64,000 nt of DNA from Octopus sinensis (Eukaryota): assembly GCF_006345805.1 (NCBI RefSeq), contig NC_042998.1, positions 83,204,001 through 83,268,000 on the forward strand. The letters are read 5' to 3'. The notes beneath the pieces are model-generated. The model was not told where the DNA came from. It saw only the letters and a list, made by a program, of their open reading frames with translations, and did not search any database. Every line of letters begins with the position of its first letter. The stretch's first letter is position 1. Shown one piece after another: positions 1 through 64,000 of the stretch. The position numbers were made by a program, and so were the translations under genes.

Positions 1-180
1 TCCATGTTCTATGCTGGCATGGGCTAGACAGTTTGACAGGATCCAATGGGCTCAAGGCCTGCATTGTGTTCCAGTATCTGTTTAGTATGGTTTCTATGGC
101 TGGATGCCCTCCCTAATGCAAACCACTTTACAACACACATTGAGTAGTCTTTTTTGTGCCACCAGCACTATTGAGGTCAC
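1..180 (-). mobile_element. Short copy of the RTE 3' end
   Basis: atgctggcatggg...ggctggatgccctccctaatgc matches the LINE 3' UTR at 26640-26800. Confidence 0.75.
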
Positions 181-1724
181 CATGAACCCTGACCGAAAGG
201 GGTAAGTTTATGTTAGGAGAATAAGTAAAGGGTATATAGTATGAGAGAAAGAGCCAGAGTAGAAGAGGTTTCTTGCAGTAAAGGAGCTACATGACTACTC
301 ATATTTTAGAAGAGAGGGTGGGGTGAAGCTGGAAAGTGATGAGAAAAGGGGTGAAGAGGTGTCAGAGTGGACCTTCAAGGAATAAGTGGGGCAGGGGTGC
401 CAGGAGTGAGTTGGGGGAATAGAAGATGTATGATAGTGCAGGGTAGCAAAATAGAAATGATAATAAAGTTTGAAATAAATATGAGGAAAAAAAATAAAAC
501 AACTTCATTACAGTTTCACATTTTCACAATTGTAGGGGCTCTAAAAAAAGCAACAAAAAACAAAAAAAAACGAATGCAGAAACAACCTCATTATTTTCCA
601 CCATGTATTACTTCCTTGTGTAACTGTGATGCTTGTTCTATAATTCATTTCTTTGCTTTTTTAAAAGTTTCAAGAGATTGTTCATATGACTCATCCATAA
701 ATCTCCATCTCTGAATTGCAACATGTGGTTACATAAATAGGTTTAGTCATGTTTTTGTACCCTTTAGTGTTGCTGTTATTAGGTAATCTCTTTCTGTTCC
801 TGCTACTAAGAGGCAGCTGTTTGAGTCTTTTGCAAAGAAGCCAACATACTTAATCTAAGCCTGTTCAGTTTTGCGAAATATGTAAATGCTGCTGGTTAAC
901 TATTCTTCTATTATTGTTATTATTCAACTGATGCTTCTTTTCATCAGTTTAATAAAATAATTTAGAGATGGATTTCATCTTTAAGAAAGTAAAACTCTGA
1001 TGTGTTATATAAGTCTAATTTTATCTTTTTTTTTTTGTTTGACACACCATCCTTAATGTCAGAGATGTTTACATTATTCAGCAGCCTTACTCATCACACT
1101 GTTGTACACACTGTGCTTCTCTCTAATCTGGAAGCACCATGCATAGTGTAGCAGAATTATCATGATATATGAATAACAAACAACCCATTTAATCTGTTGT
1201 CAAATACATAATAACAGTAGTTATAACAGTTACACAGTTTTCAAGAAATGAGCTTAACATGGGTTATAATGGGAGAAATTAAACTTTCCTTTACTCAGCA
1301 TGATTTCAATAAAATTTTCTTGCAGAGACTGAAATAACCAACCAGTGTTTAGATTTGTCAGGAACATTCTCTGTAAGTTGAGACATGAAATTCCTATAAA
1401 ATAATCAAGTTACTAAAAAACAAAACAAAAAAAATGCATAAATAGGTGGTCCTGGAGAATTGTGACTAGAAAACTGCTGATATCATGATGGGTGTTAAAG
1501 AAAGGTGTTTACTATGAGCATTTTTGTCTGCAGAGGATACTGGTATGACAAAGACCTTCATCAACAAAAATAAAAAGTAATTGAATCCAATGTAGTTAAG
1601 TTTATAATCTGGAATATGCAAATAATTGACAAGGAGAAGACTTATCTTATTTTATCAGTCTGGTTCTGGACTTAAGTAAAAATAAAACAAACACAATAAA
1701 AACTGCTGTTCTCATCAAACTGAA

Positions 1725-1875
1725 AAATTCTATCTGAAAGGTTAGCAGCTTTTCTTCTGACTTGATGCTCTGAGTTCAAATTCCACCTGGGTCAACTTTG
1801 CTTTGCATCCTTTTGGGGTTGATGTAACCAACTTGCACCCTTCCCCACGATTGCTAGCCTTGTGCTAAAATTTGA
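1725..1875 (+). mobile_element. SINE family C, degenerate
   Basis: ctgagttcaaattccacc..gtcaactttgc..catccttttggggttgat and tail. Confidence 0.7.
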
Positions 1876-2059
1876 AGCCAATATATTTTTTCAACTTTAT
1901 GAATATCTAGATCTCTAAGTTACTAATTTATTAACATGAGTATATCATATCATTGCTATATAGTACAGTCATGGAAGAGATGCAAATAATATTTTTCCTC
2001 TTCTTTTTTCCCTGTTCTTTTCTGCCTTGCAAATAGCTTGGCAGCTTCACTAGTATCAG

Positions 2060-2232
2060 TAGCATGAAGAAAACATTAGGTGCTCACTCTGACATAGTTG
2101 GTGTTAGGCAAGCTGTAGAAGCCATGCCAAAGTTGATGCTGGCAATCAGTACAACATTGCAGCATACCGGATCCTGTCAAACCATCCAAACCTTGCCAGC
2201 ATGGAAAACCAGTGTTAAATGAGGGCGATGAC
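2060..2232 (+). mobile_element. Short copy of the RTE 3' end
   Basis: Ends ...gccagcatggaaaaccagtgttaaatga. Confidence 0.7.
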
Positions 2233-2644
2233 GTCTGTTGGTTAGAGATCATTAGGGACAAAGATCTCTAACAAAAGGTCCAAGCGTTCCATGATAAAGG
2301 AAGATCCTAAACTTTGCTCTGTTATACCTGCATCTGATATTGCTAGAAGGGCTTTGTTAAGGGGAATGCATGAAATACATAAGAGATCTAATTAAAAGTG
2401 AGAGTTTACTTAGCAACAGCTGGAGAGTTGTACATTACCACAGGAACTGGACTATTGGTGTTAATAGCTTAAATTACAGCAAAAGCAATAATCAAAATAA
2501 AAATGCAAGCTCGTTTATCATTTGGCTTGTTAAAAAAAACCTCTACAGAACTTCTAGATAACTAAAATTTCTTTAATTTCAGTTATTGAAGTGGAATTAT
2601 AATGGGCAATTAAAATTCTGAATTATGAGCTAATAATTTCATTG

Positions 2645-2868
2645 ATAGTGCTGTTTGACTGGCTCCCGTGCCAGTGGCACATAAAAAGCACCATTTAAAC
2701 GTGGTCGATGCCAGTACCACCTGACTGGTGGCACGTAAAAAGCGCCCACTACACTCTGAGTGGTTGGCATTAGGAAGGGCATCCAGCTGTAGAAACCTTA
2801 TCAAATTGGAGCCTGGTGCAGCCTTCTGGCTTGTAGGCTCTCAGTCAAACCGTCCAAACCCATGTCAG
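2645..2868 (+). mobile_element. Short copy of the RTE 3' end
   Basis: gactggctcccgtgccagtggcacataaaaagcacc...ttaggaagggcatccagctgtagaaac. Confidence 0.85.
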
Positions 2869-3693
2869 ACTGAACTTATAAATTTGATAGCAAGTTGTTT
2901 AGAAACTGAGAAGATATTTCATTCTATGATGACATTTCACATAATTTATTTATGAAATATTACTATAAATACTTCCTATCTGAAGCCAGATAGTTTTCTG
3001 TTTAGATTCTTTTGATTCCTGTTCTGTAAGATTTATCGTTTGTATAGAATAGTATTCACTGCATTGGGATTATGTTGATGGATACATACCCTAACAAAGA
3101 TTTGAAATGACAGAATTGATGCATTAATAATACTGGAAATTCCTGTTATATTTTTCAGTAAAATTAACCCTGTTATTATATTAATTAAGAATTGCCTATT
3201 AATTACTTCCAGTTTCTATAGTTGTGTATTAATACATCAATTAATCATTGTTGGCTGTTTGATATATTCAACAAGCTTGTATGTACACTTCCTTTAACAA
3301 TGCACATTAAAATCAAATTATATTAAATTAAGCTAAAAACTTCTTTCATAATACTATGTGTATGGTTTACATTCTGAAGCTGTTATTTTAGACCTCTGTT
3401 TTAATCCAGGTCAACAACCAGCTAATAACTTTATAGATATTTATGTTAAAAGAATGCCTTTTAGAATACTGGAGATATTTGATGAAATCTTGCAAAGTTT
3501 CTACTAGATAACTTTGTTAAAATCACAGCTTCATGTTAATTTCCATAAATTATATATCAGATATGCAGGAAATATTTTGAGTTGAATATCTAAGAGATAA
3601 CGCATGTAAATTTCAAAAATTTATGATCTGACTTAAAGGCATGAAAGAGAACATTTTGAAATGGCTTTAAAGCTCATTAAAAGATATCATTAA

Positions 3694-3910
3694 CCCTTTC
3701 GTTTCCAAACTGGCTGAAACTGGCTCTGACTCTGAGTACTGACGTCTTATTTTCAAAAGTTTTGAATTAAAATCTTCCACCAAACATTAGTCACAATTTA
3801 TGTTCCTAACACTAACTGAATAACTAAGTTACTTTACTAAATGCTTTGTTATATTTAAAGTAATTGAAAGAAACACAGAGCATCTCAAAATAAATACAGT
3901 AACAAAAGGG
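3694..3910. mobile_element. piggyBac-like MITE (TTAA|CCCTTT...AAAGGG)
   Basis: TTAA at 3690-3693, TIRs ccctttcgtt / gtaacaaaaggg. The right TSD is degenerate. Confidence 0.55.
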
Positions 3911-3949
3911 TTTTTAAAAAAAGTGTGTTTAAATAAAGAATCTCATTTA

Positions 3950-4250
3950 CCTAGTTTGTGACTTCATAGTTAGATCATTTAGCTCACAATCACAGTCATG
4001 AGTTCAATTCCTTGCAACACTTTGGGTCCTTGAGCAAGACACTTTATTTCACGTTGCTCCAGTCCACTCAGCTGGCAAAAATAAATAGTACCTGTACTTC
4101 AAAGTGTCAGGCTTGTCACATTCTGTGTCTCACTGAATCTCTTTGAGAACTATTAAGGTTACACACGTCTGTGGAGTGCTTGGTCACTTGAATGTTAATC
4201 TCATGAGCAGACTGTTTCATTGATCAGATCAACTAGAACACTTCTCATCA
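3950..4250 (+). mobile_element. SINE family D
   Basis: Collinear with 38043-38362. Confidence 0.85.
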
Positions 4251-4327
4251 TGCCAGTTATTTAGATGTGTTATATATATACATTTTTGTTAGAAAGCTAA
4301 ACAATTTTACTTCTTTTTTCTCTCCAG

Positions 4328-4456
4328 ATATCCGTATGGAAGACTTTTTGTATGAGAAAGTTGATAAAAAGAAGAGAGACAGGTATACAAATGCTGAACA
4401 GTTGGGTCAAGTAATGATCGACTCTGGGAACGACTATGGTCCAGGAACTGCTTATG
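4328..4456 (+). CDS. SH3GLB1: Endophilin-B (N-BAR domain) coding exon, 129 nt, phase 1 to phase 1: xIRMEDFLYEKVDKKKRDRYTNAEQLGQVMIDSGNDYGPGTAYG
   Basis: Acceptor ttttttctctccAG and donor GTAAAT. The peptide matches the endophilin-B1 segment ARIEEFVYEKLDRK...LGQYMIDAGTEFGPGTAYG and joins in frame to the 33455 exon (G+GA = Gly). Confidence 0.96.
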
Positions 4457-4679
4457 GTAAATTTAACTTTTAATTTACTTTTTATTATTTTTTTTTTGCA
4501 TTTGTAACTGATTTTTGTACTTTCTCCATGTAATTCTTTTGTTCCTCAGAGATCTCAAAAAGAAAAGGAAAAAATAAGAAAAACAAGCATAGGCGCAACC
4601 CTTCTTAAACATATAAGTTAGAATCCATTTTGATATTATCATGAGGATTTAGTTTAATATAGATTATTCATGTATCTCA

Positions 4680-4860
4680 TATTATGGCTTAAGTGAGTTG
4701 ACAGAATCATTAGAACATTCTGCTAAGGTTAACTTTGCTCTTCATCCCTTCAGGGTTGATAAAATAGAGTATGAGTCAAATATTGAAATAACCAATGGTA
4801 TTGAGTAACCCCCTTCTCCTCAAAACTGTTAGCCATGTGCCTAAATCAGAGACCCTATTA
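4680..4860 (+). mobile_element. SINE family C, degenerate
   Basis: ggttaactttgctcttcatcccttcagggttgataaaat motif. Confidence 0.6.
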
Positions 4861-4959
4861 TGGCTTCCAGTTCAAATCACTTCCAGCTTCCAGTTCAAAT
4901 CTCTTGTTATCATCCTCATCAGCTCTTGGACTTTGGACTTTATGGCTTCAAGCTCTAGA

Positions 4960-5170
4960 ACTTACAGGCCCAGATGCTCAATTTCCATGGTGTATAAGTG
5001 ACTGATAACTCAACATTCCCTTTGAATGGACACCAGTCCCTCAAAGGGCTATTCATTTGTAACTGAATGAACTGAAACAATGTGAAATAAAGCAATTTGC
5101 TCAGGATCACAATGCACCAGCCAATCTGGGAATTGAAATCACAATCTTGCAATCATGAGTGCAACACCCT
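4960..5170 (-). mobile_element. Family D-related SINE, degenerate
   Basis: Reverse-complement head and CORE-like segment (aatttgctcaggatcacaatgc). Confidence 0.55.
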
Positions 5171-5565
5171 AACAACTAACCTACTGATGAACTAAGGGCC
5201 ACTTAAAAGTCACTCGACTGGTTTTCTGTAGACCTCTTTAAGCATGAAATCTAAAACTTTGACAGGAGAAAATATGAGTCCTGGTATTCCTGAGCGGCCT
5301 ATTATCATAAGAGATGTAAATTAAAGTGTAATAATACTATACTGTATGCTCAGTTGTTATATTATGCAGAAATAAAAATGCATGCTAAATTAACTGTCAA
5401 TCAGTTACAGTGTAGTGTGTTTCATCATCTTGAAGTGAGAGTAACATAAACATTTGTCTAGTTGCTTGGCTTATTTATAAATACTTCATACATATCTATC
5501 AAAATATTCCACTGGGTATTGTTAAGTAGATCCAAGTTGTGAGCCTATAAAATGGAGCAAGTTAT

Positions 5566-5880
5566 CATCATCATTTTACATCCGTTCATGATGGCATGGG
5601 TTTGACAGTTTGACTGGGCTGGCATGCTGGAAGGCTGAACCAGACTCCAGTCTGATTTGGCATGTTTTTCTATGGCTGGATGCCCTTTCTAATGCCAACC
5701 ACTCTGAGAGTGTAATGAGTGCTTTTACATGCCACCAGCACGGGTGCCATTTGCATAACATCAGGGTGCGTTTACGTGCCATGGGTATCTGCCACCACTG
5801 CGATTTTGCTTGGCTTGGTGGATCTTCTTCCCAAGCACAACATAATGTCATGAGACCCAGTACTCAAAAGGAACTCAGCC
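5566..5880 (-). mobile_element. RTE 3' fragment including the last ORF codons
   Basis: (CAT)n tail, 3' UTR and tcttcttcccaagcacaacat matching the LINE C-terminal region. Confidence 0.85.
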
Positions 5881-6056
5881 ACTTCGCCTCCATCAGGCCC
5901 AACACTTGAAAGGAACTCAGCCACTTTGCTTCTGTCAGGCCCAACGCTTGAAAGGAACTCAGCCACTTTGCCTCCATCAGGCCCAATGTTCAAAAGGAAC
6001 TCAGCCACTTTGCCTCCATCAGGCCCAAAGCTCGAAAGGAACTCCACCACTTTTCC
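5866..6056. repeat. 42-bp tandem repeat, about 4.5 units, at the 5' junction of a truncated RTE 3' fragment
   Basis: GGAACTC recurs at 5870, 5912, 5954, 5996 and 6038. Confidence 0.92.
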
Positions 6057-6174
6057 CTTTGAACGTTGGGCCTGATGGAGGTACTCATCCACTTTGTATT
6101 TCAAACGTTGTAGAAATGAAAGAAATATTAAATAAAAGCATAATTTAAGTAGAGAACAAAAATCTGATTGATCT

Positions 6175-6390
6175 AATCCTTTCTACTATAGGCACAAGTC
6201 CTGAAATTTTGGGGGAGGGGATCAGTCAACTACATCGACACCAGTGTTTCACTAGTACTTAATTTATCAACCCCGACCCTGGCGGCATGTGAACTCAGAA
6301 TATAAAAACAGGCAAAATACCGCTCAAGCATTTTAACGATTCTGGCATGCTAACGATTCTGGCATGCTAACGATTCTGCCAGCTTGCCAC
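6175..6390 (-). mobile_element. SINE family C with a tandem 18-bp duplication in the head (TAACGATTCTGGCATGC)
   Basis: Reverse complement of the family C tail and head with a central deletion. Confidence 0.75.
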
Positions 6391-6564
6391 TTCTGATTAA
6401 TCTAATAATATACAGGTACTGTAAATGCAGAAAAATAAAATATTGTATGTTTAGGAAGCAATGATCCCATTTTTTGGATATGCTAAAAACTTTCTTTTAT
6501 TTAGCAAAGATTAACACAAATTCTCTTTGCTCTAATTAACAGCACATTTTCTTTATAATAAAAT

Positions 6565-6885
6565 CTGCATGGGTCATTGCCAGTGCCGCCTGACTGGCTC
6601 CCATCTGAACATCATCGCTGCCAGCCCCCCACTCCGACTGGCTCCTGTGCTGATAGCACATAAAAAGCACCATCCAAACATGGCTGGTGCCAGTGCCACC
6701 TGACTGGCTCCCATGCCAGTGGCATGTAAAAAGCACCCATTACACTCTTGGAGTGGTTGACATTAGGAAGAACATTGTCAGATCAGATTAGAGCCTGGTA
6801 TGGCTTCCTGGCTTGCAAGTCGCCAGTCAAACCATCCAAGCCATGCCAGCATGGTAAGCGGATGTTAAATGATGACAATGATGAT
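6565..6885 (+). mobile_element. Short copy of the RTE 3' end with internal tandem units
   Basis: Repeated gactggctcc..tgccagtggca..taaaaagcacc, then (GAT)n tail. Confidence 0.85.
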
Positions 6886-7797
6886 ATTGATGACATTACT
6901 AAAGCAACTGATATCCAGAAATGGGTGCTGCTTTGTGTATGTATGTATGTTTAAAGATAGATGGATAGATAGACAGACAGATAGATTGATCAGAGCATTA
7001 TTGTAGATAGGAACTACAAGGTCCCTTGGAAACACTGCTTAAAAGAAAGAGATAGAAGAATTCCTTTGGACTATAACTCTGACAGGTCTAAAGATTTCAA
7101 TATCTGTTTATGAATATTGACATTTCAATTACAAATCAAGTGCCTGGTTAAAATTACTAAAAAATGTTGTATGCTTTCTGATACTTAACTCAAATAAATT
7201 GGATTTGGGGAATTTAAATAGGAACCTTAATGAATACAAATATAAAAAATATTGATAGTTTAGATATTTCATTTCTCTATGTTGGTTACTGACTATTATT
7301 TTTTCTTGATAAATATAGCTTTTTATTTAGTTTAGGTTGAAAACCATCTAATAATGTTTTATAACATTACACATTTACATTATGCAGTTATCATAAACAT
7401 TATAATACTTAATGTCTAATACCATATTCTATAAAATAAAATTATCGATAATGTTACTCTGTTGTCGTTGATGTAAATAGCTCATGTTCACATGCACATT
7501 CACGGATGTGCTCTTTTTTTTGTATACATGCATGTATTACATCTGTATATGTTTACATGTATAATTCATCATATGCATGTACATATGTAGTCAAAGAAAA
7601 GGTATTTAATAATGCTGCTAATGTGGTTTGAAAGTGTCATGTTAGCATTTCTAAATCTGAAGAGAAAGAGGATTAAATGTAATTCCCAGGGACTGAAGAA
7701 GTGAGTTAGTCTCTGCCTAATGGTTGTATGGAAATTTATCCAATTAGTGCCACCTTACTGTAAGGTTAACCATTAACACAATGTATGGTGTGACAGT

Positions 7798-7875
7798 TTA
7801 TTATTATTATTATTATTATGATTACTATTATTATGATTATTAATATTTTTATTATTATTATCATTATTATTATTA

Positions 7876-7916
<41 letters not shown>
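7798..7916. repeat. (TTA)n microsatellite, imperfect
   Basis: Direct reading. Source of the poly-N ORF 7773-8051. Confidence 0.95.
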
Positions 7917-7919
<3 letters not shown>

Positions 7920-9117
7920 TAGTCTTATTTTCATTATGTGCTTTCTCAGCTCTACCAAGCACAGCTCTGTGTGCCTTAGGTATGTGCTGTGGTTTGTTGT
8001 GCTATTCTCATTTTTACTGTATTGAAAGTGTTTTACATAGGTTGTGTACATAGCCTAGTACTGCTATTTTCTGTATGTTATACATACTTCTAAATTTTAA
8101 ATCCTGGGGGTTTTGTTATGTATTTGTATGTTTATATTTTTTTTTATGGTACCTAATGCACCTACTAAAATAGGAATTGTTTCTGTTTTTAGACTCCACT
8201 TTCAAGTTACCATATTTCCAGATCTTTGTATTTTGAAAGTTTCTCCATTTCTTTTAGAGAAATATTGTCGTCTGTTGGTATTGATACATTGATTAGAAAG
8301 CATTATAGCTATTTATACCGTCTCAAATGTTCTCTTCTTTATCATTGTTAAATGTCTATGAAGGCTGTGAAGCTGTAGAAATCATGAGACACACGCCTAT
8401 ATATCTTATAATATTTGGTAGGGCCCTTCTAAATTCTGGGTTCAAATTCCTGCATTATTGGTAAAATAAATATCACTCATCTACTGTGATAAATTCATGT
8501 AGTTATATTGGGCTGTAAGTAAGTGTGAGAATCTTTTTTTCATCCCCTGTAGAAGTTTCTAGATGAATACTGAAGTACATGCACTCCATTCCTGTTAGGA
8601 TGTAGAAGAATGGGAAAAGATGGAATTGAATCCTGAAGGTGGTGAGCAGTGCAAAACTGACTCAAGATAAACAGAAAGAGAAATAAATGTGAAAGATTGT
8701 GAAATACTATTGAAAGAGTTGAGAGAAGTTGCAGGTTTTCACTGCATGCATGTGAGATGGAATAGGCAAGTGGTGGTTGTTGGAGGTTGCCAAAATTAGC
8801 TGATTGACATATTTTATGGTAACTATAAAAATAATAAGAAAAACATATTATTAGCATATAACATAAATAACAAGCAAAAGAGAAAATATATCTTATCTTT
8901 ATGTTGTCACTAGAAATTGGAATGCTGTCATTGAAGCATCATACAAAAAAAATAAACCCTATGCTGTATGTCAAAAAAAGAGTTGTGTTGTAAAGTTAGG
9001 TTGTATGTAATAATCATCGGATCTTCAGAAAAGCTGCTACATAAATATATATGTTAGCTAGAAAAGAAAATATTACATTTCATCTTTGTTTTTATAGTAT
9101 GTTGTTTATTTTATATT

Positions 9118-9262
9118 CATCATCATTTAGCATCTGTTGTCCATACTGACATGGGTTGAAGGGTTAGACCAGGGCTGGCAAGCTGGAAGGTTGTGCCAGA
9201 CACACAGTCTACAGCTGGATGCCCTTCCTAATGCCAACCACTCTGAGAGTGGAATGGGTTGC
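9118..9262 (-). mobile_element. Short copy of the RTE 3' end
   Basis: catcatcatttagcatc...gctggatgcccttcctaatgccaaccactctgagag. Confidence 0.8.
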
Positions 9263-9307
9263 TTAGTAATATTAATTGCTTTCTGCAACATAGGAGCAAC
9301 GATATAT

Positions 9308-9625
9308 CATCATCATCATCTTCATTGTTGTTTTAATGTCCACCATTTCATGATTGCTTAGGCAAGCAGAATTTATTGAGAAAGAATGTCTAAAACTGGA
9401 TGCTTTTCCAGTTGCCAACCCTTACATGTTTTCTAGTAAAGTAATATTTCCCCTTGGCTGATCGTGTTTCCATGGAAAGTTTGAAATAGAAGACAGCTTT
9501 TATGACTGTGGCACCCTTCTACAGCTATTGCATGATGTCATGACAATGTCACACAGGCACGCACACATTGAGAGAGTGAGAATCTTTCACTTTCTGTTTA
9601 CTAGATTTACTCACAAGGCTTTTTA
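9308..9625 (-). mobile_element. SINE family B (same head/CORE as family A, different tail ending in (TGA)n)
   Basis: catcatcat...ttgccaacccttac...gtaatatttccc tail module followed by a truncated body. Confidence 0.7.
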
Positions 9626-9775
9626 CTATTAAATTCATCTTCAGAAATAACAACTTTAGATTTCTGCTTCAAATAAATAAAGGATCCTACTTCAAATCTG
9701 GGAATATAACCCCTAATATTGATTGAACAACGGAAAAAGAAAAAAAGAAAATGAAAGAAAAAATTCAAAATGCGA

Positions 9776-10186
9776 TTCTTTTACTTGTTTCAGTCATTTG
9801 ACTGTGGCCATGCTGGAGCACCGCCTTTAGTCAAGCAAATTGACCCCAAAACTTATTCTTTGTAAGCCTAGTACTTATTCTGTTGGCTTCTTTTGCTGAA
9901 CCTCTAAGTTACTGGGATGTAAACACACCAGCATCAGTTGGGGGGCACAAACATATACACACACATACATATATGTATATATATAGAGATATATATATAT
10001 ATATATATATGTATAGATTTGTCGGACTTCTTTCAGTTGCCGTCTACCAAATCCACTCACAAGGCTTTGGTCAGCCCAAGGCTGTAGTAAAAGGCACTTG
10101 CCCAAGGTGCCATGCAGTGGGACTGAACCTGGAACCTTATGGTTGGTAAGCAAGCTATTTTCAGCACAGCTACTCCTGTGCCTATT
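9776..10186 (-). mobile_element. tRNA-derived CORE-type SINE, family A (tail ...CAGTCAAATGACTGAAACAAGTAAAAG)
   Basis: Full reverse complement of the family A layout with internal (TA)n. Confidence 0.9.
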
Positions 10187-10745
10187 ATGAATATTTTAAA
10201 GAAAAATATTCCCTCTTAAAGGTCTTAAAGATTACTTCATTACTTGTTTTTGTTTTATTAATCTTGAAGAAGTGTAAAGCAAAGCAGACTCTAATGGGCT
10301 TTGAACTTACTACCATAAGACACTAAACTAGATTGGCAATAAAGCATCCACTTAGGTATCTATTTATTTATTTTAATTTTTTTTTTAGATGATTTCACAT
10401 TTTTTTCTGTCAGTCATTATTGAACAGATATAAAAGACAACTTGACAATACCTAGCAAACTAAACAGTTCCCAGCATTTAGTTGAGTCTTTTGTCCTGGC
10501 TTCAAATTCATCAGTGCCAGTACAATAAATACCAGGGTCAGCTTCATTGATCACAGTGCTCCTCTTACAAATGTATGACCTTATGCCAACATAAGAAATC
10601 AATGTAGAGCACATGTAACAAGAGAATAATCTGGCTGAAAGTGTCTGATTATTGAGGACAGAAAAGTTAAGAATGGTGAATATAAACAACTTTTCCCAAT
10701 GCAAAAACTTCTATCACAAGTGAATCTGCTTTCATTCTCACTGTT

Positions 10746-10776
<31 letters not shown>

Positions 10777-11025
10777 TCTCATTACTATTGTGAATCACTT
10801 CTAATCTGGCCTTCATTTTAAACATTTACTTTTATCGCTGAGATTTTTTGTGACTAGATATGGGTTGACAGGAACTTAGAAATGTTCAAGAACTAATGAC
10901 TGCACAAAATTTCAAAAGCAAATTGTCAGATATGCAAACATTTCAAACAGATTGACACAGCAATAGCTTATTGCTGATTCAGACCCATGCAATGCTCCTA
11001 TGAGACCATAAAGTGTCCCCCCACT

Positions 11026-11790
11026 CTAGACCTTGATGTGTCCCTCTGCTCTAGACCTTGACGTGTCCCTCTGCTTTAGACCTTGACGTGTCCCTCTGCT
11101 CTAGACCTTGACGTGTCCCTCTGCTCTAGACCTTGACGTGTCCTTCTGCTCTAGACCTCGACATGTCCCTCTACTTTAGACCTCGACGTGTCCCTCTGCT
11201 TTAGACCTCAACGTGTCCCTCTGCTTTAGACCTCGACGTGTCCCTCTGCTTTAGACCTCAACGTGTCCCTCTGCTTTAGACCTCGATGTGTCCCTCTGAT
11301 CTAGACCTCGCCGTGTCCCTCTGCTCTAGACCTTGCCGTGTCCCTCTGCTCTAGACCTCAATGTGTCCCTCTGCTCTAGACCTCGACGTGTCCCTCTGCT
11401 TTAGACCTCGATGTGTCCCTCTGCTTTAGACCTCGATGTGTCCCTCTGATCTAGACCTCGCCGTGTCCCTCTGCTCTAGACCTCGCCGTGTCCCTCTGCT
11501 CTAGACCTCGCCGTGTCCCTCTGCTCTAGACCTCAATGTGTCCCTCTGCTCTAGACCTCGACGTGTCCCTCTGCTTTAGACCTCAACGTGTCCCTCTGCT
11601 TTAGACCTCGATATGTCCCTCTGATCTAGACCTCGCCGTGTCCCTCTGCTCTAGACCTCTCCGTGTCCCTCTGCTCTAGACCTCGCCGTGTCCCTCTGCT
11701 CTAGACCTCGCCGTGTCCCTCTGCTCTAGACCTCAATGTGTCCCTCTGCTCTAGACCTCGACGTGACCCTCTGCTCTAGACCTCGATGTG
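11026..11790. repeat. 25-bp minisatellite, 30 full units plus a partial one, consensus (C/T)TAGACCTCGACGTGTCCCTCTGCT
   Basis: Exact 25-nt period with no indels from 11026 to 11775. Confidence 0.98.
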
Positions 11791-12639
11791 TTCTCCCCTA
11801 TCAACCCCAATGAGACAAAATGTCCCCGCTCTAATTCTAAACCACAAAGTGTCCCAATCCGGAGTCACTGACTCTAGTGTGCTAATTGTTTAGAGTTTCT
11901 AATCCAAAAATAATAAAAGTGCATAAACTTTTATCTCTATTATGTTATTAATCTAATAAGTGTTTGCTCTAAAGATACTATTGCCATAGAAATTGTAGCA
12001 GTGGCTATTATTTGTCTATCAAAATATACAGACATCTCACTGTTTGTATAGTCTGTGACAAAATAATGAGTTTTATATATATGACACTAACAATAATAAT
12101 ATTCAGGCATATGATGGCCTGATAATATTTCATGTTATCATCTTGTGTGTCATAGATAATCATGAAAAAATTTCCAATTCAGCTGTAATTACTTTTAATT
12201 GAATATATTTGAAGATTATAGTATTATTGATAATTGCACTCAGTTAGCTCTAAGATTAATTCCTTCCTTCTTTTCATGTATTCCTAATTATTAATTATAT
12301 ATTTTTGATAGAATTACAACACTTTCAGTTGTAAATGAAAGTAACTGAGATTATGTGGCATTCATCGCTTACTCAAGATCATTAGTAAATAACTGAAGTG
12401 AAATGGGTGCAACTTGGACACAAAACTCAGCTTGTCACTGAGATTATTACACCATTGCTTTTATCCACTGGTTTAATTTTTTGCTTTATATTCTTTTATA
12501 TTGCTGAAGAAAATCCATTAGAATAATCTTAGGAGCATGTATGAAATTATCGTTTCCTGCAATTATTTTCAATACTGTCTTTCTATTATTTAAAATAATT
12601 TCTGAATACTGTATATGTGTATGTGGAGGGGCAGGGCTC

Positions 12640-12790
12640 ATCATCATCATTTAATGTCCATGCTCTTTATTGTTATGGGGTAAACAGTTTGACAGGATCC
12701 AATGTGCTCCACTGTCTATTTTTGCATGGGTTCTATTGCTGGATGACCTTCCTAATACCAACCATTTTTCAGCATTTACTGGGTGTTGGT
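12640..12790 (-). mobile_element. Short copy of the RTE 3' end, degenerate
   Basis: catcatcatcatttaatgtcc...gctggatgaccttcctaatacc. Confidence 0.7.
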
Positions 12791-12809
12791 TTTTGGGGGG
12801 TTTTATTCT

Positions 12810-13013
12810 TTTTTTTACTCTTTTTTACTTGTCTCAGTCATTTAACTGTGGCCAAGCTGGAGCACTGCCTTTTAGTTGAGCAAATCGCCCCCCAGGACTT
12901 ATTCTTTGTAAGCCTAGTACTTATTCTATTAATCGCTTTTGCTGAACCGCTAAGTTACGGGGATGTAAACACATCAGCATCGGTTGTCAAGTGATGTTGG
13001 GGAACAAACATAT

Positions 13014-13082
<69 letters not shown>

Positions 13083-13250
13083 TATGACAGGCTTCTTTCA
13101 CTTTCCGTCTACCAAATCCACTCACAAGGCTTTGGTTGGCTTGAGGCTATAGTAGAAGACACTTGCCCAAGGTGCCACGCTGTGGGACTGAACCCAGAAC
13201 CATGTGGTTGGTAAGCAAGCTATTTACCACACAGCCACTCTTATGCCTAT
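12810..13250 (-). mobile_element. SINE family A
   Basis: Same head, CORE-like CCTTGGGCAAGTGTCTT, internal (TA)n and tail. Confidence 0.9.
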
Positions 13251-15347
13251 TATTATAATTTTTTTTTTTTTTTGCTACTGACACTAGTGAGGTTTCCATG
13301 CTTTATGCTCGGCAACAAGGGGTTACAATATGAAAGAAGAGGTCAAAGCAGAACAGGTTTCTTACTGTAGAGGGGCTACATACTTGCCTACTTGCATTTT
13401 AGTAAAGAAGAGTAGTGGTGATCAGGACAGAGCAAGGAAGAGATGAAAATAATGGTGATGGGGTGTAAGTAGAAGTGAATGGAAGTATAAGACTGGGGGT
13501 GTAGATGAGTAAAGGTTGCAAGAGTATATAGAAGAGAGCTGGGGAATGGGTGAAGGGGAGAATATAAAGAATAGGGGAAGTAGGGAAGAGTAGGTGACAA
13601 CTGTAGAGATTAAATATAATTGAAGGTTGTATGTAGTGAATAGTGGGTAAGGAATGAAGGGAAACAATGGTCCATGAGGGTGAAGAATGGCAGAATAGTA
13701 ATATTCTTTAGGAATTGCTTTGATTTCAAGTACAGAAGGTATCAAAATTTCTTAAACTGTTTCTGTAAGACCACAACTAATGAGGCTTTTTTCCCCACTT
13801 TTTTAAAAGAAAAAATCAATAACAATCATTGAAAATGCTAATTTTTTTTTCTGTTTTGAATACATTTTAATTTTCTGGTAGGGAAGGGGCTTTTCCAAAT
13901 TCATTTTCTTTTTTAATTTCTAGCTTGTAATTTTAAGGAAATTAATAATAAATTAATCAGTGAAAAGGATTGAAACGTTATAAACCAACTTTTGAACAAC
14001 CTTTGCGATTATTAAGGGGAAAAAATAATCATTTAATATCTTTTAATATCACAGTCAGTTTTCTATAATAAATTATTAATGATGCATTTGACATTGTTAC
14101 AAATTTCATAAAAATTGTTGTTGTTACTGTTGAATAAATTTTTAGATTGTTTGCCATAAAGCCTTTCAGATAAAACTGTTTTTCGATATGAAGTCTCTTC
14201 TGAAAGAAGCCTTGCAGACTAAGGACTTATTGATTGATTTAAATTAATTTCAAAAGCCATTGGTACAAGTAGCTTTCTTCATTTTAAGCATGATTTAATC
14301 AGTAGTACAATTTTACCATTTTTTATTAAGTCAGACATTTCAATTGACTGTGGCTATCTGATACTGGAAGACTGAACAGAATAAAATGTTTCTATATCTA
14401 AATATATCTAAAGTCTGGTTTTATTGCTATCCCTTTTTTTTATACATATATTTCACTCCCTTTTTAATATAAATCAAAGCATAACCTATTAGCCTTTTTG
14501 TTGCTATATTTCTGTTAAAAGAGACTGCTTTTGTATCATTTAATTTTGAAAATAACAATAAATTCAACAAAATAATTTAACCATTATCAAAATGGTATTT
14601 TAAACACAAATGAACATGAAATTTTAATAGAAAGCTTTAATTTAGATAATTTTAAGCAAGAAGCAAAGGTGGTCTCAGGTGGGTTCATAACAAAAAGATT
14701 AAACTTTAAATATCTACATTAAAACTAAGCAGTAAACAGTTAATTCAGCAGGTTGTCATTACAATGTCACTGCTCTAGCAAATGAACACACAGAAGTCAT
14801 AACCTCATTTCCTTTGACGTCCTTCAACAGTTAAATTCATTGACAATTTTGATAATAGACATAAGTACCTACATAGGACAAAAAGACAGAAATAGGCCTC
14901 TTAATAAGCATTTTAAATTTATTTATTTTTTACTGTTTTTTTTTAAATTTTTTCTCTGAATTTTTGTTGAGTCTTGAAGCTGTTCTTGCTTAATTATGTT
15001 GTATTATGTCTCTTGCCAGAACTCTTCATTCTATTGTCTACATTTCAGTGAGCTATCAAAAATAGATGCAAGGTGTGTGGAAATAACTTCTTCAAGAGAG
15101 AGAAAAACAAAGCTAGTACCCTATACCAAAGATTTCTCTTGTCTAATTTAGATTATGAATCCAAAGCTAAATTGCTGATCTGGTGAGCTTTTCTGGTTGT
15201 TAGTAACAAAGTAATATTAATAAAAAGAATATTAAAGTATATGGTAATGTCTGTGCAATTATTAGGGACTCCCTCTTATCCTAATTGGCATGGAAGAAAT
15301 TCCTCTTTTCTGCTCAGATACTATGACAGCTACCATGGGATATATGA

Positions 15348-15748
15348 TTATCACCATCATCACTATTTTTATGCTTTCATGGATCAGACAGAATTTGTCG
15401 AAGCAGATTTTGTACAAACATATTGCCCTTGTCACCAACCCTCATCTGCTTTCCAAGCAAGGTAATATTTTCCCATGCATAAGTCATGCTTTCCACAGAT
15501 TGGAAACAATCTCACTTGTATGATGATGATGATAATAATGATGAACATTTACAACCATCGCTTGATGTCTAGGATAAGGGTACACACAAGCATACATACA
15601 GATATATGACAGGCTTGTCTCAGTTTCTGCCTATCAAATCCACTCAGAAGGCTTTGATTATCCTGGAGCTATAGTGGAAGACACTTACCCAAACTACCCT
15701 GCAGTGAGACTGAAGCCAAGATCACTTCTTAACTACACAGCAATACCT
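15348..15748 (-). mobile_element. SINE family B
   Basis: Same tail module joined to the family A body and head. Confidence 0.75.
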
Positions 15749-16267
15749 GATTCTGTAACCATGAAAATAAGAAACTATTAGAACCTAAACACACCTGCAA
15801 AACACCCATCACATTTACAGTGCTACTGCTGCTTACAGTTATAAACTCTAAATACTTTGTAGAATTCTTTACAAGTACATTGATCAAGATAGTTAAGTAT
15901 TTTTCACATAGTCCAGTCCCAGTGATAATACAAGCAGGTGTTCCTTGTGTATGGTTGTTCAGGACAATATTGATTTCACCCTGTGTCTCTTGCATGCCTT
16001 CTTGTATATGTGACAAATTTACCTTTCAATGTATTCAAGCCATGTGTAGTTCTGTTACTTGAGGTGAATAGTTTTAGTTCTATTCCAGCTGTTGCTACTG
16101 GTGTTGGATGTTTATCAATGTAGATTTTTGACAAGCAGATAAATGAACTATTAAGATGGTAAGGTGTGTGTGTGTGTGTGTGCAAACCATACAGTAAATG
16201 TGCTTTTAGTGGCATAAGGCAATGTGTGTACAGTGTTTGTTATTTTGCATACTATAATGTAGTCCTC

Positions 16268-16861
16268 ATCATCATTTAAAGTTCACTTGTCCATGCTTGC
16301 ATGGCTCAGATAGAATTTGTTGAGGCAAATTTTCCATGGCCTGATGCCTTTCTTGTTGCCAACTCTAACCTATTTCCAAGCAAGGTAATATTTCCCTATG
16401 GCCAAACACGATTTCCACTGAAGACTGGACATAAACATCACTTGTATGACAGGAATGCTCATTTACAACCATCATGACATCAACACACACACTCACACAT
16501 TCTATACAATAGGTTTCTGTCAGTTTCCATCAACCATTTGGCTTTGGTCTGTCCAAGGCTATGGTAGAAGATTTCTTTAATGTCCTCCAAACAATGAAAT
16601 ATTCAACTGTTAATTGTAATGACATGTTTGGTAATAGACAAGCACCAATACAAGAAAAAGGAAGGAAAAAAAGAACAGATGATTTAGGTCTCTTAATGAG
16701 TGTTTTTAATTCATTTTCTTTTTTTGCCATTTATGATTTTTCTTTTCAAATTTTCATTTTTTTAAAAATTGTTCTTGTCTAGTCATGTGCCATGCAGAAG
16801 GACTGAACTCAAGACCGCATGGTTGGGAAGGAAACTTCTTAACCACACAGCCACACCTGCA
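16268..16861 (-). mobile_element. SINE family B, interrupted by about 220 bp of unrelated AT-rich sequence (about 16568-16784)
   Basis: Tail and body 16268-16567, head 16785-16861. Confidence 0.75.
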
Positions 16862-16893
16862 TTTCAATATTTTGTATGATATAGTAAGATATA

Positions 16894-17280
16894 GGTGCAG
16901 GAGTGGCTTTATGGTAAGTAGCTTGTTTACCAACCACATGGTTCCGGGTTCAGTCCCACTGCGTGGCACCTTGGGCAAGTGTCTTCTACTATAGCCTCGG
17001 GCCGACCAAACCTTGTGAGTTGATTTGGTAGATGGAAACTGAAAGAAGCCCGTCGTATATATGTATATATATGTATGTGTCTGTGTTTGTCTCCCTAGCA
17101 TTGCTTGACAACCAATGCTGGTGTGTTTATATCCCCGTCACTTAGCGGTTCGGCAAAACAGACCAATAGAATAAGTACTGGGCTTACAAAGAATAAGTGC
17201 CTGGTTCGAGTTGCTCGATTAAAGGCGGTGCTCCAGCATGGCCACAGTCAAATGACTGAAACAAGTAAAAGAGCAAAGAG
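16894..17280 (+). mobile_element. SINE family A, young
   Basis: A-box-like GTGGCTTTATGGT, B-box-like GGTTCAGTCCC, CORE-like segment, CpGs retained. Confidence 0.93.
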
Positions 17281-17489
17281 TATAGTATAGCATGTTCCAA
17301 TATTTTCATTCTTCAAATGGATTTTAGTTTGTCTCAATTGAACATCTTATTTCAGAACTTCTCATTCACATCATTATGTTCATGTGAGAAGTTTATTCCT
17401 TCTGTGCTGCACTATTTAGTTCCATGTCATACCAGATTGTGCAGATCTATGATGGAAAGTATTATTCTACCCTTTTTATTAATTGGGTA

Positions 17490-18001
17490 GTCACATTCAA
17501 TGTACATGATTTCGCTGTTCACCTATCATGCCCTCAGTACATTGCAGATTTTTTTGGTTAATATATGTAAATTTGCATTGGCGACTCCTCAATATATTGC
17601 AAGTATTTATATTTTTTTTAGGTTTTAATTATTTCTGTGGTAAAATGAGCATTTTCATGCCTAAAAATTTATAAATGAAAATACAGTACAGTACTGCACT
17701 GTATAACACATTCACTAAAATATATTAAAAGAAAATACATAGTGTACTGTAAATGAGTAAACAAAGAATCGCACATACTGTATGGAAAACGAAACTCGGG
17801 AGGCAAAAAAGGAGAAGACACGAGTACTCCTAAGAGTGTGGGGAGAGTTTATAAAAGCTTAAATATACAAAAATAATAAAACATATATGCAAATTATAAA
17901 AATAATAATAATAAAATACAGTACAGTACTGTTTCTACTTCAGATTTTCACCTATTGCAGGCTTTTGGAACATAATACCTACAATAGTCAAGTGATTACT
18001 G
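17490..18001. mobile_element. Non-autonomous Tigger/pogo-like DNA transposon (MITE)
   Basis: Right end ...ttcacctattgca...ggaacataata...gtgattactg|TA resembles Tigger-type termini, with a related ttcacctatc..ccctcagta subterminal motif near 17520. The left terminus is degenerate. Confidence 0.5.
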
Positions 18002-18389
18002 TATCATTTTTGTTTTGAATACTGTTGGGTAGGTATGATTTTAAAGGAAATTTAGCTACTATTTCTAGCAAATCAAATAGCCACATAGAGGCTTCCTTCG
18101 TGATACTATATTGAGGTTGATACATTGCCAGACTGTTTGTTGTTGGTGAGTCATGCTAAGCCAACCGACAGATCTCTAAAGCAGTAATGTATTTAATAAT
18201 GCAATTGTTGATTATCTCCTATCAAAAGAAATCTTCAAATGATATTTTTTTTTGCATGCACATGTGATATATTCTATTAAAGTTGTGCAGTAAGATAGTA
18301 AAATCCAAAAATAGAATTTTCTGTCAACCAGATTGCAGACTTAATTTGGATATTTTTGTTAATCCTGTTAGTATTTTTTAGTATTTTTT

Positions 18390-18680
18390 TATCTTTTACT
18401 TGTTTCAGTCATTGGACTGTAACCATACTGCTGTCCCACCTTGAAGAGTTAAGTCAAACAAATCATTCCCCAGTACTTATCCTAGCAGCCTCTTTTGTCA
18501 AAACTGCTAAGTTAAAGGGATGTAAACAAACCAGTACCACTTCTAGTTGTGAAATACCGGCTGGGAGTCCTACTCAAACACAAAGGCACACACTCATGCT
18601 TGTGTGTGTGTGAGATGGGCTTCATAGAGTTTCCATCCACCAAATTCATTCACAAATCATTGGTTGGTGTGGGGCTATAA
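18390..18680 (-). mobile_element. SINE family A, degenerate
   Basis: cttttacttgtttcagtcatt tail through a degenerate aaatccactcacaagg-like segment. Confidence 0.7.
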
Positions 18681-19035
18681 CTTTGAGTTTTAAAAATCTT
18701 ATAATGTTTCCTCCTAATTCAAAATGGCTTCCTAAAAGAGACATTCTCAGTTTTCAGTTTAAAGTATACAACTTGCTTGAGGATTTTTTTTTTAGAGGCC
18801 ACATTATCTTTCTTGTTTATTATTCTTTAATGTTGCTCCAGTCTACTAAGATTTAGCTGCCGTTTCTCTCTCCAGTTGTCACATTCTAGATGTTCTGCTG
18901 GTGAAAAGGGGAAAGGGCTGAGAGAATGCCTTTGTCTGATTCTACCTACACAGGCTCCTAAAACAATTAGAAAAAGCATACTCCCTTGCAAGTGATGACT
19001 TCTGACTTTGTACTTATACACATAATACATGCAGT

Positions 19036-19071
<36 letters not shown>

Positions 19072-19209
19072 TGAGTGGTATATGAAAAGTTTTGAGGCTT
19101 CACAGCCTTTGAGTCTTGAAGTCTTGTACCATGTTTTGTTTTTTGTGAAGCTCAAGACTTTTCATACATCCCTTGTGTGTGTATGTATATATATATGTAC
19201 ATACATACA

Positions 19210-19450
19210 CACACACATAAGTAGGTGAGTGGGCTAGTAGTTATGGTGTTGCACTCATAATCACTAGATTATGGGTTCAACTTCCTGAACCAGGCAGCAC
19301 ATTGTGTTCTTGAGCAAAACACTCCATTATACTGTTGCTCCAGTTCACTCAGCTGTAAATGAGTGACCCTGAAACAGATTAAACCTTGAATCAGAGGGAT
19401 TGTTGGCTCACCTTGCCAGCAGTGTGGCATCGTTCTGATGCTAAAAAGAA
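19210..19450 (+). mobile_element. Family D-related SINE with a different 3' part
   Basis: gtgttcttgagcaaaacact...gctccagttcactcagctgtaaatgagt. Confidence 0.7.
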
Positions 19451-19572
19451 ACATACAAAAAGTGTGTTGTGACCTGTAATGTATTACAACATCCTTGGAT
19501 TCTGGTGCAGCCTTCCAGCTTGCCAGCTCTGGTCAAACCATCCAGCATAGATGTTAAATGATGATGATTATT

Positions 19573-19982
19573 AGAAGTGGCTGTGTGGTAAGTAGCTTCC
19601 TAACCAACCACATGGTTCCGGGTTCAGTCCCACTGCGTGGCATCTTGGGCAAGTGTCTTCTGCTATAGCCTCAGGCCGACCAATGCCTTGTGAGTGGATT
19701 TGGTAGACGGAAACTGAAAGAAGCCTGTCGTATATTTGTATATATATATATATGTGTGTGTGTATGTGTTTGTTTGTGTGTTTGTGTTTGTCTCCCTAGC
19801 ATTGCTTGACAACAGATGCTGGTGTGTTTACGTCCCCGTCACTTAGCGGTTCGGCAAAAGAGACCAATAGAATAAGTACTGGGCTTACAAAGAATAAGTC
19901 CCGGGGTCGATTTGCTCGACTAAAGGCAGTGCTCCAGCATGGCCGCAGTCAAATGACTGAAACAAGTAAAAGAGAGTAAAGA

Positions 19983-19983
<1 letters not shown>
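19573..19983 (+). mobile_element. SINE family A, young
   Basis: A box TGGCTGTGTGGT, B box GGTTCAGTCCC, full tail. Confidence 0.93.
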
Positions 19984-20044
<61 letters not shown>

Positions 20045-20104
20045 GCACTAACCTCTTCGATCATACCTTAACCCGTGTTTCTTAATTTGTAAGATACATA
20101 ATGA

Positions 20105-20298
20105 CGTCACTAGTACTGGTGGCATAATAAAAGTACCCAGCACACTGTGAAGTGGTTGGACTTAGGAAGGGCATCCAGCCATAGAAACCATGCCAAAGCA
20201 GACACTGGAGTACAATGCAGTCCTTTGACTTAATGTATCCCAAACTGTCCAACCCATGCTAGCATTGAATATGGATGTTAAATAATGATGATCATCAT
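20105..20298 (+). mobile_element. Short copy of the RTE 3' end
   Basis: ttaggaagggcatccagccatagaaacc...gatgttaaataatgatgat. Confidence 0.75.
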
Positions 20299-20717
20299 GA
20301 TTATATATAAAATATAAATGGTATAATAAACAGTCTCTCTGTGGGACTTAAGAATTTATGACAGAAATGGTTTCTGTTTTTGGTTAAAACAGACTAAACA
20401 ACTGAAGGTGACTACACTTAATGTCCCTTTGGTGAGTGTGCTAAGATACAGGCATGGCTGTGTCATGAAATAGTTTGCTTTACAACCATATGGTCTTTGA
20501 TTCAACCCTGTTGAAAGGCACCGTGAACAAATATTTTCTGCTATAGGTCCGGTGTGATCCAAATTTTATGAGTGAAATTTGGTAGACAGTGACTTTGCTG
20601 AACCTGTTGAATATGTATCATGGGAAATAGATTAATCAATGAATCAAGCAAAAATAACTGTGACATTTTGTTTTAGCTACTTCTTTTTATCCCCAATCAG
20701 CTTTGCCATTTGCGTTA

Positions 20718-21238
20718 TCATCATCGTTTAACATCTGCTTTCCATGCTGGCTTGGGTTAGATGGTTTGACTGAGGTCTGGAAAGCCAGTAGCTGCACCAG
20801 GCTCCAATCTGATCTGGCAATGTTTCTACAGCTGGATACCCTTCCTAACACCAACCACTCCGAGAGTCTTGTGGGTGCTTTTTACATACCACCAGCACTG
20901 GTAGCAATCATGTTTGGATAGTGCTTTTTACATACCACCAGCACAGGAGCCAGTCAGGGGGCACTGGCATCAACCACATTCAGATGGTGCACTTTATGTG
21001 CTACTGGCACGGGAGCTAGTCATGGGGCCCTGGCATCGATCATGTTCAGATAGTGCTTTTTACATGCCTCCGGCACAGGAGCCAGTCAGGCAGCCCTGGC
21101 ATCGATCATGTTTGGATAGTGCTTTTTACGTCACACCAACACGGGAGCCAGTTGGGGGGCACTGGCATCAGCCATGTTCGGATGGTGCTTTTTACATGAC
21201 ACCAGCACAGAGCCAGTCAGGGGGCACTGGTACCAGAT
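20718..21238 (-). mobile_element. Copy of the RTE 3' end with about five 66-67 bp tandem units
   Basis: Units of (g)atagtgctttttacat.ccaccagcacaggagccagtcagg. Confidence 0.9.
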
Positions 21239-23159
21239 AAAACAATTTAATTGACTAAAACTCTTGAAGACAGCACCCTACCATGACTTCACAACAATGA
21301 CTGAAACTAGTAAAAGGGGCACTGAGAAAAGTATATTGTCTTCTTTTTATTAAGATTATGATCAGTTTTCTTCACAGATTTCTGCTTTTTCTTTTAGTTG
21401 ACTTTTTCCTTGTATTTCTAAGGTTATGATGACATGGCTCCTGTTTCTTGTGCAAAACGATAACATCAATCTGTTATCCTTTCTCATCCCCTTCTTTAAC
21501 ATCTGGAAAGGAACAGGGATTATGTAAGACGCATTGTCATCACAAGCTGTCTTTCAATAATATCTATTTTGAAAAATTGAAATAATCTTTTTCCTTTTTT
21601 CACATTATGTAATGGCCAGATTTGGAGAAGATAAATCCCCAAAAGGAATTAAGTGGTTTTCTTTTGGCTTACTTTTGCTTTGTTCTAAATCTTTTGCTAA
21701 CATAGCATGAAAAAAATTTTTCTATTGATTTTACTGTGGTTGTAATTCATATTTCTTTTACTTCTCTTTCTCTCTCTCTCTCTGAATTTATTTCCATAAT
21801 AGTTATTGATACTTGTTAAATATGCATTTAAAATCTATTCATCCCCTAACATGATTTAGTAAAACAATTTAGCAGAATGGCCATATCAATTTATGCATTC
21901 AATATCATTCCTACCTCCTTTCCATTTATAAATTTATCACATATATTAAGCTACAGATATGGGTCTGAAGCAGGCAGTGTGACACCATCCCAGTATATTC
22001 TTAGTTGCATTATTAAATAGAGATTGTCTTGAGTGATATCTCAATGAGTATGTATGAAAAAAGAAAATTAAAAAGTAAGAAAGAAAAATAATGTAACTGT
22101 CTCCTAATCTGCAAGAGGCTTTTAAAGGTTAGTTAGTTTTATGCTGTTAAGGAAACAGATAAGACTATTTGTCTGGATTGAATGCCAGTCTATTTTGGGT
22201 GATATTAGTAGAAGATGTGATAACCAGTTCTTGACAGCTAGGACATGTAGACAAGTAGAATTAACTAGTCGCTGCATACACAACAAATCATTTACAGTGG
22301 TTACAATTTCCAGACATATGAGCTGATAATCCAGCATCTTATCCACTTTGTTATGTCAGTTTTACCCAGGAGTTATAGTGCTAATGAACTACAATATGAG
22401 GCATGTTCAAAAAGTCTCTCCACAGTGAACTTTTGTCATCCTGTGCATGCGCAACTTGGCTATCACTGAGTCAACTTATGTATTGAAATGAAGGATGACA
22501 CTTTTAACACCTCTTATAATGTTTTTTTAAAGTCTTGTAAAGCCTAATATATTCTTTTACAGTCTTATACCAGCTTATAAAATATTTATTTTGCAATAAA
22601 ATACTCACTGCAGAGAGACTTTTTGAACAAACTGTACAAATGATTAAGAGCTTCTTCATAATTCTGAACTTCTCTGTTGCCTTTACACTGTTCTTTTTGG
22701 GTTTTTTTAACTAAATGATTGTTATGAATAGAATATTTAGTGGAAAATAGCCAATTTATTGACTTTCTGAAGAAGCCTTTTTTATTCTAGAAATAGAATT
22801 TAACTATTCACCAAGATGGAAGTTATGTGAATAATAACTTTATCTTTCAGTGAATCTGTATTTATTCAATTCTCTATAAGTTTTAAAAAATTTGTTTTCT
22901 CTATTATCTCTTTACCTTTCTTAACACTACTTATTTTTATCTATGTCTGGTACTCAGAATTTGGAACAATTATTAACTGTACTTTGTAACCTCTACTATT
23001 TTCAGACATTATTAAAAAATTTGGTCTAATTTCAGAACTACTAAAGCTACTGTAGTACTAAACTTGGCTTTCAAACTTGCTACTCAATGTACTTTTCAAA
23101 TCATATATTAATAATTAGAATTATATCAAACCTTCTTTAGTGTTTACTCTCTCTCTCTT

Positions 23160-23560
23160 ACTCTTTTACTCGTTTACTTGTTTCATTCATTTAACTCTGA
23201 CCATGCTGGAGCACTGCCTTTAGTCGAGCAAATTGACCCCAGGACTTATTCTTTGTAAGCCTAGTACTGGTCTCTTTTGCCGAACCGCTAAGTTACGGGG
23301 ATGTAAACACAACAGCATCGGTTGTCAAGCAATGTTGGGGTGGGGGGGACAAATACAGACACACAAACATACACACACAAACCTACATACATATATATGA
23401 CAGGCTTCTTTCAGTTTCCGTCTACCAAATCCACTCACAAGACTATAGTAGAAGACACTTGCCCAAGGTACCACGCAATGGGACTGAGCCTGGAACCATG
23501 TGGTTCATAAGCAAGCTACTTACCACACAGCCACTCCTAGTTTAGCTCATATCTCGCGAT
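23160..23560 (-). mobile_element. SINE family A
   Basis: Full layout with small internal deletions. Confidence 0.9.
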
Positions 23561-23694
23561 AATGTTAATGAAGCTGTTTGTTATTTAACTCCTCTTCAAG
23601 ATTTAACTCTGATCCTTGGGTAGAGATGTTGAAAGGCATTCCAACTATGATCTCGTCTTTTTTTTTTTACCTTCAGGCATCTGAATCTTTTTAG

Positions 23695-23938
23695 CCCTTT
23701 CATAACCCTATTTCTGTCGAAATATACTGTCTTTCTTTCAGTTAATTTCAAGAATAAATAAGAATTTTGTAAAATAACTTGCTCATTATTTTACTGCTGT
23801 CTGAAACCTAAATCAATGTGAAATTTTGTTGGAAGTTTTTCATTTAGATTATATCATGGTTCAAATTTTCTGTTCTAAATCAAGAAATTTGTATCATAGA
23901 GTCAGAAGTAGTCTCAGGAAGGATGGCATCAAAAAGGG
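23695..23938. mobile_element. piggyBac-like MITE, degenerate relative of 3694-3910
   Basis: ttag|CCCTTT...AAAAAGGG|taa ends and a similar AT-rich interior. Confidence 0.4.
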
Positions 23939-24247
23939 TAAGATGATAGTGTATGGTTTCTAGCTGACTGGGTGATCAAACTTCCCCTAAAACTATATTG
24001 TTCATGAACCTTGATTGAAATCTTCATTTTTACCCTGCATCAATTCAAACTGAACATAAATGGGTGGGATCAGTGCATTTGTCCACCCACTCCGATATTT
24101 AGAGGCTCTGGAAGAAATACATTCCATGTGCTTTGTCCCTCCATTGTCCAAGAAGCTAAATCGGTGGTTCTCAACTATTTTGTACCTATGGGCCTATTTG
24201 ATTCCTATTGAACCTCTATGGCCATTTGATGTATGTATGTATATATA

Positions 24248-24289
<42 letters not shown>

Positions 24290-24293
<4 letters not shown>

Positions 24294-24755
24294 CCTCGAC
24301 TGGCTTCTGTGCCGGTGGCACATAAAAAGCACCATCTGAACGTGGCTGATGCCAGCATCGCCTCGACTGGCTTCTGTGCCGGTGGCACATAAAAAGCACC
24401 ATCTGAACGTGGCTGATGCCAGCACCGCCTCGACTGGCTTCTGTGCCGGTGACACATAAAAAGCACCATCTGAACGTAGCCGATGCCAGCGCCACCTCGG
24501 CTGGCTTCTGTGCCGGTGGCACGTTAAAAGCACCAACCAATCGTGGCCGATGCCAGACTCCCCTGGCACCTGTGCAGGTGGCACGTAAAAAGCGCCCACT
24601 ACACTCGCGGAGTGGTTGGTGTTAGGAAGGGCATCCAGCTGTAGAAACACTGCCAGATCAGACTGGAGCCTGGTGCAGCCCCTGGCTTCCCAGACCCCGG
24701 TCGAACCGTCCAACCCGTGCTAGCGCGGAAAACGGACGCTAAACTATGATGATGG
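24290..24755 (+). mobile_element. Young copy of the RTE 3' end with a 67-bp tandem repeat (about 3.7 units)
   Basis: Unit starts at 24293, 24360, 24427 and 24494. CpG-rich, tail cgctaaactatgatgatg. Confidence 0.92.
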
Positions 24756-26628
24756 TGAAAAAAAGATCCTACCATATTTTTTATAATTAAACATTATTAA
24801 GAATTGTTCATGAAAGATTAAAATATTTTGTGTATTATAGAAATTGCAGCACATAAATTTTAACAAAAAAATCTTGGAATTGCCCAAAGTTATATGGTGC
24901 CTGGTTGAAAACCACTGAGCTAAATGAAAAGCAAAAACAAAAAGATTATGTGCAGGATCAGGTTAGAGAGTTATTGAATGAAGTGATGCTTTATAGATAT
25001 TGTCAGCTCATTATTTTTCAATCAATGCTTTATTCAGTCATTTGTGTATAATTGAAAGCTTATTCTCTTGCATTTTAAACAATATTTTCTGGCTAGTGAT
25101 TAGATTTACTTCACAGAATGTGACTTGTTTTAAATTAGATATGACTCGATAATATCTCCAATTTAATTTACACCTACACATATGAACCAACAGTGCTGAT
25201 TTTCAGGTTTTTCTTGGATTTTTTCTAACATGTGGTGGGTGGATTATTATCATTAGTTTTTTTTCTTTCTTTTGTTAGTTTTCCTTATTCCTTGGGGAAG
25301 TCATCATTATCTTCTTTAATTTCTCCGATAAAATAACAGCTGTTGTAAAGTGAAGTCAGCTTATCACTGCTTGTTTTCTATGTTACCATGCTATTAATTG
25401 TTTTGGTTTCACTGTTTTCTTTTTCCTTCTTTCCTTTTTTTTTCATGGGGGTGTGAGCATCTATTTTTAATTCTTTGAATTTTTGTTTTCTATAAAGAAG
25501 AGGCTAGTTTATAACAAAATAACAAAGCTCCATTGCTGGAATTTCGATAACAATGGTAAAGTTACTTGTTGAATTTTAGCAAAACATTTCATTTCATTTC
25601 ATCTTTTTTACTGCTCTGTTTATTGATGGAATTTGAAAAGTGTATTATTTTTGCCGGTCATGTTATCTGAAAGACCCCAGTTTTTCAATATAACCATTTA
25701 GATAATTAATAACAAAACTGATGAAAAGTGACACAAATGTAGATCTACTGTGTGTGCGAGCATATAAAAAGTTTTTAATTTCTGTATATTTAACAGAAGA
25801 TGAACAGGTCTTGCACAATTATTCACATATATGGATTATTGAATCTTCAAATCTGAAGTTGAATAACTGCTTAATTAGTACCCAGCCATGAGATGACAAC
25901 TGTTTATTTTTCTGGCCAAAGCAACTATAATACCTCACATATAACAATCTTTAGCTCCCAACCTCTCTTTCAATCACCTTCTTGTCCTTTGAGAGTATGC
26001 TCTGACGCTTCATCAGCACCATCTTTATCACTCCTTCCAGCTCCACGCCAGTTGCTCCCACTCATTCTTATATAGTGTGGGGTGGCTATGTATCTCTTCT
26101 GCAGCAACAAATGTGTTCTCATATCTTTCTTTAATACCTGAATCTCTTAACACCTGGCATTTAACTTCCTCCCTGTTGAACTGATTGGTGTGTTTATGAG
26201 ATTTGGTTACTGTTTCTTACAGCTTGAGAGGTTATGCAAAAACCACTTCTATTGGTTAGCTATTCTTTTGTTGATGGAATTGTATGTCTTGTTAGTGTTC
26301 TTGTTGAACTGTAGGTCAACCCTGATTAATACACTTTAAAAAAAATTTTTTTAGCTATAATATATCTAGGACCACTTTAGCTAATATGACCCTTTTTTTT
26401 CTTAAGTTGGTCAGAAGTGATCTGAGGTAGATTTGCCTGGCTTTCTAACAGATATAGTAACTATTATCTAAAGGCTAACAGATTCAGTTTTGCTTTTTTT
26501 TCTGTTTATATAGGAAATATCTTGACTGTTACAAAGAAAATAAACTTTAAATTCGATTCAAAAGTAACCGTTTATACTTCATATTATTCTGTCAAAAGTA
26601 ATGCTTATTTATTCACATTGTTTTGAAT

Positions 26629-29600
26629 TCATCATCATCATCATCATCATTTAGCGTCCGCTTTCTATGCTGGCATGGGTTGGACGGTGCAACTGGGGTC
26701 TGGGAAGCCAGAAGGCTGCACCAGGCCCAGTCTGATCTGGCAATGTTTCTACGGCTGGATGCCCTTCCTAACGCCAACCACTCCATGAGTGTAGTGGGTG
26801 CTTTTTACGTGCCACCGGCACAGGTGCCAGGCGAGGCTGGTAAACGACCGCGGTCGGATGGTGCTTTTTATGTGCCACCGGCACGGAGGCTAGGCGAGGC
26901 TGGCAACGGCCACGATCGGATGGTGCTTTTTACATGCCACCGGCACGGAAGCCAGTCAGGGTGGCACTGGCAACGGCCACATTCGGATGGTTCTCTTATG
27001 TGCCACCAGCACTGGTATCACAGCTACAATTTCCATTCCTGTTGATCGATTTTGATTTTTGATTTTTTGATTTTCACTTGCCTCAACAGGTCTTCACAAG
27101 TAGGGTTTTGTGTCCCAAGAAGGAAAGGTATGCATAAGTGCACTGAGGCCATGGGTGAATGGTCTCACTTGTCCTGCCGGGTCTTCTCATGCACAGCATA
27201 CTTCCAAAGGTCTTGGTCTCTAGTCATTTCCTCGGTGAGACCTAAAGTTCAAAGGTCGTGCTTCACCACCTCGTCCCAGGTTTTCCTGGGTCTGCCTCTT
27301 CCACAGGTTCCCTCAACAGCTAGGGTGTGGCACTTTTTCACACAACTATCTTCATCCATTCTCGCCACATGGCCATACCAGCGCAAACGTCTCTCTTGCA
27401 CACCGCAACTGATGCTTCTTAGGTCCAACTTCTCTCTCAAGGTACTTACACTCTGTCGAGTATGAACACTGACATTACACATCCATCGGAGCATACTGGC
27501 TTCATTTCTTGCGAGCTGAAGCATATCCTCAGCAGTCACGGCACATGTTTCACTGCCATGTAGCATGGCTGTTCGTACACAAGCATCATACAGTCTACCT
27601 TTTACTCTGAGCGAGAGGCCTTTTGTCCCTAGCAGAGGTAAGAGCTCTCTGAACTTTGCCCAAGCTATTCTTACTTTAGCAGTTACACTTTCAACACACC
27701 TGCCCCCGCTACTGACTTGGTCACCTAGGTAACGGAAGCTATCAACTATTTCTAGTTTTTCTCCCTGGAATGTGGCAGAAGTTGCTCTCTGCGCATTTTC
27801 AGTGTTTATTGCTCCTGAGCATCTGCCACATACAAAAACTATCTTCCTAGTTAGCCTTCCCTTGACGTTGCTGCACCTCTTGTGTGTCCATAGCTTACAC
27901 TTGGTGCATCTTATAGAGTTTCTACCTACACCTTTTCTACAGATCGAGCAAGGCCATCTACCTGAAGGCGTTTGTGACTTGTCTACCTTCTTACTTGTTA
28001 GGACTTTGGTTTTAGCTAGGTTGACTCTAAGGCCCTTCGATTCTAATCCTTGCTTCCACACCTGAAACTTCTCCTCCAGTTCTGATAGTGACTCAGCAAT
28101 TAGAGCAAGGTCATCAGCATAGAGGAGCTCCCAGGGGCATCCTGTCTTGAATTCCTCCGTTATTGCCTGGAGGACTACGATAAATAGGAGGGGGCTGAGG
28201 GCTGAACCGTGGTGGACCCCTACCTCTACCCGGAATTCTTCACTGTACTCGTAGCCAACCCTCACCTTACTAGCAGCGTCCCTGTACATGGCTTGCACAG
28301 CTCTCACTAACCATTCATCTATCCCTAGTTTCTTCATTGACCACTAGATAAGGGATCGGGGGACCCTGTCGAAAGCTTTCTCCATGTCAATGAATGCCAG
28401 GTACAGGGGCTTATCTTTGGCTAGATATTTCTCCTGCAGCTGTCTTACCAGGAATATGGCATCAGTGGTGCTTTTCCCTGGCACGAGTCCAAACTGCATC
28501 TCATCTAAATTAACTCTCTCTCTAATTAGTTGGGCTATGACCCTCTCCGTAACCTTCATTACCTGATCCAACAGCTTGATACCTCTGTAATTATTTGTAT
28601 CTAGGGCGTCACCTTTACCTTTGTAGCAGTTGACTATTATGCTGCTACACCAGTCATTGGATATGACTCCTTCGTGTATTACCTGGTTAACTATACGGGT
28701 GACTAGGCTATAGCCGACACTACCAGATATTTTGAGCATCTTTGCAGTAATACCTGATGGGCCTGGGGCTTTCCCTGTCTTCATGCTTCTAATTGCCTCA
28801 ATTACCAAGGAACTCTCAAATCGGATAGCTGGTCCCTCTGTTGGGGTTGACATTCGGCAAACTCTCTTTATCCCATTCATTTTCTTCATTCAGCAACATT
28901 TCATAGTGGCGTCTCCACACCTCTCTCTTTGCATCCTCATTTAGCGCAAGTGAACCATCATCCATGCAGACACATTTCTCTCCTACCACATCACGATTCT
29001 CTCTTACACACTGTCTTGCAACGCAAAATACCTCAAGTCTTTCGTCCTCACGGCGCAGAACATTGGCAAACTTTTTCTTATCTGCTTCCCCTCTGGCTAA
29101 ATAAACCTGTCTCCTAGCTTCTCTTTTCGCAGTCTGATACAATTCCCTGCTACCCCCATTTTTCCAGTCCTTCCAAGCCTGTCTCTTTTCTCTAATAGCC
29201 CTGTCTACAACATTGTTCCACCACCACGTTATTCTAGGTTGAGAGGGGACTTTGCACCAGCCACAGATCTGGTCAGTGGCTCTCAGCAGGTTGTCCCTTA
29301 GAAACGTCCAGTTGTCTTCTACCCCCTGTGATGCTCTATCCCCTTCTACTTCGTCAAAGGCTTCAAGTAATATGTCCCTAAATCTCTGTCCATTTGCAGG
29401 ATCTTTAAGCTTCCAGATCCTTCTTCTCCATGTTGGTCGTCTTCTGGTCGTCCTCTTAGTCCTGATCCTAAAGTTACTAACTACCAGTCTATGTTGTGGG
29501 GTACATTCTTTGCCTGGGAAGGTTTTCGCATTTATAAGCAGCCATCTTTCCCTTTTCCTGGCAAGGATGTAGTCAATTTGGCTGGTATGTCGACCCGATC

Positions 29601-30112
29601 GGTAGGTGACTAGGTGGCTGGTAGGTTTCCTGAAGTTAGTGTTGCAAACCATGAGATCATTTGCGTCGAGAACTCCAGGAGCCTGGTTCCCCCCTCGTTG
29701 CGGGAACCATAGCCATAGCCTCCATGTACACCATGGAAGACCCCAGCATGTTTTCCAACATGCCCATTGAAATCACCAGCCACAAAGAGAAGGTCTCTGT
29801 CGTTCGTCAACGAGTTAGTCTGCAGTAAGGCGTCATAGAATTGGTCTTTCTGTCCATCGGGTAGCCCTGGCTGAGGGGCATAGGCCGATATAATGGTTGC
29901 TAATCCATGATGAAGCACTATTCTAATCTTAAGTATTCTGTCACTTACTCTGATTACCTCAAGTATCTTATCTACCCATTTTTCAGCGAGAAGTATACCC
30001 ACGCCTCCAACCCCGTCAGTGTTTCCTGCCCAGAAAATCTTGTATCTGTGTCCTTTGCCTGTGAGGAACCTAGCAGAACCGCCTCTCCACCTTACTTCTT
30101 GGATGCAATATG
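26629..30112 (-). mobile_element. RTE-clade LINE, 5'-truncated inside the APE endonuclease; APE plus RT, 3' UTR with tandem repeats and (TGA)n tail
   Basis: APE motifs IQEVRW, IISAYAPQ, AGDFNGHVG, SQIDYIL. RT motifs DMEKAFDRV, GSALSPLLF, LYADDL. Native stop at 27165-27167. Lesions are frameshifts near 29630 and 28850 and nonsense codons at 28344-28346 (TAG for TGG) and 27249-27251 (TGA, probably from CGA). Possible degenerate TSD cattgttttgaat (26616-26628) / cattattttgtaaat (30113-30127). Confidence 0.95.
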
Positions 30113-30203
30113 CATTATTTTGTAAATGAGATTTTGATGAGCTGACTGCTAATTTTTTAGAATGATATTCTAGGGTTGGTGTGAGATATCAGATCTAGCA
30201 ATT

Positions 30204-30566
30204 CTTTTACTTGTTTCAGTCAGTTGACTGCAGCCATGCTGGAGCACCACCTTTAGTCAAGCAAATTGACCCCGGACTTATTTTTTTGTAAGCCTAGTAC
30301 TTATTCTATCATTCTCTTTTGCCAAACCACTAAGTTACGGGGACATAAACACACCAGCATTGGTCGTCAAGTGATATTCAGGGGCACAAAGACACATACT
30401 CGTGCGCACGTATACACGATGGGCTTCTTTCAATTCCATCTACCAAATCCACTCACAAGGCTTTGGTCAGCCTGAAGCTATAGTAGAAGGTGCCACGCAG
30501 TGGGACTGAACCCGGAACCATGTGGTTCGTAAGCAAGCTACTTACCACACAGCCACTCCTGTGTCT
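30204..30566 (-). mobile_element. SINE family A
   Basis: Full layout. Confidence 0.9.
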
Positions 30567-30744
30567 AATTATGGATTATAAAACAAGTAGAATATTTTAG
30601 CTGGACATGGTTGGTTTAAATTCCAAACGGTCAAAGATGCTTTTACCCAATATATGAAGAATATAGGTCAGCCAGCATTAAATTTCATTAAAATTTTTAT
30701 GAAATTTGAAGTTCGAAATTTCTTTTACCTGATTGTAATCTTTC

Positions 30745-30930
30745 TGAACAAAGGCATAATAATAGCAGAATCATTACTGTACCTGACTTTACATTCTGAG
30801 TTCAGATGCTGCCGGGGTCAACTTTGCCTTTTATTCTTTTGTGTTTGATAAAATAAGTACCAGTTGAGTACTGGGGTCGATGTCATTAACTTAACCCTTC
30901 TATCAAACTTGCTGGACTTGTGCAAAAATT
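30745..30930 (+). mobile_element. SINE family C
   Basis: gtcaactttgcc...gataaaataagtaccagttgagtactggggtcgatg motif. Confidence 0.75.
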
Positions 30931-31671
30931 TGAAATAATAGATACATCAATTTTATAAATTAATCATTTCGCATCAAAACATTGTGTTCAAAACCCATTT
31001 TATTAGCTAATAAATGTTTTTAATAATGACTGATAAGAATTGTGACATGAATTGAGTATTTCTCTGTCATGTTTTGTTATACAGACATAACTGATCAATA
31101 CTTATGGTGTATAATGCTCTTAAGATTAATTTGACAAGTTATTTATTCTATGTCCAGTCTATTTAGACAGTGGCAAGTCTTTATTTTGACTTTTTGTTTT
31201 TGCTTTTAGATGCTGTTATCTGACTTTTTTTTTATCTGTGTGTGAAAATTTTCTAACAATGTAATAATGGACTTTGCTGGGAAGAGGGAATATCTTCATT
31301 TTTGTATTGATTCTTAATGAAAGAGTAAGATGATTCACCAGTATCTTTTCCTTTCAGTTTCTTCTGCCAAGACTAATTTAATTTATAAGCATTGATAACA
31401 GATCTTGCCATTCTATTTTGTTGTAATGTTACATTGATAGAGAAATGAAAAGTGATGTTTAAATGAGACAAAGATAGAAAGCATTAGCTGTTGTTATTAA
31501 AGTTGAGAGGAGGATGCTTGGCTGTATACCAAAGAATAGACATATGTTAGCTATTGTTTTATTTATCCCATGAAATTTGATCTAATATTTCAGTTACTGC
31601 AACACTAAAAATGTAACATCATACTTATATTAAATTGTAGTTATGTAAGATGACATTTGGCAGTTTTCTTT

Positions 31672-32120
31672 TCTTTTACTTGTTTCAGTCATTTGACTGC
31701 GGCAATGCTGGAGCACCACCTTTAGTCAAACAAATCAACCCCAGGACTTATTCTTTGTAAACCTAGTATTATTCTATTGGTCTGTTTTGCTGAACTGTTA
31801 AGTTATGGGGATGTAGACACACCAACATGCCAAACCATTAAGTGACTGGGACATAAACACACCAACATTGGTTGTCAAGCGATAGTGGGGGACAAACAGA
31901 CACAAGTAACAAACATACATATATATATATACATACATACATATATATATATGTATATATATGACAGGCTTCCTTCAGTTTCTGCCTACCAAATCCACTC
32001 ATAAAGCTTTGGTCGGCCCGAGGCTATAGTAGAAGGCACTTGCCCAAGGTGCCACACAGTGGGATTAAACCCGGGACCATGTAGTTGGGAAGAAAGCTAC
32101 TTACCACACAGCCATTCCTG
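31672..32120 (-). mobile_element. SINE family A with a short internal duplication (...acataaacacaccaacat twice)
   Basis: Full layout. The segment at 31800-31870 is duplicated. Confidence 0.9.
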
Positions 32121-33454
32121 AAGCACTGATGCTAGGCTTTCATTGAGTGGGGCTGTACTAAAGAGGCAGCCATCCAAACAGGGTCTTTTCTGACAAGAAC
32201 ATTGTATTTCTTTTGAAGATGGTGGGGAGTTTGTTGAGAAACATTTAGCTGTTGCTGCAAATTGAGCAACTATAGAGGAGCTCCTCTGGCTAAAGATGTA
32301 GGAGTGATACTTTGTTAATATATTGTATCTGGGTTTGCAAAGACACAAGAGTAGCTTGGAGGTATATAACCATTATGGAAACCTTATACTCTTACATTTA
32401 CATGCAAGTGCAGGCATAGCTGCATGGTTTAAGAAGTTCACTTCCCAATCACATGGCTACAGGTTCAGTCCCACTGCAGCACCTGAACAGTGAGAGAGCC
32501 ACAAAATATATTAATTGAAATGCTCAGATGACTTGCTAGGAGTTGATACTTCTGTTACTTAGATGGCTTAAATAGCAGTGGGGTGTAGGCATTCTGGAAA
32601 CATAATAGCCAAAAGAAAAACAGTGTAGGAAAAGTTCAGAGGTTTATTACTTCTACTGGCAATGGAGAGATTCTTTCCCTGAATGAAAATCAGATTGTTT
32701 AACATTTGTGTATGAAGTGTGATATTTCATAGCAGTAGTAAAACGTTGGTCATTGGATGTAGAGGAAGGAATGGTATGTAATGTTAGTGTGTACAAATGA
32801 CAGTGGAAAGTGAGCTGAAAGAAGAACTGGGGAAAAGAGGCATCAAATGTGGTGTGCAAATGAGAAGACTGTGCTGATGTGAACATGTGATACTTGTGGA
32901 GAATGGCATTTAAGTAAAGATTTGCTAACAAACCAAGTGGAATGAACTTGCTGAATAGGAAAACATGAGAAGTAATGAAGGCTGGTTTGAGGAAGCTAAA
33001 CTTCATGATAATGAAATTAGGTTTAGCTGTGTTTATCCAACAGAAATATTTTTATAAACTGTTTCTTTAGGGGCATTAATTGTAGTTAAATTTCTAATAT
33101 TATTTGTAGTTTCAGTTTTGCTGCTAAAAGAGTGCCAAGGGTAGTAGAGTACCATATTGACATTTCTGCTTTTTTGCTTAAAGACCTATGTGTATTGAGT
33201 TTGCTTTCCATATCGACTCAGTAAATTAAGTACCATACACAGACTGAGGTCAGTTCAGTCAACTATGACAGGTCTTCTTTAAATGTATCTTCTCATGTCA
33301 ATGTGATAACTCCTAATATTGCTGCTAAACACTTTATTCACTTTCTAAAACTTTTTTTCTTTTTTTTTTCTTTATCATTACCAGTTTTTTTTTCTCCATT
33401 TCGACAATTTTTTCCTTTCACTAAAAATGCAATTATTTTCAATTTGTCTTGCAG

Positions 33455-33588
33455 GAAATTCATTAATTAAATGTGGCCAAACACATATGCAAATTGGAAA
33501 TGCTGAAAAGGAATTTGTACAAACTGCCTGCAATAATTTTCTTTCTCCATTGAAAAATTTCCTTGAAGGCGACATGAGAACAATTACA
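33455..33588 (+). CDS. SH3GLB1: Endophilin-B coding exon, 134 nt, phase 1 to 0: GNSLIKCGQTHMQIGNAEKEFVQTACNNFLSPLKNFLEGDMRTIT
   Basis: Acceptor ttgtcttgcAG and donor GTAAGT. Matches endophilin-B1 NALIKCGETQ...NFLTPLRNFIEGDYKTI. Confidence 0.97.
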
Positions 33589-34074
33589 GTAAGTTTCCTT
33601 TTAAATTATAAAATGCAACTGCAAAAAAAATCTCAGAAGAGCCAAATAATATTTAATTACCAGCTTTAATGAGTTTTGTTTTTGTCTATGTTTTACTTTT
33701 AGTTAGCTTGTTTAATTTATAATACAAAAAATTTTTGTTTTTTGGTAAACTATGGTATCTTAATGCATTAAATATAAGTTGTATTATATTGCAATAAAAC
33801 TTCTGGATGCCTTTTATTTTGTTTGCTTTCAATTTCTGAATTATATAAGAAATTGTAAGTAATTATCTGGGAACAAGGCATAACATTGAATCCTTATTTT
33901 AATAGACATAATTTGAATCCCTTGTAAACTCAGCCTCCTTACCTGCATAAACATCTTTCTTTTTTGTCATGCTAATAAATTTGCAAGGTCTTATCCTCTT
34001 TCTGATACTTCAGTTTTTGCTAAGTTAACTTTAAGGTTTCTTGATTATAGGGTTTGCTTCTATTTGGTATTATG

Positions 34075-34353
34075 TTGTGCTTGAGAAGAAGACACATCAA
34101 GCCAAGCAAAATTGCAGTCATGGCAGATACTGGTGTCATGCAAATTGGCACCCGTGCCAATGGCACATAGCAGCACCCCGGTTTCATGCAAATGGCACCC
34201 ATGCCGGTGGAATGTAAAAGCACCCATTACGCTCTGAGTGGTTGGCATTAGGAAGGGCATCCAGCCATAGAAAACAACGCCTTCCAGCATGCCAGCCTGG
34301 GCAAACCATCCAACCCGTGCCAGCATGGACAACGGGCGTTAAATGATGATGAT
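34075..34353 (+). mobile_element. RTE 3' fragment including the last ORF codons
   Basis: gtgcttgagaagaagacacatcaagcc...gggcgttaaatgatgatgat. Confidence 0.85.
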
Positions 34354-34559
34354 CTGTAATTTCTCTTCTAAATTTATTTTTGATTCAGCTATATTAATCT
34401 GTTCATCAGCAAATAGGAACTCCCACACATAACCAGTCATAAACTCCTTTATTATAGCTTAGAGGAAGGACTGTAATGAAAAGAAATGAGACAGAGAATG
34501 AACTTTGATAGATGTCTACCTGAACACCATCAATCATTGCTGATTCTCACCTTGCTGAC

Positions 34560-35210
34560 TATTTCAGTACAGGGGTTATAGAGTCTCACAAGCCATTTTC
34601 TTAATCTTAGCTTCCTCAGTGACCACCAGTCATTGAGTATGGAATCATGTCAAAAGCCCTTTCCAGGTTGACAAACACCAGATATAAGGGCTTACTCCAA
34701 GCTCAGTACTTCCTTTGCAGTTATCTCACTATCTCACTAGGAAGACAGCATCAGTACTATTTTTTCCAGGCACAAGGCAACTGCATCTTCTCTAGGTTGA
34801 TTGCCTTCATAATCAATTGAACTCTTTCTGTAACTTTCATAACCTGATCAAAGTTTCCTCTCTCTAATGTATCTCCTTTGCTCTTGTAGCAGCTGACAAT
34901 GATGCTGCTATGCCAATCATTATGTATGACACCTTCCTTCTGCTGAGTTACTATGCTGGTGACTGGCCTGTGCATTATTCCACCAGACATTACAAGCATC
35001 TCCATAATAATTCCTAGTGGACCAGGTAGTTTTCCTGCTTCATATCCTTAACTTCGCCCTTTTAATTTGAATAATTGCTCCCTTTGAAGGTCTACATACA
35101 GCAGGCCTTCTTTTTTCCCATTCAACCACCTCTTGTAATAGCATTTCTCTGCATTTCTCAGCTGTCATTCCAGATACCTTTTTCACTCAGGACATCTCAA
35201 TTTTCTCTAA
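34560..35210 (-). mobile_element. Old degenerate RTE RT-region fragment, same family as the 26.6-30.1 kb LINE
   Basis: Residual reading IHNDWHSSIIVSCYKSKGDTLERGN...DQVMKVTERV parallels the intact copy (ISNDWCSSIIVNCYKGKGDALD...DQVMKVTERV). Confidence 0.8.
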
Positions 35211-35309
35211 CATCCTACCTTGCAATTTAGCAGACATCACGTCTCTGATCTTGTTGCAAAAGCACGGTTTATGCTACCAAATCATATTCACTTTTCAGTG
35301 ATGGGTGTA

Positions 35310-35680
35310 CACAAACACACACACATGCATGCGCACACAAACACACATTCACACACATGTACACATTCACACACATGTACACATTCACACACATGTACAC
35401 ATTCACACACATGTACACATTCACACACATGTACACACAAACACACATTCACACACATGCACACACAAACACACATGCACACACAAACACACATGCACAC
35501 ACACACACACATGCACACACACACACATGCACACACACACACATGCACACACAAACACACATGCACACACACACACATGTGCACTCACACATACATGCAC
35601 ATGTGCACACACAATGTATGCACACTCAATGCGTGCACACTCGCTGCATGCACATGTGATACACACATATACACATATAA
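35310..35680. repeat. Compound CA-rich mini/microsatellite with 18-bp units (ACACATTCACACACATGT, then ACACACAAACACACATGC)
   Basis: Visible periodicity. It explains the HT-rich and CV-rich spurious ORFs. Confidence 0.92.
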
Positions 35681-35856
35681 GTTAGTGTATTATTTAGAAA
35701 AGTTTTCAGTACATGGCTGAAGTTACACGTATTTAACTACAATCTGCAATGGATATGTTCTATGCCCATCAAACTGAATACATTGCTGAGCCAAACTGCA
35801 GTTTTATATCTCTACATATAGCTTGAAGTTCTATGTATGGTTTTTAATTTTTGTAG

Positions 35857-35949
35857 AAAGAAAAGAAAGTTTTGGAAACCAAGCGTTTGGATCTTGATGC
35901 TTGCAAGAGCCGTGTAAGGAAGGCTAAAAGCCAAGCTGGCAGTCAGCAG
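35857..35949 (+). CDS. SH3GLB1: Endophilin-B coding exon, 93 nt, phase 0 to 0: KEKKVLETKRLDLDACKSRVRKAKSQAGSQQ
   Basis: Acceptor tttttaatttttgtAG and donor GTAATA. Contains the KRLDLDA(C/A)K endophilin-B motif. It is too short to appear in the ORF track. Confidence 0.96.
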
Positions 35950-36041
35950 GTAATACTTATGCTACAATTTTCCATTCTCATTTTTTTCTCTCGAATGTTT
36001 TGAAGTGTCATATATATATATATATATATATATATAATGAT

Positions 36042-36545
36042 GATAATAATAATAATAATAATTTCTTAAGTATCAAGAAGATGGATTTGGTATTAATCTT
36101 TATTTTGTTCGACAGTCGTTTCAACCCATCCTGCTACTGTCCCTTATGGGTGGGATGCCTTTCAACATGTATTGCATCAGTTTTATCAGATCCATCTATA
36201 CACAAAGGTTTGTGTCTCACTAAAGATCCTGAGTTTAGGCTGTCATATTGTTATGAGCCCATCTGGTTAGGGAAACATTGCTACAGTTTTAGTGATGCTT
36301 CATTCCCTAACCAGATGGGTATATAACAACATGACAGCCAAAAATCAGGATCTTTAGCAAGACACAAATCTTTATGTATAGATGTACCTGATGAGACCCA
36401 CATTGCAAATTAATGCAGCACAACATGTTGAAAGGAGTCCCACCCATAAGGTACAGTAGCAGGATGGGTCGAAATGCCTGTTGTACAAAATAAAGATTTA
36501 TAACAAATCCATCATTGCTTTGCTTAAGAAATTATTATTATTATC
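36042..36545. mobile_element. About 500-bp fold-back palindrome with outward-facing hammerhead motifs, AATAAA and (ATT)n tails; probably Penelope-like terminus derived
   Basis: Arms 36042 to about 36282 and about 36289 to 36545 are reverse complements (about 80% by eye), including gcccatctggttagggaa / ttccctaaccagatgggt next to the centre. Confidence 0.85.
36383..36487 (+). ncRNA. Type I hammerhead ribozyme motif with long stem II loop
   Basis: Stem I TGTAC (36383-87) / GTACA (36483-87); core CTGATGA (36388-94); stem II GACCCA (36395-400) / TGGGTC (36465-70); GAAA (36471-74); stem III AT/GT with GCCT loop; triplet GTT (36480-82); AATAAA 36489-94. The antisense arm retains GAAAC-GACT-GTC. Confidence 0.8.
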
Positions 36546-37254
36546 TCAACTAACACTGCGGAATTACTGAAGTAGATCCAATGGAAATATACCCCGACTG
36601 CAGATGATACCAGGTAGCCCAAACTGTACCAGTGATCTACTCAACACATCAACACATTAATGGATATATATCCATTAGTCCAAAAATATTAAATATATAT
36701 ATATGTATGTATATGTGCTTTGCAATTGTTGTAGTTACAGATGTATGTTTTCAAAGCTCTCTTTAAATATTTTAAAACTACTGTTTGTCTTAAAAAAATT
36801 TAACTTCTTGCATTTCATTACACTTTTGAAATCAAATGCATTGTTACATTAGAATTCTTTCTGAATTTTTAAACTTTTCAATCTTCAAATATTTAAAAAG
36901 TAAATGCTGCATTTATATATTATGTATTGCTTTTAAATACTAATTCTTCGGAAAGTTTTCTCAGCATGCAATTACATTCTCTTCCTTACATGCGTGTGTG
37001 TGTGTGTGTGTGTGTGTGCCTGTGTCTATGTAACTTCCCTTTCTCTCACGCTTACTCTCTCTCTCTCTCTCTCTCCCATACATTTTTTCCCCATGAGCAT
37101 ACACATTCTTCCACACACACATACACTTTTTCTCTCACATTCTCACTCAGCCATCATTCTTTTTTCTCTCTATTTCACACATTATTATTGGACTCTGTCA
37201 TCTCTTCAATAAATGACTGTTGAGCAGGACATAACCACACAGTGTTCTTACCTT

Positions 37255-37605
37255 TTATCTTTTGCTTCAGTCATTATACTGTGGCCATGCTGGGGCACCA
37301 CCCTGAAGAATTTTTAGTGAAATGAATCAGTCCCAGTACATTTTTTTCTCTAAACCATGTACTTATTCTATTGGCCTCTTTTGCTGAACTGCTAAGGTAT
37401 GGGGAAGGAGACACAATAACATCAGTTATCAAGAAGTGATGGATGATAAACACACACACATACACACATCAGGCTTCTTTCAGTTTCAGTCTGCCAAATC
37501 CACTCATAAGGCTTTGGTCAACCCAAGGTGCCATGCAGTGGGACTGAGCCCAGAACCATGTGGTTGGGAAGCAAACTTCTTACCACACAGCCATGCTTGT
37601 GCCTT
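37255..37605 (-). mobile_element. SINE family A, older
   Basis: Recognisable tail, body and head. Confidence 0.8.
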
Positions 37606-37699
37606 AGTTCACTGTTTTGTCATGTCATCTCATATGTGACTACAGACCTATCTGGGATTTGCAGGTCCAGTTGCAGACATTGCAGCATTGGTCCCTATC

Positions 37700-37975
37700 A
37701 TTTGGGAGTTGATTGAACCCAGCACTGGGCTATTTTCTCCTTCAGGTTGTTGATCCTCGCTGCTTCAAAGTCAGAGATGGCAATGTAGTAAGAGCTTCTC
37801 CACAAGTTCTATTCGGTGCTTTTAATTCCCATATGTTCAGGTTTATCATACATGTTTTCAAACTAATCTTTAGAGTGTTCTTGTTGCAGAGCAGTGGGCA
37901 GCCTTGATGCTTGGCCCCACAGCTAAGCTGAACATATGTAGACAAGTGTGTTCTGTGTACACCACAAGGCCAACT
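37700..37975 (-). mobile_element. C-terminal ORF fragment of a second RTE (RTE-1/BovB-like) LINE family
   Basis: Frameshifted reading YVQLSCGAKHQGCPLLCNKNTLKISLKTC...IWELKAPNR...AISDFEAARINNLKEK resembles the RTE-1/BovB C-terminus (LYGEL..G.R..G.P..RYKDTLK.SLK...WE..A.DR..W). Confidence 0.6.
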
Positions 37976-38042
37976 CACTTCAGTTTCACCTTGATAAGAA
38001 GACTCTATGCCTTCATATATATATGTGTGTGTGTGTGTGTGT

Positions 38043-38362
38043 GAAGGTGCATGACTTAGTGGTTACGGCATTTAGCTCACAATTGTAAGGTCATGAGTTC
38101 AATTCCTGGTGACACGTTGTGTCCTTGAGCAAGACACTATATTTCACGTTGCTCCAGTCCACTCAGCTGGCAAAAATGAGTAGTACCTGTATTTCAAAGG
38201 GCCAGCCTTGTCACAATCTGTGTCATGCTGAATCTCACTCAGAACTACATTAAGGGTGCGCATGTCTGTGAAGTGCTCAGCCACTTGCATGCTAATTTCA
38301 TGAGCAAGCTGTTCTCTTGATCATATCAGCTGGGACCCTCATCGTCGTAATCGATGGAGTGC
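38043..38362 (+). mobile_element. tRNA-derived SINE family D (CORE/V-like: GTGTCCTTGAGCAAGACAC...CTCCAGTCCACTCAGCTG)
   Basis: A box TGACTTAGTGG, B box GAGTTCAATTCC, full body. Confidence 0.88.
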
Positions 38363-38381
38363 TCATATATATATATGCATA

Positions 38382-39069
38382 CAGTGGCCACAAAGTCACA
38401 CACCACAGGAGATATCAAGTATGCTTTATTAGCAATGAAGTAGGTAATCCATTACAAATGTTCAAAGTGTTGGCCGTGTAGCTCTAAACAAGTGTTCATA
38501 CAACATTTGAAATTGCAATGAACCCTCTCAAATAGCTCTTCATTGCCGTTGACTTGTTCACATGTTTCAACAATTCTTTGAAGAAGATGTCCTTGGTCAT
38601 GAATCTTTTCACAATACACAAGGGATTTAATGTAGTCTCAGAAGAAAATGTCCATGGGAGTTAAATCTGGTGACTGTGGTACCCATTCAATTGGCCCGCA
38701 ACACCTGAGCCATCTTCCTGGAAAATATTCATTCAGAAAATCGCGAGCCTGTAATGCATAATGGGGAAGGGCCCCATCCTGCTGAAACCAGACAGGATTT
38801 CCCCTTCCATGTGAATGCACGTGAGGCTCATCTTGTTGCCAAGCATGTCCAGATATGAATCACCTGTCACATAGCCCTCAAAATAATATGGTCCAATTAC
38901 TTGATTGTGCCAAATCCCACACCACACCGTTACCTTGCCCCTGCCTTTTTTATTATCTGCCCCCATCCAATGAGAATTGGCTTGTGAGTAATACTGGCAG
39001 TCAAGATAAGAAAAGAGAATGCTAGCAATTTCACATATTGCAGGATGGTATATTACTTTATGGCCACCT
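38382..39069 (-). mobile_element. Internally deleted Tc1/mariner-superfamily transposon with transposase remnant
   Basis: Imperfect TIRs cagtggccacaaagtcacacacca (38382) / tggtatattactttatggccacc (39045-39068), TA on the left. Minus-strand remnants VTVWCGIW...IGPYYFEG.VTGDSYLDML, WFQQDGALPHY, WVPQSPDLTPMD and C-terminal GQHFEHL*. Confidence 0.85.
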
Positions 39070-39090
39070 TTTGTGTGTGTGTGTGTGTAT

Positions 39091-39124
<34 letters not shown>

Positions 39125-39548
39125 CTTCATACATACATATATTTAAATTTCATTTTTGATTTAGTTCATAATTATAAAATATTAATCAAAATCTTCTTGC
39201 GAAAAAAAAAAGGAAAAAAAAAGGACAGCTATTGTTTACTATGTCAGTGTTTCCACATTTTAAGGAAACAGATCATTAAATTTTAAATACTACTGAGATT
39301 TAATTTTAAAAAGCAATGTATGTGCTCTTGGAAATCAGAATGTTTTCAACCAGATTTAATTTTAGTTCTTATAATAGATAATTATTGGATATTCCTGAGT
39401 AGTTATAATCAAGTGTATCATTAACATCAGTTGTCTAAATGAAAGATTTTCCTTATTCTTATTATTATTGGCATAGTTGTATTACCAGTGATTAGATATG
39501 TGATTCCACCTCTGGCAAGTAGCATGTTATAATTGTCTTGCTACAAAG

Positions 39549-39950
39549 GCACATGTATGGCTGTGCAGTTAATAAGCTCACTTTGCAACCATGTGGTTTT
39601 GGGTTCAGTTCCACTGTGCAGCACCTTAAACAAATATCTTGTACTATAGCCCCAGGCTAACCATTGCTTTGTGAGTGTATTTAGTAGATGGAAACTGTGA
39701 AAGCCAGCTGTGTGTGTGTGTGTATTCATGTATGTGTGTTGTTGTTTGGCCACCATCACAGTTTGACAACCAGTATTGGTTTGTTAACATCCTCGTAGCT
39801 TAGTGGTTTGGCAAAAGAGACCAATGGAATGAGTACTTGACTTTAAAAAATTAAAATAAGTGCTACGAGTTGATTTGTTCCAGTAAACTTGTCAGGTTGT
39901 GCTCCAGCATGGTCCCAGTCCAATGACTGAACAAAGTAAAAGAAAAGATA
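39549..39950 (+). mobile_element. SINE family A, older
   Basis: Head ggctgtgcagttaataag...gggttcagttcc, tail gtccaatgactgaacaaagtaaaag. Confidence 0.8.
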
Positions 39951-42900
39951 AAAAAGAAATAAAAGATGATCTTTTAATTACACTGAGGCAATTTTTTTTG
40001 TTATTGTTATTTTTCTACCATTTTTTCCTGGGGTTTAGAAAGATTTTTTTTGATGGAGACAACATATGATGACATTCCAAACAATACATCATTCATCTCA
40101 AACAACCGTATGGAGCCTCTGCATAATTACTTCTACTACTGGAAATAACAATAAATCTCCTTCAAATTGTGTCTCGCCATTTTGAATATGGCAGACTACA
40201 CTGGAAAATGTAGTTCTAGAGACACAATTTCTCTTTTTTTTTATGTGTCAGACCTGAAGATTCATGATTTTTCTTGGAGGAAGATACAGCAGTGTCTCCT
40301 TCTGCTGGTTTATTTTCAGTTCCTTCTCCTTATCTCTTGTTCTCCTGAGATTCTCTTTACAAGCTTATTTAACCCTTGGGCAGAAGAACTGGTTCACATG
40401 ACAGCAAGGCATGTCCATACATCAGTGGGCCTGTGTGACACAAGTCTAAGAGCTAGCCCTTATTCAAGTCCTGTATATCTCAGGCACACAACCATGTTCT
40501 GTTATTTAACCCATATCTGGACCCTCTGACTGGTAATATCACCCCAGGCTTGAACAGACCATGTAGTTGTGGTGACTAAAGGATAACTCCATACTCTCCA
40601 AAACTTCTGAACTCTTCCAGATGATGTTTCATGTCTTGCCCTTAGAAAGAAGATAGAATGTTAATGGCTGAAACACTTTTGTTTACAGTTTCTATTCCAT
40701 TGGGATTGAGCTGGAGCAAAACAATGACAGTCTGACTGTAGCTAGTCTACTTCTTAGCAACATGCCACAAACTTTTGTATTCAAAAAGTTTAGGTTTTTC
40801 ACTATTTCCTTATGCCACTGGCCTACTACTGTTTGGTTTTCTAACTTTAATGTTCTGAAGATCTTGGTAAACTTTGCCATAAATTTCATATCAAATTTTA
40901 ACAGAAGCAATTGTTAATTAGATACAGTATCAGACAGCCCTTGGTACACTCTAATATGTTCTTTCACACAACACACTATTTTCTATAGTCTGTTTTTTTT
41001 TTTTTTGTTTATTTCTTCCTTCCATCTGTGTCTCTCGAAACATATGTTAGACAACATTGTGAGAGTATCGATCAATATTTCATTTACTTCCAGCAATTGT
41101 AATAATCTGCTGATTGCTCCCCTTAATTACTAATTAGAGGTATCCATCGTCAAATTAGCTAACTCCTGGAATAACTTTCATTCATCTGCTGTGGTATCAT
41201 TAGAATGTTTTTCACAATGTATGAAGCCATTCCAAATGAAATGCTATGCTTTTGCATGGTCGTCAACATAATGTTGCTGTTTTGCCTTCTACATATTTAT
41301 CAACGCTTATTTATTTCTGTATTCTCTTGTGGTTCTTTTAAAAAACAATTTCTTACATAAGGATATTCTTCAATCCCAAAATGAAGTGCAGTACATTTTC
41401 AAGAGAAGGACTTACAGCAATTCTGCAATATTCTTCATATTGTTCTTGGAAAAAAACGTTTCCTCTCTTTGCCTGCCTCTTTTTTCATTGTTAATTTATT
41501 TATTCTAATTCTGACAATATTTAGAAAATGTCTGGCTTGTTTCTAGCATGGCATACTCTTTTCAACAATCTCATTCCCCACCTTGCTGTGTTTTTATGTA
41601 TGAAATCAACATCCTGTTGTACTCCTTCATATTTTCCATTCTGTTCCCTTAGATTTTATATAAAAATCTAATGTGTGGATGTGTATACACACATACATAT
41701 GGAAGAGAAATTATGACAAAAAGAGAAGGTATACTAAACATAAGATGCAATTTATATCATTTGTTCCCTACACAAGTTTCACAATTGTGGTTATTTGCAA
41801 CCTCTGTATTGGATGCTCTCAGTACAATTGGATGTTGAGCCATGGCAGCTCATCAGGGGAACACTCTATTGCATTATGTTACACAAATCAAAATGCCTAT
41901 ATTCTACATGGAGCTTGAAATTCATCAGTGGCAGCGGTATATCTAAATGCACCCACAACATACTAATATACATACATACATTTATGTATGTGTGTGTGTG
42001 TATAAAGTGGGATGTATAAAATATGCTATTCTAGCTGAAATGAATTTTTTAATCTTTCTACAGTAATTCTTTCCAAACTATTCTACTGTTGTACCACCTA
42101 CATGTGAATATTTTCTTAGTGATCAAGTTTTAAGAAAATAAAACATACTTTTCAAAAGGATTTGAAAGAAGAATGTAAATTAGTAATCTTAAACAATGGC
42201 AATATAATGTAAAGAATTGTTGTTGATTATTCCAACAGATCATTGCAATTTTCTTTTTCTTTTTGTCCCCGCTTCCTACTTTAACAATTATCTTCTTCCA
42301 TCTTTTCTCCATGTTAGGTTGTTAGGTGAATCTCTTTTCTCCTAGAATGACAAATGGAAAAGACAGTTATGTAGTTCTTCCACACTCTATTATATATACA
42401 TATGTTTGTGTCATATCACGTCTATATTACATTATAACAAATGATTTTATTTTTTTTATAGACGACGAAGCAAAATGATTCTTTTTGAATCACAGTATTT
42501 TCATCATCACATGCGTCATTGTTGTTTGTTTTTGTTGGGTTTTTTTTCTTTGGAAGTTTTATAAGATATATTTATTCAATTAGCCTGCAAGCAAGATCGT
42601 GTGATAACTATAGTCATATTATTATAGTAGGCAGTCATGTCACGAACATCCCACTGTAAATATTGGTAACAGTTGAAATTACAAACCATAGGAAGAATTG
42701 TCAAGCTTTCTAATAGTAACTTTATTGATTTTTTTTTTCTTTTTCCAATTCTTTCAAGACTAGGAATCAAGATGAAGTGAATAACAGCTAATTTTATTTC
42801 TCCATAGTCAATAAACATCTGGCTAGCTACCCATAGATATTGAATGTAAAATCCATTTAGTGTTTATCATCATTTCATTTGTAGTGTTAATTACTGTTAA

Positions 42901-44554
42901 AACAATGCAAATAATTTAGATATCAGTCATAGTAGAATTTATTTAGTTAACATTTATTTTTTAGTTTTTCTCTTTTTTTTGGTAGGATGTAAGTTATGAA
43001 GACATGGTTTGGAATTTAGAGATTATTTTGGAATATTACTTATTTGCCTCACATAAATTTGTCTTTTCTTTTCTTTTTATTTCATGCAATATAAGTTATC
43101 TACACAGAAAAATACCGCTTCAAGTAATGTTAGCACATGAAAATGATAAGAGCCAGGAAACAAAAATATTCATATTGAAGGGTATCATAAGAAAATCGAT
43201 AAATTAAATAATATATAGTTATGAACTATTGCATCATCAGATGTTTTGAACCTTGGAAGGAAGTTTCACTGGACCAATCAATTGTTTATTGAATTTTTAA
43301 GTAAGAGAAGGTTAAGAAGGAAGTGTGTTATGCTTTTGGCTCTTGATTAATTGTATCTCATTTTACAAGATACATCTAACTACAGCTTCTCACTAATTGA
43401 TCTGTAGTCATATGAATGGATGAAGCAAGTGCTTATCTAGTATTGACTTGGTATCCAATAAGGAGAGAAGGCATGTACAGTTTTGAAGGCATTTCACTAT
43501 TTTATGCTGCTATGATTTGTATGCATTCTATAAAGCACTGTTGTTGCAACAGTCTGCTTTCTGTAATGTAAACTTCATATGCACAATCCTGAGAGCTCAG
43601 ATATGGAACCAAGTTGAATTAGATTGATGTTGAAATGTGAAGTATTTGTTCAGTGTAGATGGCAAACCATATGATTTTTATCAGATTTGTGCTTTATAAG
43701 ATAGTTTATTCTTTCTTTGAAATCCACCTTGATTGTAATTTATGTCTGTTAATGGCAGTAGGGAAAGTGTTTAATTCAAGCTAATTTTATTGTGTGTGTA
43801 TGTGGTTTTAAGTACAAGCTGCTGTAGTAATAATACTTGTTTAAAGAAATTGGTCTGTCTCCTGACTTTGGCAGCAGCTTGTCATAGTTTCAATAGTGTT
43901 TAAATGGTTGAGAGTATAAGACTATCCCTTGCACAGTGTGTTAGCCTAGTGAAAGGTTATTCCTTGGCTATCACTGATGCTCATTTTTAGTTGAGTGGAC
44001 TGAGCAACATGAAATATTATGAGGCAAACACCTAAAGTACCAGGCTATGTGCTTTCATGTAGTATAGTGCTATTAGTTGTGGTGGTAGTAGTAATAGTAG
44101 TAGGAGGAGTTGTAATAGTGGTAGTATTAGTGGTCGTGGTAATAGTAGCAGCAATAGTAGTGATGCAGATTTGAATTACACATGAGCAGATGTTGCAATA
44201 TTGCATTGCTATTGTAGAAAAACTACTTAAGTTAAAACTACAACAGTGATGATGCACTAATGATGACAATACTGTCAAAAAGAATGCATGATGTACTTCT
44301 TTTTAATTTTTTAATTTTTATTTTTACCTTTAATACTGATGCAAACCTTTCAGGTGTTCAGTGAATTTTGAAAATAAGATTAAGAGAGCTCACATGAAAA
44401 CATTTTCTGTTCTGTTCAGCAGTTTTTTTTCTCTATATTTTATATTTTAAAAAATGTCATTTCATGTTGACATTTTATTTTGTCTATTTCTATTTTCTTT
44501 TTTTAATGAATTTTATCAATATTTTATGTATTTCATCTTATATCTAATTTCCTT

Positions 44555-44563
<9 letters not shown>

Positions 44564-44634
<71 letters not shown>
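44564..44634. repeat. (TCTA)n microsatellite flanked by (CT)n
   Basis: Direct reading. Confidence 0.95.
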
Positions 44635-44635
<1 letters not shown>

Positions 44636-44777
44636 CTCTCTCTCATCCTCCTATTTTTGTCTTTGTCTCTACTTTTCCTTCTTTTCTTGCTTTTTCTCTT
44701 TCTAATGATGTTTGCATTTACTTTTTAAAATTGATAAAATTATGATTTTTAGGTTATAAGTTTCTGAATAATCTACA

Positions 44778-44823
44778 TATCTATATATCTATATATATAT
44801 ATATATGTGTGTATATATATACA

Positions 44824-44881
<58 letters not shown>
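44778..44881. repeat. (TA)n microsatellite
   Basis: Direct reading. Confidence 0.9.
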
Positions 44882-44886
<5 letters not shown>

Positions 44887-45084
44887 AAAATATGGCAGCT
44901 TCAAAAGCTCATTTTCTTTTTCTTAATTCTCTGCAATTTTTTAATTTAAATTTGCTAATTATTTCTTTTTGAAATCAAACTAGAATATAAAATAAAATCA
45001 ATACCTAATGATAATTCTTCTTTATTTTGTCTTTTTTTATGTCAAAATCTTTTTCTTACTGATATCCTTTCTATTTTCCCAAAG

Positions 45085-45117
45085 CCTGACCCTTACATGA
45101 ACCCTGTTTTGGTGGAG
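45085..45117 (+). CDS. SH3GLB1: Candidate 33-nt alternative exon of endophilin-B: PDPYMNPVLVE
   Basis: Upstream ttactgat plus pyrimidine tract, acceptor cccaaAG, donor GAG|GTAGCT (weak). Open and phase 0/0, with TGCATG at 45230-45235. Confidence 0.5.
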
Positions 45118-45729
45118 GTAGCTATCACTGTTGTTGATCTCTCAAAACTGTCTTGTCCAATTTTCTTTTTGTTTTTTTTTTTTTCTGTACTTGCTTATAT
45201 ATAAAACTTACATGAAAGAGATGCTAGCTTGCATGGACAGCCAATGATCTTGGTTAGTTTTTTTGACAGAAATCAACAACAATAACAGCAAAATGTTCAA
45301 TCAAGAACTGAGGTGTTGCTCTCTGTCAGCTGGTGACTGATCATACAATTTATGTACACACACTTACAGAACTAGTATTTATTAGATAATCATCGTTATA
45401 TATTTTCCTTTTAACATTTCTTTTATGTTAAATTATAGTATTACAGTTTGTAGAGAGTATTGTAACACATTTTGTCACCATCAATATTTTCCTTTCCGTT
45501 TTTTTTTTTAGTTTTTTCTTTTTTTTTTCTGTAAATAACCAGTCTGAAATTTATTTATCAAACTAATTACACAAGATTTGTTGCCATCAGTTTACAGTTT
45601 CACATACTTGAGTGTCACTATATTTTAATCAACCGCACTCATTAAATTTAATCCAACCAGTAATGGAAAAATATATGCATATATATGTATCATATAATAT
45701 AATATATCTCTTATTATAATATATTATAA

Positions 45730-45946
45730 GGCGGCGAGCTGGCAAAAACGTTAGCACGCCAGGCAAAATGCTTAGTGGTATTTCGTCTGTCTTTACATTC
45801 TAAGTTCAAACTCCACCAAGGTCAACTTTGCCTTTCATCCTTTTGGGAGTCGATAAATTAAGTACCAGTTGCATACTGAGGTTGATCTAATCAACTGGCC
45901 CCATCCTCATAAATTTCAGGCCTTGTGCCTAGAGTAGAAAAGATTA
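45730..45946 (+). mobile_element. tRNA-derived SINE family C (Meta-domain-like centre GCCTTTCATCCTTT..GGGTCGATAAA.TAAGTACCAG), young
   Basis: Head GGCGGCGAGCTGGCA, B-box-like AGTTCAAACTCC, tail GGCCTTGTGCCTAGAGTAGAAAAG. The domain name is from memory. Confidence 0.85.
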
Positions 45947-46344
45947 TATATATTATATTAGGTATTATATAATGTTATATAATATTATATATTATAATGT
46001 ATATATTATATATATTATGATATTGTATATATATTATATAATATATTATGTTATATATATGTATGTATTAATGAACTGGTTACAAATTTTGCAAAATAAA
46101 AACGTCTTATTCCTATTTTTGAAGATTTTGCTGATACTACTCTCTCGTTAAAAATAATTTGGAGATGAAATGGAGTTGACTATCATCAAAATCTTTTTTT
46201 CATGTTGTGCCTCAAGAACAGTTCACTTAGCAGAGCCTATCCCCAACAATCGATATTTTACAATAATACATCAACTTCCCTCATTTAAATTTCAATGTCA
46301 CATTAATTTATGTCCCGAAAATCAGCTTAATTATTCTTTTATTC

Positions 46345-46900
46345 TTTTACTTGTTTTTGTCATTTTGACTGCATCCATGTTGGAGCACCACCTTGAAGGG
46401 TTTTAGTCAAACAAATCAACCCCAGGACTTTTTTTTTTTTAAAGCCTAATATTTATTTTGTAGGAACTCCCAGGGATATATCAGGTAATTCTTTCATAAA
46501 TGTGTCCTTACCCCACAGCCAGTACGTTGTCATTAATCCACGACCTCTTACTTCTCTTTCCCCTCTACACTCTAATTTATAACCGCCTAAAGAATCAAGA
46601 ATTGCTGCAGTATTCTCGCTCACTTGAATGTGTAAGGTATAAGAACTAGACTAAGTTACAGGGACATAAGCACACAAACACTGGTTATCAAGTGATGATA
46701 GGAGACAAACACACACGCACACATATATATATATATGATGGGCCTCTTTCAGTTTCTATCCGCCAAATCCACATGCAAGGCTTTGGTTAGCCCAAGGATA
46801 TAGTAGAAGACACTTGCCCAAGGTGTCATGCAGTGGGACTGAATCTAGAACCATGAGACTGGGAAGCAAGTTTTTTACCACACAGTCACGCCTGCCCCTA
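46345..46900 (-). mobile_element. SINE family A interrupted by the guanylyl-cyclase fragment
   Basis: Tail half 46345-46455 and body/head half 46651-46900 are collinear with family A. About 25 nt of SINE are replaced. Confidence 0.88.
46453..46650 (-). pseudogene. Captured fragment of a guanylyl cyclase (class III cyclase catalytic-domain C-terminus), 65 codons plus TAA, embedded in a SINE
   Basis: Minus-strand reading SSSYTLHIQVSENTAAILDSLGGYKLECRGEREVRGRGLMTTYWLWGKDTFMKELPDISLGVPTK* has no stop or frameshift. It matches the receptor-GC pattern (MES...IH/QVSE.T...L...GGY.LE.RGE.EVKGKG.MTTYWL.GK). No start codon and no other GC exon recognised in the window. Confidence 0.88.
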
Positions 46901-47784
46901 TGCTTCATTATTTTTTAATATTAATTGAAATACAGTGGGTTTATTCCAATTGAAACATAGTAACGAAAACTGGGTTAAACTTCCCTGTCTGACTTGGTTC
47001 ACCAAAAATCTGTCACTGTTCTAAGATTTTAAATGATAAAGGTTTTTGATATATTAGAAAATGAAGGGGAGGACTCCACAATTCAAGAAAGTTCTTGGGA
47101 AACCAAGCATACTTTATTTAGATTATCTATGTCACTTAGGAAAGCAAGGATGTCTCGGTTTACCATATCTTTATCCCTAAAATTTCATACCTATGTGATA
47201 AACTTCTACTGGAAAATTGACTCATTCAGTTTCATGAGTCAATGAAATAGTGAAATGATTGACTTCAAGTGATATTGAACTACCAGCCCCTAGTTTTGAG
47301 TTCAAATCTACTGTGGGTATATAGTTATGGTTATGAGCAGAACACTTTAAGTATTCCTCACTTGGTGTATCTTGCCTGACTTTTATGAATATTTATCAGG
47401 TCATATAGAATTATTATTTAAAAGAAACTGCCATCTGTTGTTGAAGCTGATGCTTAACTTTGTATAGTTGAATTGGGAAAAATAAAAGCTCTGATTTCCA
47501 CTCTATGCCCTCATATCTCAAAGTTTCAAATTAATATTATTATTATTATTATTATTATTTTAGTGGTAGCCTCTGATTTCTTAGCTTTGTGGAGACCAAA
47601 CATGTAATTGCCAGTGATTTTGTATCTAAGTTTAATTATTTCTGGTGAATAATGCAGTTTTAAAAAATAAGTATTTTGCTTAATGCTAGTTATGTTCATT
47701 ATACTCATTGTAAGTATCGTTCGCTTTTGTTTTTTTTTACATATTCTTTTTAATTATCATTATCATGAAATAGGTTTTATGGAA

Positions 47785-47997
47785 TTGTAAAAAGCACCAT
47801 CCAAATGTGGTCGATGCCAGTGCTGCTTGACTGGCTCCTTTGCCAGTGGCACATAAAAAGCACCCACTGCACTCTCAGAGTGGCTGGCATTAGAAACATT
47901 CCCAGATCAGATTGGAGCCTGGTGTGGCCTCCTGGCTTGCCAGTCTCCAACCCATGCCAGCATGGAAAACAGACTTTAAACAATGATGATTATGATG
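47785..47997 (+). mobile_element. Short copy of the RTE 3' end
   Basis: taaaaagcacc...cccatgccagcatggaaa...gatgattatgatg. Confidence 0.85.
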
Positions 47998-48199
47998 TAT
48001 CCTATTGTTGGAAACTACTTATGCAGCATTATATTGTACTACTTGCCATTGCAAAAGCTTTGTTTTTAGGAGTATTATTAATTTAAATTATGCAGTATAT
48101 CGTTGAAAGATTTAAAAGCCAAGCAATGCAAACAGATTTTAAGAAGAGGTAACGCAAACTAAAAGTAAGTTACCTGGTAATTTTTGGTTGTTTATATAT

Positions 48200-48235
48200 C
48201 CAATATTTCGGGACATACAAGTCCCTTCTTCAGGG
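48200..48235 (-). ncRNA. Identical minimal hammerhead motif on the opposite arm
   Basis: Exact reverse complement of 48331-48366. Confidence 0.65.
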
Positions 48236-48330
48236 TTAAAAAGGAACTCTCCTTGGAAAGATATTTTTTGTCTGAGATAATTATTTTATCTCTGACAAAA
48301 AACATCTTTCCAAGAACAGTTCCTTTTTAA

Positions 48331-48366
48331 CCCTGAAGAAGGGACTTGTATGTCCCGAAATATTGG
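48331..48366 (+). ncRNA. Minimal type I hammerhead motif (Penelope-like-element type)
   Basis: CC-CTGAAGA-A-GGGAC ttgtat GTCCC-GAAA-TA-T-T-GG: core, 5-bp stem II with one extra A before it, palindromic ATAT in place of stem III, and only a 2-bp firm stem I. Confidence 0.65.
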
Positions 48367-49774
48367 ATATATAAACAACCAAAAATTACCAGGTAACTTT
48401 TAGTTTACGTTACCTCATCTTAAAATCTATTTGCATTGTTCGGCCTTTTAAATCTTTCAATGTTATATTCCATATACAATGCTTCAAGCAAACTATAAAA
48501 TCTTATACAGTATAATCCTTTATACTTCTTGTGGCAGATAGTGGCAGCATCTGAAATCGTGACCCAGTTTTCTGTTTCATTTGAATATATTTAACTTCAT
48601 TCACATAATAATCATCTTCAGATGCACATGAATGTCATAACCCTTCATTTCTTTCCTTTGGCTCACTGACTTCATGTCTCTGCGTGGATGTAGCATGGAA
48701 TGGGATTGATTCTACTTGGGTAAATTTCCCTTAAATTACATGACAAGTTTTTTGGGGCTTTTTCTGTCATACTCCCCACCAAATGTTTTAATATGTTACA
48801 GAATTTAAACATTGCTACTTCAGACATATTGGTTTTGTCATGTTGAAATGTCTCATATTTTTCTCATGATATCACCTTCATAGAAAATGACCATGCTAAA
48901 CACATTTGATTTATATATATGTGTGTGTGTCTGTCTGTCTGTCTGTCTCTGAGAATATGCATGCAATATAATGTGAAATTGCATATTCTGATGTTTCATA
49001 CTTACAAAAGAAACATTGAAATTAGACCAGAAACTGTTTCATGCCAGAAAACACATTTTCTAAGCAAAGACCTTTATGTTAACTTCCTTAAAGGAATAAT
49101 GTTTTATCATTACCTTCAATTTTTCATCTTACTGTTTGTCTTCACAACTTTTCCTTCTTTTATTGGTTATATTCAGAACTCCTTTTCAAATATTACTCTT
49201 ATTTATTTCTAGTTCTTTTGAAATAACATTTTTAAATCAGGGAGAGACACGTAGTTGAGGCTTATCATAAGGATCTATATTATTACTGAGGAAGATATTA
49301 TAATAAAGTCAATATAAAATAAGAGGAAGTTGTGATTGATAATTGCATGCAGTTGTAGGTAATAGATACGAGGTAGTAATAGTAAAGTTTGATATTATGT
49401 AGATGGTATGAGCAATATGTCATGGTTAATGAGTGGGTGGTGAAATGTGCGAGAATAGAGAAAGTGAAATGCATGTGTATGTATTTATTGGTGTGTGTGA
49501 GTGTATTTTGGAGAAAGTATGTTGAATATTTTTACTAGTAGGAACAGCTGTGGTTATGTGAAAGATTAACTGTTACTCACAAGTAAACCAAGAAATGGAA
49601 GTACCATGGTGTTATATAAATTCCGTTTACAGTGAACAGTGGGAATGAGCTGGAGAATTAAAATAGCAAGCCTCGGTATAAAGGATCCAGTATTGTTGCA
49701 TTGGTTGTCCAACAATGACCAGCCAACCTCCCACCAACTTTATTTGCTCATAAACATTTCATCCCTTAACACCC

Positions 49775-49950
49775 AAAAAGCACTGGTGCTGGTGTCATGT
49801 AAAAAGTACACTGTACACTCTATAAAGTGGTTGGCATTAAGAAGTCCATCCAGCTGTAGAAACCAAGCCAAAATAGATTATAGAACCTGGATTGGCCCCT
49901 TGGCCTTGGCAGATCCTGCGAAGTCATGCAAGCATAGAGAACAGACTTAA
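49775..49950 (+). mobile_element. Short copy of the RTE 3' end, degenerate
   Basis: gtggttggcattaagaagtccatccagctgtagaaacc. Confidence 0.7.
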
Positions 49951-50282
49951 ATGCTGGTTTTGATGACAGTAAACAACTGCTGACATTTAATGGAGATGGA
50001 AATTTTGGAGGTGAAAGTAGTCTGTAACATGGAAAGATGACCTGGGTTTATGTCAGCTGATGGTGTTCTAGGTGAAGGGACAGGTGTTTGAAGTAGCAAG
50101 AGATAAAAGATCCAGGCTCGGTATGACAGGAGGTGAAGTAACTGTAGACTAAAAGGTCACATATTTTTGGGTTTTTATCAAATAACATACTCTGAAACAT
50201 GCAGATTAATATCCTGTCTTTGAGACTAATTGACCTTGTGCTTAATTTGATCCTACAATTCTTAAACTGTGCCTAGAGATAG

Positions 50283-50670
50283 CTGTAGCCTGGTTGTGTA
50301 GTCAAGAAGGTTGCTTCCCAACCAGTTGGTTTTACATTCACTCCCACTGAATGGTACCTTGTGCAAGTGTCTTCTGCTACAGCTCCTGGCTGACCAAAGC
50401 CTTGTGGGTGGATTTGGTTGGCAGAAACCAAAAGAAGCTTGTTGTATATATGTATGCATGAATGTGTGTCTGTTTGTCTTGACATTGTTGGATTGTTGTA
50501 AATGAATGTCCTTCATTTCTGATATTCTGTGAAAATATGTCTGGTCATGAGAAAATGTTACTTTGCTTAGAAACATGTAAGGATATCTGGCCATAGAAAA
50601 TCTGCCTCAGTAAACTCTATCTGAACTACGCAAGCATGGAAAAATGGATATTAGAACAATGAATATGATG
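50283..50670 (+). mobile_element. SINE family B
   Basis: Head, CORE and body followed by ...tagaaaatctgcctcagtaaactc...gcatggaaaaatgga tail. Confidence 0.75.
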
Positions 50671-52054
50671 ATAATTTTTAATTGAAGCACAGTTAACAGA
50701 AGGTTGTTTTGTTAAGTAAATCCATTTACCTTTCTTGATTATTTCTCTAATATGAAAGCCAGAATCTACGAGAGAATGGATGTTAAGCCCAAGATATTTA
50801 ATCAATGGCAGCAAAAATTTTCTTTTGTTTTAAGCAGTTTTCTTTTACCTTTTAAGTTCAAAATAGGCCAATTGGAAGACAAATCCACAACTTAAGGTTG
50901 CTTTTATTCACTTTATACCAGTTTCCAGCCTTTAAATTTTGGTTACATTTAAAAGCCATCTTAATAATGAGCCTCATTTCCTTTTTTTTTTTTTTAGTAT
51001 TTTAGGAAGAAGAAACTGTTGGTGACATTTAGCAGAAATTTTTTGAATTATGAATCTTGATTTTTTTTTTTATAAATTTTAGTAACCCCTTTTGAAAGAC
51101 ATTGAGCTAAATTAATACTTAAAATATTTTCTTTTCTATTGTTTTCATGTTTCCCTTTATTGTTTTATTAAATTATCGATCAATCATCTAAAGAAAGTTC
51201 TATTATAAATTTTATATCCAAAAACGAAATACTTATCAGTAACTTTAACCAAAAGTATAAGGTGTACCATCAACTTATTAACATTTGGATAATCAAAATT
51301 TACCTTTTTATTTATCTACATTCAAATCAAGGCCAAATGTGTCACGCTTAATTTTGTATTTGTTCCTATTATATTAATATAGAGTGAATAAATTATCACA
51401 CCCCTAATTACATTTTATGTCATTAAGAACCCATTAAACAAGATCCAATATTGTATACAGCAAGATCTGTTTTCATACCATTTTATATATACTGGTTATC
51501 TTACATTGCTTACCATTCATAATTTGCATTTAACCTTATGTAAACATTTTATATCTTAACTTGTTAGATCAGTCTTCAGCAAAATATATAATATATACTG
51601 ATATATAAGTTGCAGAGGTACATAAATCTTTGTGTTTATAGTATTTCAGCTTCAGCTTTTAACCCATATATAAGTAACATGGTGCTTTTTACAACTTTGC
51701 TTGTTGCATTTAAATAAGAACAAAAAAGAAAAGATAGACAATTAGCTGAAATAATCCCAATCATTGCCAATACAGTCTAGCAAAGTTCTGCAACTATAGA
51801 CACTGTGACAATGTGTTTCTTTGGTACATGCCTAGAATTGTCAGATTAATTCATGCTTTTAAATTACCCTTACTTATTGACTGGCAATATATGCAGCATT
51901 TTTTGAGCATTGCCTTATTACAATCAGCCAATAGAAAGCTGTGCATATCTTTCATACAAGATATCTTTTACATATGTTTGTTTACTGCACTGATATTCAT
52001 ATAGGCTGAGTAATGACATGATCAACCTGCTTTATATATGCAATCAATTCCTGG

Positions 52055-52086
<32 letters not shown>

Positions 52087-53690
52087 CTTAGTGCATGCTG
52101 GGAAGTTCAAGCCCAGTACATAGTTTTATATATTCGCTTGTTGGGTAAATAACTGCAACTTATCTATGAGTATATATGGTATTGTTTCTTAAAGGTGAAT
52201 TTGCAAATTGTCCTAAATTCATCATATCTATATAATCACCCCTCTAGACACTGCCTGTACCTTTCACAGCTTTAATTTTTAGCCTGTATAGATATCTCCA
52301 GCTTCCATAAACTCTGTGGCATCTGATTGTGTTGTGAACATGTCATGAAGAGCTTGACCCTGAACCTTGCTGCCAACAATAACTAAATTGATATCTTGTT
52401 TTTTTTTTTTGCTTTAAATTCTGTTCCTTGTTCTCTAACCCATCAAAGAGATCAATGTTGAGTTCCTTATCTGACTGTAATAATATTCTTTTTCAAGCTC
52501 ACAGGTTACAAGACAATTCCTTCATGTTTGAAAGCCTTTGCAACACTAGCCAACAATAGCGGCCTCATCAAATATTCATGATTGGCATTTGGTTTACTAG
52601 CAGATTTTTTCTGAAGCAGTTAAAATGAGCAAATGTTTCTAGCCAGTCCCTTACTCTTCTAACCTAGAACAACTTAGGTTCATGATATACCAAACCTGAT
52701 CTGAAAGCACCATATTGATAGTAGTTTGAATCATACTAAGGCTGAAAATTATTAAGTTTGAAATTTCATATATATAATCTCTGCTACTCCAAGAGATTGA
52801 ACCTATTTAAAGTAAATTATACTTGTTATTTATTGCTAGTGAAAATCATGTTTTTAAACTTGTTTTTCATTTAAATTCATCTAATCTAATAAATATTTAT
52901 TCCTGGTTTTACCTTTTCTTATAAAATTTATGAATAGTTGACAATAATTCAAAACAGAAAATTAAGTGTATCACTTTGTTTCATGAACTATAACAAATTT
53001 TCATTATTGACATACTTAGACATTTTCTTTAATAAACAATGTGAATTGTTTTTCATTGCACAACATTTTTCTTTCATGTACATTGTTCTTTCATTTCAAT
53101 GCAGTAACCATAACCTGAACATGTTTTGGGTTGTTTTTTCCCTTCCACAAAACAATGTTTTGTGACATATAAACTTGCATGTGCATGATATGATTAATAA
53201 TGTTTGATATTCCCTTGTAGAACTAGTTTACTCTCCATTAAATCACCACCTTGTAGCTGAATGTTTAGTGACATCAAATAGCTTAGTAAACACTTTCAGC
53301 ATCCACAATTAATGTGTGTTTCTTACTGAACAAAACTTGCTTTCACATTTATATTGGACTGCACAAATATTATCCATGCTTTATTTTCAGTCTCTGACAA
53401 CTTTTCCAGCACTTAAACAATCAACTAATTCTATTGTAAGATTACATTGGACCTGAAACAATGGTTCAAAGAGAAGAAAACTGCATATTTTTTTTTTTTA
53501 ATGTTAACTTTGAATATAAATTGAGTCAATTTACTTTTTTGACCTTTCTTTATATAAATATTTGTCTGGATAACAGAAAATTATGTACATTTTGAAATTT
53601 CTATATGTATGCTTGTATATTGCAGTTGCTATTTTCATCATTATTTACTTCAAGTGTTGCACTATAATGATAAATATAAACTAATACATT

Positions 53691-53730
<40 letters not shown>

Positions 53731-54004
53731 TGCCAGACTGTAAACAACATTTATTTTGAAAATCCATATTTGTTTGTGTAAAAGGATATCTGGAAATAAA
53801 TCTTACATATTAAGTATATAATGCCTTATACATGACAACTTCTACATTAACAGAAATATGAAAATTTAAATAGAATTTGTAGCATCTAATTTCTTTTGTT
53901 TTGTTTATTTTTAAATAAGATATTTTAAAATCTAAAATGTTCTTAACAGATATACTTAATATTTTGACAAAGCATTCTTATTAAAATTTACTTGAAAATA
54001 GAAT

Positions 54005-54272
54005 CTGTTGCTGGTACCACTCAAAAAAAGGACTGGTGCAGGTGCCACAGAATAAGCACCCATGCTGGTATGACAAAAAAAAAAGCACTGGTGTTTGAGC
54101 CATGTAAAAAGCACCCAGTACACCCTGTAAAGTGGTTGGCATTAGGAAGAGCATTCAGCTGTAGAAACCATGCCAAAGCAGACAAGGGAACCGGGTGAAG
54201 AACCTGGTGAGGTCCCTGGCCTTGCCAGCTCCTGTCAAACCAACCAACCCATGTCAGCATGGAAAATGGATC
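54005..54272 (+). mobile_element. Short copy of the RTE 3' end
   Basis: gtggttggcattaggaagagcattcagctgtagaaacc...cccatgtcagcatggaaa. Confidence 0.8.
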
Positions 54273-56704
54273 TTGCCATCACTCCTCTCTCTTTCTTTTT
54301 CTCTCTCTCTCTCCCCCCCCCCTCTCTCTCTCTCACACACACACACACTCACATGATTCTTGTGTGATAATTGCATCAGCTGTGTGTTGTAACTGATACA
54401 TTCTATCATCACCTTTTTCTGCTGCTATTTATCACCCTTCATTCCTCAAATCACTTATTGACATCCAATGGTCTTACTACATCCATCTCTGAGACTATCC
54501 ATCACCTGCTCGTCTCTCTCTCTCTCACACACTTACATCCGCCAGTAAATTTGAAGCTGCCATCACTGCCTTTCTTCCATTACTTCTTGTACTGTTTTCT
54601 TTTTCTCTCTCCTCCATCATTTTTCTATCCTGATTGCTCAGTTTGTTCATCATACTTCATTACTTCTCTCACATTCTCATTCTAGTCCAACTCTGTCTTC
54701 ACTCTGTTGACTACATTGTTTTGAATGAGTAGAGACAACATGGAGTAATGAAGACTCTATCTTCTGTGGGATACAAAGTCACCTCAGTAGAACTGGTGCT
54801 GCCATAAAAGGCACCAAGTACACTCTGGAAACTGATTTCAAATTAGCAACAGCAACATAGGGCTGAGAGGATCCTTTACTTTACCCAAAGACATGACAAC
54901 TTCTGTAATACTCAGGACATGATAAAATGCATCTAATACACTCTGTGTCACAAACAACATCCAGCTGTAGAAACCATAGTAAAAGCAGAGTGTATGAGCA
55001 GGACACAGTCTTCCATGTTATGTATAATGGCAGTAACTTCAAAAGAATTGACTTCAACTATGACAATCTGTCCAACAAACACCTGCATGGAAAGCCAATG
55101 TAAAATGATGATAAAAATGATGAGAATGTCTTCAGTTTCTTTCCATAAGTAATATTGTTTATTTCTTGACATAACAATTAATAATAATAAATAATAACTC
55201 TCAAGATAGGATTAACAAGTGTACGACAAAAAAAAATATAAATTTTAAAGATGTCATCTCTAAGACTGCACCTTCAGTGCTACCTATGTGGACTTTACCC
55301 CATTTTAGAAATCAAAAGCTGCAAAGAAGAAAATTTTTTTTTTAAAGAATTTGTTTCGTGGTTTTCTTTGAACTTCCAACAAAATAACTGTGGAATTTCC
55401 ACTAGTACTGCTAGTGTTGATTATTCTTGTATAGCAGCATTAATTTATTGATCTTTATGACACTGATCACCTTTATAAACTAAAGGTAACTGATCCAAAA
55501 ATATCTCATGCCACTATGGCATATTGATAATACAAGACAATAATTTTATTGTCACTAATAAAACTGAAACAGTCACCCTTGGCAAGATTTGATCTGAAAG
55601 GGACTTAACTAAATTCTGAGAACATTTATTTCAGCACTCTACCTCCGGTCATACCACTAGGTGCCTATGACATTGGATTCAACATTTTAAGCTGCAGCAG
55701 TCATGGTTAAACTGTTTGATTGATGAAGCTTAATCAGACCAAAACCTGCCTAAAGATGTCACTGCACTGCTAAAGATCAGACTACTCTTCATTACATTTC
55801 AAATTCAATTAACTTTTAGTGGAGTCTCTCCTGACATTTTTCATCAATTATTATTGTCAATTAAAAATCATTGTTCTCAAACTTAAGGGTATTATTTTAA
55901 TTAGTTAAAATATACTAGTTTATCATACCAAGTATACTAGTTTTCACTTTATCATTTTAAATCAGTATTCAACTGCTTTAAACAGTAAGTTTCTTTGTAG
56001 ATAAATAGAACAATAGAATGATTTCTCAAAATAAGTGATATTTCACTATATCTTGTAGGTATTTTATAATGGTTAGAAAGATGCCCTGTTTTCTGACATT
56101 TTGATTTGATTAATATCATGCAATCATATACAGATCATTTAAATGCAGTAACTTTAGTACTATCTGTAATTCAATATATATAGTATATGTACTTGAAACA
56201 GTAGAGATCAAAATAGCAATTGTACATCATTTCTAATGTATTTTGTACTCACAAACATGGAGTAGCATTCATTGTGGGATTTTGTCTTGGAGAATTTCTC
56301 CTTAAAGAACTTCTCCTTAAATATACTGTGCTAAAAACACATGATTCAAATATCATCCGCAGACACCAATGTTTCAGTATGATTTCTTAGCTAGCTCCAT
56401 ACGACCAGGATATTATCTGTCACTGAAGAGGGGAAATTACATACAAAACACTTGTGTTAGACAGTCTGCTGACATCACTTAGAGATTGTTGCATTTTTTT
56501 AACACAAGTCTCTAACACTCTTTTCCAAGACTAAATCACATGTACTATTTTACATTTGTGTGTACATAAACGTATAATATAATCATTGATATTATTTAAT
56601 GATCCATGCTCAGCTCTGCTTGGAATTACTTATGCAATTCTGGTTCAGTGCTCATGAATATGTTATGCAATAACCTGCTTACTGTGATTTAAATGATGGA
56701 TTAA

Positions 56705-56886
56705 AAAGCACTGATGATGGTGCCACGTAAAAAAGCACCCATTACCCTCTGTAAATGGTTGGTGTTAGGAAGGGCATCCAGTTATAGAAACCAAACCAAA
56801 ACAGACTATGGAACTGGGTGCAGCTTGCCAGCTCCTGTCAAACTGTTCAACCCATGCCAGCATGGAAAACAGATGATGATGATGAT
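56705..56886 (+). mobile_element. Short copy of the RTE 3' end
   Basis: ggtgccacgtaaaaaagcaccc...catggaaaacagatgatgatgatg. Confidence 0.85.
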
Positions 56887-57503
56887 TTCCATCTAAATCT
56901 AGCAAGCTCTTTAAACGTTCAGTTCCAAGAAGATATGTACTATACACACAAGCTTTACTAACCTTTGTTTAGACACAAAGATTCCTCTTTCAAATTCAAT
57001 TAGGTTCTTTTTCATATATGTATACACACACACACATACATGTATATCCAGTAATAAGATGACTATCAGATCAAAAGATAACATAGATTAAAAATCGAAA
57101 ATATATTTCATTTTTAAAAATGAAGTTAATAACGAGAAGAAAAAGTTTTATAAACATGTAAAAAATATATTCTTTCTAAAAATATCTATTATTGAAAAGA
57201 TTTCAGATTAATATCTATATCATCTTACATTATCATATTCCTCATTTTTAGTTTTTCTCTTCTGTTTATAAAACTTAAGATTATCAAAAGCATTACTGCC
57301 TTCAGTGGTACTTATAATAACCATACTTGTCTGAGCCATCTTCAGTTTCATAATTCATATTTTTCATTCATATTCTAGAATATCAAAAATGTACAACTAT
57401 ATAATCAAAAAATATAAAATGGGTAATAAATAAATGTTTATGAATCAAAATATCCTTTCATGCTAATTTGAATTTTTCCTTCTTTTTATGCTCTTCTTAT
57501 CAG

Positions 57504-57521
57504 GATGATGCTGTTGCTAAA
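57504..57521 (+). CDS. SH3GLB1: Putative alternatively spliced 18-nt microexon of endophilin-B: DDAVAK
   Basis: Branch point-like TGCTAAT (57461-57467), pyrimidine tract with a TGC at 57489-57491, acceptor cAG and perfect GTAAGT donor. It is phase 0/0 and frame-preserving, between the 93-nt and 90-nt exons. Confidence 0.8.
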
Positions 57522-58129
57522 GTAAGTTTTAAACAATCTGACAGGCCATATGTAAATGGTGATGGTTTTCAATTGGTGTTTAATATTCTATAGTTGTTGT
57601 TTCTACCGTTGTTTATGTTGTTTAAAAGTTGTACTTTTTCTGTTATTATTATTTTTTTTTTCATTATAGTAATTTACATTTGGCTTTATCATAACTGTTT
57701 AAATTCTTAAGTTATGGGCAATTTCATGAAAATGCATGACCAATTTTCAATTACTATTCAATTTCTTTTTTTTTTTTCTTCTTTTCCTTTCGTTGATTTC
57801 TAAATTTCAAATATAAAATACTTTTGAAAATGATTAGCATTTTGCTATAAAAAGCAAAAAACAAACAAAAAAAAATCAAATGATTTCAGTAAGTAAACTA
57901 ATTAACATATTTTTGTAATTATTTATTAGGTTTGAAATGAAATTGACCCTATGAATAGCTTTCAACAACTGTAGACATTTAATTATAAATCTCCTTCATT
58001 TATCTAGTTTAGTTTGTAATTTAAATTTTCATTTACAAAATCTCTCAACCCTGAAAATTTTTACTTGGAGCCTAACTACTTAAATTTCTCATCACTATAA
58101 TCACTAATAAAATTCCCTTCATAGCATTT

Positions 58130-58290
58130 GGTGCATTCTAAGCTCAGACCCTCCTCAGGTTGACTTTACCTTTCATCCTTCCAGAATTGATATTCAAAAA
58201 TAACAATAAAATACTGGGATCATTATAATTTAACCATTCCTTCCTCCTCAAATTTCTAGCTTTGTACTTAAATTAGAAACAAATATTTTC
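58130..58290 (+). mobile_element. SINE family C, degenerate
   Basis: ggttgactttacctttcatcc motif and tail. Confidence 0.55.
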
Positions 58291-58804
58291 TTCTTTTTTT
58301 CCTTAATTAAAAAACTCAGAATTAAAAAAGAATGTCTAAACTAAAATTTTATGTTCAAGCCCAAACTAAGTAGCTTGTGATAATCCTCCATAGTTTTATA
58401 TCAACTAATCAAAATAGCATATATATGGTAAAATTCAGAGATAGTCTGTGTCAGCAAATTTTATTCTAGTATTTATGAACATTGTAATCTACAAATGAAA
58501 TCACACAAGCTTTGCATTCATTATCATTTGGTATTCACTATTATTGTCTGCATGTTCTTTTAAGTTGGGATTTTTTTTTTTTGTTTTGTTTTGTTTTTCT
58601 GCTGCAGTCATTTAAGTTGGGGTCACAGTGCTTGCTTCTCATTTTTATATTTGGTTTTGAGTCTCAGTAAAACCATTGGTGGTTGGATTTTTCTTCTTTC
58701 TATATTTCCCAATCACTATATAATCCTCTTTTGTCTAAACTTAAACAAAAACAGTGATTGGCAAAGCTATGCTTGTGAGTTTTAGTTTGTCAGCCAATGA
58801 TACA

Positions 58805-59090
58805 GGTATGGCTGTGTAGTTTAGAAATTCAGTTCATAACCATATGGTTCCAGTTTTGATTCCACTGCTTTGCACTTGTGGCGAGTATCTTCTATTATAC
58901 TCCCAGGTCAACCAAATCCTTCTGAATGATATTTAGTTGACGGAAACTGTACAGAAGCCCATCATATATATACATCTCTGAGTGTGTCTCTGCATGTTCT
59001 TACATTGACACTGTTTAGGCAGTGGTGACATTTGTTTGTCCTATAGCTTGATGGTTTGCTATGCAAATACCAATAGAATAATGCACCACT
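58805..59090 (+). mobile_element. SINE family A, degenerate
   Basis: Head ggctgtgtagtttag...ggttccagttttgattcc, and body. Confidence 0.7.
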
Positions 59091-59289
59091 CTTGGAAACT
59101 GCCCCTTCCTTTACAATACATAAGGGTTAGTATGAGTAAAGGCATCCAGCCATAGATTATTGCCAAAGGCATAAAGTAGCAATGGTGATGATACTTGGCA
59201 CCAAGGTCTGCATGTAAGGTACTTCGATAACTTGATAAAATAAAAGCTTAATCCTTTAGCACCCATATTATTGAGGGTTGAGAGTTTTA

Positions 59290-59622
59290 GATTTACCTTT
59301 TACTTGTTTCAGTCATTAGACTGTGGCCATGTTGGGGCATCACCTTGGAGAGTTTTTAGTCAAATGAATCAACCCCAGTACTTATTATTTTAATCCCAGT
59401 ATTTATTCCATCGGTCTCATTTTCCAAACTGCTTTGTTACAGGGACATAAACAAAGTGACACCAGTTGTCAAGCAGTGCTGGGGGACAAACACAGACACA
59501 AAGATACATATACACATATATATGTAGATGTACTTATATACAATGGGCTTCTTTCAGTTTCCATCTACCAAATCCACTCACAAGGCTTTGGTTGGCTCAA
59601 AGCTATAGTAGAAGACACTATT
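59290..59622 (-). mobile_element. SINE family A, head truncated
   Basis: Tail and body present, ends at gctatagtagaagacact. Confidence 0.85.
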
Positions 59623-60582
59623 CGGAACATAATTCGGATTGGTCAGCTTGAATGAATCACTTTCTTCAGAAAACAAGACTGTGTTTTGAATTATTTTTAT
59701 TTATAAATTGGTGTAGGCATTTTTTTCTCAATATTTTGAAGCTTTGTCTGTGGGAATGTGTTTTTTTTTTCGTCTTTGCACCTTTTGTATCTGCACTGAA
59801 ATACTGGTTTGCTGGTCAAGTTTCCAATTTTATTTGATGTGTTTAATTTGGTTGAATCTAAAAAAAAAATTCAGATAACTGTTTTTTTTTTTTTTGGTTT
59901 TCTAATAAAAAAGATATATAATAGTTTAATTGTAAATGCTTTGATTTCTTAAAATGACCTGTTAAATTATATAATTATCATGTCAAAGTAATTTCATATT
60001 AGCTTAAAATTATGTTTACAATTTTATCTAATGTAAATATGAAATCAAAAGTATTTAAAGAATCAATATTGGGAAATCTTTTATATTTTATATTTTCAAA
60101 CATAATTAGAATAACAATACTACAGTAGAATTTGTTTGCAATAAAGAAATAACATTTTCTTTAAATAGTGTAGCTGAATGTGGTAGAAATACATACATGT
60201 GTGTTTTTAAGACTAGAGTATATTGCAGATGGTAATTCCATAAAAAGTATATAAAAATTAATCTCCTGTATAACAGCTAATAGTGCTCTGATCAAAAATC
60301 AATCTACAAATTACATCAAGAACATTGACAGTTCTTATGGATGAATTTCAAAATGTGGTGGCAGAAAATATCGTATTTTTATATTGTGTTACTTGAATTT
60401 TGTGATTATATTGTTGTGCTAATTTTTTTTAGTTCTTCAATTTTTTTATTTTCATGGAATAGCTGATATGTAAAAATATGTTTTTGCGCACTGACTCAGT
60501 TTTTGTTTTATTTTTATTTTTCACAATAAATGTGTTTGTTTCATTACTAATAGTGACCTTTTATTTTGTATAATTTTTGCAG

Positions 60583-60672
60583 GCAGAAGCTGATTTGAGA
60601 GTAGCTCAATCTGAATTTGATCGCCAGGTTGAAATTACCAAGCTGTTACTAGAGGGAATTAGCAGTACACAT
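60583..60672 (+). CDS. SH3GLB1: Endophilin-B coding exon, 90 nt, phase 0 to 0: AEADLRVAQSEFDRQVEITKLLLEGISSTH
   Basis: Acceptor taatttttgcAG and donor GTATGT. Near-identical to endophilin-B SEQELRITQSEFDRQAEITRLLLEGISSTH. Confidence 0.97.
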
Positions 60673-62619
60673 GTATGTACCACCTGTTCTTTACTTGTTA
60701 CTTTTCATATAGAGCAGAATTTTGAGATTTTTCTTCTCATCATTATATCATTATCTCCCCCTCTTTTCTATTTATTTAGAATTATTGAGAATTATTATTA
60801 ACCACATATAGTGAGGTGTGCAGTTGGGAGCAGGGTCTTTTGTTTCCATAGTAATTTCTGATCATTAGTAAATTTTTCCAAGTTAATATTAAACACATGT
60901 ATATATGTTTTTAGTTTAGATCACTTACACACATGCATGTTTCTTAATTCTATAGAAGCCAACACATTGCATTGTTTTCTCTATTTTGTATGAAATCTGA
61001 AAATTATTCACATAAGCTCAATTTGAATAACTCAAAATAATGAATGTTTTGAAACATATGCTATTTATAGTGTTCAATAATCGTTATAGCTCTGAGCAGT
61101 AGTTGAGGTTTTCTCATAATTTACCCTCACCACCACACACCAACAAAAAACGATTTCCTTTTTCTTCCTGTGAATCATTAAAAAATCTATATTTTTAATG
61201 AGAAATTTCAATAAAAATATTTTAAAATATTCTACCAGGGGAAGTTTACTACTTTGAAGAATATATAAAACATTTTGACTGTTTTTAATATAATTTCTAA
61301 ATTGCTTATGATTCTAAAGATCACATACTTTATGTTTAAATATTAAGAAGGAAATTATTATTTTGAAATGGATATTATTTACATATCAAAATAAATTTGA
61401 AGAAAAATCAAAGGATTATGTTAGGATTATTTTTGTGACATTGGCAAACGATTACAGCATTATTTCTAAATATTATGATGTATGAAAATGTGTTATTAAA
61501 ATATGTTGGTACTTAAATACATATCAATTTGTTAAATAAAGTCCGGTTGTGTGAATTTAATATCTAATTAGAAAGCATTTTCAAAGTCCTTTTGTGATTT
61601 GAAATTATATTAAATAGTTTATAATTGGCATTTTAAATGGATAATATCTTGCCTGTATAATCTAGTTTCCAGTTATTTCAAATATCCAATTAAAAGATTC
61701 ATTGCTTTATTTTTCTTTGAGAAACAAAGTCTGAAAAAGTTGTTTCTTTAACATTGTTTTTTAAAAACTTTGTTTATCTCAAAAATTACATGATAATTTA
61801 GAGAAGTTAATTTAATTTACTCAATTTACATGCATTTACTTTAGAGAGTTACCTCATTCAGTATTTTTTCCAAACTCTACAAGTTTGTAATCTCATAAAG
61901 AGGGTTTTAGTAATTATTATTTTAGTAATACACACACCTCTTATAGTGCTTTATGTTGCATGACCAGCCTGGCCGAATAGATGTTATTTTGCTTCAGAAA
62001 TACAGTTTCACAAGATCAGTTGAGGCTGTTGTGACAAATATTCTTTTACTACTCAATTATTTTTTTTTTTTTTAAGATCTTATGTCTTGTCTCTGAATTA
62101 ACACTTACAGATCATATCAGTTTCTGCTGAATTCATTTTTCTCTGTGTATACATTTATTCATTTTTCCCTCAGATTCACACAATTTACATTTCGCTGTAA
62201 CTGTGGATTGCAATTTTTGTCACATTATAGTAGCTGCCAATATTAATTTTAAGACACACTTACCTAGCAGCTCTTCACTCCATACTTGTCAAGCTCAGTG
62301 TTAACTAAAATTTATATGCATAGGTTTCTTCACAAGTCTCTTCTAAGCTTCAAACAAATTGTACAAGACATATATATTGAATAAGTAACAATAGGCAGTA
62401 CTTTCTTTTCAAGTGCAGTAGCATTTAACTTACAATTTTATTTCATGATTTAACTCTTTTATATGTATATATGTATATGTATATACGTATATATGTAAGT
62501 GCATATGTATATGTATATATGTAAGTATATATGTATATGTATATATGTATGTATATGTATGAATGTATATGTATATATGTATGTGCATATGTGTATATGC
62601 ATATGTGTATATGCATATG

Positions 62620-62884
62620 TGTATATACACAAGCGATGTTGGAGGGACAAACACAGACACACAAACATATACACACACATACATATATATATATATATAC
62701 ACACACATACACTCATATATACGACGGGCTTCTTTCAGTTTCCGTCTACCAAATCTACTCACAAAGCTTTGGTCGGCCCGAGGCTATAGTAGAAGGCACT
62801 TGCCCAAGGTGCCACGCAGTGGGACTGATCCCGGACCCATGTAGCTCGTAAGCAAGCAACTTACCATACAGCCACTCCTACGCC
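62620..62884 (-). mobile_element. SINE family A head and body inside TA arrays, young
   Basis: CpG-rich head ...gccactcctacgcc. The tail is missing. Confidence 0.88.
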
Positions 62885-63271
62885 TATGTATGTATATGTG
62901 TATGTATATATATGTATATGTGTATATGTATATATGTATATGTGTATATGTATATGTGTATATGTATATGTATACATGTATATGTATACATGTATATGTA
63001 TACATGTATATGTATGTATATGTATGTATATATATATGTATATGTATGTATATGTATGTATATATATATGTATATGTATGTATATGTATGTATATATATA
63101 TGTATATGTATGTATATGTATGTATATATTATGTATATGTATGTTATGTATGTATATGTATGTATATGTATGTATATATGTATGTATATATATATGTATA
63201 CGTATATATATGTATATATATATAATGTATATATTATATGTATATATATATATGTATATATATATTATATG

Positions 63272-63334
<63 letters not shown>

Positions 63335-63492
63335 GTATATATATATATGTATATGTATATATATGTATATATATATATGTATATATGTATATGTATATAT
63401 ATGTATATATATATATTATGTATATATATATATATGTATATATTATATATGTATATTATAATATATATATGTATAATATATATATGTATATA

Positions 63493-63525
<33 letters not shown>

Positions 63526-63814
63526 GTATATGTATATGTGTATATGTGTATATATAATATGTATAGTATATGTATATATATGTATATGTATATGTATAGT
63601 ATATATATTGTATATATATATATGTATATAATATATGTATATATATATATATATGTGTATATATATATGTATATATATATATATATATGTATATGTATAT
63701 TGTATATGTATATATATATGTATATTATATATATAGTATATGATATATATATATGTATATATATATATTATATGATATATATATATATGTATATATATAT
63801 ATGTATAATATATG

Positions 63815-63847
<33 letters not shown>

Positions 63848-63860
63848 GTATATATATATG

Positions 63861-63891
<31 letters not shown>

Positions 63892-64000
63892 GATATGTAT
63901 ATATATATATGTATATATATATATGTAATATATATATGTATATATATATATATATGTATATGTGTATATATATTATGTATATATGTGTATATATATGTAT
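62885..64000. repeat. More than 1.1-kb degenerate (TA)n/(TATG)n array running off the window end
   Basis: Almost only T and A with interspersed G. Source of the MYIY-type ORFs. Confidence 0.97.

What the first reader, a model, noticed from the sequence alone, without database searches (positions are those of the whole stretch)
46453..46650. Intact guanylyl-cyclase C-terminal coding fragment captured inside a SINE
Seen: 65 uninterrupted codons of a cyclase catalytic-domain tail on the minus strand sit in the middle of a family A SINE, replacing about 25 nt, with collinear SINE halves on both sides. Both junctions show micro-similarity. The SINE tacttatt region overlaps the TAA stop (tatttatttt), and the SINE gaaccgctaagtta is read as gaactagactaagtta. 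As I recall, receptor-GC genes have introns just before the IH/QVS motif and between EVK and GKG, and both positions are continuous here, which suggests an mRNA template. Inference: a double template switch during SINE reverse transcription, or cDNA-patched repair, produced a SINE-mRNA-SINE chimera. The lack of decay implies it is recent.
Basis: partly seen in the sequence, partly recalled or inferred. Interest (0 to 1): 0.8.

Follow-up and report, generated by a model that had tools for sequence, protein, structure and literature searches.

The report
Cyclase gene scrap patched into SINE
A 190-base piece from the end of an octopus guanylyl-cyclase gene sits inside an old SINE repeat, most likely as a dead repair patch; because the parent gene has no introns, the sequence cannot show that it was copied from mRNA.

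Summary
On the minus strand, 46650-46453 is an open frame of 65 codons plus a stop. Its first 63 codons (46650-46462) match codons 455-517 of the 524-codon Octopus bimaculoides gene for XP_052827984 ('guanylate cyclase 2G-like'): 94% at nucleotide level, 90% at protein level, no gaps. The piece replaces 17-20 nt in the middle of an otherwise collinear tRNA-type octopus SINE. Each junction shares 2 nt (AG, CC). The stop just upstream (TAG), the last two codons and the TAA all come from the SINE.

But the octopod parent family has no introns (Octopus, Argonauta, a third contig), so continuity there says nothing about an mRNA template. No other cyclase-coding sequence occurs in the 64 kb, so this is not a nested gene's last exon.

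A short target deletion, microhomology, no poly(A) and no duplication at the insert match a templated patch at a repaired break. That fits better than two template switches returning to the same place. The open frame is not evidence of youth or selection: 59% of simulated neutral copies stay open. This is an ordinary kind of event and of low interest.

The parts
46651..46901 (-). SINE 5' part: tRNA-related head, internal (TA/TG)n microsatellite and the first half of the 3' domain, ending ...CCCTGTAACTTAG.
   Evidence: Matches the window SINE consensus: head positions 1-186 at 82.8% and tail positions 4-55 at 82.7%. Alignments.
46462..46652 (-). Cyclase-derived insert of 189-191 nt. It corresponds to codons 455-517 of the 524-codon O. 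bimaculoides gene for XP_052827984, which is the last part of the catalytic domain plus part of the C-terminal tail. The first two bases (AG) are shared with the SINE.
   Evidence: 180/191 nt identical to L001 11361-11551 with no gaps. 57/63 residues identical. Pfam PF00211.
46331..46461 (-). SINE 3' part, resuming at consensus ...ATAGAATAAGTACTAGGCTT and running to the GTAAAAGA-type tail. It supplies codons ACA AAA and the TAA stop (46455-46453), an AATAAA hexamer and an A12 run.
   Evidence: Tail consensus positions 80-188 at 80.2%. Alignment.
46453..46650 (-). Open frame of 65 codons plus a stop: 63 cyclase codons and 2 SINE codons. An in-frame SINE TAG (46653-46651) lies directly upstream. 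The only ATG in frame is codon 40.
46902..46912 (-). Probable upstream target-site duplication of the whole SINE (AATAATGAAGC).
   Evidence: Identical at 10 of 11 bases to 46335-46325, read from the sequence. My rough estimate of the chance of such a match near both ends is about 0.01.
46325..46335 (-). Probable downstream target-site duplication (AATAATTAAGC), directly after the SINE tail repeats.

Best explanation
An ordinary, old tRNA-derived octopus SINE, bounded by its own probable target-site duplication, later broke between ...AACTTAG and CCAATAG.... The break was rejoined by end joining. About 17-20 nt of SINE were lost. A roughly 190-nt patch was filled in, copied from an internal stretch of an intronless receptor guanylyl-cyclase gene or from its transcript. 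Each junction shares 2 nt. The result is a non-functional gene-fragment pseudogene. Its frame is still open only because it is short and moderately young, and both of its stop codons are accidental SINE sequence.

Shown here: the anatomy, the identity of the parent family, the lack of introns in that family, and the absence of any other cyclase sequence nearby.

Inferred: the break-repair mechanism, the order of events (SINE first, patch later), and the lack of function. Whether the patch was copied from RNA or DNA is left open.
For: - The insert is an internal piece of coding sequence. It has no mRNA 3' end and no poly(A), and it ends 21 coding nt before the parent's stop codon.
- SINE sequence is deleted at the site, not duplicated: 17-20 nt are missing.
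- Each junction has 2 nt of microhomology, AG and CC.
- The SINE halves stay in register, as expected for the two ends of one break.
- At 189-191 nt the insert matches the size of experimental templated insertions at induced breaks (73-414 bp, median 191 bp). Their class-2 hallmarks are microdeletion, microhomology, no target duplication and no poly(A) (PMC5110952).
- The SINE copy is older-looking. It differs from the consensus at 15.5% of non-CpG sites, at least 6.9% of them private, and 8 of 13 CpGs have decayed. The insert differs from the nearest gene at 5.8%, and at least 2 of those 11 changes lie on the gene's side.
- No function is indicated. No other cyclase-coding sequence occurs in the 64 kb, an in-frame TAG lies directly upstream, and pN/pS of 0.35 over 11 differences fits a mix of a constrained parent and a neutral copy.
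Against: - No empty-site allele or orthologous SINE without the insert could be examined, so the order of events is inferred.
- The age contrast is soft. If the 26 shared SINE differences mark a subfamily, the SINE's private divergence (6.9%) is not significantly above the insert's (about 2-6%).
- Insert and SINE point the same way. Template switching requires that, while break repair gives it only half the time.
- The imperfect similarity AG..GTTC between the SINE (TTAGCGGTTC) and the parent (CAGTCTAGTTC) could have guided a switch back to this spot.
- The window's species and the true same-genome parent are unknown.
- No reads were available to rule out misassembly.
Confidence: 0.6

Rival explanations
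1. While a LINE enzyme was reverse-transcribing a SINE RNA, it jumped to a cyclase mRNA, copied about 190 nt, and jumped back to a SINE RNA. The tripartite chimera then integrated as one unit.
For: - All three parts have the same orientation.
- The whole element seems flanked by one 11-nt target duplication, 10 of 11 bases identical.
- Each junction has short homology, and AG..GTTC is similar at the return point.
- Double template jumps that give tripartite retro-chimeras are documented (PMC2104539).
Against: - The return jump must land within 17-20 nt of the departure point on the same kind of template. Documented chimeras join different RNAs end to end and do not resume the first one in register.
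- The insert looks younger than the SINE: 5.8% or less against 7-15%.
- None of the other SINE copies in the window carries the insert.
- The intron argument offered for an RNA template is void.
Confidence: 0.15
2. Replication-based template switching at DNA level (FoSTeS or MMBIR type). A stalled or broken fork inside the SINE primed on the cyclase gene through microhomology, copied about 190 nt of genomic DNA, and switched back.
For: The signature is the same: short microhomologies, a small deletion at the site and a templated insert from elsewhere. An intronless parent makes a DNA template as good as an RNA one.
Against: No sequence feature here separates this from an end-joined patch. Such events more often copy nearby sequence, and no cyclase gene lies within the 64 kb.
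Confidence: 0.1
3. The piece is a working terminal exon. A transcript splices into the SINE-derived TTAG at 46651 and ends at the SINE-derived TAA/AATAAA.
For: The frame is open. An AG preceded by a pyrimidine-rich stretch sits exactly at its start, and an AATAAA overlaps the stop.
Against: - No upstream cyclase-coding sequence occurs anywhere in the window.
- The parent family has no introns, so there is no spliced cyclase gene to belong to.
- The tail alone lacks most of the catalytic domain.
- The open frame is expected by chance (0.59).
Confidence: 0.04
4. Assembly artefact: a chimeric join of SINE-containing reads with cyclase gene reads.
For: SINE-rich octopus assemblies are error-prone. 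The O. bimaculoides cyclase locus itself is full of gaps.
Against: A false join would not give two junctions that resume the same SINE in register. The insert also carries its own substitutions, at least 4 of them derived.
Confidence: 0.04

Closest known systems
Class 2 templated sequence insertions (break-repair patches) described in human cells and human polymorphism (Onozawa et al. 2014; review PMC5110952)
   Same: A piece of about 190 nt copied from a distant transcribed locus. No target duplication or poly(A) at the insert. A microdeletion at the site and 2-nt microhomologies. The size equals the reported median of 191 bp.
   Different: This one is fixed or present in a cephalopod germline and lies inside a SINE. 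An RNA origin, shown experimentally in the human system, cannot be tested here because the donor gene has no introns.
LINE-mediated template-switch chimeras: U6-L1 and similar bipartite elements, and tripartite chimeras (Buzdin and co-workers; PMC2104539)
   Same: Sense-oriented fusion of different transcripts. The whole element is probably bounded by one target duplication. The 3' part is a retroelement tail.
   Different: Known chimeras join different RNAs in series. Here the first template resumes almost in register after the foreign piece. The foreign piece is an internal mRNA fragment and appears younger than the SINE.
Octopod intronless receptor guanylyl cyclases (O. bimaculoides XP_052827984 / A0A0L8GP06; Argonauta hians GAB1605939 and GAB1605938)
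   Same: The insert is 94% identical in nucleotides to codons 455-517 of XP_052827984, and 68% identical in protein to the Argonauta tail.
   Different: Only 63 of about 1600 codons are present. There are stop codons on both sides and no promoter, start codon or remainder of the catalytic domain.
Processed pseudogenes (retrocopies made by target-primed reverse transcription)
   Same: A gene-derived, intron-free copy at a new locus.
   Different: The copy lacks the mRNA 3' end, a poly(A) tail and its own target duplication. The target site shows a deletion.

Membership tests
Class 2 templated sequence insertion (break-repair patch) | The insert is templated from a locus elsewhere in the genome. 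| tested here: met
   94% identity to the O. bimaculoides cyclase gene. No cyclase gene occurs in the 64 kb window. The same-genome donor was not located.
Class 2 templated sequence insertion (break-repair patch) | No target-site duplication at the insert; a microdeletion instead. | tested here: met
   17-20 nt of SINE consensus (CGGTTCGGCAAAAGAGACCA) are missing and nothing is duplicated.
Class 2 templated sequence insertion (break-repair patch) | No poly(A) tail or polyadenylation-defined 3' end on the insert. | tested here: met
   The insert ends inside the coding sequence, 21 coding nt before the parent's stop codon. The A12 run 20 nt downstream aligns to SINE ACAAAGAATAA.
Class 2 templated sequence insertion (break-repair patch) | Microhomology or untemplated bases at the junctions. 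| tested here: met
   AG is shared on the left and CC on the right. Two nt each is weak on its own.
Class 2 templated sequence insertion (break-repair patch) | An empty, pre-insertion allele exists or existed. | not testable with these tools
   No orthologous locus or population data could be reached. Two DNA scans of the metagenome collection found nothing.
Class 2 templated sequence insertion (break-repair patch) | The patch was copied from RNA. | not testable with these tools
   The donor family has no introns, so splicing leaves no mark.
LINE template-switch chimera | All parts are in the same transcriptional orientation. | tested here: met
   SINE and cyclase frame are both on the minus strand.
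LINE template-switch chimera | The whole chimera is flanked by one target-site duplication. | tested here: inconclusive
   AATAAT(G/T)AAGC at 46912-46902 and 46335-46325, 10 of 11 bases identical. A plain SINE that was patched later would show the same thing.
LINE template-switch chimera | All parts are the same age, because they were made in one event. | tested here: inconclusive
   SINE: 15.5% non-CpG divergence, 6.9% private. Insert: 5.8% or less. This leans against equal age but is not significant on the private changes alone.
Processed pseudogene | An mRNA 3' end with poly(A) and its own target duplication. | tested here: not met
Functional receptor guanylyl cyclase gene or exon | A complete catalytic domain joined to upstream coding sequence. 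| tested here: not met
   Only Pfam profile positions 140-182 of 183 are present. An in-frame TAG lies directly upstream. tblastn with 150 cyclases found no other cyclase match anywhere in the window, only weak chance alignments.
tRNA-derived SINE (host element) | A multi-copy interspersed element with a tRNA-like head and a characteristic tail. | tested here: met
   More than 10 copies in the window at 74-96% identity to the consensus. The family is also present in O. bimaculoides, and a partial match occurs in Argonauta. ARAGORN does not call a tRNA, so the tRNA-like head is my reading of the box A/B-like motifs.

The most novel reading that the evidence does not exclude
The chimera may have been made at RNA level, by two template switches during SINE reverse transcription, with the return guided by the AG..GTTC similarity. 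It would then be a SINE that carries a piece of coding sequence and could in principle still be mobilised. Alternatively, it may be an mRNA-templated break patch in a cephalopod germline. That could be shown through A-to-I editing footprints, since introns cannot decide the matter.
Probability: 0.15. Interest if true: 0.45.

Novelty: new member of a known kind. Interest (0 to 1): 0.2.

Why it matters
The finding matters little by itself. It is one more gene-fragment pseudogene with the junction signature of a templated repair insertion.

It is useful as a caution. The test 'no introns, therefore from mRNA' fails when the parent gene is itself intronless. An open 63-codon frame is also not evidence of recency or selection.

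The more interesting by-product is the parent family. Octopods encode a 1600-1700-residue receptor guanylyl cyclase family without a single intron, whereas the limpet homologue has many. This points to an old retrogene that kept its function and then duplicated.

Tried and rejected
- Word-indexed protein search with the 65-residue fragment found no candidates. The exhaustive representative search was needed to find the family.
It was replaced by tblastn of 150 cyclases against the window.
- Exact-product look-ups of the 56-residue GTG-start ORF and of a LINE ORF, meant to locate the window's own genome, found nothing.
- The last homology search, with the LINE ORF, did not resolve the species. 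The best named hit is O. vulgaris at 84%.
- Two exact-match DNA scans of the metagenome collection, with the left-junction 21-mer and a conserved 30-mer of the insert, found nothing.
- ARAGORN and the bacterial promoter/terminator scan were uninformative.
- I considered that the last codons and stop were parental (ACAAA..TAAA resembles the parent's ACAAATTCAAATAAA). I rejected this because it needs two deletions, while the SINE alignment needs none.
- I considered two independent SINEs flanking an old cyclase pseudogene. I rejected this because the two SINE parts resume within 20 nt of each other in consensus coordinates.
- I considered that the insert's 5' end marks an exon boundary. I rejected this because it lies 4-5 codons upstream of the ancestral intron site.

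Full report
**What is there**

The window is AT-rich (about 34% GC) and full of one interspersed repeat. Read on the minus strand, 46650-46453 is an open frame of 65 codons plus TAA: SSSYTLHIQVSENTAAILDSLGGYKLECRGEREVRGRGLMTTYWLWGKDTFMKELPDISLGVPTK*. It matches the end of the nucleotide-cyclase catalytic domain. Pfam PF00211 scores E=1.9e-6 over profile positions 140-182 of 183. The best solved structure is the natriuretic peptide receptor NPR1, residues 989-1033, at E=1.9e-8.

**The repeat context**

BLAST of the region against the window, and alignments with 7-10 other copies, show that the frame sits inside one copy of a SINE of about 400 nt. That SINE has a tRNA-like head, an internal TA/TG microsatellite, a 3' domain and a GTAAAAGA-type tail.

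- The left part ends ...CCCTGTAACTTAG at 46651.
- The right part resumes at ACAAAATAAATATTAGGCTT (46461 downward), which aligns to consensus ATAGAATAAGTACTAGGCTT.
- Twenty consensus bases, CGGTTCGGCAAAAGAGACCA, are missing.

An 11-nt direct repeat, AATAAT(G/T)AAGC, lies just outside both ends of the whole element (46912-46902 and 46335-46325). It is a probable target-site duplication of the SINE.

**Where the piece comes from**

The word-indexed search found nothing. The exhaustive search of 1.8 billion representatives found a small family whose C-termini align with the whole fragment. Its members are:

| Protein | Source | Identity to the fragment |
|---|---|---|
| P0001 | O. bimaculoides A0A0L8GP06 | 84% |
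| P0002, P0007 | Argonauta hians GAB1605939 and GAB1605938 | 67%, 64% |
| P0003 | an ENA contig | 58% |

A second O. bimaculoides protein, XP_052827984 (P0151), is closer still. Its locus L001 matches window 46652-46462 at 180/191 nt with no gaps.

The piece corresponds to codons 455-517 of that 524-codon gene. It stops 7 codons (LSEHKFK) before the gene's own stop. Three-way comparison of SINE, parent and window at the junctions gives the following.

- Left: SINE ..AACTTAG against parent ..ATGCAG|TCTAGTTC. They share AG.
- Right: parent GTCCCT|CTC against SINE GAGACCA|ATAG. They share CC.
- The in-frame TAG just upstream, the codons ACA AAA and the TAA are all SINE sequence.

**The intron argument**

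In Lottia gigantea P0153, which has the same ...SLSQHEFK C-terminus, a phase-1 intron splits the Ala codon of SSSV-A-LKIH. A phase-0 intron separates EVK from GKG. Both have GT..AG ends. These sites correspond to fragment codon 5 and to the boundary between codons 35 and 36.

The octopod genes, however, have no introns at all.

- P0151 is one ORF of 1575 nt. The reading frame continues upstream across sized assembly gaps, collinear with the Argonauta protein.
- Argonauta P0002 is 1619 codons in exactly 4860 nt.
- P0003 is 1694 codons in exactly 5085 nt.

Continuity at the two sites therefore says nothing about whether the template was RNA or DNA.

**Not a nested gene**

tblastn of 150 cyclases, including the three 1600-residue octopod proteins, against the whole window found only this piece. 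Everything else scored at chance level. Because the family is intronless, a real gene would have ...FCLFGDTVNTASRMQ directly upstream. What lies there instead is SINE sequence and a stop codon.

**Age and decay**

The insert differs from the P0151 gene at 11 of 189 sites. Five are synonymous and six are not, giving pN/pS of 0.35. I polarised these with Argonauta and the neighbouring O. bimaculoides paralogue.

- Four changes are derived in the window.
- Two are derived in P0151: E31K and T50S, both shared with P0001.
- Five are ambiguous.

So the donor was not the present P0151 sequence. It was an earlier state of that gene, another paralogue, or the orthologue in another Octopus species.

Simulating 11 neutral substitutions on the parent piece leaves the frame open in 59% of trials, and in 40% of trials with 20 substitutions. 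The intact frame is therefore unremarkable.

The host SINE differs from the window consensus at 15.5% of non-CpG sites. Of these 47 differences, 21 are private (6.9% of sites). Eight of its 13 CpGs have decayed. The insert thus looks younger than the SINE. If the shared differences mark a subfamily, the contrast is not significant.

**Mechanism**

Several features match class-2 templated sequence insertions at repaired double-strand breaks: an internal gene piece, no poly(A), no duplication at the insert, a 17-20 nt loss of target, 2-nt microhomologies, and two target ends that stay in register. Those insertions measure 73-414 bp with a median of 191 bp in the experimental system (PMC5110952).

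The shared orientation and the outer target duplication fit it. But it requires the second jump to land within 20 nt of the first on the same type of RNA. It also predicts that SINE and insert are the same age.

My confidence in each reading is:

| Reading | Confidence |
|---|---|
| Break-repair patch | 0.6 |
| Double template switch | 0.15 |
| Replication-based DNA template switching | 0.1 |
| Working terminal exon | 0.04 |
| Misassembly | 0.04 |

**Limits**

The window's species could not be fixed. The closest gene is from O. bimaculoides, and a LINE ORF is 84% identical to an O. vulgaris protein. The true same-genome parent, an empty-site allele, other copies of the chimera, reads and transcripts were all out of reach.

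**Verdict**

The chimera is real and was accurately spotted, but it is of a known and ordinary kind. The mRNA inference is not supported. The parent family's complete lack of introns is the more notable fact.

Noticed in passing
L002 3001-7860; L005 2001-7085; L001 7147-11575; compare L003 1001-10981: The octopod receptor guanylyl-cyclase family (ANF-receptor, EGF-like, kinase-homology and cyclase domains; 1619-1694 residues) is encoded without any intron in Argonauta, Octopus and a third contig. The Lottia homologue has at least 9 introns in its last 503 codons. This looks like an old functional retrogene that then duplicated in tandem. Two copies sit side by side in L001, and the accessions GAB1605938 and GAB1605939 on one Argonauta contig suggest neighbouring genes there too.
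   Followed up: partly
L001 7733-9131, 9875-9974, 11578-11677: The O. bimaculoides cyclase cluster is broken by runs of N. The annotated 524-residue XP_052827984 is therefore a truncated model of a gene of about 1600 residues, and the 3' UTR of the closest parent is unread.
   Followed up: partly
window 27249-30002 (-): A LINE remnant with reverse transcriptase and a PHD-like finger. Its ORF is broken into four pieces. The best named relative is an O. vulgaris protein at 84%.
   Followed up: partly
window 24060-24713 and 26623-27045: ORF-like tandem repeats with recurring ...SDGAFYVPPAQ... units on both strands, next to the LINE. No Pfam match.
   Followed up: no
window 5772-6104 (-): An open frame made of tandem GPDGGKVAEFLSS-like units, with only a sub-threshold DUF7726 match.
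   Followed up: no
window 62000-64000: A very AT-rich (21-26% GC) stretch of long TA/CA-type microsatellite, which generates spurious long ORFs.
   Followed up: no
window 46431-46457 (-): In the host SINE the consensus ACAAAGAATAA has become a pure A12 run. A G-to-A change also creates an AATAAA hexamer overlapping the TAA stop of the captured frame.
   Followed up: no
window 46570, 46561, 46560: Three of the 11 differences from the O. bimaculoides gene are sense-strand A-to-G, and two of them are adjacent. RNA editing in a cDNA template would leave this pattern. One of the three is also G in Argonauta, so nothing can be concluded without the true parent.
   Followed up: partly
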